64,000 nt of DNA, taken from contig CAZSRD010000001.1 of NCBI GenBank assembly GCA_964609455.1, positions 70,920 through 134,919 of the forward strand. The letters run 5' to 3'. Both the position numbers and the translations under genes were made by a program. The DNA comes from an uncultured Methanosarcinales archaeon (GTDB taxonomy: Archaea; Nanobdellota; Nanobdellia; Woesearchaeales; JACPBV01). This document shows positions 1 to 64,000 of the stretch, piece by piece (positions within the stretch are counted from its first letter, which is position 1; every line of letters begins with the position of its first letter). Below the pieces are notes generated by a model. The model had not been told where the DNA came from. It saw only the letters and a list, made by a program, of their open reading frames with translations, and did no database searches.

Positions 1-543
1 TTAGAGTTTCCAGATTACATTAGCATTGAAGATGAAATTATTGATATCTTAAAGAGCAGGAACAAAAGATTGTATCTTGCATTGCCTTTATTACTTATTG
101 AGAAGTTTGATTATAATAGGATAATTAAGAGACTGGATAAAAAGTTACATAAGGAATTTGATAAGATAATTGGGATTACAGCTAAAATCTTTAAGCTTGA
201 GGGGATTGATAATCAGCTGCCAAGGGGAAAATTTGATAAGGGGGATTTCGAGTATTATTACAGCTCTTTTAAACAATTCATTGCCAGTAAAGAGAAAAAA
301 GATGAAGAAGATCTTAAGGAAAGCATAAGAATACGCTCAAAACTAAATATCAATAAGGCTTCATCTACAATATTCGCTCCGGGAAAATTGAGGATTATGA
401 ACCAGATATTTAATCATGAAAAACTGACTAATACTGAATTAAAATATTACTATAGGTCCATAAGGCCTTTGATACATGCAATACTGAATGAAAATCTGCA
501 GAAATATGTTCGAATTATTGAATCGACCAAAAAGTATAGTTAG
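1..543 (+). CDS. Hypothetical protein, 5'-truncated by the window edge. Reading frame 1 is open from base 1. The track ORF starts at an internal TTG at position 70.
   Basis: Open frame from nt 1 to the stop at 541-543. Lys/Glu-rich with no recognisable motif. Confidence 0.35.
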   Translation, partial: LEFPDYISIEDEIIDILKSRNKRLYLALPLLLIEKFDYNRIIKRLDKKLHKEFDKIIGITAKIFKLEGIDNQLPRGKFDKGDFEYYYSSFKQFIASKEKKDEEDLKESIRIRSKLNINKASSTIFAPGKLRIMNQIFNHEKLTNTELKYYYRSIRPLIHAILNENLQKYVRIIESTKKYS

Positions 544-546
544 AAT

Positions 547-561
547 TTAGGAAACAACCTA
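547..561. repeat. 15-bp direct repeat TTAGGAAACAACCTA, copy 1. It overlaps the stop of the PhzF-like gene.
   Basis: Exact 15-mer is also at 1477-1491. The two copies bracket the PhzF-family gene. Confidence 0.5.
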
Positions 562-1407
562 TTGTAGAAAAGCAATCCCGCCAACTTTTACTTTAGCTAT
601 CTTATTATTTTTTATGTCTAGACTGACCAAGACTTCAGATGGTCTATCCATGGAATAGCCTTGTTCAAAAATAAGATTTTTAGCTTGTTTTTTTGTAATC
701 ATCTTATTTTCAAATAAATAACATGCTAATGCACCATTGGCGGTTCCAGTAGCAGATTCTTCAGGCACACCATATAATGGAGCAAAATTTCTACAATGAG
801 CAGCTGATTTAAATTTAGTCTCTAATGTAAACAAATGATACCCAACTACCCCATATTTTTTACTAATCTTAATAATCTTAGGGAAATTGGGTTTTATTTT
901 ATGTAATTCTTTAATAGAATTAATAGGAATAAAAATCTCCTTTAATCCAGTTGAAACAATTTGAATTGGGAGATTTGGTGGAAAAGCAGCCTCAGATACA
1001 TTTAATGATTTGGCAATCTCTTTTTTACTAATGATTTCAGAAAATTTTGGTCTATTTTGCTCCATAAAGGCAGTTTTATCTTTTTTAATTTCAACGTTTA
1101 AGATACCTGCTTTGGTTTCTTGCGTATAATTTCCTGGTTTTATTATTCCTTTCTTAGCTAACAAGTAAAATGTTGCTATAGTCGCATGACCGCATAGATC
1201 AATTTCTTTATTTGGAGTAAAAAATCTAACCTTAAAATCTGCTTTATCAGATTTTTGAACAAAGGCGGTTTCAGAAAAACCAACTTTTTTAGCAATTATC
1301 TGCATATCTTTTTTAGACAAAGAATCTGCATCTATCACAACCCCTGCGGGATTGCCTCCTTTTTTTGATTTCGCAAATGCATTTAACGTATAAACTTTAA
1401 CATTCAT
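559..1407 (-). CDS. PhzF-family (phenazine biosynthesis-like) isomerase/epimerase
   Basis: GGNPAGVV near the N-terminus, FFTPNKEIDLCGHATIA and a C-terminal GTANGALACYL. These are the typical PhzF/YHI9 family motifs. Length 282 aa. Confidence 0.8.
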   Translation of the reverse strand: MNVKVYTLNAFAKSKKGGNPAGVVIDADSLSKKDMQIIAKKVGFSETAFVQKSDKADFKVRFFTPNKEIDLCGHATIATFYLLAKKGIIKPGNYTQETKAGILNVEIKKDKTAFMEQNRPKFSEIISKKEIAKSLNVSEAAFPPNLPIQIVSTGLKEIFIPINSIKELHKIKPNFPKIIKISKKYGVVGYHLFTLETKFKSAAHCRNFAPLYGVPEESATGTANGALACYLFENKMITKKQAKNLIFEQGYSMDRPSEVLVSLDIKNNKIAKVKVGGIAFLQ

Positions 1408-1476
1408 ATTATTATTTAATGAAATGAATAGTATATAAATACTTTGTTGAGAAATTTAAAAGTTTTTTATTAAAAC

Positions 1477-1491
1477 TTAGGAAACAACCTA
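1477..1491. repeat. 15-bp direct repeat TTAGGAAACAACCTA, copy 2. It lies about 70 bp upstream of the PhzF-like start.
   Basis: Exact match to 547-561. Confidence 0.5.
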
Positions 1492-1628
1492 CCAGTTCTT
1501 TTCATATAATCTTTGTATTTTAATAAATGTTATGTTTAAGAAGAAGAATAAATAAAGGGGCAAAAGGTCAGCCTTCTCTTTGTAAAAATTTATAAAGAAC
1601 AAATACTTTAATCCTTATAGGTGATATC

Positions 1629-1964
1629 ATGAGAAAAATAATCTATTCAATAATCTTGTTGTGTGTTTTAGTTGGCTGCACAATACAGGAACCAGTAGAA
1701 GAAGTAACAGAACCAACAGTTGAAGAAATCCTTGAACCACAACTAACAATCGAACAGGCAAGAGAACTAGCTCAAGGCACAGAATGCACAGAAAAAGGAA
1801 CATTAATAGATAATTATATGTTTAATGAAAATTCAAAAACCTGGTGGATTGATTTAGAGATGAAGCCAGAGTTTGAAAACGAGCTTTGCAGTCCAGCATG
1901 TGTTGTTTTTGAAGAAACCAATGAAGTAGAGATCAACTGGAGATGCACAGGCGCTTTACCTTAA
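1629..1964 (+). CDS. Small secreted/lipoprotein-like protein, cysteine-rich
   Basis: N-terminal MRKIIYSIILLCVLVGC is a signal peptide with a lipobox-like LVGC. Six Cys in 111 aa. Confidence 0.45.
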   Translation: MRKIIYSIILLCVLVGCTIQEPVEEVTEPTVEEILEPQLTIEQARELAQGTECTEKGTLIDNYMFNENSKTWWIDLEMKPEFENELCSPACVVFEETNEVEINWRCTGALP

Positions 1965-2804
1965 ATCGAAATATTCAGTGAGTCTCCCTAGATGTATCAT
2001 TATATTAGTCTTAACATCGAAGTACCTTTCCCGGCCATAAAATCCTAACCCTAAACCTTCCTGAAATGCAACAGCATATGATGTTTTCTTAATATGCTTT
2101 TTGATGATTTTATGCACACTGCTATAAAATAACATCCTGACAAGCGCAGCAGCCCCAGATTCATCATCTGGCCTTACCCTTTCAGCGCTTGAATGCTGCA
2201 AAACAACCTCTCCATCCTTTATTCTGTAGTTAGTAGGAGCACATAATCCTTCTAAGTTTATGCCATCCCTGCATATCTTCCCTAATCTAAAACCCCATTT
2301 CCCAAATAATTCACATCTGCGTTTAAAATCAGCCTTTTTCAGCTCATTAAAAAAGCTTTTCCTTGCGCATTCCGAAGCAATATAAACCTCGCCATTTGCA
2401 ACAACAACCCCAAAAACCTGAGGTTTATGCCCCAAATAACTTGGCAGGAACTCATCCGGAATGCAGTAAAGAGCCCTGTCTGACCATTGCAACTCATCGC
2501 CAAAATGAACAGGAACTGGAACTTCACTCTCTGCAAGTTCTTGCCCATGTAATGCGAACAACAATCCGCCAACCCCGCAAAATAGCCCATCATATCTTCT
2601 GTCATCTGATCCTGCATGGTAAACAGGAACAACATATTCATCCCCGCCATAATCCAATGAAACAACATCCCTTTTAGTGTTCAAAGGCAGCCAGGCTTCA
2701 AATAGCTCCCTATTCCTCCCCATCGCTTCAACCTGTTCAGGTGTAAGCCCTTCAGCTACCCTGCTCGGCAGCAAATCTATTTCATCTTCTATCAAGCGCA
2801 ACAT
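1956..2804 (-). CDS. Hypothetical protein with atypical composition (GC-rich, Arg/Leu/Gly/Val-rich)
   Basis: 282-aa ORF. Its DNA is visibly more GC-rich than neighbouring genes. No confident motif. Antisense ORFs 2339-2668 and 2363-2677 are nested inside and regarded as spurious. Confidence 0.45.
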   Translation of the reverse strand: MLRLIEDEIDLLPSRVAEGLTPEQVEAMGRNRELFEAWLPLNTKRDVVSLDYGGDEYVVPVYHAGSDDRRYDGLFCGVGGLLFALHGQELAESEVPVPVHFGDELQWSDRALYCIPDEFLPSYLGHKPQVFGVVVANGEVYIASECARKSFFNELKKADFKRRCELFGKWGFRLGKICRDGINLEGLCAPTNYRIKDGEVVLQHSSAERVRPDDESGAAALVRMLFYSSVHKIIKKHIKKTSYAVAFQEGLGLGFYGRERYFDVKTNIMIHLGRLTEYFDLR

Positions 2805-2844
2805 AAACCGTCAAAGTTACAGGGCTTTTTTTAAATATATCTAT

Positions 2845-3336
2845 TTATGCAACCAGCTTCTTAACAAATCTAGAACTCAACCCAGCAAAAGCAGCCCATA
2901 ACAAATCGCTGAAGAACAGAGCAATAACTATTGCATTTACTGCTTTTACAGGCATTCCTGCTAGATAAACATCAGTAAGCCATAACCAGGGCATCTGAAT
3001 AAGATAAGCAGCTAAAGCAGCAATTATCAGATTCCATCTCAGCCTTATAAATAAGCCAAATAACCCTCCAAGAATAACATTCCCAACTAGGACATAAGGA
3101 TTATTCAAGGCAGCAGCAGTCCATATTGAGCCAAAAGCACCTGAGATTATTCCTCCAACAGGGCCATAAATCAAAGCTGCTAAAAATATCAAATACTGAA
3201 AGAAATGAACCCTAACACCAAAAACAGTTGTATGAAACAAGCCTAAAACATTTGGGAATATTGCTAAGAATGAGAATAAAGTTATGTTTTTCCATGTCCA
3301 TTTTATATCGAAGTTGAAGATGTTTTTGTATTGCAT
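2845..3336 (-). CDS. Small polytopic membrane protein, ECF-transporter S-component-like (putative vitamin/queuosine-precursor uptake)
   Basis: 163 aa with about 5 hydrophobic helices and Gly-rich helices (GPVGGIISGAFGS). No partner ATPase in the window. Confidence 0.4.
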   Translation of the reverse strand: MQYKNIFNFDIKWTWKNITLFSFLAIFPNVLGLFHTTVFGVRVHFFQYLIFLAALIYGPVGGIISGAFGSIWTAAALNNPYVLVGNVILGGLFGLFIRLRWNLIIAALAAYLIQMPWLWLTDVYLAGMPVKAVNAIVIALFFSDLLWAAFAGLSSRFVKKLVA

Positions 3337-3371
3337 AAAAAAAGATAAGAGCTTCTAATTTAAATAATTAA

Positions 3372-4607
3372 CTAATCCAGCACAGGCATTATGCAGCTTC
3401 TAGATGCAATATCTTTTCCAATCTTTCTCAGGGCAGCTTCAACCTTGCTTAGCTCTGTCCTTTCAGTAACCATCGCTAATGGAACAAACTCTCCTTCTGG
3501 CCTGTGTTTTTCATCCTGCACAACCTTTGCTATATTCACTCCAAAATCTGCAAGGGCAGTCGCTATCTTTGCAAAAACCCCTGCAACATGCAAAGCATCA
3601 AAAGCTACAAAAAACCTTGAATCAGTAAGCTCGGTTGATAATATCTGGCATTTCTTTCCATCAAACCAATTAATCTCCCCATATTCTTTGCCAATCCTTT
3701 TTGCAATGTTTCTTATATCGCTGACAACAGCTCCAGGTGTTGCTGGCGAGCCAGCGCCCTCTCCTGCAAAGAGAAGATGCGCATTACCCTCAAGATAAAC
3801 ACCATTCATTTCGTAACTTATCTTTGCCAAGTCATGAGTTTTAATAACTAAAGCAGGTCTTACCCACGCATTTAACCTGCTATCTATAATTCTTGCTGCA
3901 GCTATAAGTTTTATCTTATACCCTGGGTCAAACCTGGAAGCTAAATAAAGGTCATTCTTAGTTAATTTTGTAATTCCCTCTTTATATATCTCTTCAGAGC
4001 TTATCTTACATCCAAAATTAATGGAAGCCAATATTGCCAGTTTCTGCGCAGCATCCTTTCCTTCAACATCAAAGCTGGGATCCTTTTCTGCAAAGCCTTT
4101 CTGCTGCGCTTCTTTTAATGCATCTTTATAGCTTAATCCTTCACCCATTCTTGTTAAAATATAATTGGTTGTTCCATTCAAGATGCCCATAATTGTTTTT
4201 GTATTATTTCCAACTGCCCCAAACTTCAATGCATTGATTATTGGAATCCCGCCGCAGACAGCAGCTTCAAAGAACAAATACACCTTATTTTTAATTGCTA
4301 TTTCATTAAGCTCTGCCCCATATTTATCAATAACAGCTTTGTTTGCTGTAACAACATGCTTTCCATTCTCCAAAGCTTTTTTTATAAACTCGTAAGCAGG
4401 ATTATACCCTCCAATCAGCTCAACAACAATATCAACTTCTTTATTTTCCAGAACATCATTAACATCTGTAGAAAAAGGCAAGCCAAAAACATCTCTTTCT
4501 TTTCTGGAATCGACTAACTTAACTATCTTAATCTCTTTATCCCCCTTTAACTGCTCCACAACTCCGCTTCCAATAGTTCCTAAGCCAATTATTCCAACAT
4601 TTGCCAT
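3372..4607 (-). CDS. hom: Homoserine dehydrogenase with C-terminal ACT domain
   Basis: N-terminal NAD-binding MANVGIIGLGTIGSGVV. The catalytic core and C-terminal regulatory domain are typical of Hom. 411 aa. Confidence 0.85.
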   Translation of the reverse strand: MANVGIIGLGTIGSGVVEQLKGDKEIKIVKLVDSRKERDVFGLPFSTDVNDVLENKEVDIVVELIGGYNPAYEFIKKALENGKHVVTANKAVIDKYGAELNEIAIKNKVYLFFEAAVCGGIPIINALKFGAVGNNTKTIMGILNGTTNYILTRMGEGLSYKDALKEAQQKGFAEKDPSFDVEGKDAAQKLAILASINFGCKISSEEIYKEGITKLTKNDLYLASRFDPGYKIKLIAAARIIDSRLNAWVRPALVIKTHDLAKISYEMNGVYLEGNAHLLFAGEGAGSPATPGAVVSDIRNIAKRIGKEYGEINWFDGKKCQILSTELTDSRFFVAFDALHVAGVFAKIATALADFGVNIAKVVQDEKHRPEGEFVPLAMVTERTELSKVEAALRKIGKDIASRSCIMPVLD

Positions 4608-4706
4608 TTTATTAGACTAAAACAAAGAACTTTTTATAAATATTCTCTTTTTGTTATCATCATAACACAATATATTTAAATAAGCCATATATCTTTATTT
4701 TTTAGA

Positions 4707-5783
4707 ATGAGAAAATTAAGAGTGGGAATATTAGGCGCAACTGGAATGGTCGGACAAAGGTTTATAACTTTATTAGATGCTCATCCATGGTTTGATGTAG
4801 TGGCTGTAGCTGCTTCTCCAAGATCTGCTGGAAAAAAATACCAAGAAGCTGTTGAAGGAAGATGGTTTTCTAAGAACGCAATACCAGCAAATGTTAAAGA
4901 TTTAATTGTTAGTGATGTTGCAGATATTGATGCTATAAAATCCAAGGTTGACTTTGTCTTTTCAGCAATTGAATCTTCAAAGGATGAAATCAAAGCCTTT
5001 GAAAATAAATACGCAGAAAACAACATTCCAGTAGTTTCAAACAATTCAGCACACAGATGGACAAAAGATGTTCCGATGATAATCCCAGAGATCAATCCCC
5101 ATCACTTAGAAATGATTGATATACAAAAAAAGAATCATGGATGGAACAAAGGATTTGTAGTTGTAAAGCCAAATTGCTCATTGCAGAGCTATCTGCCAGC
5201 TATTGCTCCATTGCTTAAATTTAATCCTACAGAAATGATAATAACTACAATGCAGGCTATCTCTGGGGCAGGAAAAACCTTTGAGACATATCCTGAAATA
5301 CTGGATAATGTAATTCCCTTTATCGGTGGAGAAGAGGAAAAATCAGAGCAAGAGCCATTAAAGATATTGGGAAAAATAGAGAACAATGAATTTGTCAATT
5401 ATGATGGTATGAAGATATCTGCGCATTGCAATAGAGTTGCAGCTTCTGACGGCCATATGGCAACTATTTCTGTAAAATTTGAAAATAAGCCAACAAAAGA
5501 AGAAATCTTGAGTATATGGAAAAATTACAGGCCAGAGCCTCAACAGCTTGGATTACCTACTGCTCCTGACCCGGTACTAATATACTATGATGAAGAAAAC
5601 AGGCCGCAGACTAAATTAGACAGGGATGCTGGAAAAGGAATGGCAATTACACTAGGAAGGTTAAGGGAATGCAATGTATTTGACTATAGGTTTGCTGCTC
5701 TTTCGCATAATACCATAAGGGGAGCAGCAGGCGGCGCTATCTTAGTTGCTGAATTGTTGTATAAGAAAGGGTATTTGGGTTAA
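4707..5783 (+). CDS. asd: Aspartate-semialdehyde dehydrogenase
   Basis: VGILGATGMVGQRF Rossmann motif, active-site region SNNSAHRW/CSLQ, 358 aa. Divergent from hom. Confidence 0.9.
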   Translation: MRKLRVGILGATGMVGQRFITLLDAHPWFDVVAVAASPRSAGKKYQEAVEGRWFSKNAIPANVKDLIVSDVADIDAIKSKVDFVFSAIESSKDEIKAFENKYAENNIPVVSNNSAHRWTKDVPMIIPEINPHHLEMIDIQKKNHGWNKGFVVVKPNCSLQSYLPAIAPLLKFNPTEMIITTMQAISGAGKTFETYPEILDNVIPFIGGEEEKSEQEPLKILGKIENNEFVNYDGMKISAHCNRVAASDGHMATISVKFENKPTKEEILSIWKNYRPEPQQLGLPTAPDPVLIYYDEENRPQTKLDRDAGKGMAITLGRLRECNVFDYRFAALSHNTIRGAAGGAILVAELLYKKGYLG

Positions 5784-5784
5784 A

Positions 5785-6255
5785 CTATTCTTTACCTGTT
5801 TTCTGTTTAACCGCTTTTTTAAGCTCATCTTGATAAATTTTTAAATTGTTCTCCCAAATACTTCCTAAACTTAAGATAGCCCAAACCTCCTGAGACATTA
5901 TTTTCCTCCAATAATCCTTGAAACCAGAAGTATTATCTGCTTTTAAGCATAGTTGGTATCTTTGCTCAACTAGTTGTATAAGGTCTAATGTGGTATAAAC
6001 AAAAGAAAATTCAGTAGGGTCGTCAAGTTTTTTTAAATCTATTCTTCGGTATGGTCCAGCAATATTATCACTGAAATTTTTAAATGCTTCTTGAACTTCT
6101 GATTCAGGATAATCACCCCTCATACCTTCAATAATGCCTGTAAGTTTTGTTCTAAATCCTTCAATCTTGATGGAATGATACAATTCAATCCTTCCATGAA
6201 TATAGCTTATTCTTGATTCAAGGTCTGTCGGAAATCTATCTGTATTTACCCCCAT
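5785..6255 (-). CDS. Hypothetical protein
   Basis: 156-aa ORF, no recognisable motif. Confidence 0.35.
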   Translation of the reverse strand: MGVNTDRFPTDLESRISYIHGRIELYHSIKIEGFRTKLTGIIEGMRGDYPESEVQEAFKNFSDNIAGPYRRIDLKKLDDPTEFSFVYTTLDLIQLVEQRYQLCLKADNTSGFKDYWRKIMSQEVWAILSLGSIWENNLKIYQDELKKAVKQKTGKE

Positions 6256-6302
6256 GACTTAGAAGAATACAATTATCTTTAAAAATATATAGAATATTTG
6301 AT

Positions 6303-6680
6303 TTAATTCCCTAAATAAACAACATCTTTTTCTTTTTTAAAGTGAGGGTCTCCAGAAACCAATTGCAGTTTATGCGCTTTTGCGCTTTCATATATTAAAG
6401 AATCCCCTAATCCCCACTTCTTCTTGACATTTGTTTTAGCTGCATTCAGAGCTGTTTGTGGCTCTACAGGTATGACAAAACATCTGGACATCATAAAAAC
6501 CATAAAACCATCTGCTTCCTGCTCTGTATGAGTTAATAAAAAATGTTTATAGACTTCAGAGAGATTTATTACGCTAATGAATAGCTTTCCATCTCCATCA
6601 ATATATTCTTCAACCTTTTTTCCCAACTTGGTTCCGTTGAAATACTCTACCCAACACCAAGAATCAAGCAAAACGGTCAA
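6303..6680 (-). CDS. vapC: PIN-domain toxin (VapC-like)
   Basis: Acidic PIN residues (LLDS near the N-terminus, GDSLIYESA near the C-terminus). 125 aa. Overlaps the upstream small ORF by 17 nt. Confidence 0.7.
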   Translation of the reverse strand: MTVLLDSWCWVEYFNGTKLGKKVEEYIDGDGKLFISVINLSEVYKHFLLTHTEQEADGFMVFMMSRCFVIPVEPQTALNAAKTNVKKKWGLGDSLIYESAKAHKLQLVSGDPHFKKEKDVVYLGN

Positions 6681-6858
6681 TTTCTTCCCTCACAAATGGC
6701 CTTTTAGTTTTGGCTTTGCCGAAATAAGATTTTTTTAATCTTTTTGCCTTGCTTATAAGCTTTTGAATTGTTTCATCATAGGATTCTGTATTTAATTCAT
6801 TCTTCATCATTGTCAACAAAAAGTATGTATCATCCTTTAAAGCAACAGTTGTAGCCAT
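6664..6858 (-). CDS. vapB: Putative antitoxin (VapB-like) of the PIN toxin
   Basis: 64-aa ORF immediately upstream of vapC and overlapping it. Basic C-terminus. Confidence 0.5.
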   Translation of the reverse strand: MATTVALKDDTYFLLTMMKNELNTESYDETIQKLISKAKRLKKSYFGKAKTKRPFVREEIDRFA

Positions 6859-6979
6859 ATTATATCACCATAACTTATAGAACTATAACTTATATTTAAA
6901 TTTTTTGGTTTTGCGATTTTCACACAAAAATGGGGCTCATCGTAGGGAAAATTTTGGGAATAACATACAACTTTTTTTT

Positions 6980-7048
6980 GACCGTAAAGTTTTATAAACT
7001 TTATTTCTAAACCGTTACGGTCTCCATTTTATTCCGACCGTAAAGTTT
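6980..7048. promoter_or_regulatory. Three copies of GACCGTAA(AGTTT) (direct, inverted, direct) in the divergent vapBC / protease-rimK intergenic region. Candidate operator.
   Basis: GACCGTAAAGTTT at 6980-6992 and 7036-7048. TTACGGTC (the reverse complement) at 7015-7022. Confidence 0.4.
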
Positions 7049-7076
7049 AAAAACACCAATACAAGCTCTAAGGTAT

Positions 7077-7442
7077 ATGACATACAGGAAAATTGACAAC
7101 AAAATAGTTATCGGATTGATAGAGCCGGTTGTGATATACAGCAAGACAGAAGGCAAGAAAACAATAATGGCAAAGATAGACACAGGAGCATCAAAAAGCT
7201 CTATAGATGTGAACCTAGCCTCACAACTCAGATTAGGCCCAATAATAAGGTCAAAATTGGTTAAATCTGCATCTGGAAACAAGGTAAGGCCGGTTATAGA
7301 GACAGAGATTGAATTAGCAGATAAGAGATCAAAAGAGGAGTTTACATTAGCGGATAGGTGGCATATGAAATATAGGGTATTGATAGGGCAAAATATTCTG
7401 AAACATGGCTATTTTATTGACCCTTCAAAAATTCAAAAATGA
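7077..7442 (+). CDS. Retropepsin-like aspartic protease (the so-called putative ATP-dependent zinc protease family commonly paired with RimK)
   Basis: KIDTGASKSSI contains the D-T-G-A aspartyl protease signature. 121 aa. Stop overlaps the rimK start (ATGA). Confidence 0.6.
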   Translation: MTYRKIDNKIVIGLIEPVVIYSKTEGKKTIMAKIDTGASKSSIDVNLASQLRLGPIIRSKLVKSASGNKVRPVIETEIELADKRSKEEFTLADRWHMKYRVLIGQNILKHGYFIDPSKIQK

Positions 7443-8515
7443 AAGCAGCGCTAATATCCCTGGGTTCTACAAGTTCAGAATGGACTATTAAAGCTATGGA
7501 GAAATATTTTGATAATGTAGATGCTATAAATTTAAGAAATATTGAAGTAAATTTATCATCTGGCAAGTCAGATGTGCTTTATGATGGAAAACCATTAGAA
7601 AAATATGACTGCATATACGCCAAAGGAAGCTTTAGATATGCCCAGACATTAAGGGCTGTAACAGGAGCACTATACCCTGCAACATACATGCCGGTAAAAG
7701 CAGGAGCTTTTACAGTTGGGCATGATAAATTGATAACACACCTTTTCTTACAACAATATAAAATTCCAATGCCTACTACTTATTTAAGTTCATCACCAAC
7801 AGCTGCAAAAAAGATTTTGCAGAAGGTGAATTATCCGATTATATTCAAATTTCCTTCTGGGACAGGAGGAAAAGGAGTCATGTATGCAGAAAGTTTTGCA
7901 GCTGCATCTTCTTTGATGGATGCTTTAGAGGCCTTAAGGCAGCCCTTCCTTATACAAGAATATATAGAAACTGGGGGAGAGGATATAAGGGCTATAGTGG
8001 TTGGAGACAAGGTAGTTGCTGCTATGAAAAGAAAAGCAATTCTTGGAGAGAAAAGAGCTAACATACATGCTGGTGGTGAGGGAGAAGCTTACTTACCTGA
8101 TTCACATATGAAAAAAATAGCTGTTGAAGCAGCCCAGGCAGTAGGGGCAGATATATGCGCTGTTGACCTTTTAGAGAGTGTTAAGGGGCCTGTTGTTGTA
8201 GAAGTTAATTTAAGCCCTGGATTGCAGGGAATAACAAAAGCAACTGGCATAGATGTTGCTGATAAGATTGCCAAGTTTCTTTATGAAAAAACAAAAACAT
8301 TTACAGAAAAAGGCACTAAAAAAGGAACAGGGGATATTATGAAAGAGATTGGCGTTGATAAAAAGGCAAAGGAGCAGCAGATTGTTACAAATCTTGACTT
8401 TAGGGGCGAGAGAATCCTATTGCCTAAATTAGTCACAGAGTTATGTAATTTTGATGATAAGCACGAGTGTGTAATAAAGATAAAGAAAGGAAAAATGGAG
8501 ATTGAGAGAGTATAA
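7439..8515 (+). CDS. rimK: RimK-family ATP-grasp alpha-L-glutamate ligase with a ~60-aa C-terminal extension
   Basis: ATP-grasp core (FPSGTGGKGVMYAE, IQEYIETGGEDIRAIVVGD, AVDLLES). 358 aa versus ~300 for canonical RimK. Confidence 0.7.
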   Translation: MKAALISLGSTSSEWTIKAMEKYFDNVDAINLRNIEVNLSSGKSDVLYDGKPLEKYDCIYAKGSFRYAQTLRAVTGALYPATYMPVKAGAFTVGHDKLITHLFLQQYKIPMPTTYLSSSPTAAKKILQKVNYPIIFKFPSGTGGKGVMYAESFAAASSLMDALEALRQPFLIQEYIETGGEDIRAIVVGDKVVAAMKRKAILGEKRANIHAGGEGEAYLPDSHMKKIAVEAAQAVGADICAVDLLESVKGPVVVEVNLSPGLQGITKATGIDVADKIAKFLYEKTKTFTEKGTKKGTGDIMKEIGVDKKAKEQQIVTNLDFRGERILLPKLVTELCNFDDKHECVIKIKKGKMEIERV

Positions 8516-9226
8516 TTATTCTAGAAATTTAGCTGCGAGTTTTTTTCCTGCACTTCCCGGCAGGAATTTTATGAGATTAAAGAACGCTGTTTCTGGCAAT
8601 AAACCTATATTGTTATTTTTGAAATTTTCCACAAAAAATGAAGGGTCTTTTATATAGCCATCATAGATTTTTGCCAGTAAAGCTGCTCTCAATGTTATCC
8701 TATCATTTTCTATATTGAAAGGCGGATCTTTGAAGAGGTCCTCTTTGCTTATACCGTTCTTTGATAAAACTGAATATGGGTCGTTTGAAGTCAAAGCAAG
8801 GATGTATTGATTTTTCATCAATACTTTCTCACCTATTGGGATACGCTCATCAATATTTTCCAGGGCCTCAACATTAATGAAGATTATCTTGTAGTAATCA
8901 TCTAATAACGTGTTGTAAAACCTTTCTTTGATATATGTGGTGTAAAACAGTGTTTCTTCTGCGTTTAAATACCTTAGTTCTTCACCTGCGATTAGGGCAG
9001 TGATGAATTCATCCTTATTTTGCAATATTATTAATTTGTCATCATTTAAAAAATTCTCCTTTAGGCTTCTCATATCCTGGACTACAAAAGAGCCAAAAAT
9101 TACAGAGAAGATTATCAATGTTAAAATTGAGAATGCTATTGCCTTAATTGTCTTTTCCACTATGATTAGAATAAGCGCTATTATGAATATCATCAATGTC
9201 AGGCTTGAGAACAGCATAATATCCAT
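8516..9226 (-). CDS. Membrane-anchored hypothetical protein
   Basis: Two N-terminal hydrophobic helices followed by a soluble domain. 236 aa. Confidence 0.35.
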   Translation of the reverse strand: MDIMLFSSLTLMIFIIALILIIVEKTIKAIAFSILTLIIFSVIFGSFVVQDMRSLKENFLNDDKLIILQNKDEFITALIAGEELRYLNAEETLFYTTYIKERFYNTLLDDYYKIIFINVEALENIDERIPIGEKVLMKNQYILALTSNDPYSVLSKNGISKEDLFKDPPFNIENDRITLRAALLAKIYDGYIKDPSFFVENFKNNNIGLLPETAFFNLIKFLPGSAGKKLAAKFLE

Positions 9227-9270
9227 ATTGTGCTCTTTAACCTGATTATATATAAAGGTTTTTATTCAAA

Positions 9271-9405
9271 GTATGCACATAGCATCTTCAAAATTCTCGA
9301 CGGAGCTGTGGAAAGAGCTGCATCCCCGTAAGGGACAACCCCCTGCAACGCTCGTCGATGATATTTGTGTGATTGAATTTTGACCTTATGATGCTATGCA
9401 CATAC
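9271..9405. other. GC-rich structured intergenic element bounded by an imperfect 16-bp inverted repeat. Candidate small RNA or UTR structure.
   Basis: Arms are GTATGCACATAGCATC and GATGCTATGCACATAC. The core is GC-rich with a CCC-GTAA-GGG hairpin and a GACGGAGC/GCTCGTC outer stem. Confidence 0.25.
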
Positions 9406-9408
9406 TAT

Positions 9409-10731
<1,323 letters not shown>

Positions 10732-10790
10732 CTATTTTCTTTTAATACCAGGCAATAATTTTATAAATGATCCAATTTTAACACTTTAGA

Positions 10791-11648
10791 ATGAACTTAT
10801 TAACACTAAAAGACTGGAGTAAAGGGGATATATTACAAATAATAGAAGAATCCATTTTACTCAAAGAAGATCCTGAGAAATACTACGAGGTTTTAAGAGG
10901 AAAAACATTAGCTATGCTTTTTGAGAAGACATCAACAAGGACAAGAATAAGCTTTGAGGTGGGGATGACCCAGTTAGGCGGCCATGCTATGTTTATTGAC
11001 TGGAAGACTACCCAGTTAGGAAAAGCAGACCTAAAGGATGAAATAAAATGTATAGAAAGATATGTTGATCTTATCATGGCTCGTGTCTATAAACACGAAA
11101 CTATACAGAAGATAGCTGAAAACTCTTCTAAGCCTGTGATTAATGGCTTATGCGATAAGTATCATCCATGCCAGATACTTGCTGATCTTTTGACTATCAA
11201 AGAAAAGTTAGGTAAATTAGAAGGCTTGAAATTGGCTTATATCGGAGACGGGAATAATGTCTGCAACTCATTAATAATTGGATGTAAAAAAGTTGGAATG
11301 AAAATTAATGTTGCAGCACCTAAAGGTTACGAGCCATTAGAAGAGCCAGATTTGTTGACAACTGACCCTAAAGAAGCTGCAAAGGATGCTGATATTATAT
11401 ACACAGACACATGGGTTTCAATGGGCCAGGAAAAAGAAGCAGAGGAAAGAAAGAAGGTATTCAGGCCTTACCAGGTCAATAAAGAATTATTGGGAAAGGC
11501 ATTATTCATGCATTGCCTGCCAGCATACAGGGGTTATGAAGTAACAGATGAAGTTATTGATTCTAAGCAGAGTATTGTATTTGACCAGGCTGAAAACAGG
11601 CTGCATGCACAGAAAGCAGTTATCCTAAAATTGATGGGAAAGATATAA
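10791..11648 (+). CDS. argF: Ornithine carbamoyltransferase
   Basis: STRTR carbamoyl-phosphate motif, HPCQ, DTWVSMGQE (SMG) and HCLPA (HCLP). These are OTC-specific rather than ATCase. 285 aa. Confidence 0.7.
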   Translation: MNLLTLKDWSKGDILQIIEESILLKEDPEKYYEVLRGKTLAMLFEKTSTRTRISFEVGMTQLGGHAMFIDWKTTQLGKADLKDEIKCIERYVDLIMARVYKHETIQKIAENSSKPVINGLCDKYHPCQILADLLTIKEKLGKLEGLKLAYIGDGNNVCNSLIIGCKKVGMKINVAAPKGYEPLEEPDLLTTDPKEAAKDADIIYTDTWVSMGQEKEAEERKKVFRPYQVNKELLGKALFMHCLPAYRGYEVTDEVIDSKQSIVFDQAENRLHAQKAVILKLMGKI

Positions 11649-11652
11649 TTGT

Positions 11653-11679
11653 CCAATTCTAGACATTTTTGTTTATTTT
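11653..11679. promoter_or_regulatory. Second copy of the AATTCTAGACATTyTTGTyTATTTT motif, upstream of the amino-acid-kinase/GNAT gene
   Basis: 24/27 identity with 10712-10738. Confidence 0.35.
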
Positions 11680-11730
11680 GTCCTATATGGGGCGATAGGC
11701 TTTTAAAATAGGTGTCTATCTCAGAAGTAT

Positions 11731-13215
11731 ATGGCAAATGGAAAACTAACTCGTGGAAAAATAATTGAAATCGAGAATAAGTATGGAATAAAAGTATCTG
11801 AACAATGGCTAAACCAACTTTTATCTATGGGTGAGCATGAAAGGGGGGTAGTTAAAGCCAGTGGCAAGTTGATACAAGGAATACCCTTAGATGACATTGT
11901 AAAAAATTATCAGATACTTGATAATGAACTGGGGATAGTTCTGCCCTTAGTGATTGGTGGTGGCCCACAATATGATGAATTACCTGCTTACAAAGGCTCA
12001 TTTAAAGTTAACGGAATACGTGTTACCCCTTCTGGGCTATTAGAACAGATGCTACCTGTTGCACAAGAGAATCTTGATCATGTAGTTGCTGCTTTAACAT
12101 CAGCTGGAGTTAAAGCAGTAGCAATGCCTAACTGCATATTTAAAGTTGAACCTCATGGTGTTGAGACATATTTTGATGAAGAAAAAAAGGAGTTTGTAGA
12201 GCAAGACACTGGTTTTGTAGGTGATGTGGTAAGGATTGATACTGCACCTGTTATTGCTGCTTTACATGAGGGAAAAGTGCCTGTTTTAAGCCATATAGGC
12301 ATAGATGTTCATGCTGGCCTACCCTCTTTTAAACCACTTTACCACGAACCTAATCCCCAGTATTACAACATAAATGCAACTACAGCTGCGGCTGCTTTAG
12401 TTAAACAACTACAAGCTTATAAATTGATATTATTAGGTGATAAACCTATCTTAGACGCAAATGGCGAATTAATAAAAGAAATAAAATCCGAGGCGCAGCT
12501 CCATAAACTCTTAAAAGAAGGCACAATAAAAGATGGAATGGCTATTAATGCGCAAGAAGCTTATGATCTATTGAAGATTATGGGGCCAGGACGTAGTGTA
12601 CAGATAACTACGCCTGAAGACTTAATTAAAGAATTGCTTTCAGATGGAGCCGGAACAATGTTTCGTATGCCATTTATAGTCCAGAGCTACCATAAACCTG
12701 AACATGTAGGCAAAGACGGAAAAGAATTATTGACTGATAAGATTGACCAGGCATTTGCAGATCGTGGAATGGCTTTAGTACCTGGTTATTGGGATAGTCA
12801 TGAAATTAATGAAAAAGCACCAATAGACAGGATGTATATAGATGCTCCTGTAATAACTGGTGGAGCTGTTGTGCGTAAGTTATGGGATCATGCATATATG
12901 TGTAAACTCTTTAAGGAAAAAGGTTATCGTGGTAGTGGATTAGCTAAACAATTAATGGATGATATAATTTCCGACCAAGGATGTCTTTTTTGGCGTACTG
13001 GCGCAGAAGAGGGTAATGTGGGGAACATAGAACATTACAAAGCTTATGTGGATAATTTCAAAAATAGCAGCTTACAAAAACCAGGAAAGGTTAGCACGTA
13101 TGAAAAAGTTGGTGAGAGTTATTGGGTTTTTGCTGTTAATGTATATCAGTATTATTGGAATTTATTAAAACTTCAAGTTTCTTGTTTGCCACAAACATTA
13201 GTCAAACATAAATAA
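11731..13215 (+). CDS. Amino-acid-kinase family domain fused to a C-terminal GNAT acetyltransferase. This is an N-acetylglutamate synthase (ArgA / ArgAB)-like protein.
   Basis: VVKASGKL and LVIGGGPQ (the AAK / NAGK-like HGGGPQ motif). C-terminal GYRGSGLAKQLMD is a GNAT acetyl-CoA motif. 494 aa. Confidence 0.5.
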   Translation: MANGKLTRGKIIEIENKYGIKVSEQWLNQLLSMGEHERGVVKASGKLIQGIPLDDIVKNYQILDNELGIVLPLVIGGGPQYDELPAYKGSFKVNGIRVTPSGLLEQMLPVAQENLDHVVAALTSAGVKAVAMPNCIFKVEPHGVETYFDEEKKEFVEQDTGFVGDVVRIDTAPVIAALHEGKVPVLSHIGIDVHAGLPSFKPLYHEPNPQYYNINATTAAAALVKQLQAYKLILLGDKPILDANGELIKEIKSEAQLHKLLKEGTIKDGMAINAQEAYDLLKIMGPGRSVQITTPEDLIKELLSDGAGTMFRMPFIVQSYHKPEHVGKDGKELLTDKIDQAFADRGMALVPGYWDSHEINEKAPIDRMYIDAPVITGGAVVRKLWDHAYMCKLFKEKGYRGSGLAKQLMDDIISDQGCLFWRTGAEEGNVGNIEHYKAYVDNFKNSSLQKPGKVSTYEKVGESYWVFAVNVYQYYWNLLKLQVSCLPQTLVKHK

Positions 13216-13490
13216 CCCCATAAACTAAACTTCGCAGGAGCATGGCTAGGGTTGCGTATAACGCTTAAAAAAGGCAGTGTTTGGATAAGATACCATTTGA
13301 TGGGTATTGCAATAGCTTTTGCTATTAAAATGTTGTTTTTTTAGGGGTTTCTCGTAGGGCTGAAATGGCTAAATTTAGGCTTTATAGAGCTTCTAGAGGC
13401 AAAATTTTATCGAAACATTTATAAAGTATCTTATGTTATTTTGTACTAAGCATAAATCTGAATTTTGTATAAAAATTAGAGGGTATGTAG

Positions 13491-15377
<1,887 letters not shown>

Positions 15378-15471
15378 ATTTGCTTGCAAATTTATGCTAC
15401 GAAATTCAATTGAGTATGTCTAAACCAAAAAAACAAAGTTTTATAAATCAACCCCTTTTCTCAATATTAAA

Positions 15472-16296
15472 ATGGCAGAAGAAAAAGCAACGAAAATAAA
15501 GAAGAAGAAATGGGTTCAGATAATTGCCCCAGCATACTTCAACAGTGAATTGCTTGGAGTAATACCTGTAACTGAAACAAAATCCTTAGTTGGCAGATCA
15601 ATTACAGTAAATTTGATGGCTTTAACAAGGGATATTAAAAAGCAGAATACAAATCTTAGATTTTCTATTAAAAAAATACAAGGAGAAAATGCAACTACAG
15701 AGATTTATGGCTATTATCTTAGTGCTGCTTCTATCAGAAGATTGGTAAGAAGAGGCAAGCAGAAGATTGAGATTTCTTTTATATGCAAGACATCAGATAA
15801 TAAAAGGGTCAGAATAAAGCCATTGATGGTACCGATTAATAAGGTAAAAGGCTCTGTTGCTGCTAGTTTGAGTAAGGCTGCTTCTAAATTTGTAATTGAA
15901 TATTTATCCAAGATAAGCTTAGATAATCTGATTAAAGATTTGATAAGCGGTAAATTAAGAAAAGAAATGAAAGATGCTTTGAAAAAGATCTATCCTATCA
16001 AGATTGTAGAAATAGCTAAACTCCATATTGAAGAAGGAAAAAAGAAAGTTGGAGACATTAAGGTTGAAGAACCAGCAGAGAAGGAAGAAGTTGATGAGCA
16101 GGCAGAGGAAGAGGTTGAAGAACCAGCAGAGAAGGAAGAAGTTGATGAGCAGGCAGAGGAAGAGGTTGAAGAACCAGTAGAGAAGGAAAAAGTTGAAGGG
16201 AAACCAGCTAAAAAAAAGGATAAACCAAAGAAAAAAGAAGCTGAAGAGATTGAAGAAGAGACAGAAGAAGCTGTTGAAGAAAAACAGGAAGAATAA
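15472..16296 (+). CDS. rps3ae: 30S ribosomal protein S3Ae (S1e) with an extended acidic C-terminal tail
   Basis: N-terminus KKKWVQIIAPAYFNSELLGVIPV is typical of S3Ae. 274 aa versus ~200-220 usual. Confidence 0.8.
   Translation: MAEEKATKIKKKKWVQIIAPAYFNSELLGVIPVTETKSLVGRSITVNLMALTRDIKKQNTNLRFSIKKIQGENATTEIYGYYLSAASIRRLVRRGKQKIEISFICKTSDNKRVRIKPLMVPINKVKGSVAASLSKAASKFVIEYLSKISLDNLIKDLISGKLRKEMKDALKKIYPIKIVEIAKLHIEEGKKKVGDIKVEEPAEKEEVDEQAEEEVEEPAEKEEVDEQAEEEVEEPVEKEKVEGKPAKKKDKPKKKEAEEIEEETEEAVEEKQEE
16063..16200 (+). repeat. 51-bp in-frame tandem repeat (~2.7 copies) encoding VEEPAEKEEVDEQAEEE in the S3Ae tail
   Basis: Units at 16063-16113 and 16114-16164 are identical. A third, partial unit follows. 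Confidence 0.85.
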
Positions 16297-16307
16297 TTCT
16301 ATACTCA

Positions 16308-16328
16308 AAGACAAAAATCTTGTCTTTT
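16308..16328 (+). terminator. Hairpin plus T-run after S3Ae (AAGACAA-AAATC-TTGTCTTTT)
   Basis: 7-bp inverted repeat followed by TTTT. A second hairpin-like segment with a T7 run lies at 16339-16362. Confidence 0.35.
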
Positions 16329-16474
16329 CGTAATACGTAAAAAACACTTTGTGTTTTTTTGTACAAGAAATGCGAAGGATTTCTTTGTAAGCAAATGACG
16401 TGTATATTGTATAAAAATTTGTGTCATTTGCTATAATAAGATTTTTAAAGTGAAGTAGTTTTCTTATTGTTTAT

Positions 16475-16547
16475 AGCCCCGTAGTCTAGCGGTCAAGGAT
16501 AGGGCCCTCTGGAGGCTCTGACGGCAGTTCGAATCTGCCCGGGGCTA
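16475..16547 (+). tRNA. tRNA-Gln (anticodon CTG)
   Basis: Acceptor AGCCCCG/CGGGGCT, T-arm GGCAG-TTCGAAT-CTGCC, anticodon loop CTCTGGA. No encoded CCA. Followed by CTTTTT. Confidence 0.8.
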
Positions 16548-16553
16548 CTTTTT

Positions 16554-17240
16554 ATGATGAATATGAAAAATAAACTTATTGGAAACAAGGTTTCCAAGAA
16601 TCCCCCTGGGATTTTTTCAAATTTCCCCCTGGGAAAAAAAATAGCACAAGGTGCAGAAGCGAAACTCTTTTTAGTAGATAATAAAATAGTCAAAGACAGG
16701 TTTAGGAAGGATTATAGGATAAAAGAAATAGATGAAAGACTAAGAAAGTCCAGAACAAAAAGAGAAGCAAAGATATTTTCTAAGCTAAGTGCAATTGGTT
16801 TTCCTTCTCCTAAATTGATTGAGAGTGATGATAAAGAAAAGATAATTATGGAGTTTATTAAAGGCCCTAAAGTAAGGGATATTCTTGAAGAGAAGGATTA
16901 TGTTAAACTATGTTCTGAGATTGGCAGGAAGGTTGCTGTTTTGCATAATAATGGAATAATCCATGGTGATTTGACAACTTCTAATATGATTTTTAGTAAT
17001 GAAGTTTATTTTATTGATTTTGGATTAAGCTTTTTTTCAGATAAAGTAGAGGATAAAGCAGTTGATTTGCATCTTTTGAAACAGGCTCTTGAAAGCAAGC
17101 ATTACAAAGTTTGGGAGAAATGTTTTGATGCTGCAATTAAAGGTTATAAGAAAGAATGTAAGGATAGTTCTTTGGTTTTTAAAAGATTAGAGAATGTTGA
17201 AGGCAGGGGAAGGTATAAGGGGAAGAGGAAAAATATATAA
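16554..17240 (+). CDS. bud32: Bud32/PRPK-type atypical Ser/Thr kinase (KEOPS subunit)
   Basis: Gly-loop region KIAQGAEAKLFL, IIHGDLTTSNMIF catalytic loop and FIDFGLS. 228 aa is the typical Bud32 size. Confidence 0.75.
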   Translation: MMNMKNKLIGNKVSKNPPGIFSNFPLGKKIAQGAEAKLFLVDNKIVKDRFRKDYRIKEIDERLRKSRTKREAKIFSKLSAIGFPSPKLIESDDKEKIIMEFIKGPKVRDILEEKDYVKLCSEIGRKVAVLHNNGIIHGDLTTSNMIFSNEVYFIDFGLSFFSDKVEDKAVDLHLLKQALESKHYKVWEKCFDAAIKGYKKECKDSSLVFKRLENVEGRGRYKGKRKNI

Positions 17241-17263
17241 ACCCGTAATACTATGGTTCTCTT

Positions 17264-17932
17264 ATGTGGGTTGCTAAGTTAAGATTAAAGCATGAAGATT
17301 GTGCCATAGGCAGAAGATGCAAGAGATTTAATGTTGTTTCTATGGGTATTCCAGGTAATAGTTATAAAGAAGGAGATAAAGCCTATTACACTCATTTTGA
17401 GACTTTAGTTGGTGATCAGGATAAGGTAGCAAGGTTTATTGAGGATTTGAAAGAAGATCCTTTAATACATAATGTTGAAGTCCAGGGTAATTCTATTTTT
17501 TTTGTAAATGAAGCACTAATACAACAAAAGATACCAACTATAACTAATAATCCTAAGCTATTCTGGGTTAAGCCTGTAATGGTAGATGAGAAAGGGTATG
17601 AAGATTGGTATTTGGGTTCGTGGGATGAAAAGGCTCTGAGAGATTTTGTTGTTGGCCTACAAAAAGAACATCATGATGTTAAAATAGAGAAAATAGAAAA
17701 TAAAGGGCTAAGTGATATAGATTTTCCAAAGGTTTTGCCTGCTTTGACAAAAGGCCAGAAAAAAGCTTTAGAGATAGCAAAACAACATGGTTACTATGAT
17801 TTTCCGAGAAAGGCTGATTTAAAGGAGCTGGCCGCAGAAGCTGGAATATCTCTTTCTACATTTAGAGAGCATCTAAGAAAAGCAGAGAAGAAAGTAATGC
17901 CTGATTTGGTTAGGGCTGCAAAAACCGAATAA
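17264..17932 (+). CDS. Transcriptional regulator with C-terminal HTH_10 (bacterio-opsin activator-like) domain
   Basis: The C-terminal LTKGQKKALEIAKQHGYYDFPRKADLKELAAEAGISLSTFREHLRKAE matches the HTH_10 pattern. Confidence 0.5.
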   Translation: MWVAKLRLKHEDCAIGRRCKRFNVVSMGIPGNSYKEGDKAYYTHFETLVGDQDKVARFIEDLKEDPLIHNVEVQGNSIFFVNEALIQQKIPTITNNPKLFWVKPVMVDEKGYEDWYLGSWDEKALRDFVVGLQKEHHDVKIEKIENKGLSDIDFPKVLPALTKGQKKALEIAKQHGYYDFPRKADLKELAAEAGISLSTFREHLRKAEKKVMPDLVRAAKTE

Positions 17933-17961
17933 TTTATAAATAATAAGTTCTTTCTAAATAT

Positions 17962-18987
17962 ATGGTGGTAGATAAATCATATAAGATAGCCACGATTGGC
18001 TCTCATTCTGCGTTACAGATACTTAAAGGAGCGAAAGACGAAGGTTTTGAGACAATTTGTATTTGTCTAAAAGGTAGAGAAAAGCCTTACCAGCAGTTTA
18101 AGGTTGCTGATAAGATAATTTCTATAAAGGATTTCAGTGAGTTTGAGAAAGTACAAGATGAGCTGCTTAAAGATAATGCTATCATAATACCCCATGCTTC
18201 ATTCATTTCTTATATGGGGCTTGAGAGGGTAGAGAAATTAAAGGTTCCTTATTTCGGGAATAAGGAAATATTAAAATGGGAGTCAGACAGGAACTGGGAA
18301 AGGAAGTGGCTTACGAAAGCAGGGCTTAAGATGCCTAAGATTTTCAAGAAACCGGAAGATATTGACAGGCCTGTAATACTCAAGTTCCATGGCGCAGATG
18401 GAGGCAAAGGCTATTTTTTAGCCAAGAATTATAATGATTTCAAGAGAAAGATAAAATTACACCCTAACAGCAAGAAATATGTCATTCAGGAATATATTCT
18501 AGGAGTTCCTATGTATGCTCATTATTTCCATTCTCCTTTAACAGGGGAAACAGAGTTGATGGGTTTTGACAAAAGATATGAGAGTAATGTTGACAGCCTA
18601 GGAAGGATTTCTGCCAGGGACCAGATGGCATTGCCTAAAGAACAAGTTGATCCTAGCTATGTTATTGTTGGTAACATGCCTGTTGTAGTTAGAGAATCTT
18701 ACTTACCAGGTTATATAAGCAAAGGAGAGAAAACAGTAAAAGAAAGCAAAAAGTTAGTTAAAGGTGGGTTGTTCGGGCCTTTCTGCCTAGAAACAATAAT
18801 AACTCCTGACGGAGAGATTATCACCTTTGAGATTTCAGCAAGGATTGTTGCTGGCACAAACCCTTATGTTCATGGCTCACCATATACCTGGCTGAGGTAT
18901 AATGAGCCTATGTCAACTGGAAGGAGGATTGCTCGTGAAATAAAGTTGGCTATTGAGCAAAATAAATTAAACAAGGTGTTGAGTTAA
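17962..18987 (+). CDS. purP: PurP-type 5-formaminoimidazole-4-carboxamide ribonucleotide (FAICAR) synthetase, formate-dependent ATP-grasp
   Basis: IATIGSHSALQILKGAKDEGFETICICLKGREKPY is the characteristic archaeal PurP N-terminus. 341 aa. Confidence 0.7.
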   Translation: MVVDKSYKIATIGSHSALQILKGAKDEGFETICICLKGREKPYQQFKVADKIISIKDFSEFEKVQDELLKDNAIIIPHASFISYMGLERVEKLKVPYFGNKEILKWESDRNWERKWLTKAGLKMPKIFKKPEDIDRPVILKFHGADGGKGYFLAKNYNDFKRKIKLHPNSKKYVIQEYILGVPMYAHYFHSPLTGETELMGFDKRYESNVDSLGRISARDQMALPKEQVDPSYVIVGNMPVVVRESYLPGYISKGEKTVKESKKLVKGGLFGPFCLETIITPDGEIITFEISARIVAGTNPYVHGSPYTWLRYNEPMSTGRRIAREIKLAIEQNKLNKVLS

Positions 18988-18988
18988 A

Positions 18989-20299
18989 ATGGCTAAAAAG
19001 AGGGTTATTAAAAAAGTTCATAGATCAAAAACCAGGAAACATAAAGGCATGTTTGATAAGTTCTTTAAGGGCGTTAAGATTGAGGTAAACAAGGTAAGCA
19101 GCGAAGTAAAGGAGAAAGAAGAGGATGTTTTCGGAAAGCTTGGCGAGATAAAAGAAAAAGTTCTTAGAGTTGGCGGATCAACAAATATTTCTAAAATATT
19201 AGAAAGTTATGACAAAACTAACATTACAATAGGCGTTTTAGGTGGCCATAGCGCTTTGGATGTTTGCAGGGGGGCTAAGAAATTAGGTTTCAGAACAGTA
19301 GCTGTATGTAAAAAGGGGCGTGAACAGACTTATGCTAAGTATTACAAAACAAGAGAGGATGGAAGAGGCATTATTGACGAGATTATCTTAGTTGATAAGT
19401 TTGATGATATTGCCAAAAAAGATGTGCAGGATAAATTAAGAGAGCTAAATACTATTTTTATACATAACAGGTATTTCTGGGTTTATTGTGATTTCAAAAA
19501 GATTGAGAAACAGTTTAAGGTGCCTATTTTTGGTACCCGAACCATGCTTAAATTAGAAGAAAGGGATGTTCCTAAGAACCAGTATTATTTACTTGAAAGA
19601 GCAGGTATAAGAATGCCTAAGATTTATTCTGATGCTAAGAAGATTGACAGGTTAGTGATTGTAAAGGTTGCAGAGGCTGCAAGAGGCTATGAAAGGGCAT
19701 TCTTTTTTTGCAACAATTATGAAAGCTATAAGCAGAAATCTGATGATATGTTAAAGAAGAAGATAATAACTCCAGTTGCCTTAAAAAAAGCTGTTATTGA
19801 AGAGTATATTGTTGGTGCCCAAGTTAATTTTAATTATTTCTATAGTCCTTTGACTGAAGAGCTTGAATTGATGGGGACTGACACAAGGAGACAGACTAAT
19901 CTAGATGGGTTGTTAAGGTTACCTGCTGATGTTCAGCTGGAAGTATTGAAGTATATCCAACCTAAATTAGTAGAGACAGGGCATATTGCAGTCACAACAA
20001 AAGAAAGTATTTTAGAAAAAATATTTTTAATTGGCGAGAAGTTTGTTGAAACTTGTAAAAAAGAGCATCCGCCTGGGATAATTGGACCATTTGCATTGCA
20101 AGGAGCTGTTGCTGCTGAGGAAGGCAAAGAGGAATTGGTTATATTTGATGTTTCAATGAGAATTCCCGGAAGTCCTGGGACAATTTCAACGCCATATTCT
20201 GGTTACTTGCATCATGATTCTATATCTTATGGTGAAAGGATTGCTATGGAGATAAAAAAGGCAATTGAAGAAGATAAATTAGATTGGATTTGTACTTAA
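18989..20299 (+). CDS. Second PurP-family paralog with a ~75-aa basic N-terminal extension
   Basis: ITIGVLGGHSALDVCRGAKKLGFRTVAVCKKGREQTY parallels the upstream PurP. 436 aa. Confidence 0.6.
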   Translation: MAKKRVIKKVHRSKTRKHKGMFDKFFKGVKIEVNKVSSEVKEKEEDVFGKLGEIKEKVLRVGGSTNISKILESYDKTNITIGVLGGHSALDVCRGAKKLGFRTVAVCKKGREQTYAKYYKTREDGRGIIDEIILVDKFDDIAKKDVQDKLRELNTIFIHNRYFWVYCDFKKIEKQFKVPIFGTRTMLKLEERDVPKNQYYLLERAGIRMPKIYSDAKKIDRLVIVKVAEAARGYERAFFFCNNYESYKQKSDDMLKKKIITPVALKKAVIEEYIVGAQVNFNYFYSPLTEELELMGTDTRRQTNLDGLLRLPADVQLEVLKYIQPKLVETGHIAVTTKESILEKIFLIGEKFVETCKKEHPPGIIGPFALQGAVAAEEGKEELVIFDVSMRIPGSPGTISTPYSGYLHHDSISYGERIAMEIKKAIEEDKLDWICT

Positions 20300-20312
20300 T
20301 TTTTATTAGGGG

Positions 20313-21263
20313 GTGTTATCAATGGATGTACAAAAATTCATACAAGACAAGGTTAAAGAAATAAAAGAGAAAGTAGGAAGTGATACAGCAGTTAATGCTT
20401 TATCAGGTGGTGTAGACAGTTCTGTTGTTGCTATACTTGCGCATAAGGCTCTTGGTGATAAGGTTAAGAATATTTTTCTAAACGATGGTTTAATGCGCTT
20501 AAATGAGCCTGAGACAATTAAATCAAGCTTTGCTAAGATTGGAATTGATGTAGAAGTAAAAGATGTTGCAGATAAATTCTTCTCAGCTTTAAAAGGGCTA
20601 GAAGATGGTGAAGAGAAAAGAAAAGCTTTTAGAGATACTTTCTACAAGGTTTTAGGTGAAGCTGTTAAGGAATCAGGTGGAAAGGTTTTATTGCAAGGAA
20701 CTATAAAGCCAGATATTGAAGAAACTAAAGCTGGAGTTAAAACACAGCATAATATTTTATCTCAAATAGGGATTGATCCTGAAAAAGAGTATGGATATAG
20801 AATTGCTGAGCCTCTTATTGATTTAGTAAAATGGGAAGTAAGAGAAGTGGGAAAAGCTTTGGGATTGCCACAAACAAGGTTTAATACTATGCCTTTCTTA
20901 GGGCCTGGGCTTTCTGGCAGGGTAATTGGTGAAGTTACTCGTGAAAGAGTTGAGATTGTAAGAAAAGCCAACAATATTGTTGAAGAGGAGCTAATGCCAT
21001 TAAAGCCATTCCAGTGCTTGGCTGTTTTGCTTAAGGACAATGCTACAATGAAAGGCGATGAGAATGCTAAAGGTAGGAATTACGGAAATATAATTGCAGT
21101 TAGGTGCGTTGAAAGCACAGATGCCAGAACTGTTGAGGTAACGGAAGTTCCTTATGATATTCTAAAAAGAATTGTCAAGAGAATAACAACAGAAGTTCCT
21201 GGTGTGATAAAGGTTGTGTATGACGTTACGCCAAAGCCGCCAAGTACGATTGAGTATATTTAA
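20313..21263 (+). CDS. guaA: GMP synthase subunit B (ATP pyrophosphatase domain of the split archaeal GuaA)
   Basis: SGGVDSSVVA PP-loop and a C-terminal dimerisation region. 316 aa. The glutamine amidotransferase subunit is not in the window. Confidence 0.8.
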   Translation: MLSMDVQKFIQDKVKEIKEKVGSDTAVNALSGGVDSSVVAILAHKALGDKVKNIFLNDGLMRLNEPETIKSSFAKIGIDVEVKDVADKFFSALKGLEDGEEKRKAFRDTFYKVLGEAVKESGGKVLLQGTIKPDIEETKAGVKTQHNILSQIGIDPEKEYGYRIAEPLIDLVKWEVREVGKALGLPQTRFNTMPFLGPGLSGRVIGEVTRERVEIVRKANNIVEEELMPLKPFQCLAVLLKDNATMKGDENAKGRNYGNIIAVRCVESTDARTVEVTEVPYDILKRIVKRITTEVPGVIKVVYDVTPKPPSTIEYI

Positions 21264-22804
21264 CACCCACTGCAACTTTCGTAGCTTCTTTTCCCTTTCT
21301 TTCCTGATTTGAAGTCTTTTAATGCTTTACAATAAGTTGTTCTTCCGCATGGTGTTGGATATTTGCCTGTTAAGCAAGCAAGGCATAAATCGTTCTTTGG
21401 CAAGCCTATGCTCTTTATTAAGCCAGGAATTGTTTGATAGATTAAGGAATCTGCGCCCATATCTTTTGCTATCTTTGCGCATGTTTTTTCTGATATCTTT
21501 TCCGGGTCTATTGGCCTTTCATAATGAGGCAATAATAATTCACCAATAGTGGACATATCTATTCCATAGAAACATGGCGCTTTGATTGGCGGACATGTAA
21601 CTCTAACATGAACTTCTTCTGCTCCGCCGATCTCTTTTAGGAATTTAACGATCTGCTTTGATGTTGTTCCCCTTACAATGCTGTCATCAACCAGCAAAAC
21701 TTTCTTTCCTTTTAAGATTTCTTTTATAACGGTATACTTATTTCCTACCTTGTCTTCTCTTTTGCTTCCTTCAATAAAAGTTCTTCCTACAAACCTGTTT
21801 CTAATCAATCCTTCCATTGAAGGTATTCCTAGCTCGTAAGCGTAGGCATCGCCTGCTGCTTTTGCAGTATCTGGTACAGGCACAACAATGTGGTCAGATG
21901 TCATTGTTTCTGTCTCCAGCTTTGCTAATTCCTTGCCTAGGTTTGTTCTTGTGATATAAACAGATTTTCCGTCTAAAACAGAGCTTACGTTTGCAAAGTA
22001 TACCCATTCAAACATGCAGTATGCTTTCCTTGGTGATTTTGCAAACCTTTCTATCTTTATGTTTCCGTTTTCTGATGTTATCAGCTTTCCAGGCTCTAAG
22101 GGCTTAAAATCGTGCAGGCCAATATTTGTTAAGGCATTGCTTTCAGAAGCCACAAACAGGTTTCCGCCTTTAATTGAATAGCACATTGGCCTAAATCCTA
22201 AAGGATCCCTGCAAACAGTTAAATCACCATAACCATTTATGAAAGCTATGTTATAAGCTCCATCAAAATTTTTGCTTATGGATGAGAAAATATTTTTTAA
22301 AAGCGGTTTTTTGTATCCTTTAAGGTCCCTTGCCAGGTAATGCATTATTATTTCCGTATCATTATTAAGGACGAAATGATATTCTGTTTTTTCAACCAAG
22401 GGTTTTTTTAATTTTTCAAAATTGACCAAGTTTCCATTGAAGCAGAAGCTGAACCATTTCCACATCCTTCCGTGCTTTCTTTCAAATGGCTGCGCATATG
22501 TTTTATCGTTTGCTCCGCATGTTGCATAACGAACATGACCTATGCCCTTATTGCCTGCGTATTTTCTGAATAATTCCATGCTTCTTTGTACATTGCTTGT
22601 CCTGAAAACCTCATTTACTGTCCCTATATTCCTATAAGTATTGATTAACTGCGGCCTTTCTTTATTGTAGGTTGTTATGCCGGCTGATAATTGGCCTCTG
22701 TTTTGAAGGCTAAGAAGCATCCTATAAAGATAGAACAGAGCTTTATGGTCTTTTTTAAGAGAGACTGCAGCTACGCCGCATTCGTCTTTTATTTCACCAC
22801 TCAT
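21260..22804 (-). CDS. purF: Amidophosphoribosyltransferase (glutamine PRPP amidotransferase)
   Basis: Propeptide MSGEIKDE then the Cys nucleophile (CGVAAV). NRGQLSAG, a PRTase motif, and a Cys-rich C-terminus. The track ORF's extra 34 N-terminal codons were rejected. Confidence 0.85.
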   Translation of the reverse strand: MSGEIKDECGVAAVSLKKDHKALFYLYRMLLSLQNRGQLSAGITTYNKERPQLINTYRNIGTVNEVFRTSNVQRSMELFRKYAGNKGIGHVRYATCGANDKTYAQPFERKHGRMWKWFSFCFNGNLVNFEKLKKPLVEKTEYHFVLNNDTEIIMHYLARDLKGYKKPLLKNIFSSISKNFDGAYNIAFINGYGDLTVCRDPLGFRPMCYSIKGGNLFVASESNALTNIGLHDFKPLEPGKLITSENGNIKIERFAKSPRKAYCMFEWVYFANVSSVLDGKSVYITRTNLGKELAKLETETMTSDHIVVPVPDTAKAAGDAYAYELGIPSMEGLIRNRFVGRTFIEGSKREDKVGNKYTVIKEILKGKKVLLVDDSIVRGTTSKQIVKFLKEIGGAEEVHVRVTCPPIKAPCFYGIDMSTIGELLLPHYERPIDPEKISEKTCAKIAKDMGADSLIYQTIPGLIKSIGLPKNDLCLACLTGKYPTPCGRTTYCKALKDFKSGKKGKRSYESCSGC

Positions 22805-22957
22805 ATTATATATAATTAATATGAGGTTTATAAACTTTATGATTGAGCGTAGCGAAAGCATAAAGTATTGGGACAATAGGTTTTGTTTGGGATATTTATT
22901 TTCCACTTCAATAAAACTTAAATATAAGGTATCCTAATTTCTTGTAGGGGTGATTAA

Positions 22958-24379
22958 ATGAGCGGTATTTTTGGTGTTGTGAGCAATAATAACTGTATTT
23001 CTAGCTTGTACTATGGGGTGGATTACCACAGCCATTTAGGGACTGAATACGGAGGAATCGCTTTTATTAATAAGGATGGTAAACCAGTAAGAAAAATACA
23101 TGATATTTCCAATTCTCAGTTCAAGTCAAAATTTTACGAAGGCTCTGAAGAGATTAAAACCAATCTTGGCATTGGCGTTATATCTGATAAGGACCCACAG
23201 CCATTGAGTTTTGAAAGCAAGTTCGGGCCCTTTGCATTATGCTGCGCTGGATTAATAACAAATAGAGATGAATTAGTCAAGGAGTTAATAAAAAAAGGAA
23301 TTACATTTAGTGAGATAGCGCATGGGGATATAAATGCTATTGAGGTTGTTGCAAGCCTTATAAACCAGGGAGATTCAATTATTGAGGGCATTGAAGAGAT
23401 GTATAATAAGATTAGGGGTTCAATATCTTTGCTTTTATTAACTAAAGATGGCATATATGCTGCAAGAGATAGAAACGGAGTTACTCCTTTGGTAATTGGA
23501 GAAAAGGATGGAGAAGTTGCTATTGCAAGTGAAAGCTGCAGTTTTCCAAACCTGGGGTTTAAGATTAAGAAGTTTCTTGAGCCAGGAGAGATTGTTTTTA
23601 TAAGCCAAAAAGGGATTGAAACTAAAAAAGAAGGCAATCAGGATAGCAGGATATGCGCATTCTTATGGATATATACAGGATTTCCTGCTTCAACTTATGA
23701 GGGCATAAATGTGGAGAAGGTCAGGGAAGATTGCGGCAGGTTTTTAGCAAAAAGGGATGATGTGGAGGTAGATATTATAGCTGGTGTTCCTGATTCAGGA
23801 ATAGCGCATGCTATTGGGTATGCAATGGAATCCGGCAAGCCATATAGGAGGGTATTATTGAAATATACTCCTGGCTATGGCAGAAGTTATACTCCGCCTT
23901 CACAAGAAGTCAGAGATAGGGTTGCTCTTATGAAGCTAATTGCTAATGAGGCAATAATCAAAGGCAACAGGATAATACTATGTGATGATTCTATTGTTAG
24001 AGGAACTCAATTAAAGAATTTTACAATAACTAAGCTGAAGGATGCTGGTGCTAAAGAAGTTCATGCAAGGCCTGCTTGCCCTCCTTTGATGTTTCCTTGC
24101 ATCTATAATTTATCAACAAGGAGCATTAATGAGTTAGCTGCACGCAGAGCGATTAGAGCTTTAGAAGGAAAAGATATTGAAGATGTTTCTGAGTATTTGG
24201 ATCCTAATTCTTCAAAATATAAGCAGATGATTGATTGGATTGCTAAAGATTTAGGAGTAACTACATTAAGGTATATGTTAATAGATGATATGGTTGAGGC
24301 TATTGGTCTTCCTAAAGATAAGTTATGCACGTACTGCTGGACTGGGAAAGGTGTGCAGAAGAGTTTGAGTTCTTATTAG
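22958..24379 (+). CDS. PurF-like paralog (Ntn amidotransferase fold plus type I PRTase) with Ser replacing the N-terminal Cys nucleophile
   Basis: Starts MSGIFGVV instead of MCGI(V/F)G. The R-G-Q-D-S-A-G glutaminase motif is absent. The PRTase PRPP motif (RIILCDDSIVRGTQ) is conserved. Confidence 0.6.
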   Translation: MSGIFGVVSNNNCISSLYYGVDYHSHLGTEYGGIAFINKDGKPVRKIHDISNSQFKSKFYEGSEEIKTNLGIGVISDKDPQPLSFESKFGPFALCCAGLITNRDELVKELIKKGITFSEIAHGDINAIEVVASLINQGDSIIEGIEEMYNKIRGSISLLLLTKDGIYAARDRNGVTPLVIGEKDGEVAIASESCSFPNLGFKIKKFLEPGEIVFISQKGIETKKEGNQDSRICAFLWIYTGFPASTYEGINVEKVREDCGRFLAKRDDVEVDIIAGVPDSGIAHAIGYAMESGKPYRRVLLKYTPGYGRSYTPPSQEVRDRVALMKLIANEAIIKGNRIILCDDSIVRGTQLKNFTITKLKDAGAKEVHARPACPPLMFPCIYNLSTRSINELAARRAIRALEGKDIEDVSEYLDPNSSKYKQMIDWIAKDLGVTTLRYMLIDDMVEAIGLPKDKLCTYCWTGKGVQKSLSSY

Positions 24380-24435
24380 ATTTTTGTTACTATAATATCA
24401 CAACATTTTTAAAGCAAATAGCGTTTTTCTAGGTT

Positions 24436-25929
24436 ATGAATGTAGATGGATTAACCAGAATATTAGACTCTGAACATGCTGGATTTGTTGATTTATTAGG
24501 CAAAGAAATAGAAATGGAGAAAGTTGAAAGAGTTTATCGTGCTTTAGCAACAGCTCCTGCCCCAACTGGAAATATTATGGAGCTTAGCGTTCTTTTGAAA
24601 AGATTGATGAAAGAAGAGTTCGGATGGGGAGGATATAATATAGATTATAGGGTAGACACAAACAGAAAAGGACAAGTTGGATTGGTGTTTGGAAATTTAG
24701 ATAATAATGAAACATTCATTTCTATTGTCCCCCATGGAGACCAAATAATGTTTAATGTTGATGAAAGAGGTAGGGGGTTCCCTGAAGGTGTTGAAGGTAA
24801 GGTTTCTGAAGGTTTTAGGTGTGTGCAGGTATTCCCTAGCCATAAAAACAAAATGAAAAGTGGACAGGTGTGGGAAGCTAGTTGTTATGTTTATGACCCA
24901 ACAAAATATACAGTTGATACTTGGAACCATCCTGGAATAAAGCTTTTGACTAAAGGGGTTGTAAGGTGTGTAGCAGACCCTGATGTTTCATTGCAGCCTC
25001 TTGTAGAAGGGGAATATGAAAAGTTATTGTCCTCTTTTTCTTTATATATAAAACCCGAACAGATGCCAAGCAGGGAAGATTATTTAGGATGGAGGATGTT
25101 ACAAAGAAATGTAAGGAATATGATGGGTAATTCACAACCGGCAGTAAAACAAGGAGAGGTTTCTCAATTTATTTTTGAATATCCCAAAAAGGTTGGAGAA
25201 ATTCCATACGATGCTGTTGTTATTTATGATAATGAAAGCTATTATAATTCCGGACACTGGCCAATAATTGAATCTGCATGTGCGGATGACAGAGCTGGTA
25301 TTTGCGCTGCTCTTTTTGCTTCTGACCTTTTGTTTAGGTACTATAAAAAAGGGGGAATTAACGTTGAGGTAGTGGATGGGGACGAAATAAATGTAGTCGG
25401 TCCAAAAATGCTGGTTAATCTTCATGCAGATGAAGAAGGACCATCAGATAGGGGGGTAAATTGGGATGATGGTGGAAACTTCGGAACTTTTGATGCAGTA
25501 GCAAGAAACAAGGTACCTGCATCACACGCCATAATCATTGACGGACACAAAGAAGCAGGAGATACAAGGTTAGGAAACGGAGCTTTCTTTTCTTATAATC
25601 CTGGTGGAGGATACGGAAGTAGGACTCCTCAAGGATTAAAAGCTTTCCTAAAGCTTATTTCGCAAATTGCCCATATTAAAAAGATTAGGTTTAATATGAA
25701 TCCTGAGTATGTAAGCAGATCAAGTGATGTGGATCTCAAACAGTATCAAGATATAATTAATGTAGGATTTCCAATTGATCATCCACATGAGATGCCTGAA
25801 AGTATACACTTAGATGATGTTGTAGATGTTGCTAGGGCAGTAGCGCTCATAAGTGTTGCACATGCAATAAAACCAATAAGGGAACAGTATTTATGCATGA
25901 GGCATGATCGTTATAGGTACCACCCTTAA
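24436..25929 (+). CDS. Hypothetical protein with possible M42/M20-like metallopeptidase-fold signatures
   Basis: The ordered PHGDQ ... ACADDRAGICAAL ... LHADEEG resembles the M42 His/Asp/Glu-Glu metal-ligand order. 497 aa is much longer than M42 enzymes, so the assignment is weak. Confidence 0.3.
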   Translation: MNVDGLTRILDSEHAGFVDLLGKEIEMEKVERVYRALATAPAPTGNIMELSVLLKRLMKEEFGWGGYNIDYRVDTNRKGQVGLVFGNLDNNETFISIVPHGDQIMFNVDERGRGFPEGVEGKVSEGFRCVQVFPSHKNKMKSGQVWEASCYVYDPTKYTVDTWNHPGIKLLTKGVVRCVADPDVSLQPLVEGEYEKLLSSFSLYIKPEQMPSREDYLGWRMLQRNVRNMMGNSQPAVKQGEVSQFIFEYPKKVGEIPYDAVVIYDNESYYNSGHWPIIESACADDRAGICAALFASDLLFRYYKKGGINVEVVDGDEINVVGPKMLVNLHADEEGPSDRGVNWDDGGNFGTFDAVARNKVPASHAIIIDGHKEAGDTRLGNGAFFSYNPGGGYGSRTPQGLKAFLKLISQIAHIKKIRFNMNPEYVSRSSDVDLKQYQDIINVGFPIDHPHEMPESIHLDDVVDVARAVALISVAHAIKPIREQYLCMRHDRYRYHP

Positions 25930-26891
25930 GATAAATCAGCTTTCTTGAGTTTTCTGAAAAGATTATCCACTAATCCAATACCTTTTTTTGTCTTAAGATC
26001 CAATCCTATGCTGCATTCTCTTAGGAAATGGGCTTCTGCTCTCTGAGCAATCTCTTTTGATCTTATGTAGATCCCGCCAGTTATTATATTATGCTCATCC
26101 CTTGTGTAGATGAATACATGTTGGGGATCATTATCTACGACGGGCATCATAAAATCAAAGCCAAAAGGATACTCTAAGAAATACATCTCAATCATCTTTT
26201 GTGTCTTCAATATGTTTTTCAGGTTTTTTATAGTAAGCTCTACTTCATGGATCGCTGCTTTTTTGTCTTTTAATTTATTGAATGCGTGTTTGTAAGGCAC
26301 ATAAATATTGAATTGGGTTAAATATATTATCTTAAGCTTTTTCTGGACAAAACCGCGCTCAATCAACGTATCAACATAACCCTGTCTTGAAGAAGAGTTG
26401 CTTATTATGCCTGTAAAAGAGATGTTTGCAAAAGGAGAGACGATATAGATCTTATCCGAATTCTTAAGTATCTTATTTGCCTCATTGAAGAATTCTCTTG
26501 ATGTATTAAGGTATCTGACAAGAGGTGCTTCATCCTTTTCCCCTAAGTGCTTGAATACTTGCTCTATCTTTGATGATGCTTTCTTAAATTCATCAAGATT
26601 ATTTGAAAGATTACCTTCTGTTTTCTTTAGCCTTGATTTTATTCCTTCAATATCCAATACATAGTTTGCTTTGGAGACCTTTTGGATAAGATCCTCCTGC
26701 ACCAATCTTTTGATCTGTCTAAAAAGATTTGGCTTGTTTATTGTATGCTTGAAAAGAGAATTATACCTTTCATCGATATTTGCTGCCGAAGCTTTTATCC
26801 CTTCATTGTTTAGCATATTGATTATAGTCAGTATCTGGTATTGCTGCTCAGTTATATCCAGCCATTCCTTAAGCTGCTTTAGCTCTTCCAT
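25926..26891 (-). CDS. Winged-HTH transcriptional regulator, TrmB-like (N-terminal wHTH plus a C-terminal effector-like domain)
   Basis: The N-terminal ~70 aa have the wHTH pattern (ITEQQYQILTIINMLNNEGIKASAANIDE). 321 aa. Confidence 0.35.
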   Translation of the reverse strand: MEELKQLKEWLDITEQQYQILTIINMLNNEGIKASAANIDERYNSLFKHTINKPNLFRQIKRLVQEDLIQKVSKANYVLDIEGIKSRLKKTEGNLSNNLDEFKKASSKIEQVFKHLGEKDEAPLVRYLNTSREFFNEANKILKNSDKIYIVSPFANISFTGIISNSSSRQGYVDTLIERGFVQKKLKIIYLTQFNIYVPYKHAFNKLKDKKAAIHEVELTIKNLKNILKTQKMIEMYFLEYPFGFDFMMPVVDNDPQHVFIYTRDEHNIITGGIYIRSKEIAQRAEAHFLRECSIGLDLKTKKGIGLVDNLFRKLKKADLS

Positions 26892-26992
26892 AACCTTTGC
26901 AGTTTAAATATAGTATTTATATCTTTCGATTTTTAGGTGTAAGTATATCATTACATATACACTAATATACAATATTTATTTATATACTACGG

Positions 26993-27499
26993 ATGATTTA
27001 TATAAAATATAAAACGATTCCGAGGGAAACAACTATGATGCAGAAAAAAGATTTGTTAATTTTGTCAAATTTGCGAAAAGACGCAAGAATGTCTTTAACG
27101 AATATGAGCAAAGCAACACACATACCTATATCAACTATATTTGACAGGCTGAGGATGCATGAAGTGGGTTTGATAAAGAAACATACCAGCCTTATTGATT
27201 TTGAGAAATTGGGCTTTAACACAAGGGCTAATGTATGCATTAAGGTGGATAAGAGTAAAAGAGAAGAATTGAGAGAGCATTTATCAAAGCACCAGAATGT
27301 TAATTCTGTGTTTAAGATAAACAATGGCTATGACTTTCTTGCAGAGGTTGTTTTTCACAATATAAAAGATTTAGAGGAGTTTATGGAGAACCTTGAAGAG
27401 AGGTTTAATGTAACACAGACGCAGGTTTATTATCTGATAGAAGACATTAAAAGAGAGGAGTTTATGGCTGATCCTTTGTTAATGGATTTAATTAACTGA
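26993..27499 (+). CDS. Lrp/AsnC-family transcriptional regulator
   Basis: The HTH LLILSNLRKDARMSLTNMSKATHIPISTIFDRL and a C-terminal RAM domain. The true start is likely at MMQKK. Confidence 0.7.
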   Translation: MIYIKYKTIPRETTMMQKKDLLILSNLRKDARMSLTNMSKATHIPISTIFDRLRMHEVGLIKKHTSLIDFEKLGFNTRANVCIKVDKSKREELREHLSKHQNVNSVFKINNGYDFLAEVVFHNIKDLEEFMENLEERFNVTQTQVYYLIEDIKREEFMADPLLMDLIN

Positions 27500-27576
27500 A
27501 TATCTTTCTATTATATCAGAAAACTTTCAGGTTTTCTTAGGTAAGCCATTTAAATAAAATATGTTCTAATTGATTT

Positions 27577-28014
27577 ATGCTTACAGAAAAAGAGCTGTTG
27601 ATATTGTCTCATTTGAGGGAAAACTCGAGGAAGACGATAACAGATATAGCAAAAGAAACAGGAATACCAAAATCTACGGTTTTTGATAATATAAATAAAT
27701 TAAAAACAAAAGTGATTAAAAAGAATGTTTCATTGCTTGATTTTTCAAAGGTAGGGTATGGATTAAGGGTGAACTTCGCTATAAAAGCAAAAAATAAAAA
27801 AGAAGCCAGAGAATTCCTGGCAAACCATAAAAATGTTAACTCAGTTTATAAAACAACAAACAATTTTGACTTTTATATTGAAGCTATTTTTAAGAATATG
27901 AAGGAAATGCATGATTTCAAAGACGAACTGGATAATTTAGGCATTAAAAGAAGCGAAGAGCATTTTTTGATAGATGATATCAAAAGAGAGGGATTTATGC
28001 TTAGGAAGGAATAA
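27577..28014 (+). CDS. Lrp/AsnC-family transcriptional regulator (tandem paralog)
   Basis: ELLILSHLRENSRKTITDIAKETGIPKSTVFDNINKL plus a RAM domain. 145 aa. Confidence 0.75.
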   Translation: MLTEKELLILSHLRENSRKTITDIAKETGIPKSTVFDNINKLKTKVIKKNVSLLDFSKVGYGLRVNFAIKAKNKKEAREFLANHKNVNSVYKTTNNFDFYIEAIFKNMKEMHDFKDELDNLGIKRSEEHFLIDDIKREGFMLRKE

Positions 28015-28573
28015 CTCTCTGAAGACAAAACAAAGCTAGGTTAAGTGTTTCCATATTGCTTCTTACTGATGCTTCCCTTAATTCTGAGGGAACTAAATAA
28101 TCTTCAATTGAGATATATTCAAATCCAAACCTTCTCCTATCTCCTGGCTCTGGCAGCTCTAATGCTAAGACGGGGTAAGTGCATGGCTGGCCAAAATCAA
28201 AAGTGTCTGGCGGAAAAATTCTGTCTAAGAGGTATGGGATATCCGGATTAGGCAATATTTCTGGTTTTGATATAAGATAATCCCCATGCACTTCCAAAAG
28301 TATTTTATCGTGCTGTCGGTTCAAACCGCTTGCAAAGGATATCCTATGGTTATATTCTCGCAATGGTATTTCTCCTCCATTTTCGAGAAGGGAATTCAGC
28401 GTTAAATAAGGGGGGTATTGCGCAAAAGAAACATTCTCAGGAGAGAATATTGGCTTAAAATCAACAGAAGGTTCTCCTCTTAGGAAAGAATCAATTCGCC
28501 TGCAAGCTTCATATGCATTTCTTTCGTTTGGATGAACTCCCCAGATTACGGCAATTTTCTTTGCAGATTCCAT
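28001..28573 (-). CDS. Hypothetical protein with atypical composition (GC-rich, Pro/Arg/Leu-rich). The N-terminus weakly resembles the AstE/AspA HxxE metal motif.
   Basis: IAVIWGVHPNERNA resembles the GxHGNE start of the succinylglutamate desuccinylase/aspartoacylase family. At 190 aa it is shorter than that family. Confidence 0.3.
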   Translation of the reverse strand: MESAKKIAVIWGVHPNERNAYEACRRIDSFLRGEPSVDFKPIFSPENVSFAQYPPYLTLNSLLENGGEIPLREYNHRISFASGLNRQHDKILLEVHGDYLISKPEILPNPDIPYLLDRIFPPDTFDFGQPCTYPVLALELPEPGDRRRFGFEYISIEDYLVPSELREASVRSNMETLNLALFCLQRVIPS

Positions 28574-28855
28574 TCTGGTTAATGTTAAAAACAGCTTATT
28601 AACGATAACTGAGAAAAAAACGAAGAGTTTCTGCAGGAATCAGAATAAATTTGCTTTAGCTTAAAATATCCGAATATTTTTCACTTGTTTGTTCTGAAAA
28701 ACCTATCAAAAAAGATGGTTCATTAAAAGTTTTGATAGTGTTCCTGAAAATATTTTATCTTTTCTTATTTTTCCCGGAAACTAATGGCATATTGACGAAA
28801 AAGAGGCGGAAATTGATTGCAAAGAGATATTAAAAGAGATTTCCTCTTTTAGATT

Positions 28856-30436
28856 ATGGGAATAGGATCTGCATTTATGGATTGGAAAGGCAGGTATGAA
28901 CCAGATTTGAAAGAAATGCAAAAATATCTTGGCCATATCTTTGACGCTTACAGAAAAGCAGTCCATAGGCCAAACAGAGTAAATGATGATGAATCACTAG
29001 ACTCAAGCATGGATTCATTTGAAGTGGATATTAGAAACGGGAATATAAGCGGCCTTAGCACTTTGGATCACCTCTTAGGCATACTTGCTACTGAAACAAC
29101 CCATTTTAGTGAAGAAACATATTTCGCCCATATGCTGTCCCAATCTCCAAAATTGCTGATGCTAAGCCACATGATAGGAATAATCAATAGTGGCAATCAT
29201 GTAGCAGCTGAAGTTTCAAGGCTTAGCAACAATCTTGAAAGAAGGATAGGGAGAAAGATAGATGATATGGTCGGCTACACCACCAAATCAGCTTTGTCTT
29301 TAGTGGTATCTGGAGGCACTGAGGCAAATATGATGGCGTTGCTGGTTGCAAGGAATACAGCTTACCAGGAGTTTGATCTTCGCAAGAATGGTGGCATTGG
29401 AAATGAAAAAATTAATCAAAAACCTGCTGTAATATTGCCGGCATCAGCGCATTATTCATTGGATAAATCACAAAACTTGCTAGGCCTAGGAGAAGTAAAC
29501 CAGGTTTATGTAAGGGTTAATGACAGATGCCAAATGGATCTTGATGACCTGCAAAATAAATTAATGCAGGTCTATAAAGAAAATAGAAGAATAGTGGCTG
29601 TTGTTGGCATTGCAGGAAATACAGAAACAGGAGCGATAGATGATTTAAGAGGGATAAATAGGATAGTGAGGCAATTCGAAAGAGAGACAGGAAAAAAAGT
29701 TTGGCTGCATGCTGATGCTGCCTGGGGCGGGCCATATATTTTCATGCTAGATGAATTCAAAGAAAAATTTGGTAAAGCCCTAAAATGGTATGACTCTGTT
29801 TCTATAGACCCGCATAAAAATTTTTATACACCCTATAATGCAGGAGTAATCTCTTTTAAGAACGGCATAAATGCAAGAAGGCAATTGTCTACAGATGCCA
29901 AATATCTAAAAGGCCATATAAAGCACCCAGGGGGTGTTAAATTAATAGGCTCACAATCTACAAGCGGTATTTTTTCAACTTATATGGCGTTATTTGCTTA
30001 CCCTGAAGAGTTCTATAAAGAGGTTTTTAGAACTTGCCTAGCTAGAACCAGCTACTTTGTTGAGCAACTAAAAAAAGTTAAATTGAATTCTGGCAGGATA
30101 GAGGTTGTAGTTGAAAACCCCGAGATGAACCTGGTCAATTTCAGGTATATCCCTGCTGAATTAGACAAGCCATCTTCTTCAAAAGAAAGAGCATTGCAAA
30201 AAGGAGAAAACACCCCTTATTTAAGCAGGGTGAATAGATTAAACGAAGCAATTGGATCATACATAAACAGTGAAGGGAGATATACAATTTCTGATACTTC
30301 AGGCTTAGCTAAATCTGGTCTTTATTGCCACAGGGTTGTTTTGATGAACCCTTTAACAAAAAGAGAGAATATAGACGGGTTTGTTGAAGTTTATAAAAAA
30401 GCGATTGAACATGTTATGAGCCAAAGGAGACAATAA
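28856..30436 (+). CDS. PLP-dependent amino-acid decarboxylase (group II fold)
   Basis: S-x-D-P-H-K PLP-lysine motif (SIDPHKNF). SGGTEANMMAL and LHADAAWGG are typical of group II decarboxylases. 526 aa. Confidence 0.7.
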   Translation: MGIGSAFMDWKGRYEPDLKEMQKYLGHIFDAYRKAVHRPNRVNDDESLDSSMDSFEVDIRNGNISGLSTLDHLLGILATETTHFSEETYFAHMLSQSPKLLMLSHMIGIINSGNHVAAEVSRLSNNLERRIGRKIDDMVGYTTKSALSLVVSGGTEANMMALLVARNTAYQEFDLRKNGGIGNEKINQKPAVILPASAHYSLDKSQNLLGLGEVNQVYVRVNDRCQMDLDDLQNKLMQVYKENRRIVAVVGIAGNTETGAIDDLRGINRIVRQFERETGKKVWLHADAAWGGPYIFMLDEFKEKFGKALKWYDSVSIDPHKNFYTPYNAGVISFKNGINARRQLSTDAKYLKGHIKHPGGVKLIGSQSTSGIFSTYMALFAYPEEFYKEVFRTCLARTSYFVEQLKKVKLNSGRIEVVVENPEMNLVNFRYIPAELDKPSSSKERALQKGENTPYLSRVNRLNEAIGSYINSEGRYTISDTSGLAKSGLYCHRVVLMNPLTKRENIDGFVEVYKKAIEHVMSQRRQ

Positions 30437-30439
30437 AAT

Positions 30440-31963
30440 ATGGAAAAGAAAAAAGCAATACTTGATGAAACTGAGATGGGGTTGGTTAGATGTATCCATG
30501 CAAATTATAAGTATGGCTCATTTGAAGCAGAGTCTTTGCAGCAGGTTACTCAGATGGAGATTAGCTCTTTGTTATACAGGCTTCAAAGCCTTGCAAGCAA
30601 GGGGCTTGTGAGCATTGATGTTTCCCAAAAACAAAAATTGGTTCTGGATGATGTTCTTGCTGAAAAATATGTTCCTGCTGAGCTTGTTGCCTTGGATTTT
30701 ATTTTACAATCTGAATCAAAAGCCATTCTTTTTTCTGAGCTTGAAGCAGCGCTTCCAAAAACAGAGGTGTACTATTCATTAACTTCGCTTGAAAAGCTTG
30801 GAATTGTAAATGTTGAAAGAGGAGATGGTTATGAGGTTGCTTCAGTTGATCCCGGCAAGAAGGATGCTACTGAACAAATGCTGGCAGAATATCTTGTATT
30901 GCTTGACAGCTTAACTGGCAAAAAACAGGCTGAGGTAACAGTTGATGATTCGAACAGGATATTGTGCGAGATATTAAAGAAGAGAAAAATTGGGAAGATT
31001 AAGCAATTTAATGCCAGAACAATTAAGTTAAATCCGGATTTTGAAAGTTACGAGCTAGAGCTAGAGAAAAAGCCAGTTGCAGACTTAACAGCAGAAATGC
31101 TAAAAGACGGCAGTTGGGAAACAACTCCATTAAAGGAATTTAACCTGGGGCTACACCCAGACAGGATTTATGGCGGAAGACTGGCGCCACTAAGGGAATT
31201 AAGCGAGTATGTCAGAAAGATATTCTTGAACATGGGTTATGAGGAGATGGAAGGGGCTTTTGTTGATTTGTCATTCTGGAATTTTGATGCATTATTTACC
31301 AGGCAAAATCATCCGGCAAGAAGGATACAGGATACATTTTATTTGGGAAATATCCAGGTTAAAGGAGAGCTTGACCAAGAATTAGTTAAAAGGGTAAGAG
31401 AAAGCCACGAATTTGCTTATGATGAACAATGGGATATAAACGAGGCCAGAAGACCTATACTCAGAACACATACCACTGATTTAACTGCTCATTACCTAAC
31501 AACAAGAAAAAAATTGCCCCTTAAATTATTTGCTATAGGCAGGGTTTTTAGAAATGAAACTACTGACAATATGCATCTGCCAGAATTTCATCAGATAGAA
31601 GGGGTAGTTGTTGATGAAAAACTTTCTTTGAGAAATTTGATAGGGACGCTATCTGAATTCTACAGCCATCTTGGCCTTAAGGATATAAAGCTTAAGCCGA
31701 CTTACAATCCTTATACAGAGCCTTCTATGGAAATATATGCGTATTTTGCGCCATTAGGGAAGTATTTAGAGATAGCTAATTCTGGCTTGTTTAGGCCTGA
31801 AATGATGTCTGCTTTGGGGCATGAAGGAAAATCTGCAATTGCCTGGGGTTTAGCATTGGAAAGATTAGCTGCCCTACTGTATGGCACTGGATCAATAAGG
31901 GAATTGTTAGGAAGTGATATGGAGCTGAAATATTCAAGAGAGAGGAAAAAATTATGGCTATAG
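30440..31963 (+). CDS. pheS: Phenylalanine--tRNA ligase alpha subunit, archaeal type
   Basis: Class II motifs HPARRIQDTFY and GLALERL near the C-terminus. The long N-terminal wHTH-like region is typical of archaeal PheS. 507 aa. Confidence 0.85.
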   Translation: MEKKKAILDETEMGLVRCIHANYKYGSFEAESLQQVTQMEISSLLYRLQSLASKGLVSIDVSQKQKLVLDDVLAEKYVPAELVALDFILQSESKAILFSELEAALPKTEVYYSLTSLEKLGIVNVERGDGYEVASVDPGKKDATEQMLAEYLVLLDSLTGKKQAEVTVDDSNRILCEILKKRKIGKIKQFNARTIKLNPDFESYELELEKKPVADLTAEMLKDGSWETTPLKEFNLGLHPDRIYGGRLAPLRELSEYVRKIFLNMGYEEMEGAFVDLSFWNFDALFTRQNHPARRIQDTFYLGNIQVKGELDQELVKRVRESHEFAYDEQWDINEARRPILRTHTTDLTAHYLTTRKKLPLKLFAIGRVFRNETTDNMHLPEFHQIEGVVVDEKLSLRNLIGTLSEFYSHLGLKDIKLKPTYNPYTEPSMEIYAYFAPLGKYLEIANSGLFRPEMMSALGHEGKSAIAWGLALERLAALLYGTGSIRELLGSDMELKYSRERKKLWL

Positions 31964-33639
31964 CAACTTTTTTGCTGAAAGATCTTGAAAAACTGGTTGG
32001 AAAGGAGTTAACACAGGAAGAATTAAACAGGATTGGATTTAGTTTAGGAACATCTCTTGAGGCATTCGATGGTGAAAATGCATCTATCGAGGTGACTCCT
32101 CAAAGGCCTGACTTGCTCAGTGTAGAAGGATATGCAAGACAATTAAGAGGGCACTTAGATATAGAAGTTGGGGCCCCATATTATGAATCATTGCCATCTG
32201 AGCATGTGATTAATGTAGAAGCTGAAATGCTAATGATAAGGCCGCATATCAGGGCAGCTGTAATCAGGGGCTTGTCAGTTGATGATTTCTTGATTAAATC
32301 AATGATTGGCCTTCAGGAAAAAATACATGAAACATTTGGCAATGACAGGGAAAAGGTGTCTATAGGGATATACAACAGCGACAAGGTTGAGTTTCCTTTG
32401 TTTTACAAAGCAGTAGAGCCAAGCTCAGTAAGATTTGAGCCTTTGGAGCTTGCACAAGAATTAGACCTTGAAGAGATACTAGCACTGCACCCATGCGGAG
32501 TAAAATATGGGCATCTTATAAGAGACTTTGAGAAATACCCTATATTTATGGATAATCAGGGAAGGGTTTTATCTTTCCCGCCGATAATAAACTCAAATTA
32601 CAGCGGCAAGGTTGTAGAAGGTGATTCAAACTTATTGGTTGAGGTCACTGGGCTACATGAAAAAAGTGTTGAGGATGCATTGTGCATAATTGCTACAGCA
32701 TTAATAGACAGGGGAGGAAAATGTTACACTGTAAATTCAGTTTACCCAGGATCGCAAAGAAAATCAGTATCACTAGCAAATAAACCAGCTACTGTCTCTG
32801 CAGATTATATTAATGAAATGGCAGGCGTATCTATGCCTGCTGAAGAGATAATAGCCCATTTAATGCGTATGAGATTTGGAGCCAAGCAAAGAAATGGGCT
32901 AATCCATGTTGATGTTCCATGTTATAGGGTGGATATACTGCCTCAGAAAGATAAGGCGATACAACCTGACCTTGCAGAGGATGTATGCATTAGCTATGGG
33001 TATGAAAATCTTAAGCCGCAGCTTGAGAAAGGATACCAGCTTGGAAAAGAGACACTGCATGCAAGAAAAACAAGGCACTTTGGAGAATTATGCGTTTCTT
33101 TAGGCTATACTGAGGTCATGACTTCTGTAATTACAAACAGGCAAAGGCAATTTGATAATATGGGAAAAGATGATGACCCAACATTACCGATAGTACAACA
33201 ACCAAAAACTAAGTCAGTTAATATGATAAGAACAGATATACTTCCTGAATTGTTATATTTGTTGTCTAGAAATAAGTCAGAAAGCCTGCCTATAAAGGTG
33301 TATGAGATTGATGATGTAATCCAAAAGGATGATTCACCAACAGGGTTTTCAAACAATATGAGATTATGCTTAGCAGTAATGTCAAATAATGAATCATTCA
33401 ATATGGCTTATGGGGCTTTAGATGAGGTAATGGCAAGGTCTGGAATTGACTACGGCCTAAGGGAGTTTTCTGCGCCATATTTAATAAAAGGCAGAAGCGC
33501 TGAGGTTATAGTTGGCGGAAAAACAATAGGAATAATGGGGCAGATTCATCCTAGAGTTCTTTTAAAATTCGGGTTAGAAGCGCCAGTCTCAGCAATAGAA
33601 ATCAGCTTAGATTATGTCCTTGGCGGGATTAAACAATAA
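31954..33639 (+). CDS. pheT: Phenylalanine--tRNA ligase beta subunit, archaeal type
   Basis: B3/B4 and B5 domain pattern. 561 aa. Overlaps pheS by 10 nt. Confidence 0.8.
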   Translation: MAIATFLLKDLEKLVGKELTQEELNRIGFSLGTSLEAFDGENASIEVTPQRPDLLSVEGYARQLRGHLDIEVGAPYYESLPSEHVINVEAEMLMIRPHIRAAVIRGLSVDDFLIKSMIGLQEKIHETFGNDREKVSIGIYNSDKVEFPLFYKAVEPSSVRFEPLELAQELDLEEILALHPCGVKYGHLIRDFEKYPIFMDNQGRVLSFPPIINSNYSGKVVEGDSNLLVEVTGLHEKSVEDALCIIATALIDRGGKCYTVNSVYPGSQRKSVSLANKPATVSADYINEMAGVSMPAEEIIAHLMRMRFGAKQRNGLIHVDVPCYRVDILPQKDKAIQPDLAEDVCISYGYENLKPQLEKGYQLGKETLHARKTRHFGELCVSLGYTEVMTSVITNRQRQFDNMGKDDDPTLPIVQQPKTKSVNMIRTDILPELLYLLSRNKSESLPIKVYEIDDVIQKDDSPTGFSNNMRLCLAVMSNNESFNMAYGALDEVMARSGIDYGLREFSAPYLIKGRSAEVIVGGKTIGIMGQIHPRVLLKFGLEAPVSAIEISLDYVLGGIKQ

Positions 33640-33644
33640 TTCTC

Positions 33645-34442
33645 ATGGATAAAAAAACTGGAAGCCTGATTGACAGCTTGTACAGATGTCTGCAAGAGAG
33701 GTTTGAAATAAGGCACGAATCTGAATCTTTTGAAGTAGAGGTGTTATTTGAAGGTACGGACCTTGAAAGCAAGGTATGCTCAAGAAAGATGCAAAAGAAA
33801 TTAAGGGAAGTTGAAGCTTTTTTAACACAATTAAAAAATAATAACATGTTTTCTGATTCTTATTGTTATGTGGATTGGTGCTCTGGAAAAGGGATATTGG
33901 GTGCAGCAATAGCTTATTTGCTGCACGCAAAGACCTATCTTGTAGATAAGGATGCAAAAAATTTAAATGGGTTTGGAGAAATCAAAGAGAGGCTTGTATT
34001 AGAAGGTATTATTAAGTATATTAACACGGATGTTATTGAGAATCCATCACTTGGCATTAGGGGCCCATTTGTATATGTTGGTTTGCATTGTTGCGGGAAT
34101 GCACCTGATTATATAATTAACTATAGTATAAATGAAGAAAAACCCGAAGGAATTTTTATAGTGCCTTGTTGTTATGGCAAGATTGATCAAAATGCTTTTC
34201 CGATGGATGGTTCTTTTGGGCTGAGGGCTATACCTTTAGTTAAGTTTAGGGAGATATGCAAAATAGCAGATTATTTTGGGAAAGATGAAGCTAAATTGGC
34301 TTATGCAAGAAAAGCAATGTATATCATTGATGCCCTGCGTGTAAGAGTTCTTGAAGAAAGGGGTTATTCTGTTAAAATTGCAGAGTTTTTGCCAAGGGGG
34401 GTAACTCCTAAGAACCATATGATTATTGGGCAAAAGATATAA
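33645..34442 (+). CDS. SAM-dependent methyltransferase, Methyltransf_32/METTL25-like
   Basis: VDWCSGKGILG (motif I-like) and GLHCCGNAPD (the LHACGDL-like signature). 265 aa. Immediately downstream of pheST. Confidence 0.5.
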   Translation: MDKKTGSLIDSLYRCLQERFEIRHESESFEVEVLFEGTDLESKVCSRKMQKKLREVEAFLTQLKNNNMFSDSYCYVDWCSGKGILGAAIAYLLHAKTYLVDKDAKNLNGFGEIKERLVLEGIIKYINTDVIENPSLGIRGPFVYVGLHCCGNAPDYIINYSINEEKPEGIFIVPCCYGKIDQNAFPMDGSFGLRAIPLVKFREICKIADYFGKDEAKLAYARKAMYIIDALRVRVLEERGYSVKIAEFLPRGVTPKNHMIIGQKI

Positions 34443-34470
34443 ATAATAGCTATTTCTCTTTATTTCTGGA

Positions 34471-35787
34471 GTGATTATCATGATATCAGTACTTTTAGTG
34501 GGGAATGGCGCTCGCGAGCATGCAATTGCAGAAGCTCTTGTCAGAAGCCCGCAGAAACCAAAGCTTTTTTCTTATATGAAATCTAATAATCCAGGTATTG
34601 CTAAATTATCTGAGCAGGTACAGATTGGCAAGTATAATGATCTAGATGAGATTGAGAATTTTGCTAAAAGCTCTAATGTAGAGTTTGCTGTCATTGGCCC
34701 TGAAGATCCATTAAGCAATGGAGTAGTTGATGCTTTGGAAGCTATAGGAATTCCTTGTGTAGGGCCTAAAAAGGAATTGGCTAGATTGGAAACATCAAAA
34801 TCATTTACAAGGTTACTTATGAAAAAATACAAGATTCCTGGAATGCCTAAGTTCAGGGTTTTTGAAAGTTTAGACGGAGTGATGGAGTTTATTGAAAAGT
34901 TAGATGGTGTTGTTGTAAAGCCAGATGGGTTAACCGGAGGAAAAGGTGTTAAGGTTCAAGGAGATCATTTTGAAACAAAGGATGAAGCTTATGCATATTG
35001 TGAAGATGTTTTGAAAAATCATAAAGCAGTTGTTGTTGAAGAGAAATTAGTTGGAGAAGAGTTCTCTTTGCAAAGCTTTACTGATGGAAAAAGCTTATTT
35101 GACTGCCCTCCTGTTCAGGACCATAAAAGGGCTTTTGTTGATGATAAAGGGCCTAATACTGGAGGAATGGGAAGCTATTCTACAGGCAAGTTATTGCCTT
35201 TTATGACTGAGCAAGATTTAAGGGAAGCACATGTAATTACTGACAAGATGAGAGAAGCTTTATTTAAAGAGTGCGGTGAGCTGTATAAAGGAGTCATGTA
35301 TGGCGGTTTTATATGCACAAAGAAAGGCGTTAAATTGATAGAGTATAATGCTCGATTAGGTGATCCTGAAGCAATGAATGTTTTGCCAATAATGAAAAAT
35401 GATTTTGTTGATGTTTGTAAAGCTATTATTGAAGGTACACTGCATAAGATAAGGCCTAATTTTTCTGAAAATGCAACTGTATGTAAATATGCTGTTCCTG
35501 AAGGCTATCCAACAAATCCTGTTGAAGGACAGAAGATATCTTTAGGTGAGGTGCCTGATAATGTAAAGGTATATTATGCTTCTGTCGACAGAAAAGATGG
35601 TGAGTTATACATGTCAAAATCAAGGGCAGTGGCTTTTGTTGGAATTGCTCCAACATTAGAACAAGCTCAGGTAATCGCAGAAGATGGTGTTTGTTCTGCA
35701 CAAGGACCAATATTCCATAGAGAAGATATTGGAACAAAAGAATTGATTGATAAAAGAATTGAACATATGGAAGAGTTGAGGGGTTAA
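34471..35787 (+). CDS. purD: Phosphoribosylamine--glycine ligase
   Basis: N-terminus VLLVGNGAREHAIAEAL, ATP-grasp core and C-terminal domain. The start is possibly at the third Met (34480). Confidence 0.9.
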   Translation: MIIMISVLLVGNGAREHAIAEALVRSPQKPKLFSYMKSNNPGIAKLSEQVQIGKYNDLDEIENFAKSSNVEFAVIGPEDPLSNGVVDALEAIGIPCVGPKKELARLETSKSFTRLLMKKYKIPGMPKFRVFESLDGVMEFIEKLDGVVVKPDGLTGGKGVKVQGDHFETKDEAYAYCEDVLKNHKAVVVEEKLVGEEFSLQSFTDGKSLFDCPPVQDHKRAFVDDKGPNTGGMGSYSTGKLLPFMTEQDLREAHVITDKMREALFKECGELYKGVMYGGFICTKKGVKLIEYNARLGDPEAMNVLPIMKNDFVDVCKAIIEGTLHKIRPNFSENATVCKYAVPEGYPTNPVEGQKISLGEVPDNVKVYYASVDRKDGELYMSKSRAVAFVGIAPTLEQAQVIAEDGVCSAQGPIFHREDIGTKELIDKRIEHMEELRG

Positions 35788-35819
35788 TACAAAAGATTTT
35801 TATATATCCTAATTAAAAA

Positions 35820-36824
35820 TTGGTTATGATATTAATTGTTTCACTATTGGTTATAATTATATTTTCTTATTTTATGGTTTTCTTAGCAAAGAGACTGAAG
35901 GTTCCAATGGTTGTTGCCTTGATACTAAGCGGCTTGATTCTTGGCCAACCCCTGATAAAGAGCGCAGTACTTGAACCCAATACCGGATTGATATCTAATA
36001 TCGGGAATATTGCACTGCTTTGCTTGATGTTCTTTGCTGGGTTAAAAAGCTCGTCAAAAGTTATATACAGTGAAGGAAAGGAAAGCTTTGTTATCACTAT
36101 ATTCGGCGCATTGACTTCTTTTTTACTAGGTTTTGTTGTATTCTTTTTAATAGGATATTCTATATTTGTTTCCTTGATAGTTGGTATCTGTATGAGCATA
36201 ACTGCGGAAGCAACCACGGCTTCCTTCTTGATTGAACTAAAAAAACTGAAAACAAGAGTAGCTTCAATTATCATTGATGCTGGCATTTTTGATGACATCC
36301 TGGGGTTTTCATTATTCATCATCATCACATACTTATTCAAGGAAGCTTACATAAAAGAAGATATACTTTTAGCGTTAATAATTGTAGCTTTCTTTGTTGG
36401 CATTGTTTCACAAAGGGTGATAGACAAAAGTAAAAATAGCACTAAAACTTTTGAGAAGATGGTATTCCTAATAATTGTGCCTTTTTTCTTCATATCCATG
36501 GGCCTTGATTTTAATCTTGATTCACTAAAAGTTAGCCCATTTTTGGTTATAGTAACAATAGTTGTCGCTATAATAGGAAAATTGTTTGGTACGCTGCTTA
36601 CAAAACCATTCACAAAACTAAGTTTCAAGAAACTTCATCTAATAGGCTGGGCAATGAACAGCAGAGGAGCTGTAGGGCTTGCTCTTGCGCTTATAGCATT
36701 CAAAACAGCGCTATTACCATTAGAAGTTTATTCAAATATTGTTGTCATGACATTGGTTACTACGCTAATATTTCCTTTTGTGATAACAAGTATGATAAAA
36801 AAGAATCCTAAGATAATGGATTGA
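35820..36824 (+). CDS. Polytopic membrane protein, cation:proton antiporter-like
   Basis: About 10 predicted hydrophobic helices across 334 aa. No soluble domain. Confidence 0.4.
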   Translation: MVMILIVSLLVIIIFSYFMVFLAKRLKVPMVVALILSGLILGQPLIKSAVLEPNTGLISNIGNIALLCLMFFAGLKSSSKVIYSEGKESFVITIFGALTSFLLGFVVFFLIGYSIFVSLIVGICMSITAEATTASFLIELKKLKTRVASIIIDAGIFDDILGFSLFIIITYLFKEAYIKEDILLALIIVAFFVGIVSQRVIDKSKNSTKTFEKMVFLIIVPFFFISMGLDFNLDSLKVSPFLVIVTIVVAIIGKLFGTLLTKPFTKLSFKKLHLIGWAMNSRGAVGLALALIAFKTALLPLEVYSNIVVMTLVTTLIFPFVITSMIKKNPKIMD

Positions 36825-36874
36825 TATATTTTATTATAAAAAGAATAGAACATATGAAAGAGTTAAGAGGATAG

Positions 36875-38809
36875 TTATTTAGCCATCTCTTTTATTTTCT
36901 TTAAAATATCTTTAGAGTCTAATCCTTGGTAAGGAATCTGCTCTTCCTGGCCGCCAATTCCTGGTTTTGTTGCTCCGATGTGAGCGTATTTGGTGCATAA
37001 GCCCCTTTCCAAGAGCCATGTTCCATACCTTATCCCTAATCCAGTGTTGTAATTTTGAGATTCTACTAATAATATAAATTTAGATTTTCCAATCTTTTTA
37101 AGCATAGCTTCATCAGGAATATTCAATGTTGGCTTGTTGATTAATCCAACATCTATGCCTTCTTTTCTTGCTTTTTCGACAGCATCTAAGGCTCTGTAGA
37201 GCATTTCTCCGTAACTTATTACATAACCATCCTTGCCTTCTCTTATTATTTCATTTTTATTTGGCTTGAATTGGTAATTTTCATAGAGCTTTTTTCCTTT
37301 CTCATCAAGTATATAAGGAACACCTGGTCTTGTAGAGAAAACAAACCTTATGCCTTCATCATTAAACACTTTCTTTACAATTGCATCCATCTGTAATGCG
37401 TCTGCTGGAAAGTACATTTTTGTTGTGTCTTCTGATGCAGGACCGTTGTTTAGGAAGAAGATATTCCAACCGAAATGGCATGTATTGTCTGACATTCCGT
37501 CTTCGCCTGCATGTGAATAGTGAATAAGCATATTCCTTTTGCTTAGCCTTAACATTGTTAATTCACTAATTATCATCTCACTAAAAGCAGAGAATGTTGC
37601 ATAGATTCCTTGCTTGCCCCTCTCTGAGCCAAAACCACCAGCTGCCAATATTCCTGCTCTTTCCTGCGGCCCAATATTATGGTAAACGGATTTTGCTAAG
37701 TTTTTATCTTTCTTTTCCAAAGCTTCCCTGATTGATTGTAGCCCAGTTGAACCTTCTAAGTCAGGGTCAAAGATACGGACTGAATTCAGGATTTGTTTGC
37801 CTGATAGTTTAGATAGAATAGATGCAACTGTCTTGCCGAATTGTGAACGACATTTACCTTCTTCAACAGAACTTCCAAGATGTTCCTCTTTGTAGGTTAT
37901 TGGTTTTGTGTTTTTCAAAAGCTCAACTGCATCTTTATAGCCCTTAGCTTTAAGATATTCAATTGCTACATCAACACCTATTGCATCATGAGCTTTTGGT
38001 GAGCCTTCAATGCCCTTTATACCAACAGCCATTTTTCTTTTTGTAACGACAGCTGATGGTCCATCCTCAGAAAGTACTTGCCTTATTTGCTTGTAAAGCA
38101 GATCAATATCCTCTTTATCATTATAATTGCCAACTAATGCTTTTATTCCATGGCCTCCAAGTGTCTGCTCGATATTGAATCCTTTCATATATTCAGTAGG
38201 ATGGCCTGCGATTGTTACGTCGTTCATATCGAATAGAACTTTAACATTAAGGTTTCTGGAAACAGCTATTCTGGCAGCTTCTGCATCATTCCCCTCTAAG
38301 AAAGAGCCATCACTTCCAAGCATGACTATCTTTTTATCTGGATTTGCCATTGCTATTCCATTTACTTCTCCCCACATATGGCCTAATCTGCCTGAGTTAA
38401 ACTTTGCTGTTTTTAGCTCTGTTTCTGGGTGGCCTGGCAAGCCGCTTTTAAATTCTCTGTAATGCATTAATTTTTGCAATCCATCTTTGCCCCATTCTTT
38501 GTTTATAGCAGACATTGCATATTGTATTGCAACTCTATGGCCTGCTTCATCAAATATAACGGGATAAATTGTTTTATCTCCTCTGGCGAATGCTTCTGTT
38601 ATGAGGTATTCTGGAACAACATCATATGCTCCTCCTGTATGGCCACCAATGTCTTTTGCTTTTGCATAGGCTGTGAAGAAAACAACTGTGTCCCTTACTA
38701 ATTGGATGTTCTTTATTAATTGCTTTTTTTGCTCTGAACTTAATGTAGGTTTAGAAATATCAAAAGTCAAAGGTTTGTAATCTTTTAAGTCTATTGGAAA
38801 CTTTGGCAT
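36875..38809 (-). CDS. tkt: Transketolase-family TPP-dependent enzyme (fused N- and C-terminal halves)
   Basis: TPP-binding GDG...N motif (LGSDGSFLEGNDAEAARIA...DMND), then pyrimidine-binding and C-terminal domains. 644 aa. Confidence 0.6.
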   Translation of the reverse strand: MPKFPIDLKDYKPLTFDISKPTLSSEQKKQLIKNIQLVRDTVVFFTAYAKAKDIGGHTGGAYDVVPEYLITEAFARGDKTIYPVIFDEAGHRVAIQYAMSAINKEWGKDGLQKLMHYREFKSGLPGHPETELKTAKFNSGRLGHMWGEVNGIAMANPDKKIVMLGSDGSFLEGNDAEAARIAVSRNLNVKVLFDMNDVTIAGHPTEYMKGFNIEQTLGGHGIKALVGNYNDKEDIDLLYKQIRQVLSEDGPSAVVTKRKMAVGIKGIEGSPKAHDAIGVDVAIEYLKAKGYKDAVELLKNTKPITYKEEHLGSSVEEGKCRSQFGKTVASILSKLSGKQILNSVRIFDPDLEGSTGLQSIREALEKKDKNLAKSVYHNIGPQERAGILAAGGFGSERGKQGIYATFSAFSEMIISELTMLRLSKRNMLIHYSHAGEDGMSDNTCHFGWNIFFLNNGPASEDTTKMYFPADALQMDAIVKKVFNDEGIRFVFSTRPGVPYILDEKGKKLYENYQFKPNKNEIIREGKDGYVISYGEMLYRALDAVEKARKEGIDVGLINKPTLNIPDEAMLKKIGKSKFILLVESQNYNTGLGIRYGTWLLERGLCTKYAHIGATKPGIGGQEEQIPYQGLDSKDILKKIKEMAK

Positions 38810-38936
38810 TTACCATCCCTTTTTTACTTATAATATTAAAAGGTGGGATTTGGTTTAAATAGTTTTCTATTTGGTTTTAGCCCGAAGTTTCCTGTAATGA
38901 CAAATTTTATTAACCAGCTCTTCCTTTATACTGTTA

Positions 38937-39467
38937 ATGAAACAAACAAGCAGGAGGGTTATATTGAGAAAAAGGAATCGGTTAAGCAAGGAAGAGATTA
39001 TTTCTAAATCTTCTGTTATTAAAGAAAAATTGTTTAACTCTGAAGATTACAAAAATGCTAAGGTTGTAATGTTTTATGTTTCTTTTGGCTCTGAGGTTGA
39101 TACTTTTGACATGATGAAGAAAGCTTTGAAAGATAAGAAAGTTTGTGTGCCTGCTGTTAAAGGAGATAAGATTGTTGCTTCTTTGATTAAAGATTTTAAA
39201 GAGCTAGATAAAAAAGGAAAATATGGTATATTAGAACCATCAAAGATAAAAGAGATTGATAAAAAAGACATAGACTTAGTTATTGTCCCCGGGGTTGTTT
39301 TTGACAAAAGAAACCATAGGATAGGGTATGGCAAAGGTTATTATGATAAATTCTTAAAGGATTTTAAAGGAAAGAAAGTTGGTTTAGCATTTAAGATGCA
39401 GATTTTAGAGTTTATACCTAATCATGATTGGGATGTTAGGCTGGATAAGGTTATAAGTGAAATATAG
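38937..39467 (+). CDS. 5-formyltetrahydrofolate cyclo-ligase
   Basis: The VMFYVSFGSEVDT ... LVIVPGVVFDKRNHRIGYGKGYYDKFL pattern is typical of MTHFS. 176 aa. Confidence 0.8.
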   Translation: MKQTSRRVILRKRNRLSKEEIISKSSVIKEKLFNSEDYKNAKVVMFYVSFGSEVDTFDMMKKALKDKKVCVPAVKGDKIVASLIKDFKELDKKGKYGILEPSKIKEIDKKDIDLVIVPGVVFDKRNHRIGYGKGYYDKFLKDFKGKKVGLAFKMQILEFIPNHDWDVRLDKVISEI

Positions 39468-39565
39468 AAATATAAAAAAAGCTTTACCTTTTTTTAGCTT
39501 CTAAAATGCTAAGCATTTTAGAAACATATTTAAACAACTTCTTTTTAATCCTTATCGGGTGATTA

Positions 39566-40912
39566 TTGATGGACAGAATGCAAGACCTTGAGAAGTTTGA
39601 TCCTGATGTTTCTAAAGCTATAAAGAATGAGATAAAGAGGCAGGAAGAAGGGGCTGAGATGATCGCTTCTGAGAACTTTGTGAGCAAAGCTGTCTTGCAG
39701 GCAATGGGGAGTGTGCTTACAAACAAATATTCTGAAGGTTATCCTGACCATAGATATTATGGCGGCAATGAATTTATTGATGTTTGTGAAAAGCTGGCTA
39801 TCGAGAGGGCGAAGAAACTTTTTGATGCGCCGCATGCAAATGTCCAGCCTAATGCAGGCTCACCAGCAAACATGCAGGCTTATTTCACAATATTAAAACC
39901 AGGAGATACTATATTAGGATTGAACTTAGCTCATGGGGGGCATTTGACGCATGGAAGCCCTGTTAATTTTTCTGGAAAGATGTATAATATTGTGCCTTAT
40001 GGGGTTAATTCTGATACAGAAAGGATAGAGATGGACGAGGTAAGAGAATTAGCATTGAAACACAATCCTAAATTAATTTTATCTGGTTTTTCTGCTTATC
40101 CCAGGGATTTGGATTTTAAGAAATTCAGAGAAATCGCAGAAGAAGTTGAAGCTTATCATATGGCAGACATTGCCCATATTGCAGGCCTGTGTGCAGCTGG
40201 TGTTCATCAAAACCCAATGCCTTATTGCGATATCGTAACTACGACAACGCATAAGACTTTAAGGGGGCCAAGGGGCGCCATGATACTCTGCCAAATAGAA
40301 GATAGATTGAAAGAGAAGTACTGCCCTGATGAAAAGAAGAATTTAGCTCAGAGGATTGACTTTTCTGTCTTCCCCGGAACGCAAGGCGGTCCATTGGACC
40401 ATATCATAGCTGCAAAAGCTGTTGCATTTAAGGAAGATCTGCAGCCTGACTTTAAAGTATATTGCAAGCAGATTGTGAAGAATGCAAAGGTGCTGTCAGA
40501 GACCCTTATGGGTTTAGGTATAAAACTGGTGTCAGATGGAACTGACAATCATTTGATGCTGCTTGATGTTTGGGGAAGCAAGAAGATATCTGGGAAACAA
40601 GCTGAAACAGCTCTTGATAAAGCACATATTTATACCAATAAGAACATGATTCCAAATCCTTCTGGCGAGTTGCCAATTGATTCTTTGGGCAAAAAGGTTG
40701 GAACTCCATTTAACCCAAGAGGGATTAGGATAGGGACACCTGCTTTGACTACTCGTGGATTTAAAGAAGGTGAGATGGAGATAATTGGAAAATTGATTGT
40801 CAAGGTTCTTGATAATTGGGGCAATGAAGCTGCGCTTAATGATGTAAAAAAAGATGTTATGGGGCTTGTTAAGAAGTTTCCACTGTATCCTAATTTAGGG
40901 ATATTAAAATAA
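39566..40912 (+). CDS. glyA: Serine hydroxymethyltransferase
   Basis: [29 protein letters not shown] and the PLP-lysine region [13 protein letters not shown]. 448 aa. Confidence 0.9.
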
Positions 40913-40947
40913 TAAGATTTATATAAGTTAAACACAAGGTTATTTAT

Positions 40948-41790
40948 ATGACAGCAAAAATAATAGATGGCAAAAAGGTAGCTGCTGAGATAAGAGCTGA
41001 GCTTAAGAAAAAGGTTTCTAAGCTAAAGGAAAAGCCAGGCTTAGCTGTTGTTTTAGTTGGTGATGATCCTGCTTCTCAGGTATATGTAAGGGGAAAAGAT
41101 AAAGCATGCCAGGAAGCTGGTTTTTATTCTAGAATGATAAAGCTTGGTAAGGATACAAGCGAGGAAAAACTCTTAGATGAAGTTAATAAGCTTAATCAAG
41201 ACAGCAAGATACATGGATTTATTGTTCAGTTGCCTTTGCCAAAACATATCAATGAGCAGTTTATTATTGATGCTATTTTACCATATAAAGATGCAGATGG
41301 TTTTAGCCCTGTAAATATTGGTAATTTGATGATGGGCAAAAATACAATTTTGCCTGCTACTCCTAAAGGGATTATGAAGTTGATTGAAAGCACTGGTATT
41401 AATTTAGAAGGGAAGCATGCTGTTGTTGTTGGAAGAAGCAATATTGTCGGTAAGCCTGTTTCTTTATTATTACAACAAAAGAATTGTACTGTAACAATGT
41501 GCCATTCCAGAAGCAAGCCATTAGAGAAGTATACGAAGGATGCTGATATTTTGGTAGTGGCTATTGGAAAACCTCGTTTGATTAAGAGAGATATGGTCAA
41601 GAAAGGGGCTGTTGTCATTGATGTTGGCACTAACAAAGTATATGATAAATTAGTCGGAGATGTTGATTTTGATTCTGTAAAAGATGTTGCCGGATATATT
41701 ACGCCTGTTCCAGGCGGAGTGGGGCCAATGACAATCACTATGTTATTAGAGAATACTTTAGAGTGTATGGAACTGCAGAAAAGATTGTGA
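40948..41790 (+). CDS. folD: Bifunctional methylene-THF dehydrogenase / methenyl-THF cyclohydrolase
   Basis: The pattern [18 protein letters not shown] ... [17 protein letters not shown] ... [12 protein letters not shown]. 280 aa. Confidence 0.9.
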
Positions 41791-41791
41791 T

Positions 41792-42793
41792 TTATTTGCT
41801 ATAAGCTCTAAGTTGTACGTTTTTGAATTGTTCAAATAGCCGCATATTTATACTACTGATAGAAACTGAACTGCCATCAATCATTCTTGGAGTTGAGATT
41901 AATCCCATTTTACATAAGACATCTTTTATTCCACCTATTATGTGAGTGTATTTAGAATCAGATTTACCATATAACAATGCACATGCCCAGTCCATATTCC
42001 TTTGTGATGCTTCAATAGGATGTTCATAAACGCTCCTTACAAATTCTGGAGCAACATTAGCCATGCTTGGAACAATGCCTGCTGGTTTTATTTTTCCGCT
42101 AAATGAAGCGTGAATAAGCCTTTCTGAGCCCTGGAAAACCTTAAAGCCTTGGTTTTGAAGCGCAAGAAGCTGCATAAAATAATCTAAATCTTCTGAGCTA
42201 TCTTTGATGCCTGCAATGTTATCATACCTGCTTAATTCACTAACTACTCCTATTGGCAAGCTCTTTTCATCGTGATGTATTCTTTGGTTGTTGTACAAGA
42301 AAAGAGGCAAGCCTTTTTTAGCTGCATAATCTGCTACTTCTTTTGTGAATTGAACAACATTTTCTTCTGTGATTGAATTATAATAATATGGGCATAGTAA
42401 AACATGATTAGCCCTTGCTTCTGTAGCATCATTTATGTTTTGTTTTGTCAGCTGTAATGCTTCTTCATAAGAGCCTGCCCTCAAGTTGTCTGTAACGTTT
42501 GCTATTACAGGCACTCTCCCTTCAGTATGCCCAACAACCCTGATTAGATTATATTTCCTTTGTAAACGACTTAAAGAGTAGAACTCTGCTGTTGCGCCAT
42601 TAACAAGTATTCCATCAACGCCGCCCGTTATTACATGATTAACAATTGCCCAAGGGCTACTTTCGTCTACTTCTAAATCTGGAAGTATTGGGGTGATTAA
42701 AGGGACAATTATGCCCTCCAAGCTTGTTTGTTTCACAACTGTTGCAGTTACTATTGCACTTTTAAATATAACTATTTTTTGGCGTGTAAGCAA
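41792..42793 (-). CDS. DapA/NAL-family class I aldolase (4-hydroxy-tetrahydrodipicolinate synthase-like)
   Basis: GVDGILVNGATAEFYSLS (the GxDG...GTTGE-like motif) and a Schiff-base lysine region GIKDSS. 333 aa. Confidence 0.65.
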   Translation of the reverse strand: MLTRQKIVIFKSAIVTATVVKQTSLEGIIVPLITPILPDLEVDESSPWAIVNHVITGGVDGILVNGATAEFYSLSRLQRKYNLIRVVGHTEGRVPVIANVTDNLRAGSYEEALQLTKQNINDATEARANHVLLCPYYYNSITEENVVQFTKEVADYAAKKGLPLFLYNNQRIHHDEKSLPIGVVSELSRYDNIAGIKDSSEDLDYFMQLLALQNQGFKVFQGSERLIHASFSGKIKPAGIVPSMANVAPEFVRSVYEHPIEASQRNMDWACALLYGKSDSKYTHIIGGIKDVLCKMGLISTPRMIDGSSVSISSINMRLFEQFKNVQLRAYSK

Positions 42794-42848
42794 ATTTTGT
42801 AGTAATATTTATAAACTAAATGGATTTTCTGATAGTACGGTGGTTTGA

Positions 42849-43463
42849 ATCTTAAAAATTGCCGTATTAGGCAGCACAAGGGGAACTGATCTACAAGCTG
42901 TAATAGATGCTATAGAGTCTGATGAGTTACCTGATGTTGAGATTTCTTTTGTTTTAAGCAATAAGTCAGAAGCTGGCATACTTGAAAGAGCCAAAAAACA
43001 TGGTTTAAAGGCTATTTTCTTAGATCCTAAAAGTAAGGAAAGAGAGGAATATGACAGAGAAGTCGATAAACTGTTGGCAGAGCATGGTGTTGATTTAGTT
43101 CTTTTGATAGGATATATGAAACTTATGTCTTCATGGTTTGTACAGAAATGGCTGAATAAGGTTATGAATATACACCCTAGTCTGCTGCCTAAGTATGCTG
43201 GCGGCATGGACAAAGGTGTTCATGAAATGGTTTTAGAGAATGGAGACGAGGTTACAGGAGCAAGCTTAATCTTTATTGATGAAGGAGCAGATACAGGGCC
43301 TATAATACTGCAGAAAGAGGTTCCTGTTGAGGAAGGAGAAACTGTAGATAGCCTGAAAGAAAAGGTACAGGCAGCTGAACAGAAGATTATACTAAAAGGT
43401 ATTGAGTTGTATAGGGATGGAAATATAAAGGTTGATGGCCATAAAGTTAAGATATTAGAATAA
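42849..43463 (+). CDS. purN: Phosphoribosylglycinamide formyltransferase. The N-terminus is in frame, but no ATG/GTG/TTG is available.
   Basis: Frame 0 reads ILKIAVLGSTRGTDLQAVIDA...NIHPSLLP...GASLIFIDEGADTGPIIL (PurN motifs). An in-frame TGA sits at 42846-48 and the first canonical start is TTG at 43074. GGTGG lies 6 nt before ATC at 42849 and ATT is at 42858. Confidence 0.7.
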   Translation: MLKIAVLGSTRGTDLQAVIDAIESDELPDVEISFVLSNKSEAGILERAKKHGLKAIFLDPKSKEREEYDREVDKLLAEHGVDLVLLIGYMKLMSSWFVQKWLNKVMNIHPSLLPKYAGGMDKGVHEMVLENGDEVTGASLIFIDEGADTGPIILQKEVPVEEGETVDSLKEKVQAAEQKIILKGIELYRDGNIKVDGHKVKILE

Positions 43464-43489
43464 TTTATGAAAGAGGAGATGAATGAAAA

Positions 43490-45016
43490 ATGATAAAAAG
43501 GGCATTGATTTCAGTTTTTGACAAGACAGGAATTGTAGAGTTTGCTAAAGAACTTGATAAATTAGGAGTTGAGATATTATCAACTGGGGGGACAGCTAAG
43601 AAATTAAAGGAAGCTGGCGTTAAGGTTAAGGATGTTTCTGAATATACTAAATTTCCCGAGATGATGGACGGCAGAGTTAAAACATTACATCCATTGATAC
43701 ATGGAGGTTTACTTGCTCTTAGAGATAATAAAGAGCACATGAAGCAGGCTAAAGATAACAATATTGAAATGATTGATATGGTTGTTGTCAATCTATATCC
43801 TTTTGAAGATACTGTCAAGAAAAAGGTTAGTTTTGAGGAAACAATTGAAATGATTGATATTGGCGGGCCTTCTATGATAAGGAGTGCTGCTAAGAATTTC
43901 AGGGATGTTATTGTGTTGACAGATCCTAAAGATTATGAGCCAATCCTAACTAAATTGAAGAAAAAGGAAAAGATTTCAATTGAAGAAAGGAAAAAGCTAG
44001 CTCAGAAAGTTTTTGAAAGAACGGCTGTTTATGATAGCATGATTGCAAGGTATTTAGGCGAGGAAGAGCTGCCTGATACAATGGTTTTAGCTTTCAATAA
44101 AGTACAAAACTTAAGATATGGTGAAAACCCTCATCAGAAAGGAGCTTTCTACAGGGAGCCTATCTTACATGAAACCTCAATTGTAAATGCTAAACAGCTT
44201 TGGGGCAAGGAGCTTAGTTATAATAATATATTTGATGGAGATGGAGCTTTAGAGTTGGTCAAGGAATTCAAAGCGCCTGCTGTTGCTGTAATAAAACATG
44301 CTAATCCATGCGGTGTTGCTTCCAGAGATACAATTGAGAAGGCATTTGAAGATGCATATAATGTTGATCCAATGTCTGCTTTTGGCTGTGTAATAGCAAT
44401 GAATAGGACTTGCAGCTTGAAGGTTGCTGAGATGAGTAAAGGAAAATTTATTGAATTATTAATAGCACCAAGTTTTGATAAAGATGCTTTAGAATTCTTA
44501 AAAGAAAATAAAAAGGATTGCAGAATCCTAGAAGTTGGAAAGTTAACAAAAGCTTCTGAAGGCTATGACATGAAAAAAGTTGTTGGTGGTATTCTAATTC
44601 AGTCAAGAGAATGGCCTGATGTTGATAAATTAGAGCTGAAATGTGTAACTAAAAGAAAGCCTAGCGCTAAGGAATTAGAGGATTTAAAGTTTGCATGGAA
44701 AGTCAACAAACATACTAAATCTAATTCTGTTGTTTTTGCTAAAGATAAAACTGGCTATGGCATGGGTGTTGGGCAGATGTCAAGGGTAGATGCTTCTATC
44801 ATTGCAAAAAGAAAATCTGCTGGAAGGGCCCAAGGGGGAGCTATGAGTTCTGATGCATTCTTTCCATTTCCTGATGCGGTTGAAGCTGCTGCTGAGGCTG
44901 GGATTAAATCAATCATTCAACCAGGCGGCGCTAAAAAAGATTCAGAAGTTATTACAAAGTGTGACGAGTTAGGGATTGCAATGGTGTTTTCTGGTGTGAG
45001 GCTGTTTAAGCATTAA
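43490..45016 (+). CDS. purH: Bifunctional AICAR transformylase / IMP cyclohydrolase
   Basis: N-terminal MGS-like domain (ALISVFDKTGIVEFAKEL, LSTGGTAK) and a C-terminal AICARFT domain. 508 aa. Confidence 0.9.
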   Translation: MIKRALISVFDKTGIVEFAKELDKLGVEILSTGGTAKKLKEAGVKVKDVSEYTKFPEMMDGRVKTLHPLIHGGLLALRDNKEHMKQAKDNNIEMIDMVVVNLYPFEDTVKKKVSFEETIEMIDIGGPSMIRSAAKNFRDVIVLTDPKDYEPILTKLKKKEKISIEERKKLAQKVFERTAVYDSMIARYLGEEELPDTMVLAFNKVQNLRYGENPHQKGAFYREPILHETSIVNAKQLWGKELSYNNIFDGDGALELVKEFKAPAVAVIKHANPCGVASRDTIEKAFEDAYNVDPMSAFGCVIAMNRTCSLKVAEMSKGKFIELLIAPSFDKDALEFLKENKKDCRILEVGKLTKASEGYDMKKVVGGILIQSREWPDVDKLELKCVTKRKPSAKELEDLKFAWKVNKHTKSNSVVFAKDKTGYGMGVGQMSRVDASIIAKRKSAGRAQGGAMSSDAFFPFPDAVEAAAEAGIKSIIQPGGAKKDSEVITKCDELGIAMVFSGVRLFKH

Positions 45017-45048
45017 ATTTATTAATCAGCTTAGAATTAGCCATAAAT

Positions 45049-46227
45049 ATGGACTATAATCAAACGATAAAAGAGATATACAGCCTTCATGGCTCTGAAC
45101 ATAAAGGCCATTTTAACCTTAGCTTGGATAATATCAAAATTCTTCTTAAAAAAATAGGAAATCCTGAGAAATCTCTTAAAGTAATTCATGTTGCAGGTAC
45201 TAATGGAAAAGGTTCGGTATGTGCGATGATTAGTTCTGTATTGAAAGAAGCAGGCTATAAGGTGGGGATGTATACTTCCCCTCATCTGAAGGAGTTCAGG
45301 GAAAGATTTTTGATTAATGGAAAAAAAATATCTGAAAAAGATCTAATTAATTATTTTAAAAAGATAAAACCATTTATAACAGACCAAACATTCTTTGAGG
45401 TTATAACTGCGATGGCTTTTCTTTATTTCAAGGATAAAAAAGTAGATTATCTGGTTTTGGAGGTTGGCTTAGGCGGCAGGTTAGATGCTACTAATGTTGT
45501 TGATCCTTTAGTTTCGGTTATAACAAATATTGGATTAGAGCATCAGGATTATTTAGGAGATACTATTAAAAAGATTGCTTATGAAAAAGCTGGGATTATT
45601 AAAGAGGGAAAACCGGTTGTTACTGGTGCTAAAGGTTCTGCTTTGAATGTTATCAAGAAGATTGCGAAGGATAAGGGCTGCAAGGTTTTTACAGACGGCA
45701 AACCAATAAATGTTCCTCTAAAATTAAAAGGGGAATTTCAACTAGTAAATGCTTCAATTGCTATGGAAACCATTAGGGTATTAAATCATTATTATAATTT
45801 AAAAATTAAAAAAAATGAAATAAATAATGGTTTGTTAAAAACTGTATGGCATGGAAGGTTGGAGTTTATCTCTAATAATGTATTAGTTGATTGCGCGCAT
45901 AATCCAGATGCTGTTAAAGCTCTAAAGAAAGAATTGCTGAAGATAAAAAAGGGGTATAATAAGATAATACTAATATTGGGTATACTAAAGGACAAGGATT
46001 ACAAGGCAATGATAAAAGAATTAAAACCATTAAGCAGCAGGACTATACTTGTAAAGCCAAATATACCCCGAGCCATAGACCCAAGGATACTTGCTGAGCA
46101 GATTGAGTTCAATTACATAATAATAGAGAATGTAAAGGCAGCTCTGGGTTATGCTAAGAAGATTGCTAAGCAAGATGACTTAATATTGGTTACTGGCTCT
46201 ATCTATGTTGTTGGAGAGATAATATAA
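45049..46227 (+). CDS. folC: Folylpolyglutamate synthase / dihydrofolate synthase (Mur-ligase fold)
   Basis: HVAGTNGKGS P-loop, YTSPHL, and the DCAHNPDA region. 392 aa. Confidence 0.8.
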   Translation: MDYNQTIKEIYSLHGSEHKGHFNLSLDNIKILLKKIGNPEKSLKVIHVAGTNGKGSVCAMISSVLKEAGYKVGMYTSPHLKEFRERFLINGKKISEKDLINYFKKIKPFITDQTFFEVITAMAFLYFKDKKVDYLVLEVGLGGRLDATNVVDPLVSVITNIGLEHQDYLGDTIKKIAYEKAGIIKEGKPVVTGAKGSALNVIKKIAKDKGCKVFTDGKPINVPLKLKGEFQLVNASIAMETIRVLNHYYNLKIKKNEINNGLLKTVWHGRLEFISNNVLVDCAHNPDAVKALKKELLKIKKGYNKIILILGILKDKDYKAMIKELKPLSSRTILVKPNIPRAIDPRILAEQIEFNYIIIENVKAALGYAKKIAKQDDLILVTGSIYVVGEII

Positions 46228-46281
46228 AATCCAAAAAATATATAAAGCAATATACTTAATCTTTCTTATAGGGGTGATTAT

Positions 46282-47061
46282 ATGCCTAAGGCGTTAGTAA
46301 TATTTGGCTCTAAATCAGATGCGCCTGTTTACAAGGAGATAATGCATGGATTGAAAAAAGAAGGTGTTGAAGCAGAATTAAGGATAAGCTCTGCGCATAG
46401 GACACCTGAAGAGCTTGAGCAGATAATAAGTTCTGATTATGACCTTATAATTGCAGGTGCTGGGTTAAGCGCTGCTCTGCCTGGTGTGATTGCTTCTAAA
46501 ACTATAAAACCAGTAATTGGCGTTCCTTGCCACGGCAGCTATCAAGGCCTAGACGCTTTGCTTTCTATAATGCAGATGCCTTCTGGGATACCTGTCTTGA
46601 GTGTTGGTGTCAATGCTGTTGATGCAGCTGTTAAGAACGCTACTAAAATACTGGGACAACATTCTACTGTTAATTTAATAAGCGAGGCGCCTAGTGAGGC
46701 CTTGAAAAAAGCAAAAGCAATCTTTGAGGAGTTTGACATTAAATTTAGTGAATCTGAAGGGCCAGAAGAGGATGGCATAAATATCGAATTTATAAGTTTA
46801 GATGAGCCAATACCTGAAAAGGAGCAATTAGTCATTTACTGCCCAGTATTGCTAAAAGATGATGACAAAGCAGAAGCTGCTTTGAATGTTTTAAAGCATA
46901 GTACACATGGCTTATGGGTGGGGCTGAATAATGGCAAGAATGCTGCTCTGGCTGCAATTCAAATTCTTAATGTGGGCAATAAGTATACACTTAAGCTAGA
47001 GGAGTTTAGGGATAAATTAAAGAGCCAGGTTAAGGAAAGCGATAAAGAACTTCAACAGTAA
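46282..47061 (+). CDS. purE: PurE (AIR carboxylase / N5-CAIR mutase) with a degenerate PurE-like C-terminal repeat
   Basis: The first ~150 aa have ALVIFGSKSDAPV and SAHRTPEEL. The C-terminal ~100 aa repeat a weaker PurE-like pattern (VGLNNGKNAALAAIQIL). 259 aa. Confidence 0.75.
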   Translation: MPKALVIFGSKSDAPVYKEIMHGLKKEGVEAELRISSAHRTPEELEQIISSDYDLIIAGAGLSAALPGVIASKTIKPVIGVPCHGSYQGLDALLSIMQMPSGIPVLSVGVNAVDAAVKNATKILGQHSTVNLISEAPSEALKKAKAIFEEFDIKFSESEGPEEDGINIEFISLDEPIPEKEQLVIYCPVLLKDDDKAEAALNVLKHSTHGLWVGLNNGKNAALAAIQILNVGNKYTLKLEEFRDKLKSQVKESDKELQQ

Positions 47062-47075
47062 GGAGGCTGGTTAGT

Positions 47076-48044
47076 GTGGCATCTGACAAGGGTATTAAGC
47101 AACAAATAAATTTTACATTAAATGAGACTAATTTTAAAGGTTTAGGTGAAAGAAAAAAAGGCAAGGTCAGGGATGTTTATGTTTCTGATGATAAAATATT
47201 TTTAATAGCAACTGACAGGCAAAGCGCTTTTGACAGAATATTGGCCAGAATTCCATTTAAAGGGCAGGTTTTAACACAGACATCTGTTTTTTGGTTTGAA
47301 CAGACAAAAGATATTATTGCTAACCATGTTATTGATGTCCCTGATCCAAATGTTGTTGTTTGCAAAAAATTGAAGGTATTTCCTGTTGAGGTTGTTGTAA
47401 GAGGATATATAACTGGCGTAACATCAACAGCAGCATGGACAGCTTACGCTAAAGGTGAGAGGAATTTTTGCGGGAATGTTTTGCCTGAAGGCCTGAAGAA
47501 GAACCAAAAGTTTGATACACCCATTATAACTCCAACAACAAAATCTGATGAGCATGATGAGAAGATTTCAGGAGAAGAGATTGTTAAAAAAGGATTAATG
47601 AGCAAGGAGCAATGGAGGCTTGTTTCTGCTAAATCTCTTGAATTGTTTGATAGAGGAACTGAGATTGCTGCAAAGAACGGCTTAATCCTAGTAGACACAA
47701 AATACGAATTTGGCTACGATTCCGAAGGGAATATATTCTTGATAGATGAGATTCATACACCTGATAGTTCTCGTTTTTGGATTAAAGAAACTTATGAAGA
47801 AAGGATTGCAAAAGGCGAAGAGCCAGAGAACATTGACAAGGAATTCTTAAGGTTGTGGTTTACAGAGCATTGTGACCCATATAAGGATAAGGTTTTGCCA
47901 GAGGCTCCTGAAGAGTTGGTAATTGAGTTGAGCAAAAGGTATATCCAGCTTTATGAGATGATAACAGGGAATAAGTTCAAGACTAAGGTTGGAGATGTTT
48001 CTAAAAGGATTGAGGAGAATTTGAAAAATGCAGGCTACATTTAA
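47076..48044 (+). CDS. purC: SAICAR synthetase
   Basis: The motifs KGKVRDVYVSDDKIFLIATDRQSAFD and LVDTKYEFG. GTG start. Confidence 0.9.
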   Translation: MASDKGIKQQINFTLNETNFKGLGERKKGKVRDVYVSDDKIFLIATDRQSAFDRILARIPFKGQVLTQTSVFWFEQTKDIIANHVIDVPDPNVVVCKKLKVFPVEVVVRGYITGVTSTAAWTAYAKGERNFCGNVLPEGLKKNQKFDTPIITPTTKSDEHDEKISGEEIVKKGLMSKEQWRLVSAKSLELFDRGTEIAAKNGLILVDTKYEFGYDSEGNIFLIDEIHTPDSSRFWIKETYEERIAKGEEPENIDKEFLRLWFTEHCDPYKDKVLPEAPEELVIELSKRYIQLYEMITGNKFKTKVGDVSKRIEENLKNAGYI

Positions 48045-48792
48045 ACAAACAGCTATCAAAGCGGCAAAAGAAGCTGGAAAGATACAATTAAGGTATTTTG
48101 CCAAGGGAATTAAAAAGAGCAGGAAAAAGGATGATAGTTTCGTTACTAAGGCGGATATTGAGAGCAGTGATAAAATAAGGCATATAATTCTTAAAAGGTT
48201 TCCAGAGCACAATATTTTATGCGAGGAGTATGGAAAAAGCAATAGGAAATCAGGCTATAAGTGGATTATTGACCCTTTAGATGGGACGCATAATTTTATT
48301 ATGGATAACCCTCTTTTTGGCGCTTCTATTGCACTAGAGCATGAAGGAGAAATTGTATTAGGTGTGATTTACCTGCCTGTTCTAAAAAGATTATATTATG
48401 CGGAAAAAGGAAAAGGGGCTTTTTGTAATGGAAAACGAATTAAGGTTAACAATGAAACTGATTTAAAGAAATGCTTGTTTATGTTTGATGCTAAGTTAAG
48501 AAGCAAAACTGATATGAAAATACGGATACTCAAAAAATTAGCAAAGTTAACATGGCGCTTTAGGGTTTATGGCGCTGCTGTTTACCATAGTTTGTTAGTT
48601 GCAGAGGGCAAAGCTGGGCTTAACATTGATTTTGACTCAAACTCGTGGGATCATTCTGCTGCTTTATTGATGGTTGAAGAAGCAGGCGGCAAAGTAACTG
48701 ATATTAACGGGAAAAAATGGAATCCTTATATGGAAGATTATATTGCTTCTAATGGGAAGATCCATAGTAAGGTTTTAAACGTTCTTAAATAG
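48028..48792 (+). CDS. Inositol-monophosphatase / FBPase-family phosphatase
   Basis: WIIDPLDGTHNF metal-binding motif and a C-terminal WDHSAA. 254 aa. Overlaps purC by 17 nt. Confidence 0.75.
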   Translation: MQATFKQTAIKAAKEAGKIQLRYFAKGIKKSRKKDDSFVTKADIESSDKIRHIILKRFPEHNILCEEYGKSNRKSGYKWIIDPLDGTHNFIMDNPLFGASIALEHEGEIVLGVIYLPVLKRLYYAEKGKGAFCNGKRIKVNNETDLKKCLFMFDAKLRSKTDMKIRILKKLAKLTWRFRVYGAAVYHSLLVAEGKAGLNIDFDSNSWDHSAALLMVEEAGGKVTDINGKKWNPYMEDYIASNGKIHSKVLNVLK

Positions 48793-48934
48793 TAAACAAT
48801 ATATATAATGTATTACAGTAAAGTTTATAAATAATGAACACTTCACTTATTCTATTCGTATCACATTCATAAAAACCACCAATAGAGGTTTTAATAAAAA
48901 AACCTACTCCCAAAAGAGATACGGGTTCTTTATT

Positions 48935-50644
48935 ATGTTGCCTTTGTTGGTGGTTTTTTATGAAATTAAAGAGGTAGATTATAAGATGGAACTATCAAAA
49001 CTGTTTACAAAGAAGAATATTGAAATTCTTAGGTTATTAGAAGAAGAATCTATGCACATAAGAGAGATTGCTGAAAAATTAAATATTTCTCCTGCTAAAG
49101 TGCATGGCACTATACAGCTTTTTAAGAAAAATAATATTATAAACATTATTGATGATAAGAACAGAAAGATCATAAAGCTAAATAAAAACAACAAGGTGCT
49201 TAAGAATATTGAGAATTTGATCAACCTAAAAGAAGGGGTATCAGGAGAAGAAGAGGACATAGCTTTGTTTGATAATATTTCCCCTTTAGACTTTAGGTAT
49301 TACGGGAGAAGTGATAAGGTTAAAGAGAAGTTAAGGCCTTACCTTTCTGAAGAGGGTGCTGTTCGTTACTTAGCCAGGGTTGAAGCTGCTTTGACAAGGA
49401 CATTAGCTAAGAAAGGGGTTTGCAGTAAAGCTATTGCTGACGAAGTTTCAAGAGCTTGCCACCAGATTACTGCTCAAGAGGTTTATTTGGAGGAAGACAA
49501 AATAAAGCATAATATCAGAGCTCTGGCTAATTCCATCCGTAAGAGGGTTTCTGATAAGGCTAAGCCTTATGTCCATTTTACAACAACATCCCATGATATA
49601 ATATGCACGGCAGATGCATCTCGCTTTAAGGATTTTTCAAACGAAGTTTTGATTCCTGCTTTAATCAATTTTGAAAGAACATTAATTTATTTGGCCTTAC
49701 GTGAAAAAAATACATTACAGATTGGAAGAACACACGGGCAGCATGCAGAGCCTATTACATTTGGCTTTGCAATCGCACAATATGTTTCAAGAGTTGGGGC
49801 CAGGATAAGGGCGGTTCATAAGGCTGCTAATAACTTACGCGGTAAAATTGCAGGGGCTGTTGGAGCATATAATGCTTCTTCGCTATTTTTTGCAGATCCA
49901 GAAGAGTTTGAAAGAGCGGTTTTAGCTGAATTAAAGCTTAAGCCTTCTCCGATCTCTACCCAGGTTGTAGAAGCAGAGTATATGGCTGATTATTTTCATT
50001 CAATAATCTCTTGTTTTGGTGTCCTGGCGAATTTGGCAGATGACATGAGGCATTTGCAAAGAAGCGAGATAGCTGAAGTTGCAGAAGCATTTGGAGAAAA
50101 ACAGGTTGGAAGCTCTACAATGCCGCATAAGAGGAATCCAATCAACTTTGAAAATGTTAAATCCATGTGGAAAGAGTTCATGCCAAGGATGAGCACCATA
50201 TATATGGACCAGATATGCGAACATCAACGAGATTTGACAAATTCAGCTTCATCAAGATTTGTTACGGAGATTTTGGCTGGTTTGTATGTTTCAGTTACAA
50301 GGCTGAACAAAACAATGAGCAAACTGGTAGTTGATAAACCAAATTTGAAAAAGAATTTTGATATGAATAAAGAGATGATAACAGCAGAGCCTGCATATAT
50401 TTTATTAGCAGCACATAATCATCCTGATGCGCATGAATATGTAAGGAAGCTTACATTGGAAAGCCAGCAAACAGGAAAGCCATTTAGGGAGCTTTTGCTA
50501 AGAGATCCTGGATTGAAGCCTTATTTAGATAAGTTCAGTAAAAGGCAGATTGAAATTTTAAAGAATCCTGAAAGGTATACGGGGATTGCTGCTAAAAAAG
50601 TAGAGAATATATGCGGCTTTTGGAAGAAAGAGCTGAAGATTTAA
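48935..50644 (+). CDS. purB: Adenylosuccinate lyase with an N-terminal ~100-aa winged-HTH domain fused in frame
   Basis: The wHTH is IEILRLLEEESMHIREIAEKLNISPAKVHGTIQLFKK. The PurB part runs from LDFRYYG through the fumarate-lyase signature GSSTMPHKRNP. 569 aa. A possible alternative start is MELSKL at 48986. Confidence 0.8.
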   Translation: MLPLLVVFYEIKEVDYKMELSKLFTKKNIEILRLLEEESMHIREIAEKLNISPAKVHGTIQLFKKNNIINIIDDKNRKIIKLNKNNKVLKNIENLINLKEGVSGEEEDIALFDNISPLDFRYYGRSDKVKEKLRPYLSEEGAVRYLARVEAALTRTLAKKGVCSKAIADEVSRACHQITAQEVYLEEDKIKHNIRALANSIRKRVSDKAKPYVHFTTTSHDIICTADASRFKDFSNEVLIPALINFERTLIYLALREKNTLQIGRTHGQHAEPITFGFAIAQYVSRVGARIRAVHKAANNLRGKIAGAVGAYNASSLFFADPEEFERAVLAELKLKPSPISTQVVEAEYMADYFHSIISCFGVLANLADDMRHLQRSEIAEVAEAFGEKQVGSSTMPHKRNPINFENVKSMWKEFMPRMSTIYMDQICEHQRDLTNSASSRFVTEILAGLYVSVTRLNKTMSKLVVDKPNLKKNFDMNKEMITAEPAYILLAAHNHPDAHEYVRKLTLESQQTGKPFRELLLRDPGLKPYLDKFSKRQIEILKNPERYTGIAAKKVENICGFWKKELKI

Positions 50645-50711
50645 ATTAAACCTTTTGGTTTAATAATCTCTAAACCAAAACTTTATATATTCCAATAAAA
50701 TTCATGTTTTT

Positions 50712-51830
50712 ATGGATATAGATTACAAGAAAACAAAGGTTTTCTCTAATCCGGTAAAGCCCTCACAAGGTTCGGACTTTACGGATTACCAAAAAAGAGA
50801 AGCCAAAGCAGTTAGCGCTATAAAGAAAGCTATACCTTCTTCTTTAAAGAAAAATATGGTTTATGGTGAAGGGATGTTTGCTGAGCTGTATTCTAATGAT
50901 AAGGTATTTCCTAATCATTTAATGGCTTGTGCTATTGATGGCGTTGGAACTAAATTATTGTTAGCTGAGGAGATGGAAAAGTATGATACTATTGGCATTG
51001 ATTTAGTTGCTATGTCTGCGAATGATTTGGCTACTCTTGGGAAGGTTTCTCCGTTTTTGTTTATTGATTATTTTGCTGTTCAAAATGAATTTGAGGAGAT
51101 GGGTTTAACTGGAGACTTGATGAAAGGGATTGTTAAGGGATTAGAGATGTGCGATGTTGGAGACATCTTAAGAAGCTCTATACATGTTAATATTGGAAAA
51201 GGTGAAACTGCCTCTGTTGATGAGATGGTAAAAGGCTTAAAGCCAGGAATGGGATTTGATATCGCTGGCGGTTTAATTGGTTTTATGAAAAAAGAAGATC
51301 TTAATACTTCTGTAAAAGTTGGAGATAAGATAATTGCTTTGAAAAGCTCTGGAGCACATTCAAATGGCTATACTGACTTAAGGTTGAAGTTTTTAAAAAA
51401 TAGAAAAATAGAGGATAAGTTTGATGGCTCTACAATTGGAGAGATTTTATTAGAGCCAACGAGGATATATTCTAAAACAGTTGCTGCTATTGCTGATAAG
51501 GTTAAATTAGTAGGAATTAACAATACTGGATATGGGCTAAAGAACCTGAATAGGGTAAAAGGGGTGCAGTTTGAGATTAATGCTCCTATTAAGCCGCAGC
51601 CGATATTTGAGCTTGTGCAGAAAGAAACTAAGTTTTCAGATGAAGATATGTACAGGAAGTTTAATATGGGCCAGGGTTTCTTTTTGATAGTTGATTCAAA
51701 AGATGCTGACAATGCTGTTTCTATTGCCTCTAAGTTTAAGGATGAAGCTAAAGTAATTGGAGAAGTTAAGAAAGGAAGTGGAACTGTTCTTTTAAAAGAT
51801 AATAAAAAGATATTGTTTGAAGGGTATTAA
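50712..51830 (+). CDS. purM: Phosphoribosylformylglycinamidine cyclo-ligase (AIR synthetase)
   Basis: AIDGVGTKLLLAEEM and the PurM N/C domain pattern. 372 aa. Confidence 0.85.
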   Translation: MDIDYKKTKVFSNPVKPSQGSDFTDYQKREAKAVSAIKKAIPSSLKKNMVYGEGMFAELYSNDKVFPNHLMACAIDGVGTKLLLAEEMEKYDTIGIDLVAMSANDLATLGKVSPFLFIDYFAVQNEFEEMGLTGDLMKGIVKGLEMCDVGDILRSSIHVNIGKGETASVDEMVKGLKPGMGFDIAGGLIGFMKKEDLNTSVKVGDKIIALKSSGAHSNGYTDLRLKFLKNRKIEDKFDGSTIGEILLEPTRIYSKTVAAIADKVKLVGINNTGYGLKNLNRVKGVQFEINAPIKPQPIFELVQKETKFSDEDMYRKFNMGQGFFLIVDSKDADNAVSIASKFKDEAKVIGEVKKGSGTVLLKDNKKILFEGY

Positions 51831-52840
51831 CCCCCACCAATTACTGTTCTAGCTATATACTTAACAGAAGATGCCATTGCCTTCATGTTTTCCACTATTT
51901 TTGCTGTAGCTGCGCATGCTGGCCTAAAATTACAAACCCCCTTCCCATCTCCGTTTGTAAATTTTAAATCTTTATGGTAATGTTTTTCAAAGAAGCTGTC
52001 ACATGCAACTATTATTTCCTTGTTTCTCTTTTCTACTTCAAGCGCTATTTTTTCGTCATTGGTGTGATAAGATCTCATAACATCAAAGTAGCTTTGTTTG
52101 ATACTGTTAAAAAGAGTTTTCATCTCTTCACTCCACTTTCCACTTACTTTTGTATCACCAATATACCTGCATATTCTTTTAGTATTGTCAGCTATTCTTT
52201 CTATCATTGTTGTAACTGTATGGTCTGAGTGCAGCCTTAATGAGTTGGTTTGCAGTGAATTTGCTATTCTGACGTCTTTCAAGGCCCCCCTAATAATCCT
52301 TGAGGTAAGAAAATGCAGCCTGTTAACATCTTCATCTCTGTGGATTATACTTTCGGCATCTTCTTTTCCGCAAAAACAATTAAAAGTATCCTCGAGCATT
52401 GCTCTTGCAATATTGTCCATCCTTCTTATTAATGTTTTAATTGGAATCTCTTTTATGTCGATTAGATCTTTTGCAACAATCCTTGTTGAACTTTGGTTTA
52501 TTATCTCTAACCCAGATAAATTTTGAAGCATTGATTTTATTTCTGGAGCTTTGTTTTTAAGGTCTTTAGAAATAACCTCTATCATGTTATAATTATTAAG
52601 GTATGCTGATACGATTTCTGTTCTTAATATGTCTGGGCTTTTGTTTTCTGCCTCAATAACTATTGATTTTGGCTCTTCTTTCAGTGTTTCTGTGCTATTT
52701 GTTTTTAAGAATAAGCCGTCTTTTGCTTCTTCTATAGAAATCAAATCTCCTTTTTGTAATTTGTTCTTCTCTACCCATGGTTTTGGCAAGGACAAAACAT
52801 AAGAGTTTTTACCAAATCTGATTAATTTCCTCATATTCAT
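51827..52840 (-). CDS. AbrB/SpoVT-type swapped-hairpin domain fused to PhoU-like repeats (archaeal phosphate-uptake-regulator-like)
   Basis: N-terminus MRKLIRFGKNSYVLSLPKPWVEKNKLQKGDLI is an AbrB-like fold. The start is taken at MNMRKL. The track ORF's 24 extra codons were rejected. Confidence 0.65.
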   Translation of the reverse strand: MNMRKLIRFGKNSYVLSLPKPWVEKNKLQKGDLISIEEAKDGLFLKTNSTETLKEEPKSIVIEAENKSPDILRTEIVSAYLNNYNMIEVISKDLKNKAPEIKSMLQNLSGLEIINQSSTRIVAKDLIDIKEIPIKTLIRRMDNIARAMLEDTFNCFCGKEDAESIIHRDEDVNRLHFLTSRIIRGALKDVRIANSLQTNSLRLHSDHTVTTMIERIADNTKRICRYIGDTKVSGKWSEEMKTLFNSIKQSYFDVMRSYHTNDEKIALEVEKRNKEIIVACDSFFEKHYHKDLKFTNGDGKGVCNFRPACAATAKIVENMKAMASSVKYIARTVIGGG

Positions 52841-53026
52841 TTTTACCCCCCCCAAGTTTATTTTATAAAATATACAAATTATATATAAAAGTATATACCA
52901 TAAATTTTGCATATATACTATATATAATATATGGTAAGGTTATATATAAATGTTTCGCCAATATTAAGGTTAGCTGATAAGAAAGGCGGATTAGTTTTTA
53001 TCTGATTGAATGTGGAGGTGAAAAAA

Positions 53027-53155
53027 ATGGAAGAAAAAACAACCCATGACTACATAAGGGAACATCTATTGAAGGATATTGTTTTTGTGCCTTTTGATAT
53101 AGAGGATAAAATTCGTTTTGACTTGTTTACCAAAATAGAAGAGGTATTAGGGTGA
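53027..53155 (+). CDS. Small protein (42 aa), no Cys. First of a tandem run of tiny ORFs.
   Basis: GGAGGTG sits 7 nt upstream of the ATG. Below the ORF-track cutoff. Translated by hand. Confidence 0.35.
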   Translation: MEEKTTHDYIREHLLKDIVFVPFDIEDKIRFDLFTKIEEVLG

Positions 53156-53161
53156 TATAAA

Positions 53162-53308
53162 ATGGCAGAAATAATGCAAAACAGAATGGTTTTTGCAAAC
53201 GAACCAAATTGGGTATACTGCTACAATTGCAAAACAGAAATGAGCTTTAATGGACATGGTTATGAGTGCCCGGTGTGTGGCTCTATGTATTTAGACAGAG
53301 GTGATTAA
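53162..53308 (+). CDS. Small zinc-ribbon protein (48 aa, CxxC...CxxC)
   Basis: Hand translation MAEIMQNRMVFANEPNWVYCYNCKTEMSFNGHGYECPVCGSMYLDRGD. Confidence 0.45.
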   Translation: MAEIMQNRMVFANEPNWVYCYNCKTEMSFNGHGYECPVCGSMYLDRGD

Positions 53309-53437
53309 ATGAAAAGAAGAATATGTGTAAGTTGCGGCTCTAAAATTATGAAGAGCGCATTTCATGATCCCTATTTATGCAGGGAATGTGAGAAAGAGGT
53401 GAAAGAAGAGCAAAGGTTTGCTTTTCTAGATGGTTAA
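53309..53437 (+). CDS. Small zinc-ribbon protein (42 aa, CxxC...CxxC)
   Basis: Hand translation MKRRICVSCGSKIMKSAFHDPYLCRECEKEVKEEQRFAFLDG. AGAGGTG precedes the ATG, which abuts the previous stop. Confidence 0.45.
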   Translation: MKRRICVSCGSKIMKSAFHDPYLCRECEKEVKEEQRFAFLDG

Positions 53438-53641
53438 ATGCAGCGGGAAAATCGGAAAAAGCCATAAATTCAGCGGAAAGCCATAAACACTTCGTGTTTA
53501 ATGTCACTGAATTTAATGTTACTGATTTTCCCTGGTCTCTTTTTGCTTACAAAAAGAGGAGGTGGTAAAATTGGATGAAGGAGAAGATCATTGGTTTTTT
53601 GTAGAATGTGATGATGATAAAATGATGGAATTTTCAGAAAA

Positions 53642-53791
53642 ATGAAGTCCAAGCTATGTAGATATTGTGGTATGGAGTTTACCGATATTGATTTTCCTGC
53701 TCAATTTGATAGAATGATTACTTGTGGTACTTCTGAATGCATGAAATTAAGGAGATGGGAAAGGTTGGGGATAAAAGAAGAAGGTTTTTAG
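53642..53791 (+). CDS. Small zinc-ribbon protein (49 aa, CxxC...CxxxxC). Its N-terminus is paralogous to the 53309 ORF.
   Basis: Hand translation MKSKLCRYCGMEFTDIDFPAQFDRMITCGTSECMKLRRWERLGIKEEGF. A 24-aa acidic TTG-start ORF with an AGGAGGTGG RBS precedes it at 53571-53645. Confidence 0.4.
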   Translation: MKSKLCRYCGMEFTDIDFPAQFDRMITCGTSECMKLRRWERLGIKEEGF

Positions 53792-54723
53792 TCTGTGTCT
53801 CTTGTTGTATAGAATAAAGCCCATACTGGGAAATGGTCAGATACTTTTTCTGCTGCTTTTTGGGTTAGCCCGTATCTGCTTTTGAAATCTAAAACCTGCC
53901 ATTTGCCTGCATAATCCTCGCTGGTGAATGCTTTTCTAAAAACTATTCTGTCGTAAGTATAGTTTGTTGCTTTTACAGTTGTATCAGCCCAGTCTGGTAT
54001 AACCCATTGGTACCTTGTATCCCTAAATCCTGTTGTTATTTTCTCTGAGAAATATTTGCCATCTGCATTAAAGTCCCCTAATACTATAACATCTTTATCA
54101 TCTTTTACCATGTCATCTGCATATTTTTCCACTTCTTCTAATGCCATTACCTCCCTAGTTGCATATTCTGGTTTTGTGTGTATGTTAACTAAGGTAAAAT
54201 CAAACTTTCCTGAACTAAACGCAGCTATAAATGGTGTTCTTGTGAATTTCTTTGATGAATCGTTGTATATTGCTGAGATTCTTCTGAAGTTTACTGTTCT
54301 TGTGTTGTATATAAAAGCATAACTTTCAGCAGCAGCACCTTCTCCAACACGGGGGCTTATAACATAATCATACTTGTCTCCTGCTGCTGCGTTTATCCTT
54401 TCCATAAAGTAAGGGACTGTTTTCCCCCCTATATCTTTTATCTCTTGTATTGCAACAACATCAAAGTTCCTGACAATTTTTTCAAGAACCTGCATTACCT
54501 CTTCTTTTTCCCTCTTTGCTTTTCCGAATACCTGGATATTGAAGGAAGCTATTTTGATGGTTGGTTCAGAAAGCTGTTGCTCTAAAGAAGCGGGTTGTGT
54601 TGTTTGGGTTTGTTCTATTCTTGAAGGGGATTTCGGTTCGTATCTATATTTAGGAATTTCTCTATCTCCCCTACAATAAAAGATAGCTGCTATCATTCCT
54701 AAAGTAATGAGTAACTTTCTCAT
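53788..54723 (-). CDS. Secreted/lipoprotein endonuclease-exonuclease-phosphatase (DNase I-like) family nuclease
   Basis: N-terminal signal with a lipobox-like FYC. The EEP motifs are IASFNIQ, VVAIQE, GDFNAD and SDHFPVW. 311 aa. Confidence 0.75.
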   Translation of the reverse strand: MRKLLITLGMIAAIFYCRGDREIPKYRYEPKSPSRIEQTQTTQPASLEQQLSEPTIKIASFNIQVFGKAKREKEEVMQVLEKIVRNFDVVAIQEIKDIGGKTVPYFMERINAAAGDKYDYVISPRVGEGAAAESYAFIYNTRTVNFRRISAIYNDSSKKFTRTPFIAAFSSGKFDFTLVNIHTKPEYATREVMALEEVEKYADDMVKDDKDVIVLGDFNADGKYFSEKITTGFRDTRYQWVIPDWADTTVKATNYTYDRIVFRKAFTSEDYAGKWQVLDFKSRYGLTQKAAEKVSDHFPVWALFYTTRDTD

Positions 54724-54770
54724 AACCTAGAAGAATGCAATTTGGTTTTTAAGGGTTTCTTTAAGGGGGA

Positions 54771-54801
54771 AATGCCCCCAACGGGATTTGAACCCATGTC
54801 C
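54771..54801 (-). repeat. Exact 31-nt copy of the tRNA-Glu 3' end (variable loop, T-arm, acceptor 3' strand, discriminator and 2 nt). An att-like remnant.
   Basis: Identical to the sequence beginning at 56679 in the intact tRNA-Glu locus. A further shared flank CTAGAAGAATGC sits at 54728-54739 (matching 56672-56683). Confidence 0.75.
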
Positions 54802-54837
54802 AGTTGGTTTGTGGTCGGTGGTTAGTGGTTTTTGGTT

Positions 54838-54866
54838 GTCGACAAAATCGTTAGATTTTGCTCGAC
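54838..54866 (-). terminator. Hairpin downstream of the 239-aa gene (GTCGACAAAATC-GTTA-GATTTTGCTCGAC)
   Basis: 12-bp stem with one bulge. It lies just past the stop of the minus-strand gene ending at 54935. Confidence 0.3.
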
Positions 54867-54934
54867 TAGGAAAATTTTGAAGAAATTTTCCGTTTCCGCT
54901 TTTGACGGCAGTGAATCCATGTTTTGAACCGATG

Positions 54935-55654
54935 TTAACCACCTCGTTGAGTTTTTATTTTTTCTTCCTGTTCTTCAGGAAAACATTCTTGATTAAAACA
55001 TTTATCACACATACAAGCATGCCAATCTTTGTTATGAGCTGAAATCTTTTTATTGCATTTTTTACAAGTAAAATTCAGGTCTTCATCATGCTTTTTATGG
55101 AATGTTTTTATTTTTTCTTTTATATCCTTAGGGCCTAATGTTTCTGCAAAAGATCCTTCTGACCAAAGGCTTTCCCCACTCATTTTAGGTTTTTCTTCCT
55201 TTTTCATCATCTTTGCGATTTCTTCAGGAGACATTTTTTCGATAGTTTTCTGAGCATGTTTCATTTCTTCTTCAAACATATTATTTGAAGTCTCTGTTCC
55301 AGCTAAAAAACTTAGGAAACATGCCTCTTTTTTGGTCGCTTCTTTCAAATCCTTCTTTAGTTTTGGCCAGAGTTCCTTATCAAAAAATTCTCTCATATCA
55401 TCAATTTCCTCTTGATTAAAGTCGTCCTCATCTGTCACATCTACAGGCTCAGGCGCCTCTTTCCCATATATTTCCTTATACATCTCAGCAGGAGTTTTTC
55501 CAGTATCAGATTGTTTCCTTACATTATTATACCAGTGGAAGAACTCTTCAAGCATTTTTTTGTTTTCTTCTTCGTCTTTAGGTTTTGGTTTATCTTTAAA
55601 AAACTCATCAAAAGCTTGCCTATATTCCTTAACTGCTGGGCTTTTATCTTCCAT
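54935..55654 (-). CDS. Hypothetical Lys/Glu-rich protein with a C-terminal Cys/His zinc-finger-like cluster
   Basis: C-terminus CKKCNKKISAHNKDWHACMCDKC. 239 aa. Lies inside the tRNA-Glu repeat-bounded segment. Confidence 0.4.
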   Translation of the reverse strand: MEDKSPAVKEYRQAFDEFFKDKPKPKDEEENKKMLEEFFHWYNNVRKQSDTGKTPAEMYKEIYGKEAPEPVDVTDEDDFNQEEIDDMREFFDKELWPKLKKDLKEATKKEACFLSFLAGTETSNNMFEEEMKHAQKTIEKMSPEEIAKMMKKEEKPKMSGESLWSEGSFAETLGPKDIKEKIKTFHKKHDEDLNFTCKKCNKKISAHNKDWHACMCDKCFNQECFPEEQEEKIKTQRGG

Positions 55655-55707
55655 AGTTTAAACCTCACAATTTTTCTCAATAAGTCAACTTAATATTAAA
55701 TATTGGT

Positions 55708-56550
55708 TCATTTCAATCTTTTCCTATAGGTATTAGCAATCATCTTTTCATCTTTTTTAACTCTTCTTTCAAGTTTCTTGATATCTTCTTCAGGAGGCAG
55801 TTCTTCTGGTTTTATTCCTCTCTTGGATAATAAGCCCCTTACTTCCGCATTATTCCTTACATGTTCGCCAGTTATTCTATCTTCACCTTCAAGATTATCT
55901 TTCTTTACATTAAAATTAGTGATTTCTGTAGCTAGATTCTTTGCTGTGATAGTGATTGTTGGAAGAAAATCTGCTAAAGGCCTGTTCTTATGGATTTTAA
56001 GCTTACTTTTCATCATGGCAGTAGTATAACCTCCAAATAATGCTTTATCCCCTTTGCTTCTTATTCTTGCAAATCCTGCTTCATCAACTCCCTTTTCATA
56101 GATTAGCTTAGAAAGCTCTGTCTCAGATGCCACTAATTTCTGCCTTGCACTTAATCTTTCAATTAGTGCAATCCTTTCTTCAATCAATTCTTGTTTTCTT
56201 GTTTGTACTGCAAAATAACTTTGAGCAAAAGCTATCTGCTCTTTTCTAGGATCTCCGTTTTGAGCAATTAAATAACATGCATATCTTGTAAGCATGATAT
56301 CCTCAATTTCCCTCTCTGCTTCAGAACCAATCTTGACCTTTTTCCTGATGTCAGGAAAATGGTCGCTTACCTCCTGTCCCGAGTTCCTGCAGGATTCTTT
56401 TGCTTTGGCAATTACATTTAGAAAATTCTCCCATTTATTATACCCTAATAACTGCTGCAAATCTCTTGCAAACCAAAACTCTATGCCATCAGCTTCATTA
56501 GCATAATCCTCAAAGGATTTTCTAAGTTTTATTATAATCTCTTTTTTCAT
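55708..56550 (-). CDS. DinD / RhuM-family (DNA-damage-inducible protein D-like) protein, a common mobile-element cargo
   Basis: N-terminus IIKLRKSFEDYANEADGIEFWFARDLQQLLGYNKWENFLNVIAKAKESCRNSG matches the conserved DinD/RhuM N-terminal block. 280 aa. Confidence 0.6.
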   Translation of the reverse strand: MKKEIIIKLRKSFEDYANEADGIEFWFARDLQQLLGYNKWENFLNVIAKAKESCRNSGQEVSDHFPDIRKKVKIGSEAEREIEDIMLTRYACYLIAQNGDPRKEQIAFAQSYFAVQTRKQELIEERIALIERLSARQKLVASETELSKLIYEKGVDEAGFARIRSKGDKALFGGYTTAMMKSKLKIHKNRPLADFLPTITITAKNLATEITNFNVKKDNLEGEDRITGEHVRNNAEVRGLLSKRGIKPEELPPEEDIKKLERRVKKDEKMIANTYRKRLK

Positions 56551-56680
56551 CTTCCATGTAAGTAATGAATACTTGTATTTATAATTTTTGAAAATCCACT
56601 CCTTACGTCGTTCTATTGGTTTCTGGTAAGTGGTTAGTAGAACTACGCACTACCCACTACTAACTAAAAAACTAGAAGAA

Positions 56681-56755
56681 TGCCCCCAACGGGATTTGAA
56701 CCCATGTCCCAGCCTCGAAAAGGCTGAATGATTGACCGGACTACACCATGGGGGC
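56681..56755 (-). tRNA. tRNA-Glu (anticodon TTC)
   Basis: Reverse complement reads GCCCCCA-...-CAGCC-TTTTCGA-GGCTG-GGAC-ATGGG-TTCAAAT-CCCGT-TGGGGGC-A. Confidence 0.85.
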
Positions 56756-56806
56756 GTAAGTATTGAGTTTTCTAATTTTTTTATAAATCTTTGTTTTTGT
56801 AAAGAG

Positions 56807-56912
56807 TGGGCTCGCAGGGATTTGAACCCCAGACCGCCGGCTCACTTAGAGCCGTTTGCCTAGAACGTGGCCATATAAGACCGGCGCTCTAACCAGGCTG
56901 AGCTACGAGCCC
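56807..56912 (-). tRNA. Intron-containing tRNA with apparent anticodon TAT (tRNA-Ile2-like). 31-nt intron at the canonical 37/38 position (plus coordinates 56843-56873).
   Basis: Acceptor GGGCTCG/CGAGCCC and an Ile/Met-type D-arm AGCTCAGCCTGGTTAGAGC. Anticodon stem CCGGT/GCCGG with loop CTTATA|intron|A. Intron-end TAAG pairs with loop CTTA (a BHB-like arrangement). 106 nt precursor. Confidence 0.6.
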
Positions 56913-56964
56913 ATTAAGGTAAGAGAATAAGTATTTTGTTTATAAATATTTTTGTTTTGATAAA

Positions 56965-57036
56965 TGCGACGGCCGGGATTTGAACCCGGGTGAGAGCCTT
57001 GGCAAGGCCCTATCATAACCGCTAGATCACCATCGC
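56965..57036 (-). tRNA. tRNA-Gly (anticodon GCC)
   Basis: Anticodon arm GGGCC-TTGCCAA-GGCTC, T-arm CCGGG-TTCAAAT-CCCGG, acceptor GCGATGG/CCGTCGC. Confidence 0.85.
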
Positions 57037-57039
57037 AGA

Positions 57040-57112
57040 TGGGCCCAGCCAGAGTCGAACTGGCGACTTACACCTTGTAAGGGTGTTGTCATAACCACTA
57101 GACCATGAGCCC
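57040..57112 (-). tRNA. tRNA-Val (anticodon TAC)
   Basis: Anticodon arm ACACC-CTTACAA-GGTGT, T-arm GCCAG-TTCGACT-CTGGC. Only 3 nt separate it from tRNA-Gly. A TTTATATG TATA-like box sits ~-24 to -31 relative to the 5' end. Confidence 0.85.
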
Positions 57113-57131
57113 GATACTCTAGTGAATTTTA

Positions 57132-57956
57132 TTGTCATATAAAAAGCTTTTTATATTTACACATTTAATTGGTAAAATAATGGAAGAATTAGTGACAAAT
57201 GCGGAACAAGAGCCACATGAAAAGATATTTGAAATGCTATTTGATAAGGATGAGGTTACTTGGCAGGCCCTCATCCATGAATTGGTTAAATCTGAGCAGA
57301 TTGATCCTTGGGATGTCAATATTTCATTATTAACAAAGAAATATATTGAGACGATACAAAAACTAAAAGAGCTTGACTTTAGGGTTTCTGGAAAAATGTT
57401 ATTAGCTGCTGCAATCCTGTTAAAGATAAAATCGAATAAATTAGTTGGAGAGGATATAGAGTACCTTGACAGATTGATTTCACAAGAGGATGATGAAGAA
57501 TTAAGCTTTGAGGAAGAGCTTGAGCCTAGGCCAAAAGAAGACATACCTACTAGTTTGATACCAAGAACACCTCAGCCAAGAAAAAGAAAGGTTTCTATTT
57601 ATGATTTGATGGGGGCTTTGGAAAGGGCTTTAGAGATAAAAAGAAGGAGGGTACTTAAAAGCATACCCCCTATGGATGTTCACATCCCAGAGAAGAAGAA
57701 GGACATTTCAGCTATAATAAAAGACATTTATGGAAAGATTAAGCTGTTTTTCTGGGAGCATAGAAAAGATAGATTAACTTTTTCTAATCTTCTTCCTGAA
57801 GGCGCATCAAAAGAAGATAAGGTATATACCTTTGTTCCTCTGCTTCACCTTACAAACCAGAGAAAGATAGATGTATTCCAGCAGCAGCACTTTGGAGAGA
57901 TTGACATTGTATTGAGGCAGACAACAGAAGAAGTTGATAAAGAACTCGGGATATAA
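57132..57956 (+). CDS. scpA: Segregation and condensation protein A (kleisin)
   Basis: IHELVKSEQIDPWDVNISLLTKKYIETI matches the ScpA N-terminal block. The likely true start is MEELVTN at 57180. Confidence 0.7.
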   Translation: MSYKKLFIFTHLIGKIMEELVTNAEQEPHEKIFEMLFDKDEVTWQALIHELVKSEQIDPWDVNISLLTKKYIETIQKLKELDFRVSGKMLLAAAILLKIKSNKLVGEDIEYLDRLISQEDDEELSFEEELEPRPKEDIPTSLIPRTPQPRKRKVSIYDLMGALERALEIKRRRVLKSIPPMDVHIPEKKKDISAIIKDIYGKIKLFFWEHRKDRLTFSNLLPEGASKEDKVYTFVPLLHLTNQRKIDVFQQQHFGEIDIVLRQTTEEVDKELGI

Positions 57957-57970
57957 TTGTTTATACATTT

Positions 57971-58870
57971 CTAAGATTTACTAGAGCCATTTTCAACTAT
58001 TACCTGTTGAGGCTCTAATCCGCTCTTTATCGAATCAATCACCTTGCTCTTCTGCGAGCTTAGATCAGATATGGTTTTTTCAGGAAGGACCTTAGAGCCC
58101 CTTAGCTTCTCAAATAAAGATTCATTTATCTCTATGCATTTGTTTACTAGATTAAGAGTCAGTTCCCTTCTCCAATCTGGCCTAGATTGGTTTAATAAGG
58201 TTATAATCTCGTTCAGCCTTTCGAAAGAAACCAATATGCTGTTTAAAAGCAATTCTGCGTTAAGCGGGTCTAAAACCTTTTTGAAATGCTTGTTGCCTGA
58301 AATTAGCGTAAGCGACAAAACCTCATTAAGGACATCCTCAAACGATGAGACAGAAACATAGATATCATTTATCTCCCTTTTTCTTAGTGTATTCTCCTCT
58401 ACTTTGTTTATGAGCCTGTTTATATTCTGCCTAAACACAAGCAAGGAAGACCTTAAGCGATTTATCCTCTCATTAAATGATATGTCATATATCTCGCTAA
58501 GGATTATATCCTGTTTTATGGACACAAGCTTTGAGGTAACAACAGCCAAAAGCAATAATCCAAATATTACTTCTATTATAGCTATAATCTTGAATATGCC
58601 TACAGGGGTAATATCCCCGAAGCCTGTTGTTGTTGCTGTTATAAAGCTGAAATATATCCTGTCAACAAAGCTTTTAACGCGCTCGCCGTTTGAGGGATAT
58701 AATAAAAAAGATGAGCTGCTTTCCAACATAAGGTAAAAGACTCCAAAAAGCACAACTATCAATAGCCATATAATCAGGATGCTAGAAAAACTAAACCTAT
58801 CCGGGAAAGTGTTCAGCTTTCTTCCTTTTAATTTAGCAAATAATTCGTTTATGGAGATAAAGTTTTTCAT
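57971..58870 (-). CDS. Two-TM potassium-channel pore protein with a cytoplasmic C-terminal domain
   Basis: Pore helix plus selectivity filter FITATTTGFGDITP between two hydrophobic helices. 299 aa. Confidence 0.65.
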   Translation of the reverse strand: MKNFISINELFAKLKGRKLNTFPDRFSFSSILIIWLLIVVLFGVFYLMLESSSSFLLYPSNGERVKSFVDRIYFSFITATTTGFGDITPVGIFKIIAIIEVIFGLLLLAVVTSKLVSIKQDIILSEIYDISFNERINRLRSSLLVFRQNINRLINKVEENTLRKREINDIYVSVSSFEDVLNEVLSLTLISGNKHFKKVLDPLNAELLLNSILVSFERLNEIITLLNQSRPDWRRELTLNLVNKCIEINESLFEKLRGSKVLPEKTISDLSSQKSKVIDSIKSGLEPQQVIVENGSSKS

Positions 58871-58883
58871 CTTAGCATCAATG

Positions 58884-59096
58884 TTATGTGATTTCCTGAT
58901 TATTCTTTTTTCTTACAAGCCTTGCCACATAACCAGTAATCTTGTTTCTAAGATTTTTAGAAGCAGTCAAAACCCTGGTGATTGCAATTTCCTGGTTTTT
59001 TTCAAAATTATCTGTAAATTCGTTTGGGTAAATATCCAAAAGATTATGAGTTATCCTCTTTATCTGCGCTGTTTTAATCCTTCCCATTTTTATCAC
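58884..59096 (-). CDS. rps17e: 30S ribosomal protein S17e
   Basis: GRIKTAQIKRITHNLLDIYPNEFTDNFEKNQ...ITGYVARLV is the S17e pattern. ~67 aa. Confidence 0.7.
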   Translation of the reverse strand: MIKMGRIKTAQIKRITHNLLDIYPNEFTDNFEKNQEIAITRVLTASKNLRNKITGYVARLVRKKNNQEIT

Positions 59097-59118
59097 TCTT
59101 GACTATATTAAAGATTGA

Positions 59119-59334
59119 TCACCACCCTATCTTCTCGTAAGGTTTTCCATGTATTGGGCTTTTCCTATTTGTTGGGTGGCAGATAATAGGGATTATTTTG
59201 CAAACATAATCCTCGTAGTTATTTATGTACGCTCTTCCATTCTCAACACTATCAAACACAAGAATTTTTCCATTTTTCCTAAGAGCCTTCCAATTTAAGG
59301 TTCCTTTTTTTCGAATTTTTATATAATTAAACAT
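59119..59334 (-). CDS. Hypothetical small protein
   Basis: 71-aa ORF, basic, no motif. Confidence 0.3.
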   Translation of the reverse strand: MFNYIKIRKKGTLNWKALRKNGKILVFDSVENGRAYINNYEDYVCKIIPIICHPTNRKSPIHGKPYEKIGW

Positions 59335-59470
59335 TTTTTAACCTCCACTAAACGAGAAAATTTCATAAATCATGATAAATAGTGAAATTTTCCCTAGTTA
59401 ATAAAGTTGAAAACTTCGTTTTTATACTTTATAAACAATAAAAAAAATAAAAAAAATTTAATATTGCAAA

Positions 59471-59542
59471 TCACCAAGTATCGTCTTCTGGTTCTTGTTC
59501 ATCTTCATCATCAGAAGATGATGGATAATCCAATTCTTCCAT
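59471..59542 (-). CDS. Tiny acidic peptide (23 aa, MEELDYPSSSDDEDEQEPEDDTW) with a strong GGAGGT RBS
   Basis: Hand-translated. GGAGGT sits 7 nt upstream of the ATG on the minus strand. Confidence 0.3.
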   Translation of the reverse strand: MEELDYPSSSDDEDEQEPEDDTW

Positions 59543-60053
59543 TTTTTTACCTCCTCAGTTTATTGCTACTCTTCGTTTTTCAACTGAACCAACAATCCGC
59601 TAAGCTCCTTCTTATAAGCCTCTAACTTACTCTGCTTCATCCCTTTTAGCCTAGCGTCCTGTATATTATGGATATCCCATTCTAACAAAGAGATTGATTT
59701 CCTAAGCTCGTATATCCTATCGCTGGTTGAGATTGTTTTTTGCATTTAGATGCACCTTAAAACCGTGACTTTTAGCTGTTTTTAATCAGTTATTCTGCCC
59801 TAAGAAAAAGTAGTATTATTTGTTCGGGTTTATGTTTTTCTCCTTTTTATTATCTGTTGGTTCTCTAAGCTTCCTTACTATGAATTTGCCTAATGCTTAG
59901 AATATTACCTTAAGCCTGTATAAGGCCGGATATATTTAAGCTTTTCTAAAAGGCAGTTTCAAAAGCAGAAAAAGCCCCTTTCTTTTTTCAGCTTTGAGAT
60001 TACATTTTAATTTCAAAAGCTTTTTAAACACCCAATAATTCTACAAGTATTAG

Positions 60054-61037
60054 GTGGTTTTAATGACAAAGAAGATCAGTTTATTGGCTGGAACATCTAA
60101 TTTAGAGCTAGCTAAGGAAATATCTTCACACCTAAAGGTAGAACTAACGCCTATAGAGGTTAAGAACTTTAATGATGGGGAGGTATATGTGCATATTGAA
60201 AAGAGTGTAAGGGGCTCTACTTTGTTTATAATCCAATCTACTTCTCCTCCAGTAAATGACAAGCTGATGGAACTTTTGCTGATTATTGATGCCTGCAAAA
60301 GGGCTTCTGCAAAAGAGATTAATGTTATTGTGCCTTATTATGGCTATTCAAGGCAGGATAGAAAAGCTCTGCCAAGAGAGCCAATATCTGCTAAATTAGT
60401 GGCTAATTTGATTGAAGCAGCAGGAGCAGATAGGTTAGTTACTTTTGATTTGCATGTGGACCAGATCCAGGGATTTTTTGATATACCTGTTGATAATTTG
60501 GAAGCAGTATCCTTGATTGCTAATTATCTCATAGATAAAAAATTAAAGGATGTTGTTGTAGTTTCTCCAGATGTTGGCGGGGCAAGGAGAGCAAGAAGAT
60601 TAGCTAAGATATTAGATGTAAATATTGCAATAATAGACAAGAGAAGGCCAGCACATGGTGTTGCAGAGATAATGAATATTATAGGAGATGTAAAAGATAA
60701 GGATTGTATTTTATTTGATGATATAATTGATACAGCAGGCACTATATCAAATGGCGCTAAGGCTTTAAAAGAAAGCGGGGCAAGGAATATTTATGTGGCA
60801 GCAACACATGCTTTATTCTCAGGACCTGCTGTTGAAAGACTACAAGATGATGCAATTAAAGAGATTATAGCCACAAACACAATCGAAATACCTAAAGAGA
60901 AGATATTTAAAAAGTTAAAAGTTATATCTTTGGCGCATTTATTAGCTGATTCGATAACAAAGATCTATGAAGGCACGCCAATGGGCATTCTTTTTGACGA
61001 TTTGTATAACAAAATAAAGAAAAAAAGGCCACTATAA
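60054..61037 (+). CDS. prs: Ribose-phosphate pyrophosphokinase (PRPP synthetase)
   Basis: PYYGYSRQDRK, the PRPP-binding VVVSPDVGG and DDIIDTAGT. 327 aa. Confidence 0.9.
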   Translation: MVLMTKKISLLAGTSNLELAKEISSHLKVELTPIEVKNFNDGEVYVHIEKSVRGSTLFIIQSTSPPVNDKLMELLLIIDACKRASAKEINVIVPYYGYSRQDRKALPREPISAKLVANLIEAAGADRLVTFDLHVDQIQGFFDIPVDNLEAVSLIANYLIDKKLKDVVVVSPDVGGARRARRLAKILDVNIAIIDKRRPAHGVAEIMNIIGDVKDKDCILFDDIIDTAGTISNGAKALKESGARNIYVAATHALFSGPAVERLQDDAIKEIIATNTIEIPKEKIFKKLKVISLAHLLADSITKIYEGTPMGILFDDLYNKIKKKRPL

Positions 61038-61504
61038 TGAAAAAAGAAGAACATAAGGCAGAAAATAGCTCTACTTCAAAAGGTTCTGAAGAAAGAGAAT
61101 TACAAGAAAAGTATATTGAAATGAAAATACTAGAGGAACAGATGCAGCATATGCAGAAACAAGCTCAAGTTGTTGAGCAACAATTGATGGAAATGATGTC
61201 AACAGTACAGAGTTTAGAGGAGTTTAAGAAAACAAAAATAGGAGATAAGGTTTTAGTTCCGATAAGCTCAGGAATTTTTGCAAAAGCAGAATTAAAAGAT
61301 AATACACAGTTCCTGGTTAATGTTGGGGCAGATATTGTTGTAAGCAAGGATATTGAATCTACTAAAGCGCTTATACAAAAACAGGTTGAGGAATTGAGTG
61401 AATTACAGAATAAGGTAATGATGAACATACAGAAAATGTCTTTGAAAGCAGCTAGTATAGAAGAAGAATTGAGATATTTGGCTTCTAAAGTGCAAAATGT
61501 TTAA
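61037..61504 (+). CDS. pfdA: Prefoldin alpha subunit
   Basis: Coiled-coil / beta-hairpin (KVLVPISSGIFAKAEL) / coiled-coil architecture. 155 aa. Confidence 0.75.
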   Translation: MKKEEHKAENSSTSKGSEERELQEKYIEMKILEEQMQHMQKQAQVVEQQLMEMMSTVQSLEEFKKTKIGDKVLVPISSGIFAKAELKDNTQFLVNVGADIVVSKDIESTKALIQKQVEELSELQNKVMMNIQKMSLKAASIEEELRYLASKVQNV

Positions 61505-62795
61505 ATTCTTAAAAGAAAAATTAAAACTGGGTATTAAGAATATTTCTAATAAGATTGAGGAAGAAGGAGTTACAGAGGAAACTGTAGTAGAGAAGCCTGT
61601 AGAGGCTCCTGCTGAGAAGAAAGGTTTTTTTTCAAGGCTACGAGAGAGATTTACTAAAGAGAAGATAGAAGAATTTCCAGAAGAAGAAGCTGTTGAAGAG
61701 AAGGTTGATGTCAAGGATGAGGTTGAGCAATACCAGAAGAAAGAAGAGCTGAAAGAGCAGGAGAAGGAATTAGAGGAGAAAGAAGAAAAAATAAAAGAGA
61801 AGGTAGAGAAAAAGGAAATTCCAAAAATACAAGAATTAATGGAGAAACAGGAAGAGGAAAAGAAAGTTGAGGAGATAAAGAAAGTAATTGAAGAGCCTAA
61901 GATTGAGGAGCCTGAAAAAAGGGGTTTTTTCAGAAAGATAAAGGAAAGGATTACAACCAAGAAGATAAATGAAGAACAATTTGATAAGATATTTTGGGAG
62001 CTGGAGCTGGCTTTATTAGAGAATAATGTTGCTGTAGAGGTTATTGAGAAAATAAAAGATGACTTAAAGCAGGAGCTTGTTGATAACCCATTACCAAGAG
62101 GAAAAATAGAAGAGGTTATCTTAAACACATTAAAGTCGTCAATTGAACAGATACTTAATGTTAAGTCATTTAATTTATTGGATGAAGCTAGAGAAAAGAA
62201 ACCTTATGTCATATGCTTTATAGGAATAAATGGCTCAGGAAAAACAACAACAATAGCTAAGATGGGCAGAATGCTTTTAGACAATGGATTTTCAGTTATT
62301 TTAGCTGCTTCAGATACATTCAGGGCAGCTGCAATAGACCAATTACAGCATCATGCTGATAAATTAGGGGTTAAGCTGATAAAGCATAACTATGGCTCAG
62401 ATCCAGCTGCTGTTGCTTTTGATGCTATAAAACATGCAAAATCAAAGAATATTGATGTTGTTTTGATTGATACTGCTGGAAGGATGCATAGTAATGTTAA
62501 TTTAACAGATGAAATGAAGAAAATTGTTAGGGTAGCTAATCCTGATTTGAAAATATTTGTTGGTGAGTCAATAACAGGAAATGATTGTGTTGAGCAGGCT
62601 AAAAAGTTTGATGAGGCAATTGAGCTGGATGCAATAATATTGTCAAAAGCAGATGTTGATGAAAAAGGGGGGGCTGCTATTTCTGTTTCTTATGTTACAC
62701 AAAAACCCATTATTTACATAGGTACTGGACAGGAATATAAAGATTTAGAAGCTTTTGATGCATCTATTATTATGAATAGTTTAGGGCTTGCTTAA
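61497..62795 (+). CDS. ftsY: Signal recognition particle receptor FtsY (acidic A-domain plus NG domain)
   Basis: GINGSGKTTT P-loop, DTAGR, and the SKADVD/GGAAIS motifs. The N-terminal Glu/Lys-rich domain has two GFF(S/R)+ amphipathic repeats. 432 aa. Confidence 0.85.
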   Translation: MFKFLKEKLKLGIKNISNKIEEEGVTEETVVEKPVEAPAEKKGFFSRLRERFTKEKIEEFPEEEAVEEKVDVKDEVEQYQKKEELKEQEKELEEKEEKIKEKVEKKEIPKIQELMEKQEEEKKVEEIKKVIEEPKIEEPEKRGFFRKIKERITTKKINEEQFDKIFWELELALLENNVAVEVIEKIKDDLKQELVDNPLPRGKIEEVILNTLKSSIEQILNVKSFNLLDEAREKKPYVICFIGINGSGKTTTIAKMGRMLLDNGFSVILAASDTFRAAAIDQLQHHADKLGVKLIKHNYGSDPAAVAFDAIKHAKSKNIDVVLIDTAGRMHSNVNLTDEMKKIVRVANPDLKIFVGESITGNDCVEQAKKFDEAIELDAIILSKADVDEKGGAAISVSYVTQKPIIYIGTGQEYKDLEAFDASIIMNSLGLA

Positions 62796-63463
62796 TAGAA
62801 TTCGATTTCTTCTTCTAAATAGATTCCTTTATGAAGCTTAACTGGCCTCCAATTGTCTATAACTAATTCTGCATCTAACCATTCTGCAAGCTCTTCCGGG
62901 TTGCCTATTGTTGCTGATAAAGCAATTAACTGCATATTTTTCAAAAGTTTTCTTAAGATTGTGATAAGTATCTCTAATGTTGGGCCTCTGCTTACATCGT
63001 TCATCATGTGGACTTCATCAACTATAACAGTAGCTACTGAACTTAACCATGGTGTATGGTGCCTTATTAAAGAATCTAGTTTTTCTGCTGTGCAAATAAT
63101 CAGGCCGTAATCTGCCAAATATGGGTCTGCAGAGTCCAGGTCTCCAATCGAGAGCGCTATTCTTACAATATGCCCGTATCTTTTCTTGAAATCCTTGAAT
63201 TTTTCATTGGCTAAAGCTTTTAATGGAACTATGTAGATTGCCTTTCCTTTTCCCTCTAAGATGTTTTTTATTGCTGCTAACTCAGCAATTAATGTTTTTC
63301 CAGAAGCAGTTGGTGTGCATACCAATAAGTTTTTGTTATTTAAGAGGCCATGCTTAACTGCCTTTTCCTGCGCAGGCCTCAATTCTTTGATTTCTTTGTC
63401 AAGTATATTGAATAATTCATTTGGAAGCTCTTTTTGGATTGATTCTAGGTTCATTATAAACAA
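62792..63463 (-). CDS. Hel308/Ski2-like helicase N-terminal RecA1 domain only (truncated gene or fragment)
   Basis: Q-motif LRPAQEKAV, motif I TPTASGKT, motif II DEVH and motif III SAT are present, then DNWRPV. The ORF stops at 223 aa. The downstream sequence is the convergent ftsY. Confidence 0.6.
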   Translation of the reverse strand: MFIMNLESIQKELPNELFNILDKEIKELRPAQEKAVKHGLLNNKNLLVCTPTASGKTLIAELAAIKNILEGKGKAIYIVPLKALANEKFKDFKKRYGHIVRIALSIGDLDSADPYLADYGLIICTAEKLDSLIRHHTPWLSSVATVIVDEVHMMNDVSRGPTLEILITILRKLLKNMQLIALSATIGNPEELAEWLDAELVIDNWRPVKLHKGIYLEEEIEFY

Positions 63464-63591
63464 AGATTAATTGAGTTAATATAAAGATTTCTAAAAAATC
63501 AGTAATTTTTTAGGACCTAAAAATTCATTTTGAATTTTTAGATTTCTACTAAAACACAAGATTTAAATATATTTTAGTTAAATATTGTATT

Positions 63592-64000
63592 ATGTTAGAA
63601 TTGAGAAAAGATTACATCTTAGATAGGTGGGTTATTGCTGCTTCTGTCAGGGGTAAAAGACCTAAGGAGTTCAAACAAGAGGGTAAAGCAACTGAACCAA
63701 AGTTATGTGTTTTCTGCCCTGGAAATGAGCATTTAACTCCGCCTGAGATTGGGAGAGTTGAGAAAGATGGCAAGTGGGTTTTAAGGTGGTTTCCTAATAA
63801 ATTCCCTTTTGTTGAGCAGAAAGGAAGTGCTAGAGTGAAGACAAAGAATAAATTTTTTACTTCTGCTGCTGCATATGGAAAACATGAGGTTATTGCAGAC
63901 ACAAATGATCCTAATAAGCAGCTATGGGATATGCCTCAAAGCCATATTAAACTTCTTTTAGATGTTATTAAACAGAGGATTACCAGTTTAGAAAGATTGA
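63592..64000 (+). CDS. galT: Galactose-1-phosphate uridylyltransferase (class I HIT), 3'-truncated by the window edge
   Basis: Hand translation MLELRKDYILDRWVIAASVRGKRPKE...CVFCPGNEH... is the GalT N-terminal zinc-site pattern. The frame is open to nt 64000. Confidence 0.7.
   Translation, partial: MLELRKDYILDRWVIAASVRGKRPKEFKQEGKATEPKLCVFCPGNEHLTPPEIGRVEKDGKWVLRWFPNKFPFVEQKGSARVKTKNKFFTSAAAYGKHEVIADTNDPNKQLWDMPQSHIKLLLDVIKQRITSLERL

What the first reader, a model, noticed from the sequence alone, without database searches (positions are those of the whole stretch)
62792..63463. Hel308/Ski2-like helicase reduced to its first RecA domain
The ORF contains the Q-motif, motifs I, Ia, II (DEVH) and III (SAT), then terminates at residue 223. 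The convergent ftsY gene lies immediately downstream and overlaps by 4 nt.

The second RecA domain, winged helix and ratchet domains are absent from this locus. It is either a gene fragment left by a rearrangement or a stand-alone half-helicase.
Basis: seen in the sequence. Interest (0 to 1): 0.5.

Follow-up and report, generated by a model that had tools for sequence, protein, structure and literature searches.

The report
N-terminal subunit of split Hel308 helicase
This short gene is neither a broken remnant nor an assembly error but the conserved front half of a DNA-repair helicase (Hel308) that a large group of tiny DPANN archaea encode as two separate, unlinked genes.

Summary
ORF 62792-63463(-) encodes only Hel308 domain 1 (Q, I, Ia, Ib, II DEVH, III SAT) and overlaps convergent ftsY by 4 nt. 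The real start is probably the ATG at 63454, giving 220 aa.

It is not a decaying fragment. More than 200 protein clusters, 57-100% identical to each other and 219-223 aa long, all keep motifs I, II and III. Non-synonymous divergence is 0.10-0.17 where synonymous sites are saturated. The position next to ftsY-prefoldin-prs is conserved, and the DNA is identical in four independent assemblies.

A complementary family of stand-alone C-halves (482-533 aa: RecA2 motifs IV-VI, winged helix, ratchet, HhH) exists under the same Woesearchaeota/Nanoarchaeota labels. It starts about 5 residues after the point where the N-halves stop, and no intein is present. One MAG carries both halves at unlinked loci (CMO93_06280 and CMO93_02465). 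Each half family forms its own clade in neighbour-joining trees (N-halves weakly supported), and both share the same nearest full-length relatives. Other DPANN groups keep a full-length gene.

Best reading: this is the RecA1 subunit of a two-piece Hel308 that assembles non-covalently. The C-half of this window's own genome was not located; it is not in the 64 kb. This is a new variant of a known kind (DPANN split genes), of moderate interest.

The parts
62792..63454 (-). Coding sequence of the Hel308 N-half: 220 aa from the ATG at 63454, identical to database protein P0001, stop codon at 62792-62794. The mechanical ORF from the TTG at 63463 adds 3 codons that no homologue has.
63368..63382 (-). 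Q-motif region, LRPAQ (residues 25-29).
   Evidence: Read from the sequence. R26 and Q29 are invariant in 60 N-halves.
63293..63316 (-). Motif I (Walker A), TPTASGKT (residues 47-54).
   Evidence: Read from the sequence. [AG]SGKT is present in 210 of 210 N-halves.
63008..63019 (-). Motif II (Walker B), DEVH (residues 146-149).
   Evidence: Read from the sequence. DE[VIL]H is present in 210 of 210 N-halves.
62909..62917 (-). Motif III, SAT (residues 180-182).
   Evidence: Read from the sequence. Present in 210 of 210 N-halves.
62795..62851 (-). C-terminal tail, WRPVKLHKGIYLEEEIEFY (residues 202-220). It comprises the inter-domain linker and a beta-hairpin which, from general knowledge of Ski2-like helicases, belongs to the start of RecA2 in full-length Hel308. 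It is the proposed docking element for the C-half.
   Evidence: W202, R203, P204, V205, L207 and G210 are invariant, and Y212, E218 and F219 are at least 90% conserved. The AF2 model shows strands at 210-213 and 216-219, with pLDDT of about 78-85 for the last 20 residues. In the full-length model of P0122 the hairpin at 209-221 precedes the loop 222-228, where the split lies.
63478..63492 (-). Archaeal BRE/TATA-like element, AGAAATCTTTATATT, ending 24 nt upstream of the ATG. It is the gene's likely own promoter, with a short or absent leader.
   Evidence: Read from the sequence. The same element at the same distance is seen upstream of N-halves in L005, L008 and L013. A similar element lies upstream of C-halves in L061, L062, L064 and L112. 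Promoter function is inferred, not shown.
61497..62795 (+). Convergent ftsY (SRP receptor), whose stop overlaps the N-half stop by 4 nt. It is context, not part of the helicase.
   Evidence: The synteny N-half >< ftsY-prefoldin-prs is conserved in L005, L006, L008, L013, L047 and L141.

Best explanation
The ORF encodes the N-terminal subunit of a naturally split Hel308 (Ski2-like SF2) helicase. A single gene fission in an ancestor of a large Woesearchaeota/Nanoarchaeia clade cut the gene in the loop that follows the first beta-hairpin after the RecA1-RecA2 linker.

The N-gene kept RecA1 (Q, I, Ia, Ib, II, III) plus that hairpin, and sits next to ftsY. The C-gene encodes the rest of RecA2 (motifs IV-VI), the winged helix, the ratchet domain and the HhH domain 5. 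It lies elsewhere in the genome and has its own promoter-like element.

Shown: there are two complementary, conserved families, both under constraint, and both occur in one genome.

Inferred: the two polypeptides associate non-covalently, with the conserved C-terminal hairpin of the N-half completing the RecA2 sheet of the C-half. This would rebuild the composite ATP site (Walker A/B from N, motif VI arginines from C) and a normal 3'-5' Hel308 motor for replication-fork and recombination repair.

Also inferred: this window's own genome carries such a C-half outside the 64 kb.
For: (1) N-half family. 120 of the 120 best hits are 211-274 aa (median 220, most 219-221) and 71-100% identical. Another 90 came from a second query. 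All 210 keep GKT, DE[VIL]H and SAT.

(2) Purifying selection. Against L006, L008, L013 and L047, pN is 0.10-0.17 and pS is 0.70-0.90.

(3) C-half family. 115 of the 119 further hits listed (those under 600 aa; 482-556 aa, median about 518) carry Helicase_C, HTH_61, Helicase_dom4_arc and HHH_5 but no DEAD domain. All 115 keep TP[TS]LAxG and GR[AS]GR.

(4) Complementary break. N-halves end at P0122 residue ~223 and C-halves start at ~229, with no extra sequence.

(5) Same genome. N-half P0460 is CMO93_06280. C-half P0366 is CMO93_02465, on NYYQ01000029.1 of GCA_002686855.1. Both exact proteins also occur on different contigs of the same samples: ERZ908509, ERZ842108 and ERR599037.

(6) Distribution. 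Of the best 80 GTDB-species loci, 43 are stand-alone C-halves with no N-part in the upstream sequence held (about 3 kb in most loci, under 1 kb in about ten). The other 37 are full-length genes, from Aenigmatarchaeota, Pacearchaeota, Micrarchaeota, Nanohaloarchaea and others.

(7) Single origin. The halves are monophyletic against full-length proteins (N in 17 of 30 bootstraps, C in 28 of 30). Both share the same nearest full-length clade, P0122/P0271/P0272.

(8) Structure. AF2 of P0122 (pLDDT 89.8) places the break in loop 222-228, after the hairpin at 209-221. The extreme C-terminus of the N-half is conserved.

(9) Expression signals. Both gene types have BRE/TATA-like elements about 24 nt upstream of the ATG.

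(10) Precedent. Split Lhr helicase and split reverse gyrase are known in Nanoarchaeota (PMC3655853, Table 1).
Against: - The C-half of this window's own genome was not found. It is absent from the 64-kb window and from about 10 kb beyond it, and the rest of the 151-kb contig and assembly could not be read.
- Only one same-genome pair was demonstrated. Four other pairing attempts hit different assemblies.
- Physical association, ATPase activity and helicase activity of the two pieces are untested.
- Bootstrap support for N-half monophyly is modest (17 of 30), and the trees are simple neighbour-joining trees.
- That the hairpin docks onto RecA2 rests on general knowledge of the Ski2-like fold, not on coordinates inspected here.
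Confidence: 0.82

Rival explanations
1. Autonomous half-helicase. The 220-aa RecA1 protein has acquired a function of its own (for example nucleotide-dependent binding or regulation) and does not need the C-half. In this particular genome the C-half may be lost.
For: It has its own promoter-like element and is never adjacent to the C-half. The partner was not found for this genome.
Against: By general SF2 mechanism, RecA1 alone lacks the motif VI arginines needed for hydrolysis. A complementary C-half family is co-distributed in the same clade and keeps its half of the ATP site in 115 of 115 members. The tail that would be pointless without RecA2 (WRPV...EF) is among the best conserved segments. 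Both halves are present in the CMO93 MAG.
Confidence: 0.1
2. Gene fragment or pseudogene left by a rearrangement that put ftsY against a truncated Hel308.
For: The ORF stops exactly at a domain boundary and abuts a convergent gene with a 4-nt overlap.
Against: Length, motifs and synteny are conserved in more than 200 clusters down to about 57% identity. pN is far below pS. In relatives the spacing to ftsY varies, or another gene intervenes, yet the ORF ends at the same residue.
Confidence: 0.02
3. Artefact: an assembly collapse, a frameshift or a mis-join at the junction with ftsY truncates a full-length gene.
For: None beyond the abrupt end of the ORF.
Against: The gene and the junction are identical in four independent assemblies from four samples: two ENA, one Logan and one JGI. 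The same architecture is seen in dozens of unrelated MAGs. No C-terminal coding remnant appears in any frame downstream.
Confidence: 0.01
4. The halves are rejoined covalently, either by a split intein (protein trans-splicing, as for N. equitans DNA polymerase) or by RNA trans-splicing.
For: Intein-sized Hel308 homologues of 1,100-1,260 aa exist. Trans-splicing is known in Nanoarchaeota.
Against: The N-half ends and the C-half starts within about 5 residues of each other on the full-length sequence, with no intein-N (about 100 aa) or intein-C (about 35 aa) extension. The C-half has an ordinary Met start. No Rfam RNA family matches 60000-64000.
Confidence: 0.03

Closest known systems
Full-length archaeal Hel308/Hjm (A. 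fulgidus 2P6R, P. furiosus 2ZJ2, S. solfataricus 2VA8)
   Same: The N-half aligns end to end with domain 1 plus the first strands that follow it (E 1e-52 to 1e-61; residues 6-222 against Af Hel308 3-218), with all motifs present. The partner family carries the Hel308-specific winged helix, ratchet and HhH domains.
   Different: Here the motor is encoded as two polypeptides from unlinked genes. The cut lies after the first beta-hairpin following the RecA1-RecA2 linker, so the ATP site must form between two chains.
Split 'large helicase-related protein' (Lhr) of Nanoarchaeota: NEQ003/NEQ409 and Nst 172/239
   Same: An SF2 DNA-repair helicase of a DPANN archaeon encoded by two separate genes (PMC3655853, Table 1).
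   Different: It is a different helicase family (Lhr, not Hel308). It is split at different sites in the two nanoarchaeal genomes, which suggests recent, independent events. The Hel308 split is at one site and is shared by a whole clade, including 43 of the 80 best-scoring GTDB species loci.
Naturally split reverse gyrase of N. equitans (NEQ318/NEQ434)
   Same: A DPANN split gene whose products were reported to reconstitute activity as separate subunits (Capp et al. 2010, cited in PMC3491384; not read here).
   Different: From memory, that split separates the helicase-like and topoisomerase modules rather than cutting through the helicase motor. C/D-box sRNAs flank that split (PMC3491384), and no Rfam RNA family matches here.
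Closest full-length relatives (P0122, P0271, P0272; 724-726 aa, metagenomic)
   Same: 59-60% identical to the N-half and about 50% identical to the C-halves. They are the nearest full-length relatives of both half clades.
   Different: They are single genes, and P0271 is not next to ftsY or prs, so they do not reveal how the fission happened.

Membership tests
Hel308 (Ski2-like SF2 helicase) | RecA1 domain with Q motif and motifs I, Ia, Ib, II (DExH) and III | tested here: met
   Pfam DEAD E 3.7e-33. NCBIfam Hel308 models align over positions 1-217. PDB Hel308/Hjm chains match at E about 1e-52 to 1e-61. The motifs are read directly in the sequence.
Hel308 (Ski2-like SF2 helicase) | RecA2 domain with motifs IV, V and VI on the same polypeptide | tested here: not met
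   The ORF ends at residue 220. No Helicase_C match. Nothing in the window. The domain is present instead in the separate C-half family.
Hel308 (Ski2-like SF2 helicase) | Winged-helix domain 3, ratchet domain 4 and HhH domain 5 | tested here: not met
   Absent from this ORF and from the window. Present in the C-half family (PF20470, PF21280, PF14520).
Hel308 (Ski2-like SF2 helicase) | Score above the NCBIfam equivalog cut-off | tested here: not met
   281 bits against a cut-off of 887 (NF002654), and 225 against 1200 (NF040935). These are partial matches only.
Hel308 (Ski2-like SF2 helicase) | DNA-dependent ATPase and 3'-5' helicase activity | not testable with these tools
   Needs biochemistry on N, on C and on N plus C.
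Split (fissioned) gene encoding a two-subunit enzyme | Two ORF families that together cover the full-length protein without overlap or loss | tested here: met
   N-halves end at P0122 ~223 and C-halves start at ~229.
Split (fissioned) gene encoding a two-subunit enzyme | Both parts present in the same genome | tested here: inconclusive
   Met for MAG GCA_002686855.1 (CMO93_06280 and CMO93_02465), and for co-occurrence in three samples. Not shown for the genome of this window.
Split (fissioned) gene encoding a two-subunit enzyme | Both parts conserved | tested here: met
   N-half pN 0.10-0.17 against pS 0.70-0.90. Motif retention is 210 of 210 for N-halves and 115 of 115 for C-halves. Mean pairwise identity is 72% for N-halves and 61% for C-halves. 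No dN/dS was computed for the C-halves.
Split (fissioned) gene encoding a two-subunit enzyme | Independent expression signals for each part | tested here: inconclusive
   BRE/TATA-like elements lie about 24 nt upstream of both gene types. No transcript data were available.
Split (fissioned) gene encoding a two-subunit enzyme | The subunits associate and reconstitute activity | not testable with these tools
   No multimer prediction or experiment was available. The inference rests on the conserved tail and on the position of the split.

The most novel reading that the evidence does not exclude
The fission is not merely tolerated but is used. Because the ATP site exists only when the two separately transcribed subunits meet, assembly of the Hel308 motor could be a regulated step, for example through stoichiometry or damage-dependent expression, or through the RecA1 subunit serving more than one partner. 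If so, this clade would offer a natural, evolutionarily stable, two-piece SF2 motor held together by a donated beta-hairpin. A related possibility is that the split arose by duplication followed by complementary degeneration, which the prs or prs-like gene lying convergent to each half hints at.
Probability: 0.12. Interest if true: 0.6.

Novelty: new variant of a known kind. Interest (0 to 1): 0.42.

Why it matters
Hel308/HELQ is a conserved repair helicase, and it is also the motor used in some nanopore sequencing chemistries. A clade-wide natural version has RecA1 and RecA2 on different polypeptides. This implies that the SF2 ATP site can probably be built stably in trans, and it identifies the loop where the fold tolerates a break.

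The finding gives ready-made subunits for studying inter-domain coupling. It adds a widely shared example of a single-site split to the DPANN split-gene list, which so far rests mainly on Nanoarchaeum. It also warns annotators that 'DEAD/DEAH box helicase' (220 aa) and 'hypothetical protein' or 'helicase-related protein' (about 500 aa) in Woesearchaeota are two halves of one enzyme. Surveys that require both domains in a single protein would miss Hel308 in this clade.

Tried and rejected
- **C-half in the window.** Pfam scans of ten large ORFs, motif V/VI pattern searches and tblastn with full-length relatives found nothing.
- **C-half next to the N-half in relatives.** There is none within ±3-10 kb in L001-L008, L013, L047 or L141.
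- **Pairing by proximity of NCBI accession numbers** was unreliable and was dropped.
- **JGI scan with C-half P0384** did not recover the contig carrying N-half P0082.
- **Genome scan with artificial N+C chimeras, used only as a search device.** The tool drew its two patterns from the C part only, so no N-half loci were returned.
- **A second look-up of P0001** again withheld the NCBI contig, so the window's assembly accession remains unknown.
- **Synteny as a clue to the origin of the split.** The nearest full-length gene, P0271, is not near ftsY or prs. The 71%-identical gene shared between the window and C-half locus L066 is a Bro-N (mobile-type) protein, not synteny.
- **Rfam scan of 60000-64000 for C/D-box or other RNAs at the split border** gave no match.
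- **Literature searches** found no description of a split Hel308.
- **A first phylogeny script** timed out and was rerun in a lighter form.

Full report
**1. The observation**

ORF 62792..63463 on the minus strand (223 aa from a TTG) is real. It is convergent with a gene at 61497..62795 that Pfam identifies as FtsY (SRP54_N plus SRP54 GTPase). The two stop codons share the sequence TTAA at 62792-62795, an overlap of 4 nt.

Pfam sees only the DEAD/ResIII helicase ATP-binding domain. Four NCBIfam Hel308 equivalogs align with the whole protein but only over their first ~217 of 674-739 positions. The scores (177-281 bits) are far below the full-length cut-offs. Solved Hel308/Hjm structures match at E = 1e-52 to 1e-61 over their residues 3-218. 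The Q motif and motifs I, Ia, Ib, II (DEVH) and III (SAT) are all present.

All homologues start at the ATG 9 nt downstream of the TTG, so the protein is probably 220 aa. Nothing resembling RecA2, the winged helix or the ratchet domain occurs anywhere in the 64 kb.

**2. It is not a relic or an artefact**

A search of 5.8 billion proteins returned 120 best hits that are 71-100% identical. Nearly all are 219-221 aa long, and where named they are labelled Woesearchaeota or Nanoarchaeota. A second query added 90 more.

All 210 half-length proteins retain GKT, DE[VIL]H and SAT. Their mean pairwise identity is 72%. Against four relatives, synonymous sites are saturated (pS 0.70-0.90) while pN is only 0.10-0.17.

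The same gene, with identical DNA and the same junction to ftsY, occurs in four independent assemblies from four samples. In more distant relatives the N-half keeps its place: enolase ... N-half, convergent with ftsY-prefoldin-PRPP synthase. The spacer varies, from an overlap, to a 268-nt gap, to an inserted gene, yet the ORF always ends at the same residue. Assembly collapse and pseudogene decay are therefore excluded.

**3. The missing half exists as its own gene family**

The nearest full-length protein found by an exhaustive profile search is P0122 (726 aa, 60% identical). Searching with its residues 224-726 returned more than 110 proteins of 482-556 aa. They carry Helicase_C, the Hel308 winged helix (PF20470), Helicase_dom4_arc (PF21280) and HHH_5, but no DEAD domain. 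They come from the same taxa and are mostly annotated 'hypothetical protein'. All 115 keep motif V (TPTLAxG) and motif VI (GRAGR).

In a joint alignment the N-halves stop at P0122 residue ~223 (...WRPVKLxxGIYLxxEIEF). The C-halves begin at ~229 (M..KI....D..LALDT..KQALVFVNT). The break is complementary, with about 5 residues lost and no intein-like insertion.

**4. Same genome, different loci**

N-half P0460 is named CMO93_06280. C-half P0366 is named CMO93_02465. They share one locus-tag prefix, so they come from one MAG (GCA_002686855.1; the C-half is on NYYQ01000029.1), about 760 locus-tag steps apart.

The two exact proteins also co-occur on different contigs in three samples (ERZ908509, ERZ842108 and ERR599037). 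No N-half locus has a C-half within 3-10 kb, and no C-half locus has an N-part in the upstream sequence held.

**5. Distribution and origin**

A scan of one genome per GTDB species found at least 587 relatives. Of the best 80, 43 are stand-alone C-halves. These are labelled Woesearchaeota, Nanoarchaeota or Nanoarchaeia, apart from several third-party (TPA) bins labelled 'Methanosarcinales' and a few generic or other labels. The other 37 are full-length genes from Aenigmatarchaeota, Pacearchaeota, Micrarchaeota, Nanohaloarchaea, Bathyarchaeia and others, plus three 'Woesearchaeota'.

In neighbour-joining trees the halves are monophyletic relative to full-length proteins (N in 17 of 30 bootstraps, C in 28 of 30). 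Both have the same nearest full-length group, P0122/P0271/P0272. This fits one ancient fission.

How the fission happened is unclear. The nearest full-length gene is not next to ftsY or prs. A prs-like paralogue lies convergent to the C-half in many genomes, while the canonical prs lies beyond ftsY next to the N-half. This hints at duplication followed by complementary loss, but it proves nothing.

**6. Where the cut falls, and the likely mechanism**

An AF2 model of P0122 (pLDDT 89.8) shows the last RecA1 strand at 199-202 and a beta-hairpin at 209-216 and 219-221. A loop follows at 222-228, then helix 238-248 and the motif IV strand at 253-256. The fission lies in that loop.

From general knowledge of Ski2-like helicases, the 'RPVxL' strand opens the RecA2 domain. 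The N-half therefore carries a hairpin that belongs structurally to the other subunit. In the model of the window protein alone the hairpin forms at 210-213 and 216-219, with lower confidence than the core. Its residues W202, R203, P204, V205, L207 and G210 are invariant, and Y212, E218 and F219 are at least 90% conserved among 60 N-halves.

The inference is that the hairpin docks into the C-half and tethers the two chains. Walker A/B from the N-half and the motif VI arginines from the C-half would then form the ATP site, and the assembled heterodimer would work as an ordinary Hel308. Each gene has a BRE/TATA-like element about 24 nt upstream of its ATG, consistent with separate transcription. 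Association and activity are untested.

**7. Comparison with what is known**

Split protein genes are a recognised trait of reduced DPANN genomes. In N. equitans and Nst1 they include reverse gyrase and the SF2 'large helicase-related protein' (PMC3655853, Table 1; PMC6349945). Dph2 is split in Woesearchaeota (PMC6349945).

I found no paper describing a split Hel308. The 2024 survey of archaeal Ski2-like helicases and a 2026 Hel308/HELQ review do not mention one. This is therefore a new variant of a known kind. It is unusual in that the cut goes through the helicase motor and is fixed at one site across a large clade.

**8. Limits**

- The C-half of this window's own genome was not located, because the rest of its contig and assembly could not be read.
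- Only one same-genome pair was demonstrated.
- The trees are simple neighbour-joining trees.
- The docking of the hairpin was not checked on coordinates.

**Verdict**

The 'fragment' reading is rejected. The 'stand-alone half-helicase' reading is refined to 'RecA1 subunit of a two-gene Hel308' (confidence about 0.8). Interest is moderate.

Noticed in passing
L003:106-975 (ENA ERZ27248895, same population as the window): In this assembly an IS-type integrase (rve, 289 aa) sits directly upstream of the identical N-half gene, where the window and L001/L002 have the GalT-like gene. This is a structural variant within the population.
   Followed up: no
L011:9556-11088 (JAHWHZ010000001.1, a 697-kb 'Woesearchaeota' contig): A 510-aa protein with bacterial sigma-70 regions 1.2, 2, 3 and 4 is encoded about 2 kb from a Hel308 C-half on an archaeal contig. 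It could be horizontal transfer or a chimeric contig.
   Followed up: no
L011, L014, L074, L102, L118, L119, L122, L134, L135 (downstream of the C-half): A PRPP-synthase-like paralogue, 25-38% identical to the window's prs at 60054-61037, lies downstream of the C-half in many genomes, convergent and directly adjacent in most. The canonical prs lies in the ftsY-prefoldin-prs block convergent to the N-half.
   Followed up: partly
L047:6816-8522 and equivalents (marine Woesearchaeota): Here FtsY is 568 aa and carries an N-terminal HD domain (PF01966) fused to SRP54_N and SRP54. In the window, FtsY (61497-62795) has a lysine/glutamate-rich N-terminal extension of about 140 aa instead. FtsY length varies from 336 to 571 aa among the relatives.
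   Followed up: no
window 61403-62128 (-): This 241-aa Ser/Phe-rich ORF is antisense to the K/E-rich 5' part of ftsY. It is most likely a shadow ORF of the low-complexity region rather than a gene.
   Followed up: no
window 55708-56550 (-) and L066:104-934: A Bro-N domain protein (typical of viruses and mobile elements) in the window has a 71%-identical homologue about 2 kb upstream of a C-half in another genome. A shared mobile gene is more likely than synteny.
   Followed up: partly
L061, L064, L066, L071, L074, L087, L088 and other CAY*/CAZ* records: Many TPA_asm bins titled 'uncultured Methanosarcinales archaeon' carry the Woesearchaeota-type stand-alone C-half, up to 86% identical to one from a Woesearchaeota MAG. 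Their taxonomic labels look wrong.
   Followed up: no
one search hit list (for example P0131, P0134, P0136, P0153, P0196): Numerous Hel308 homologues of 1,100-1,270 aa match the query only over their first ~220 residues. They may contain inteins or be fusion proteins.
   Followed up: no
L011:4221-4475: An 84-aa ORF with a Diphthamide_syn hit lies near the C-half. It may be a piece of the split Dph2 reported for Woesearchaeota (PMC6349945).
   Followed up: no
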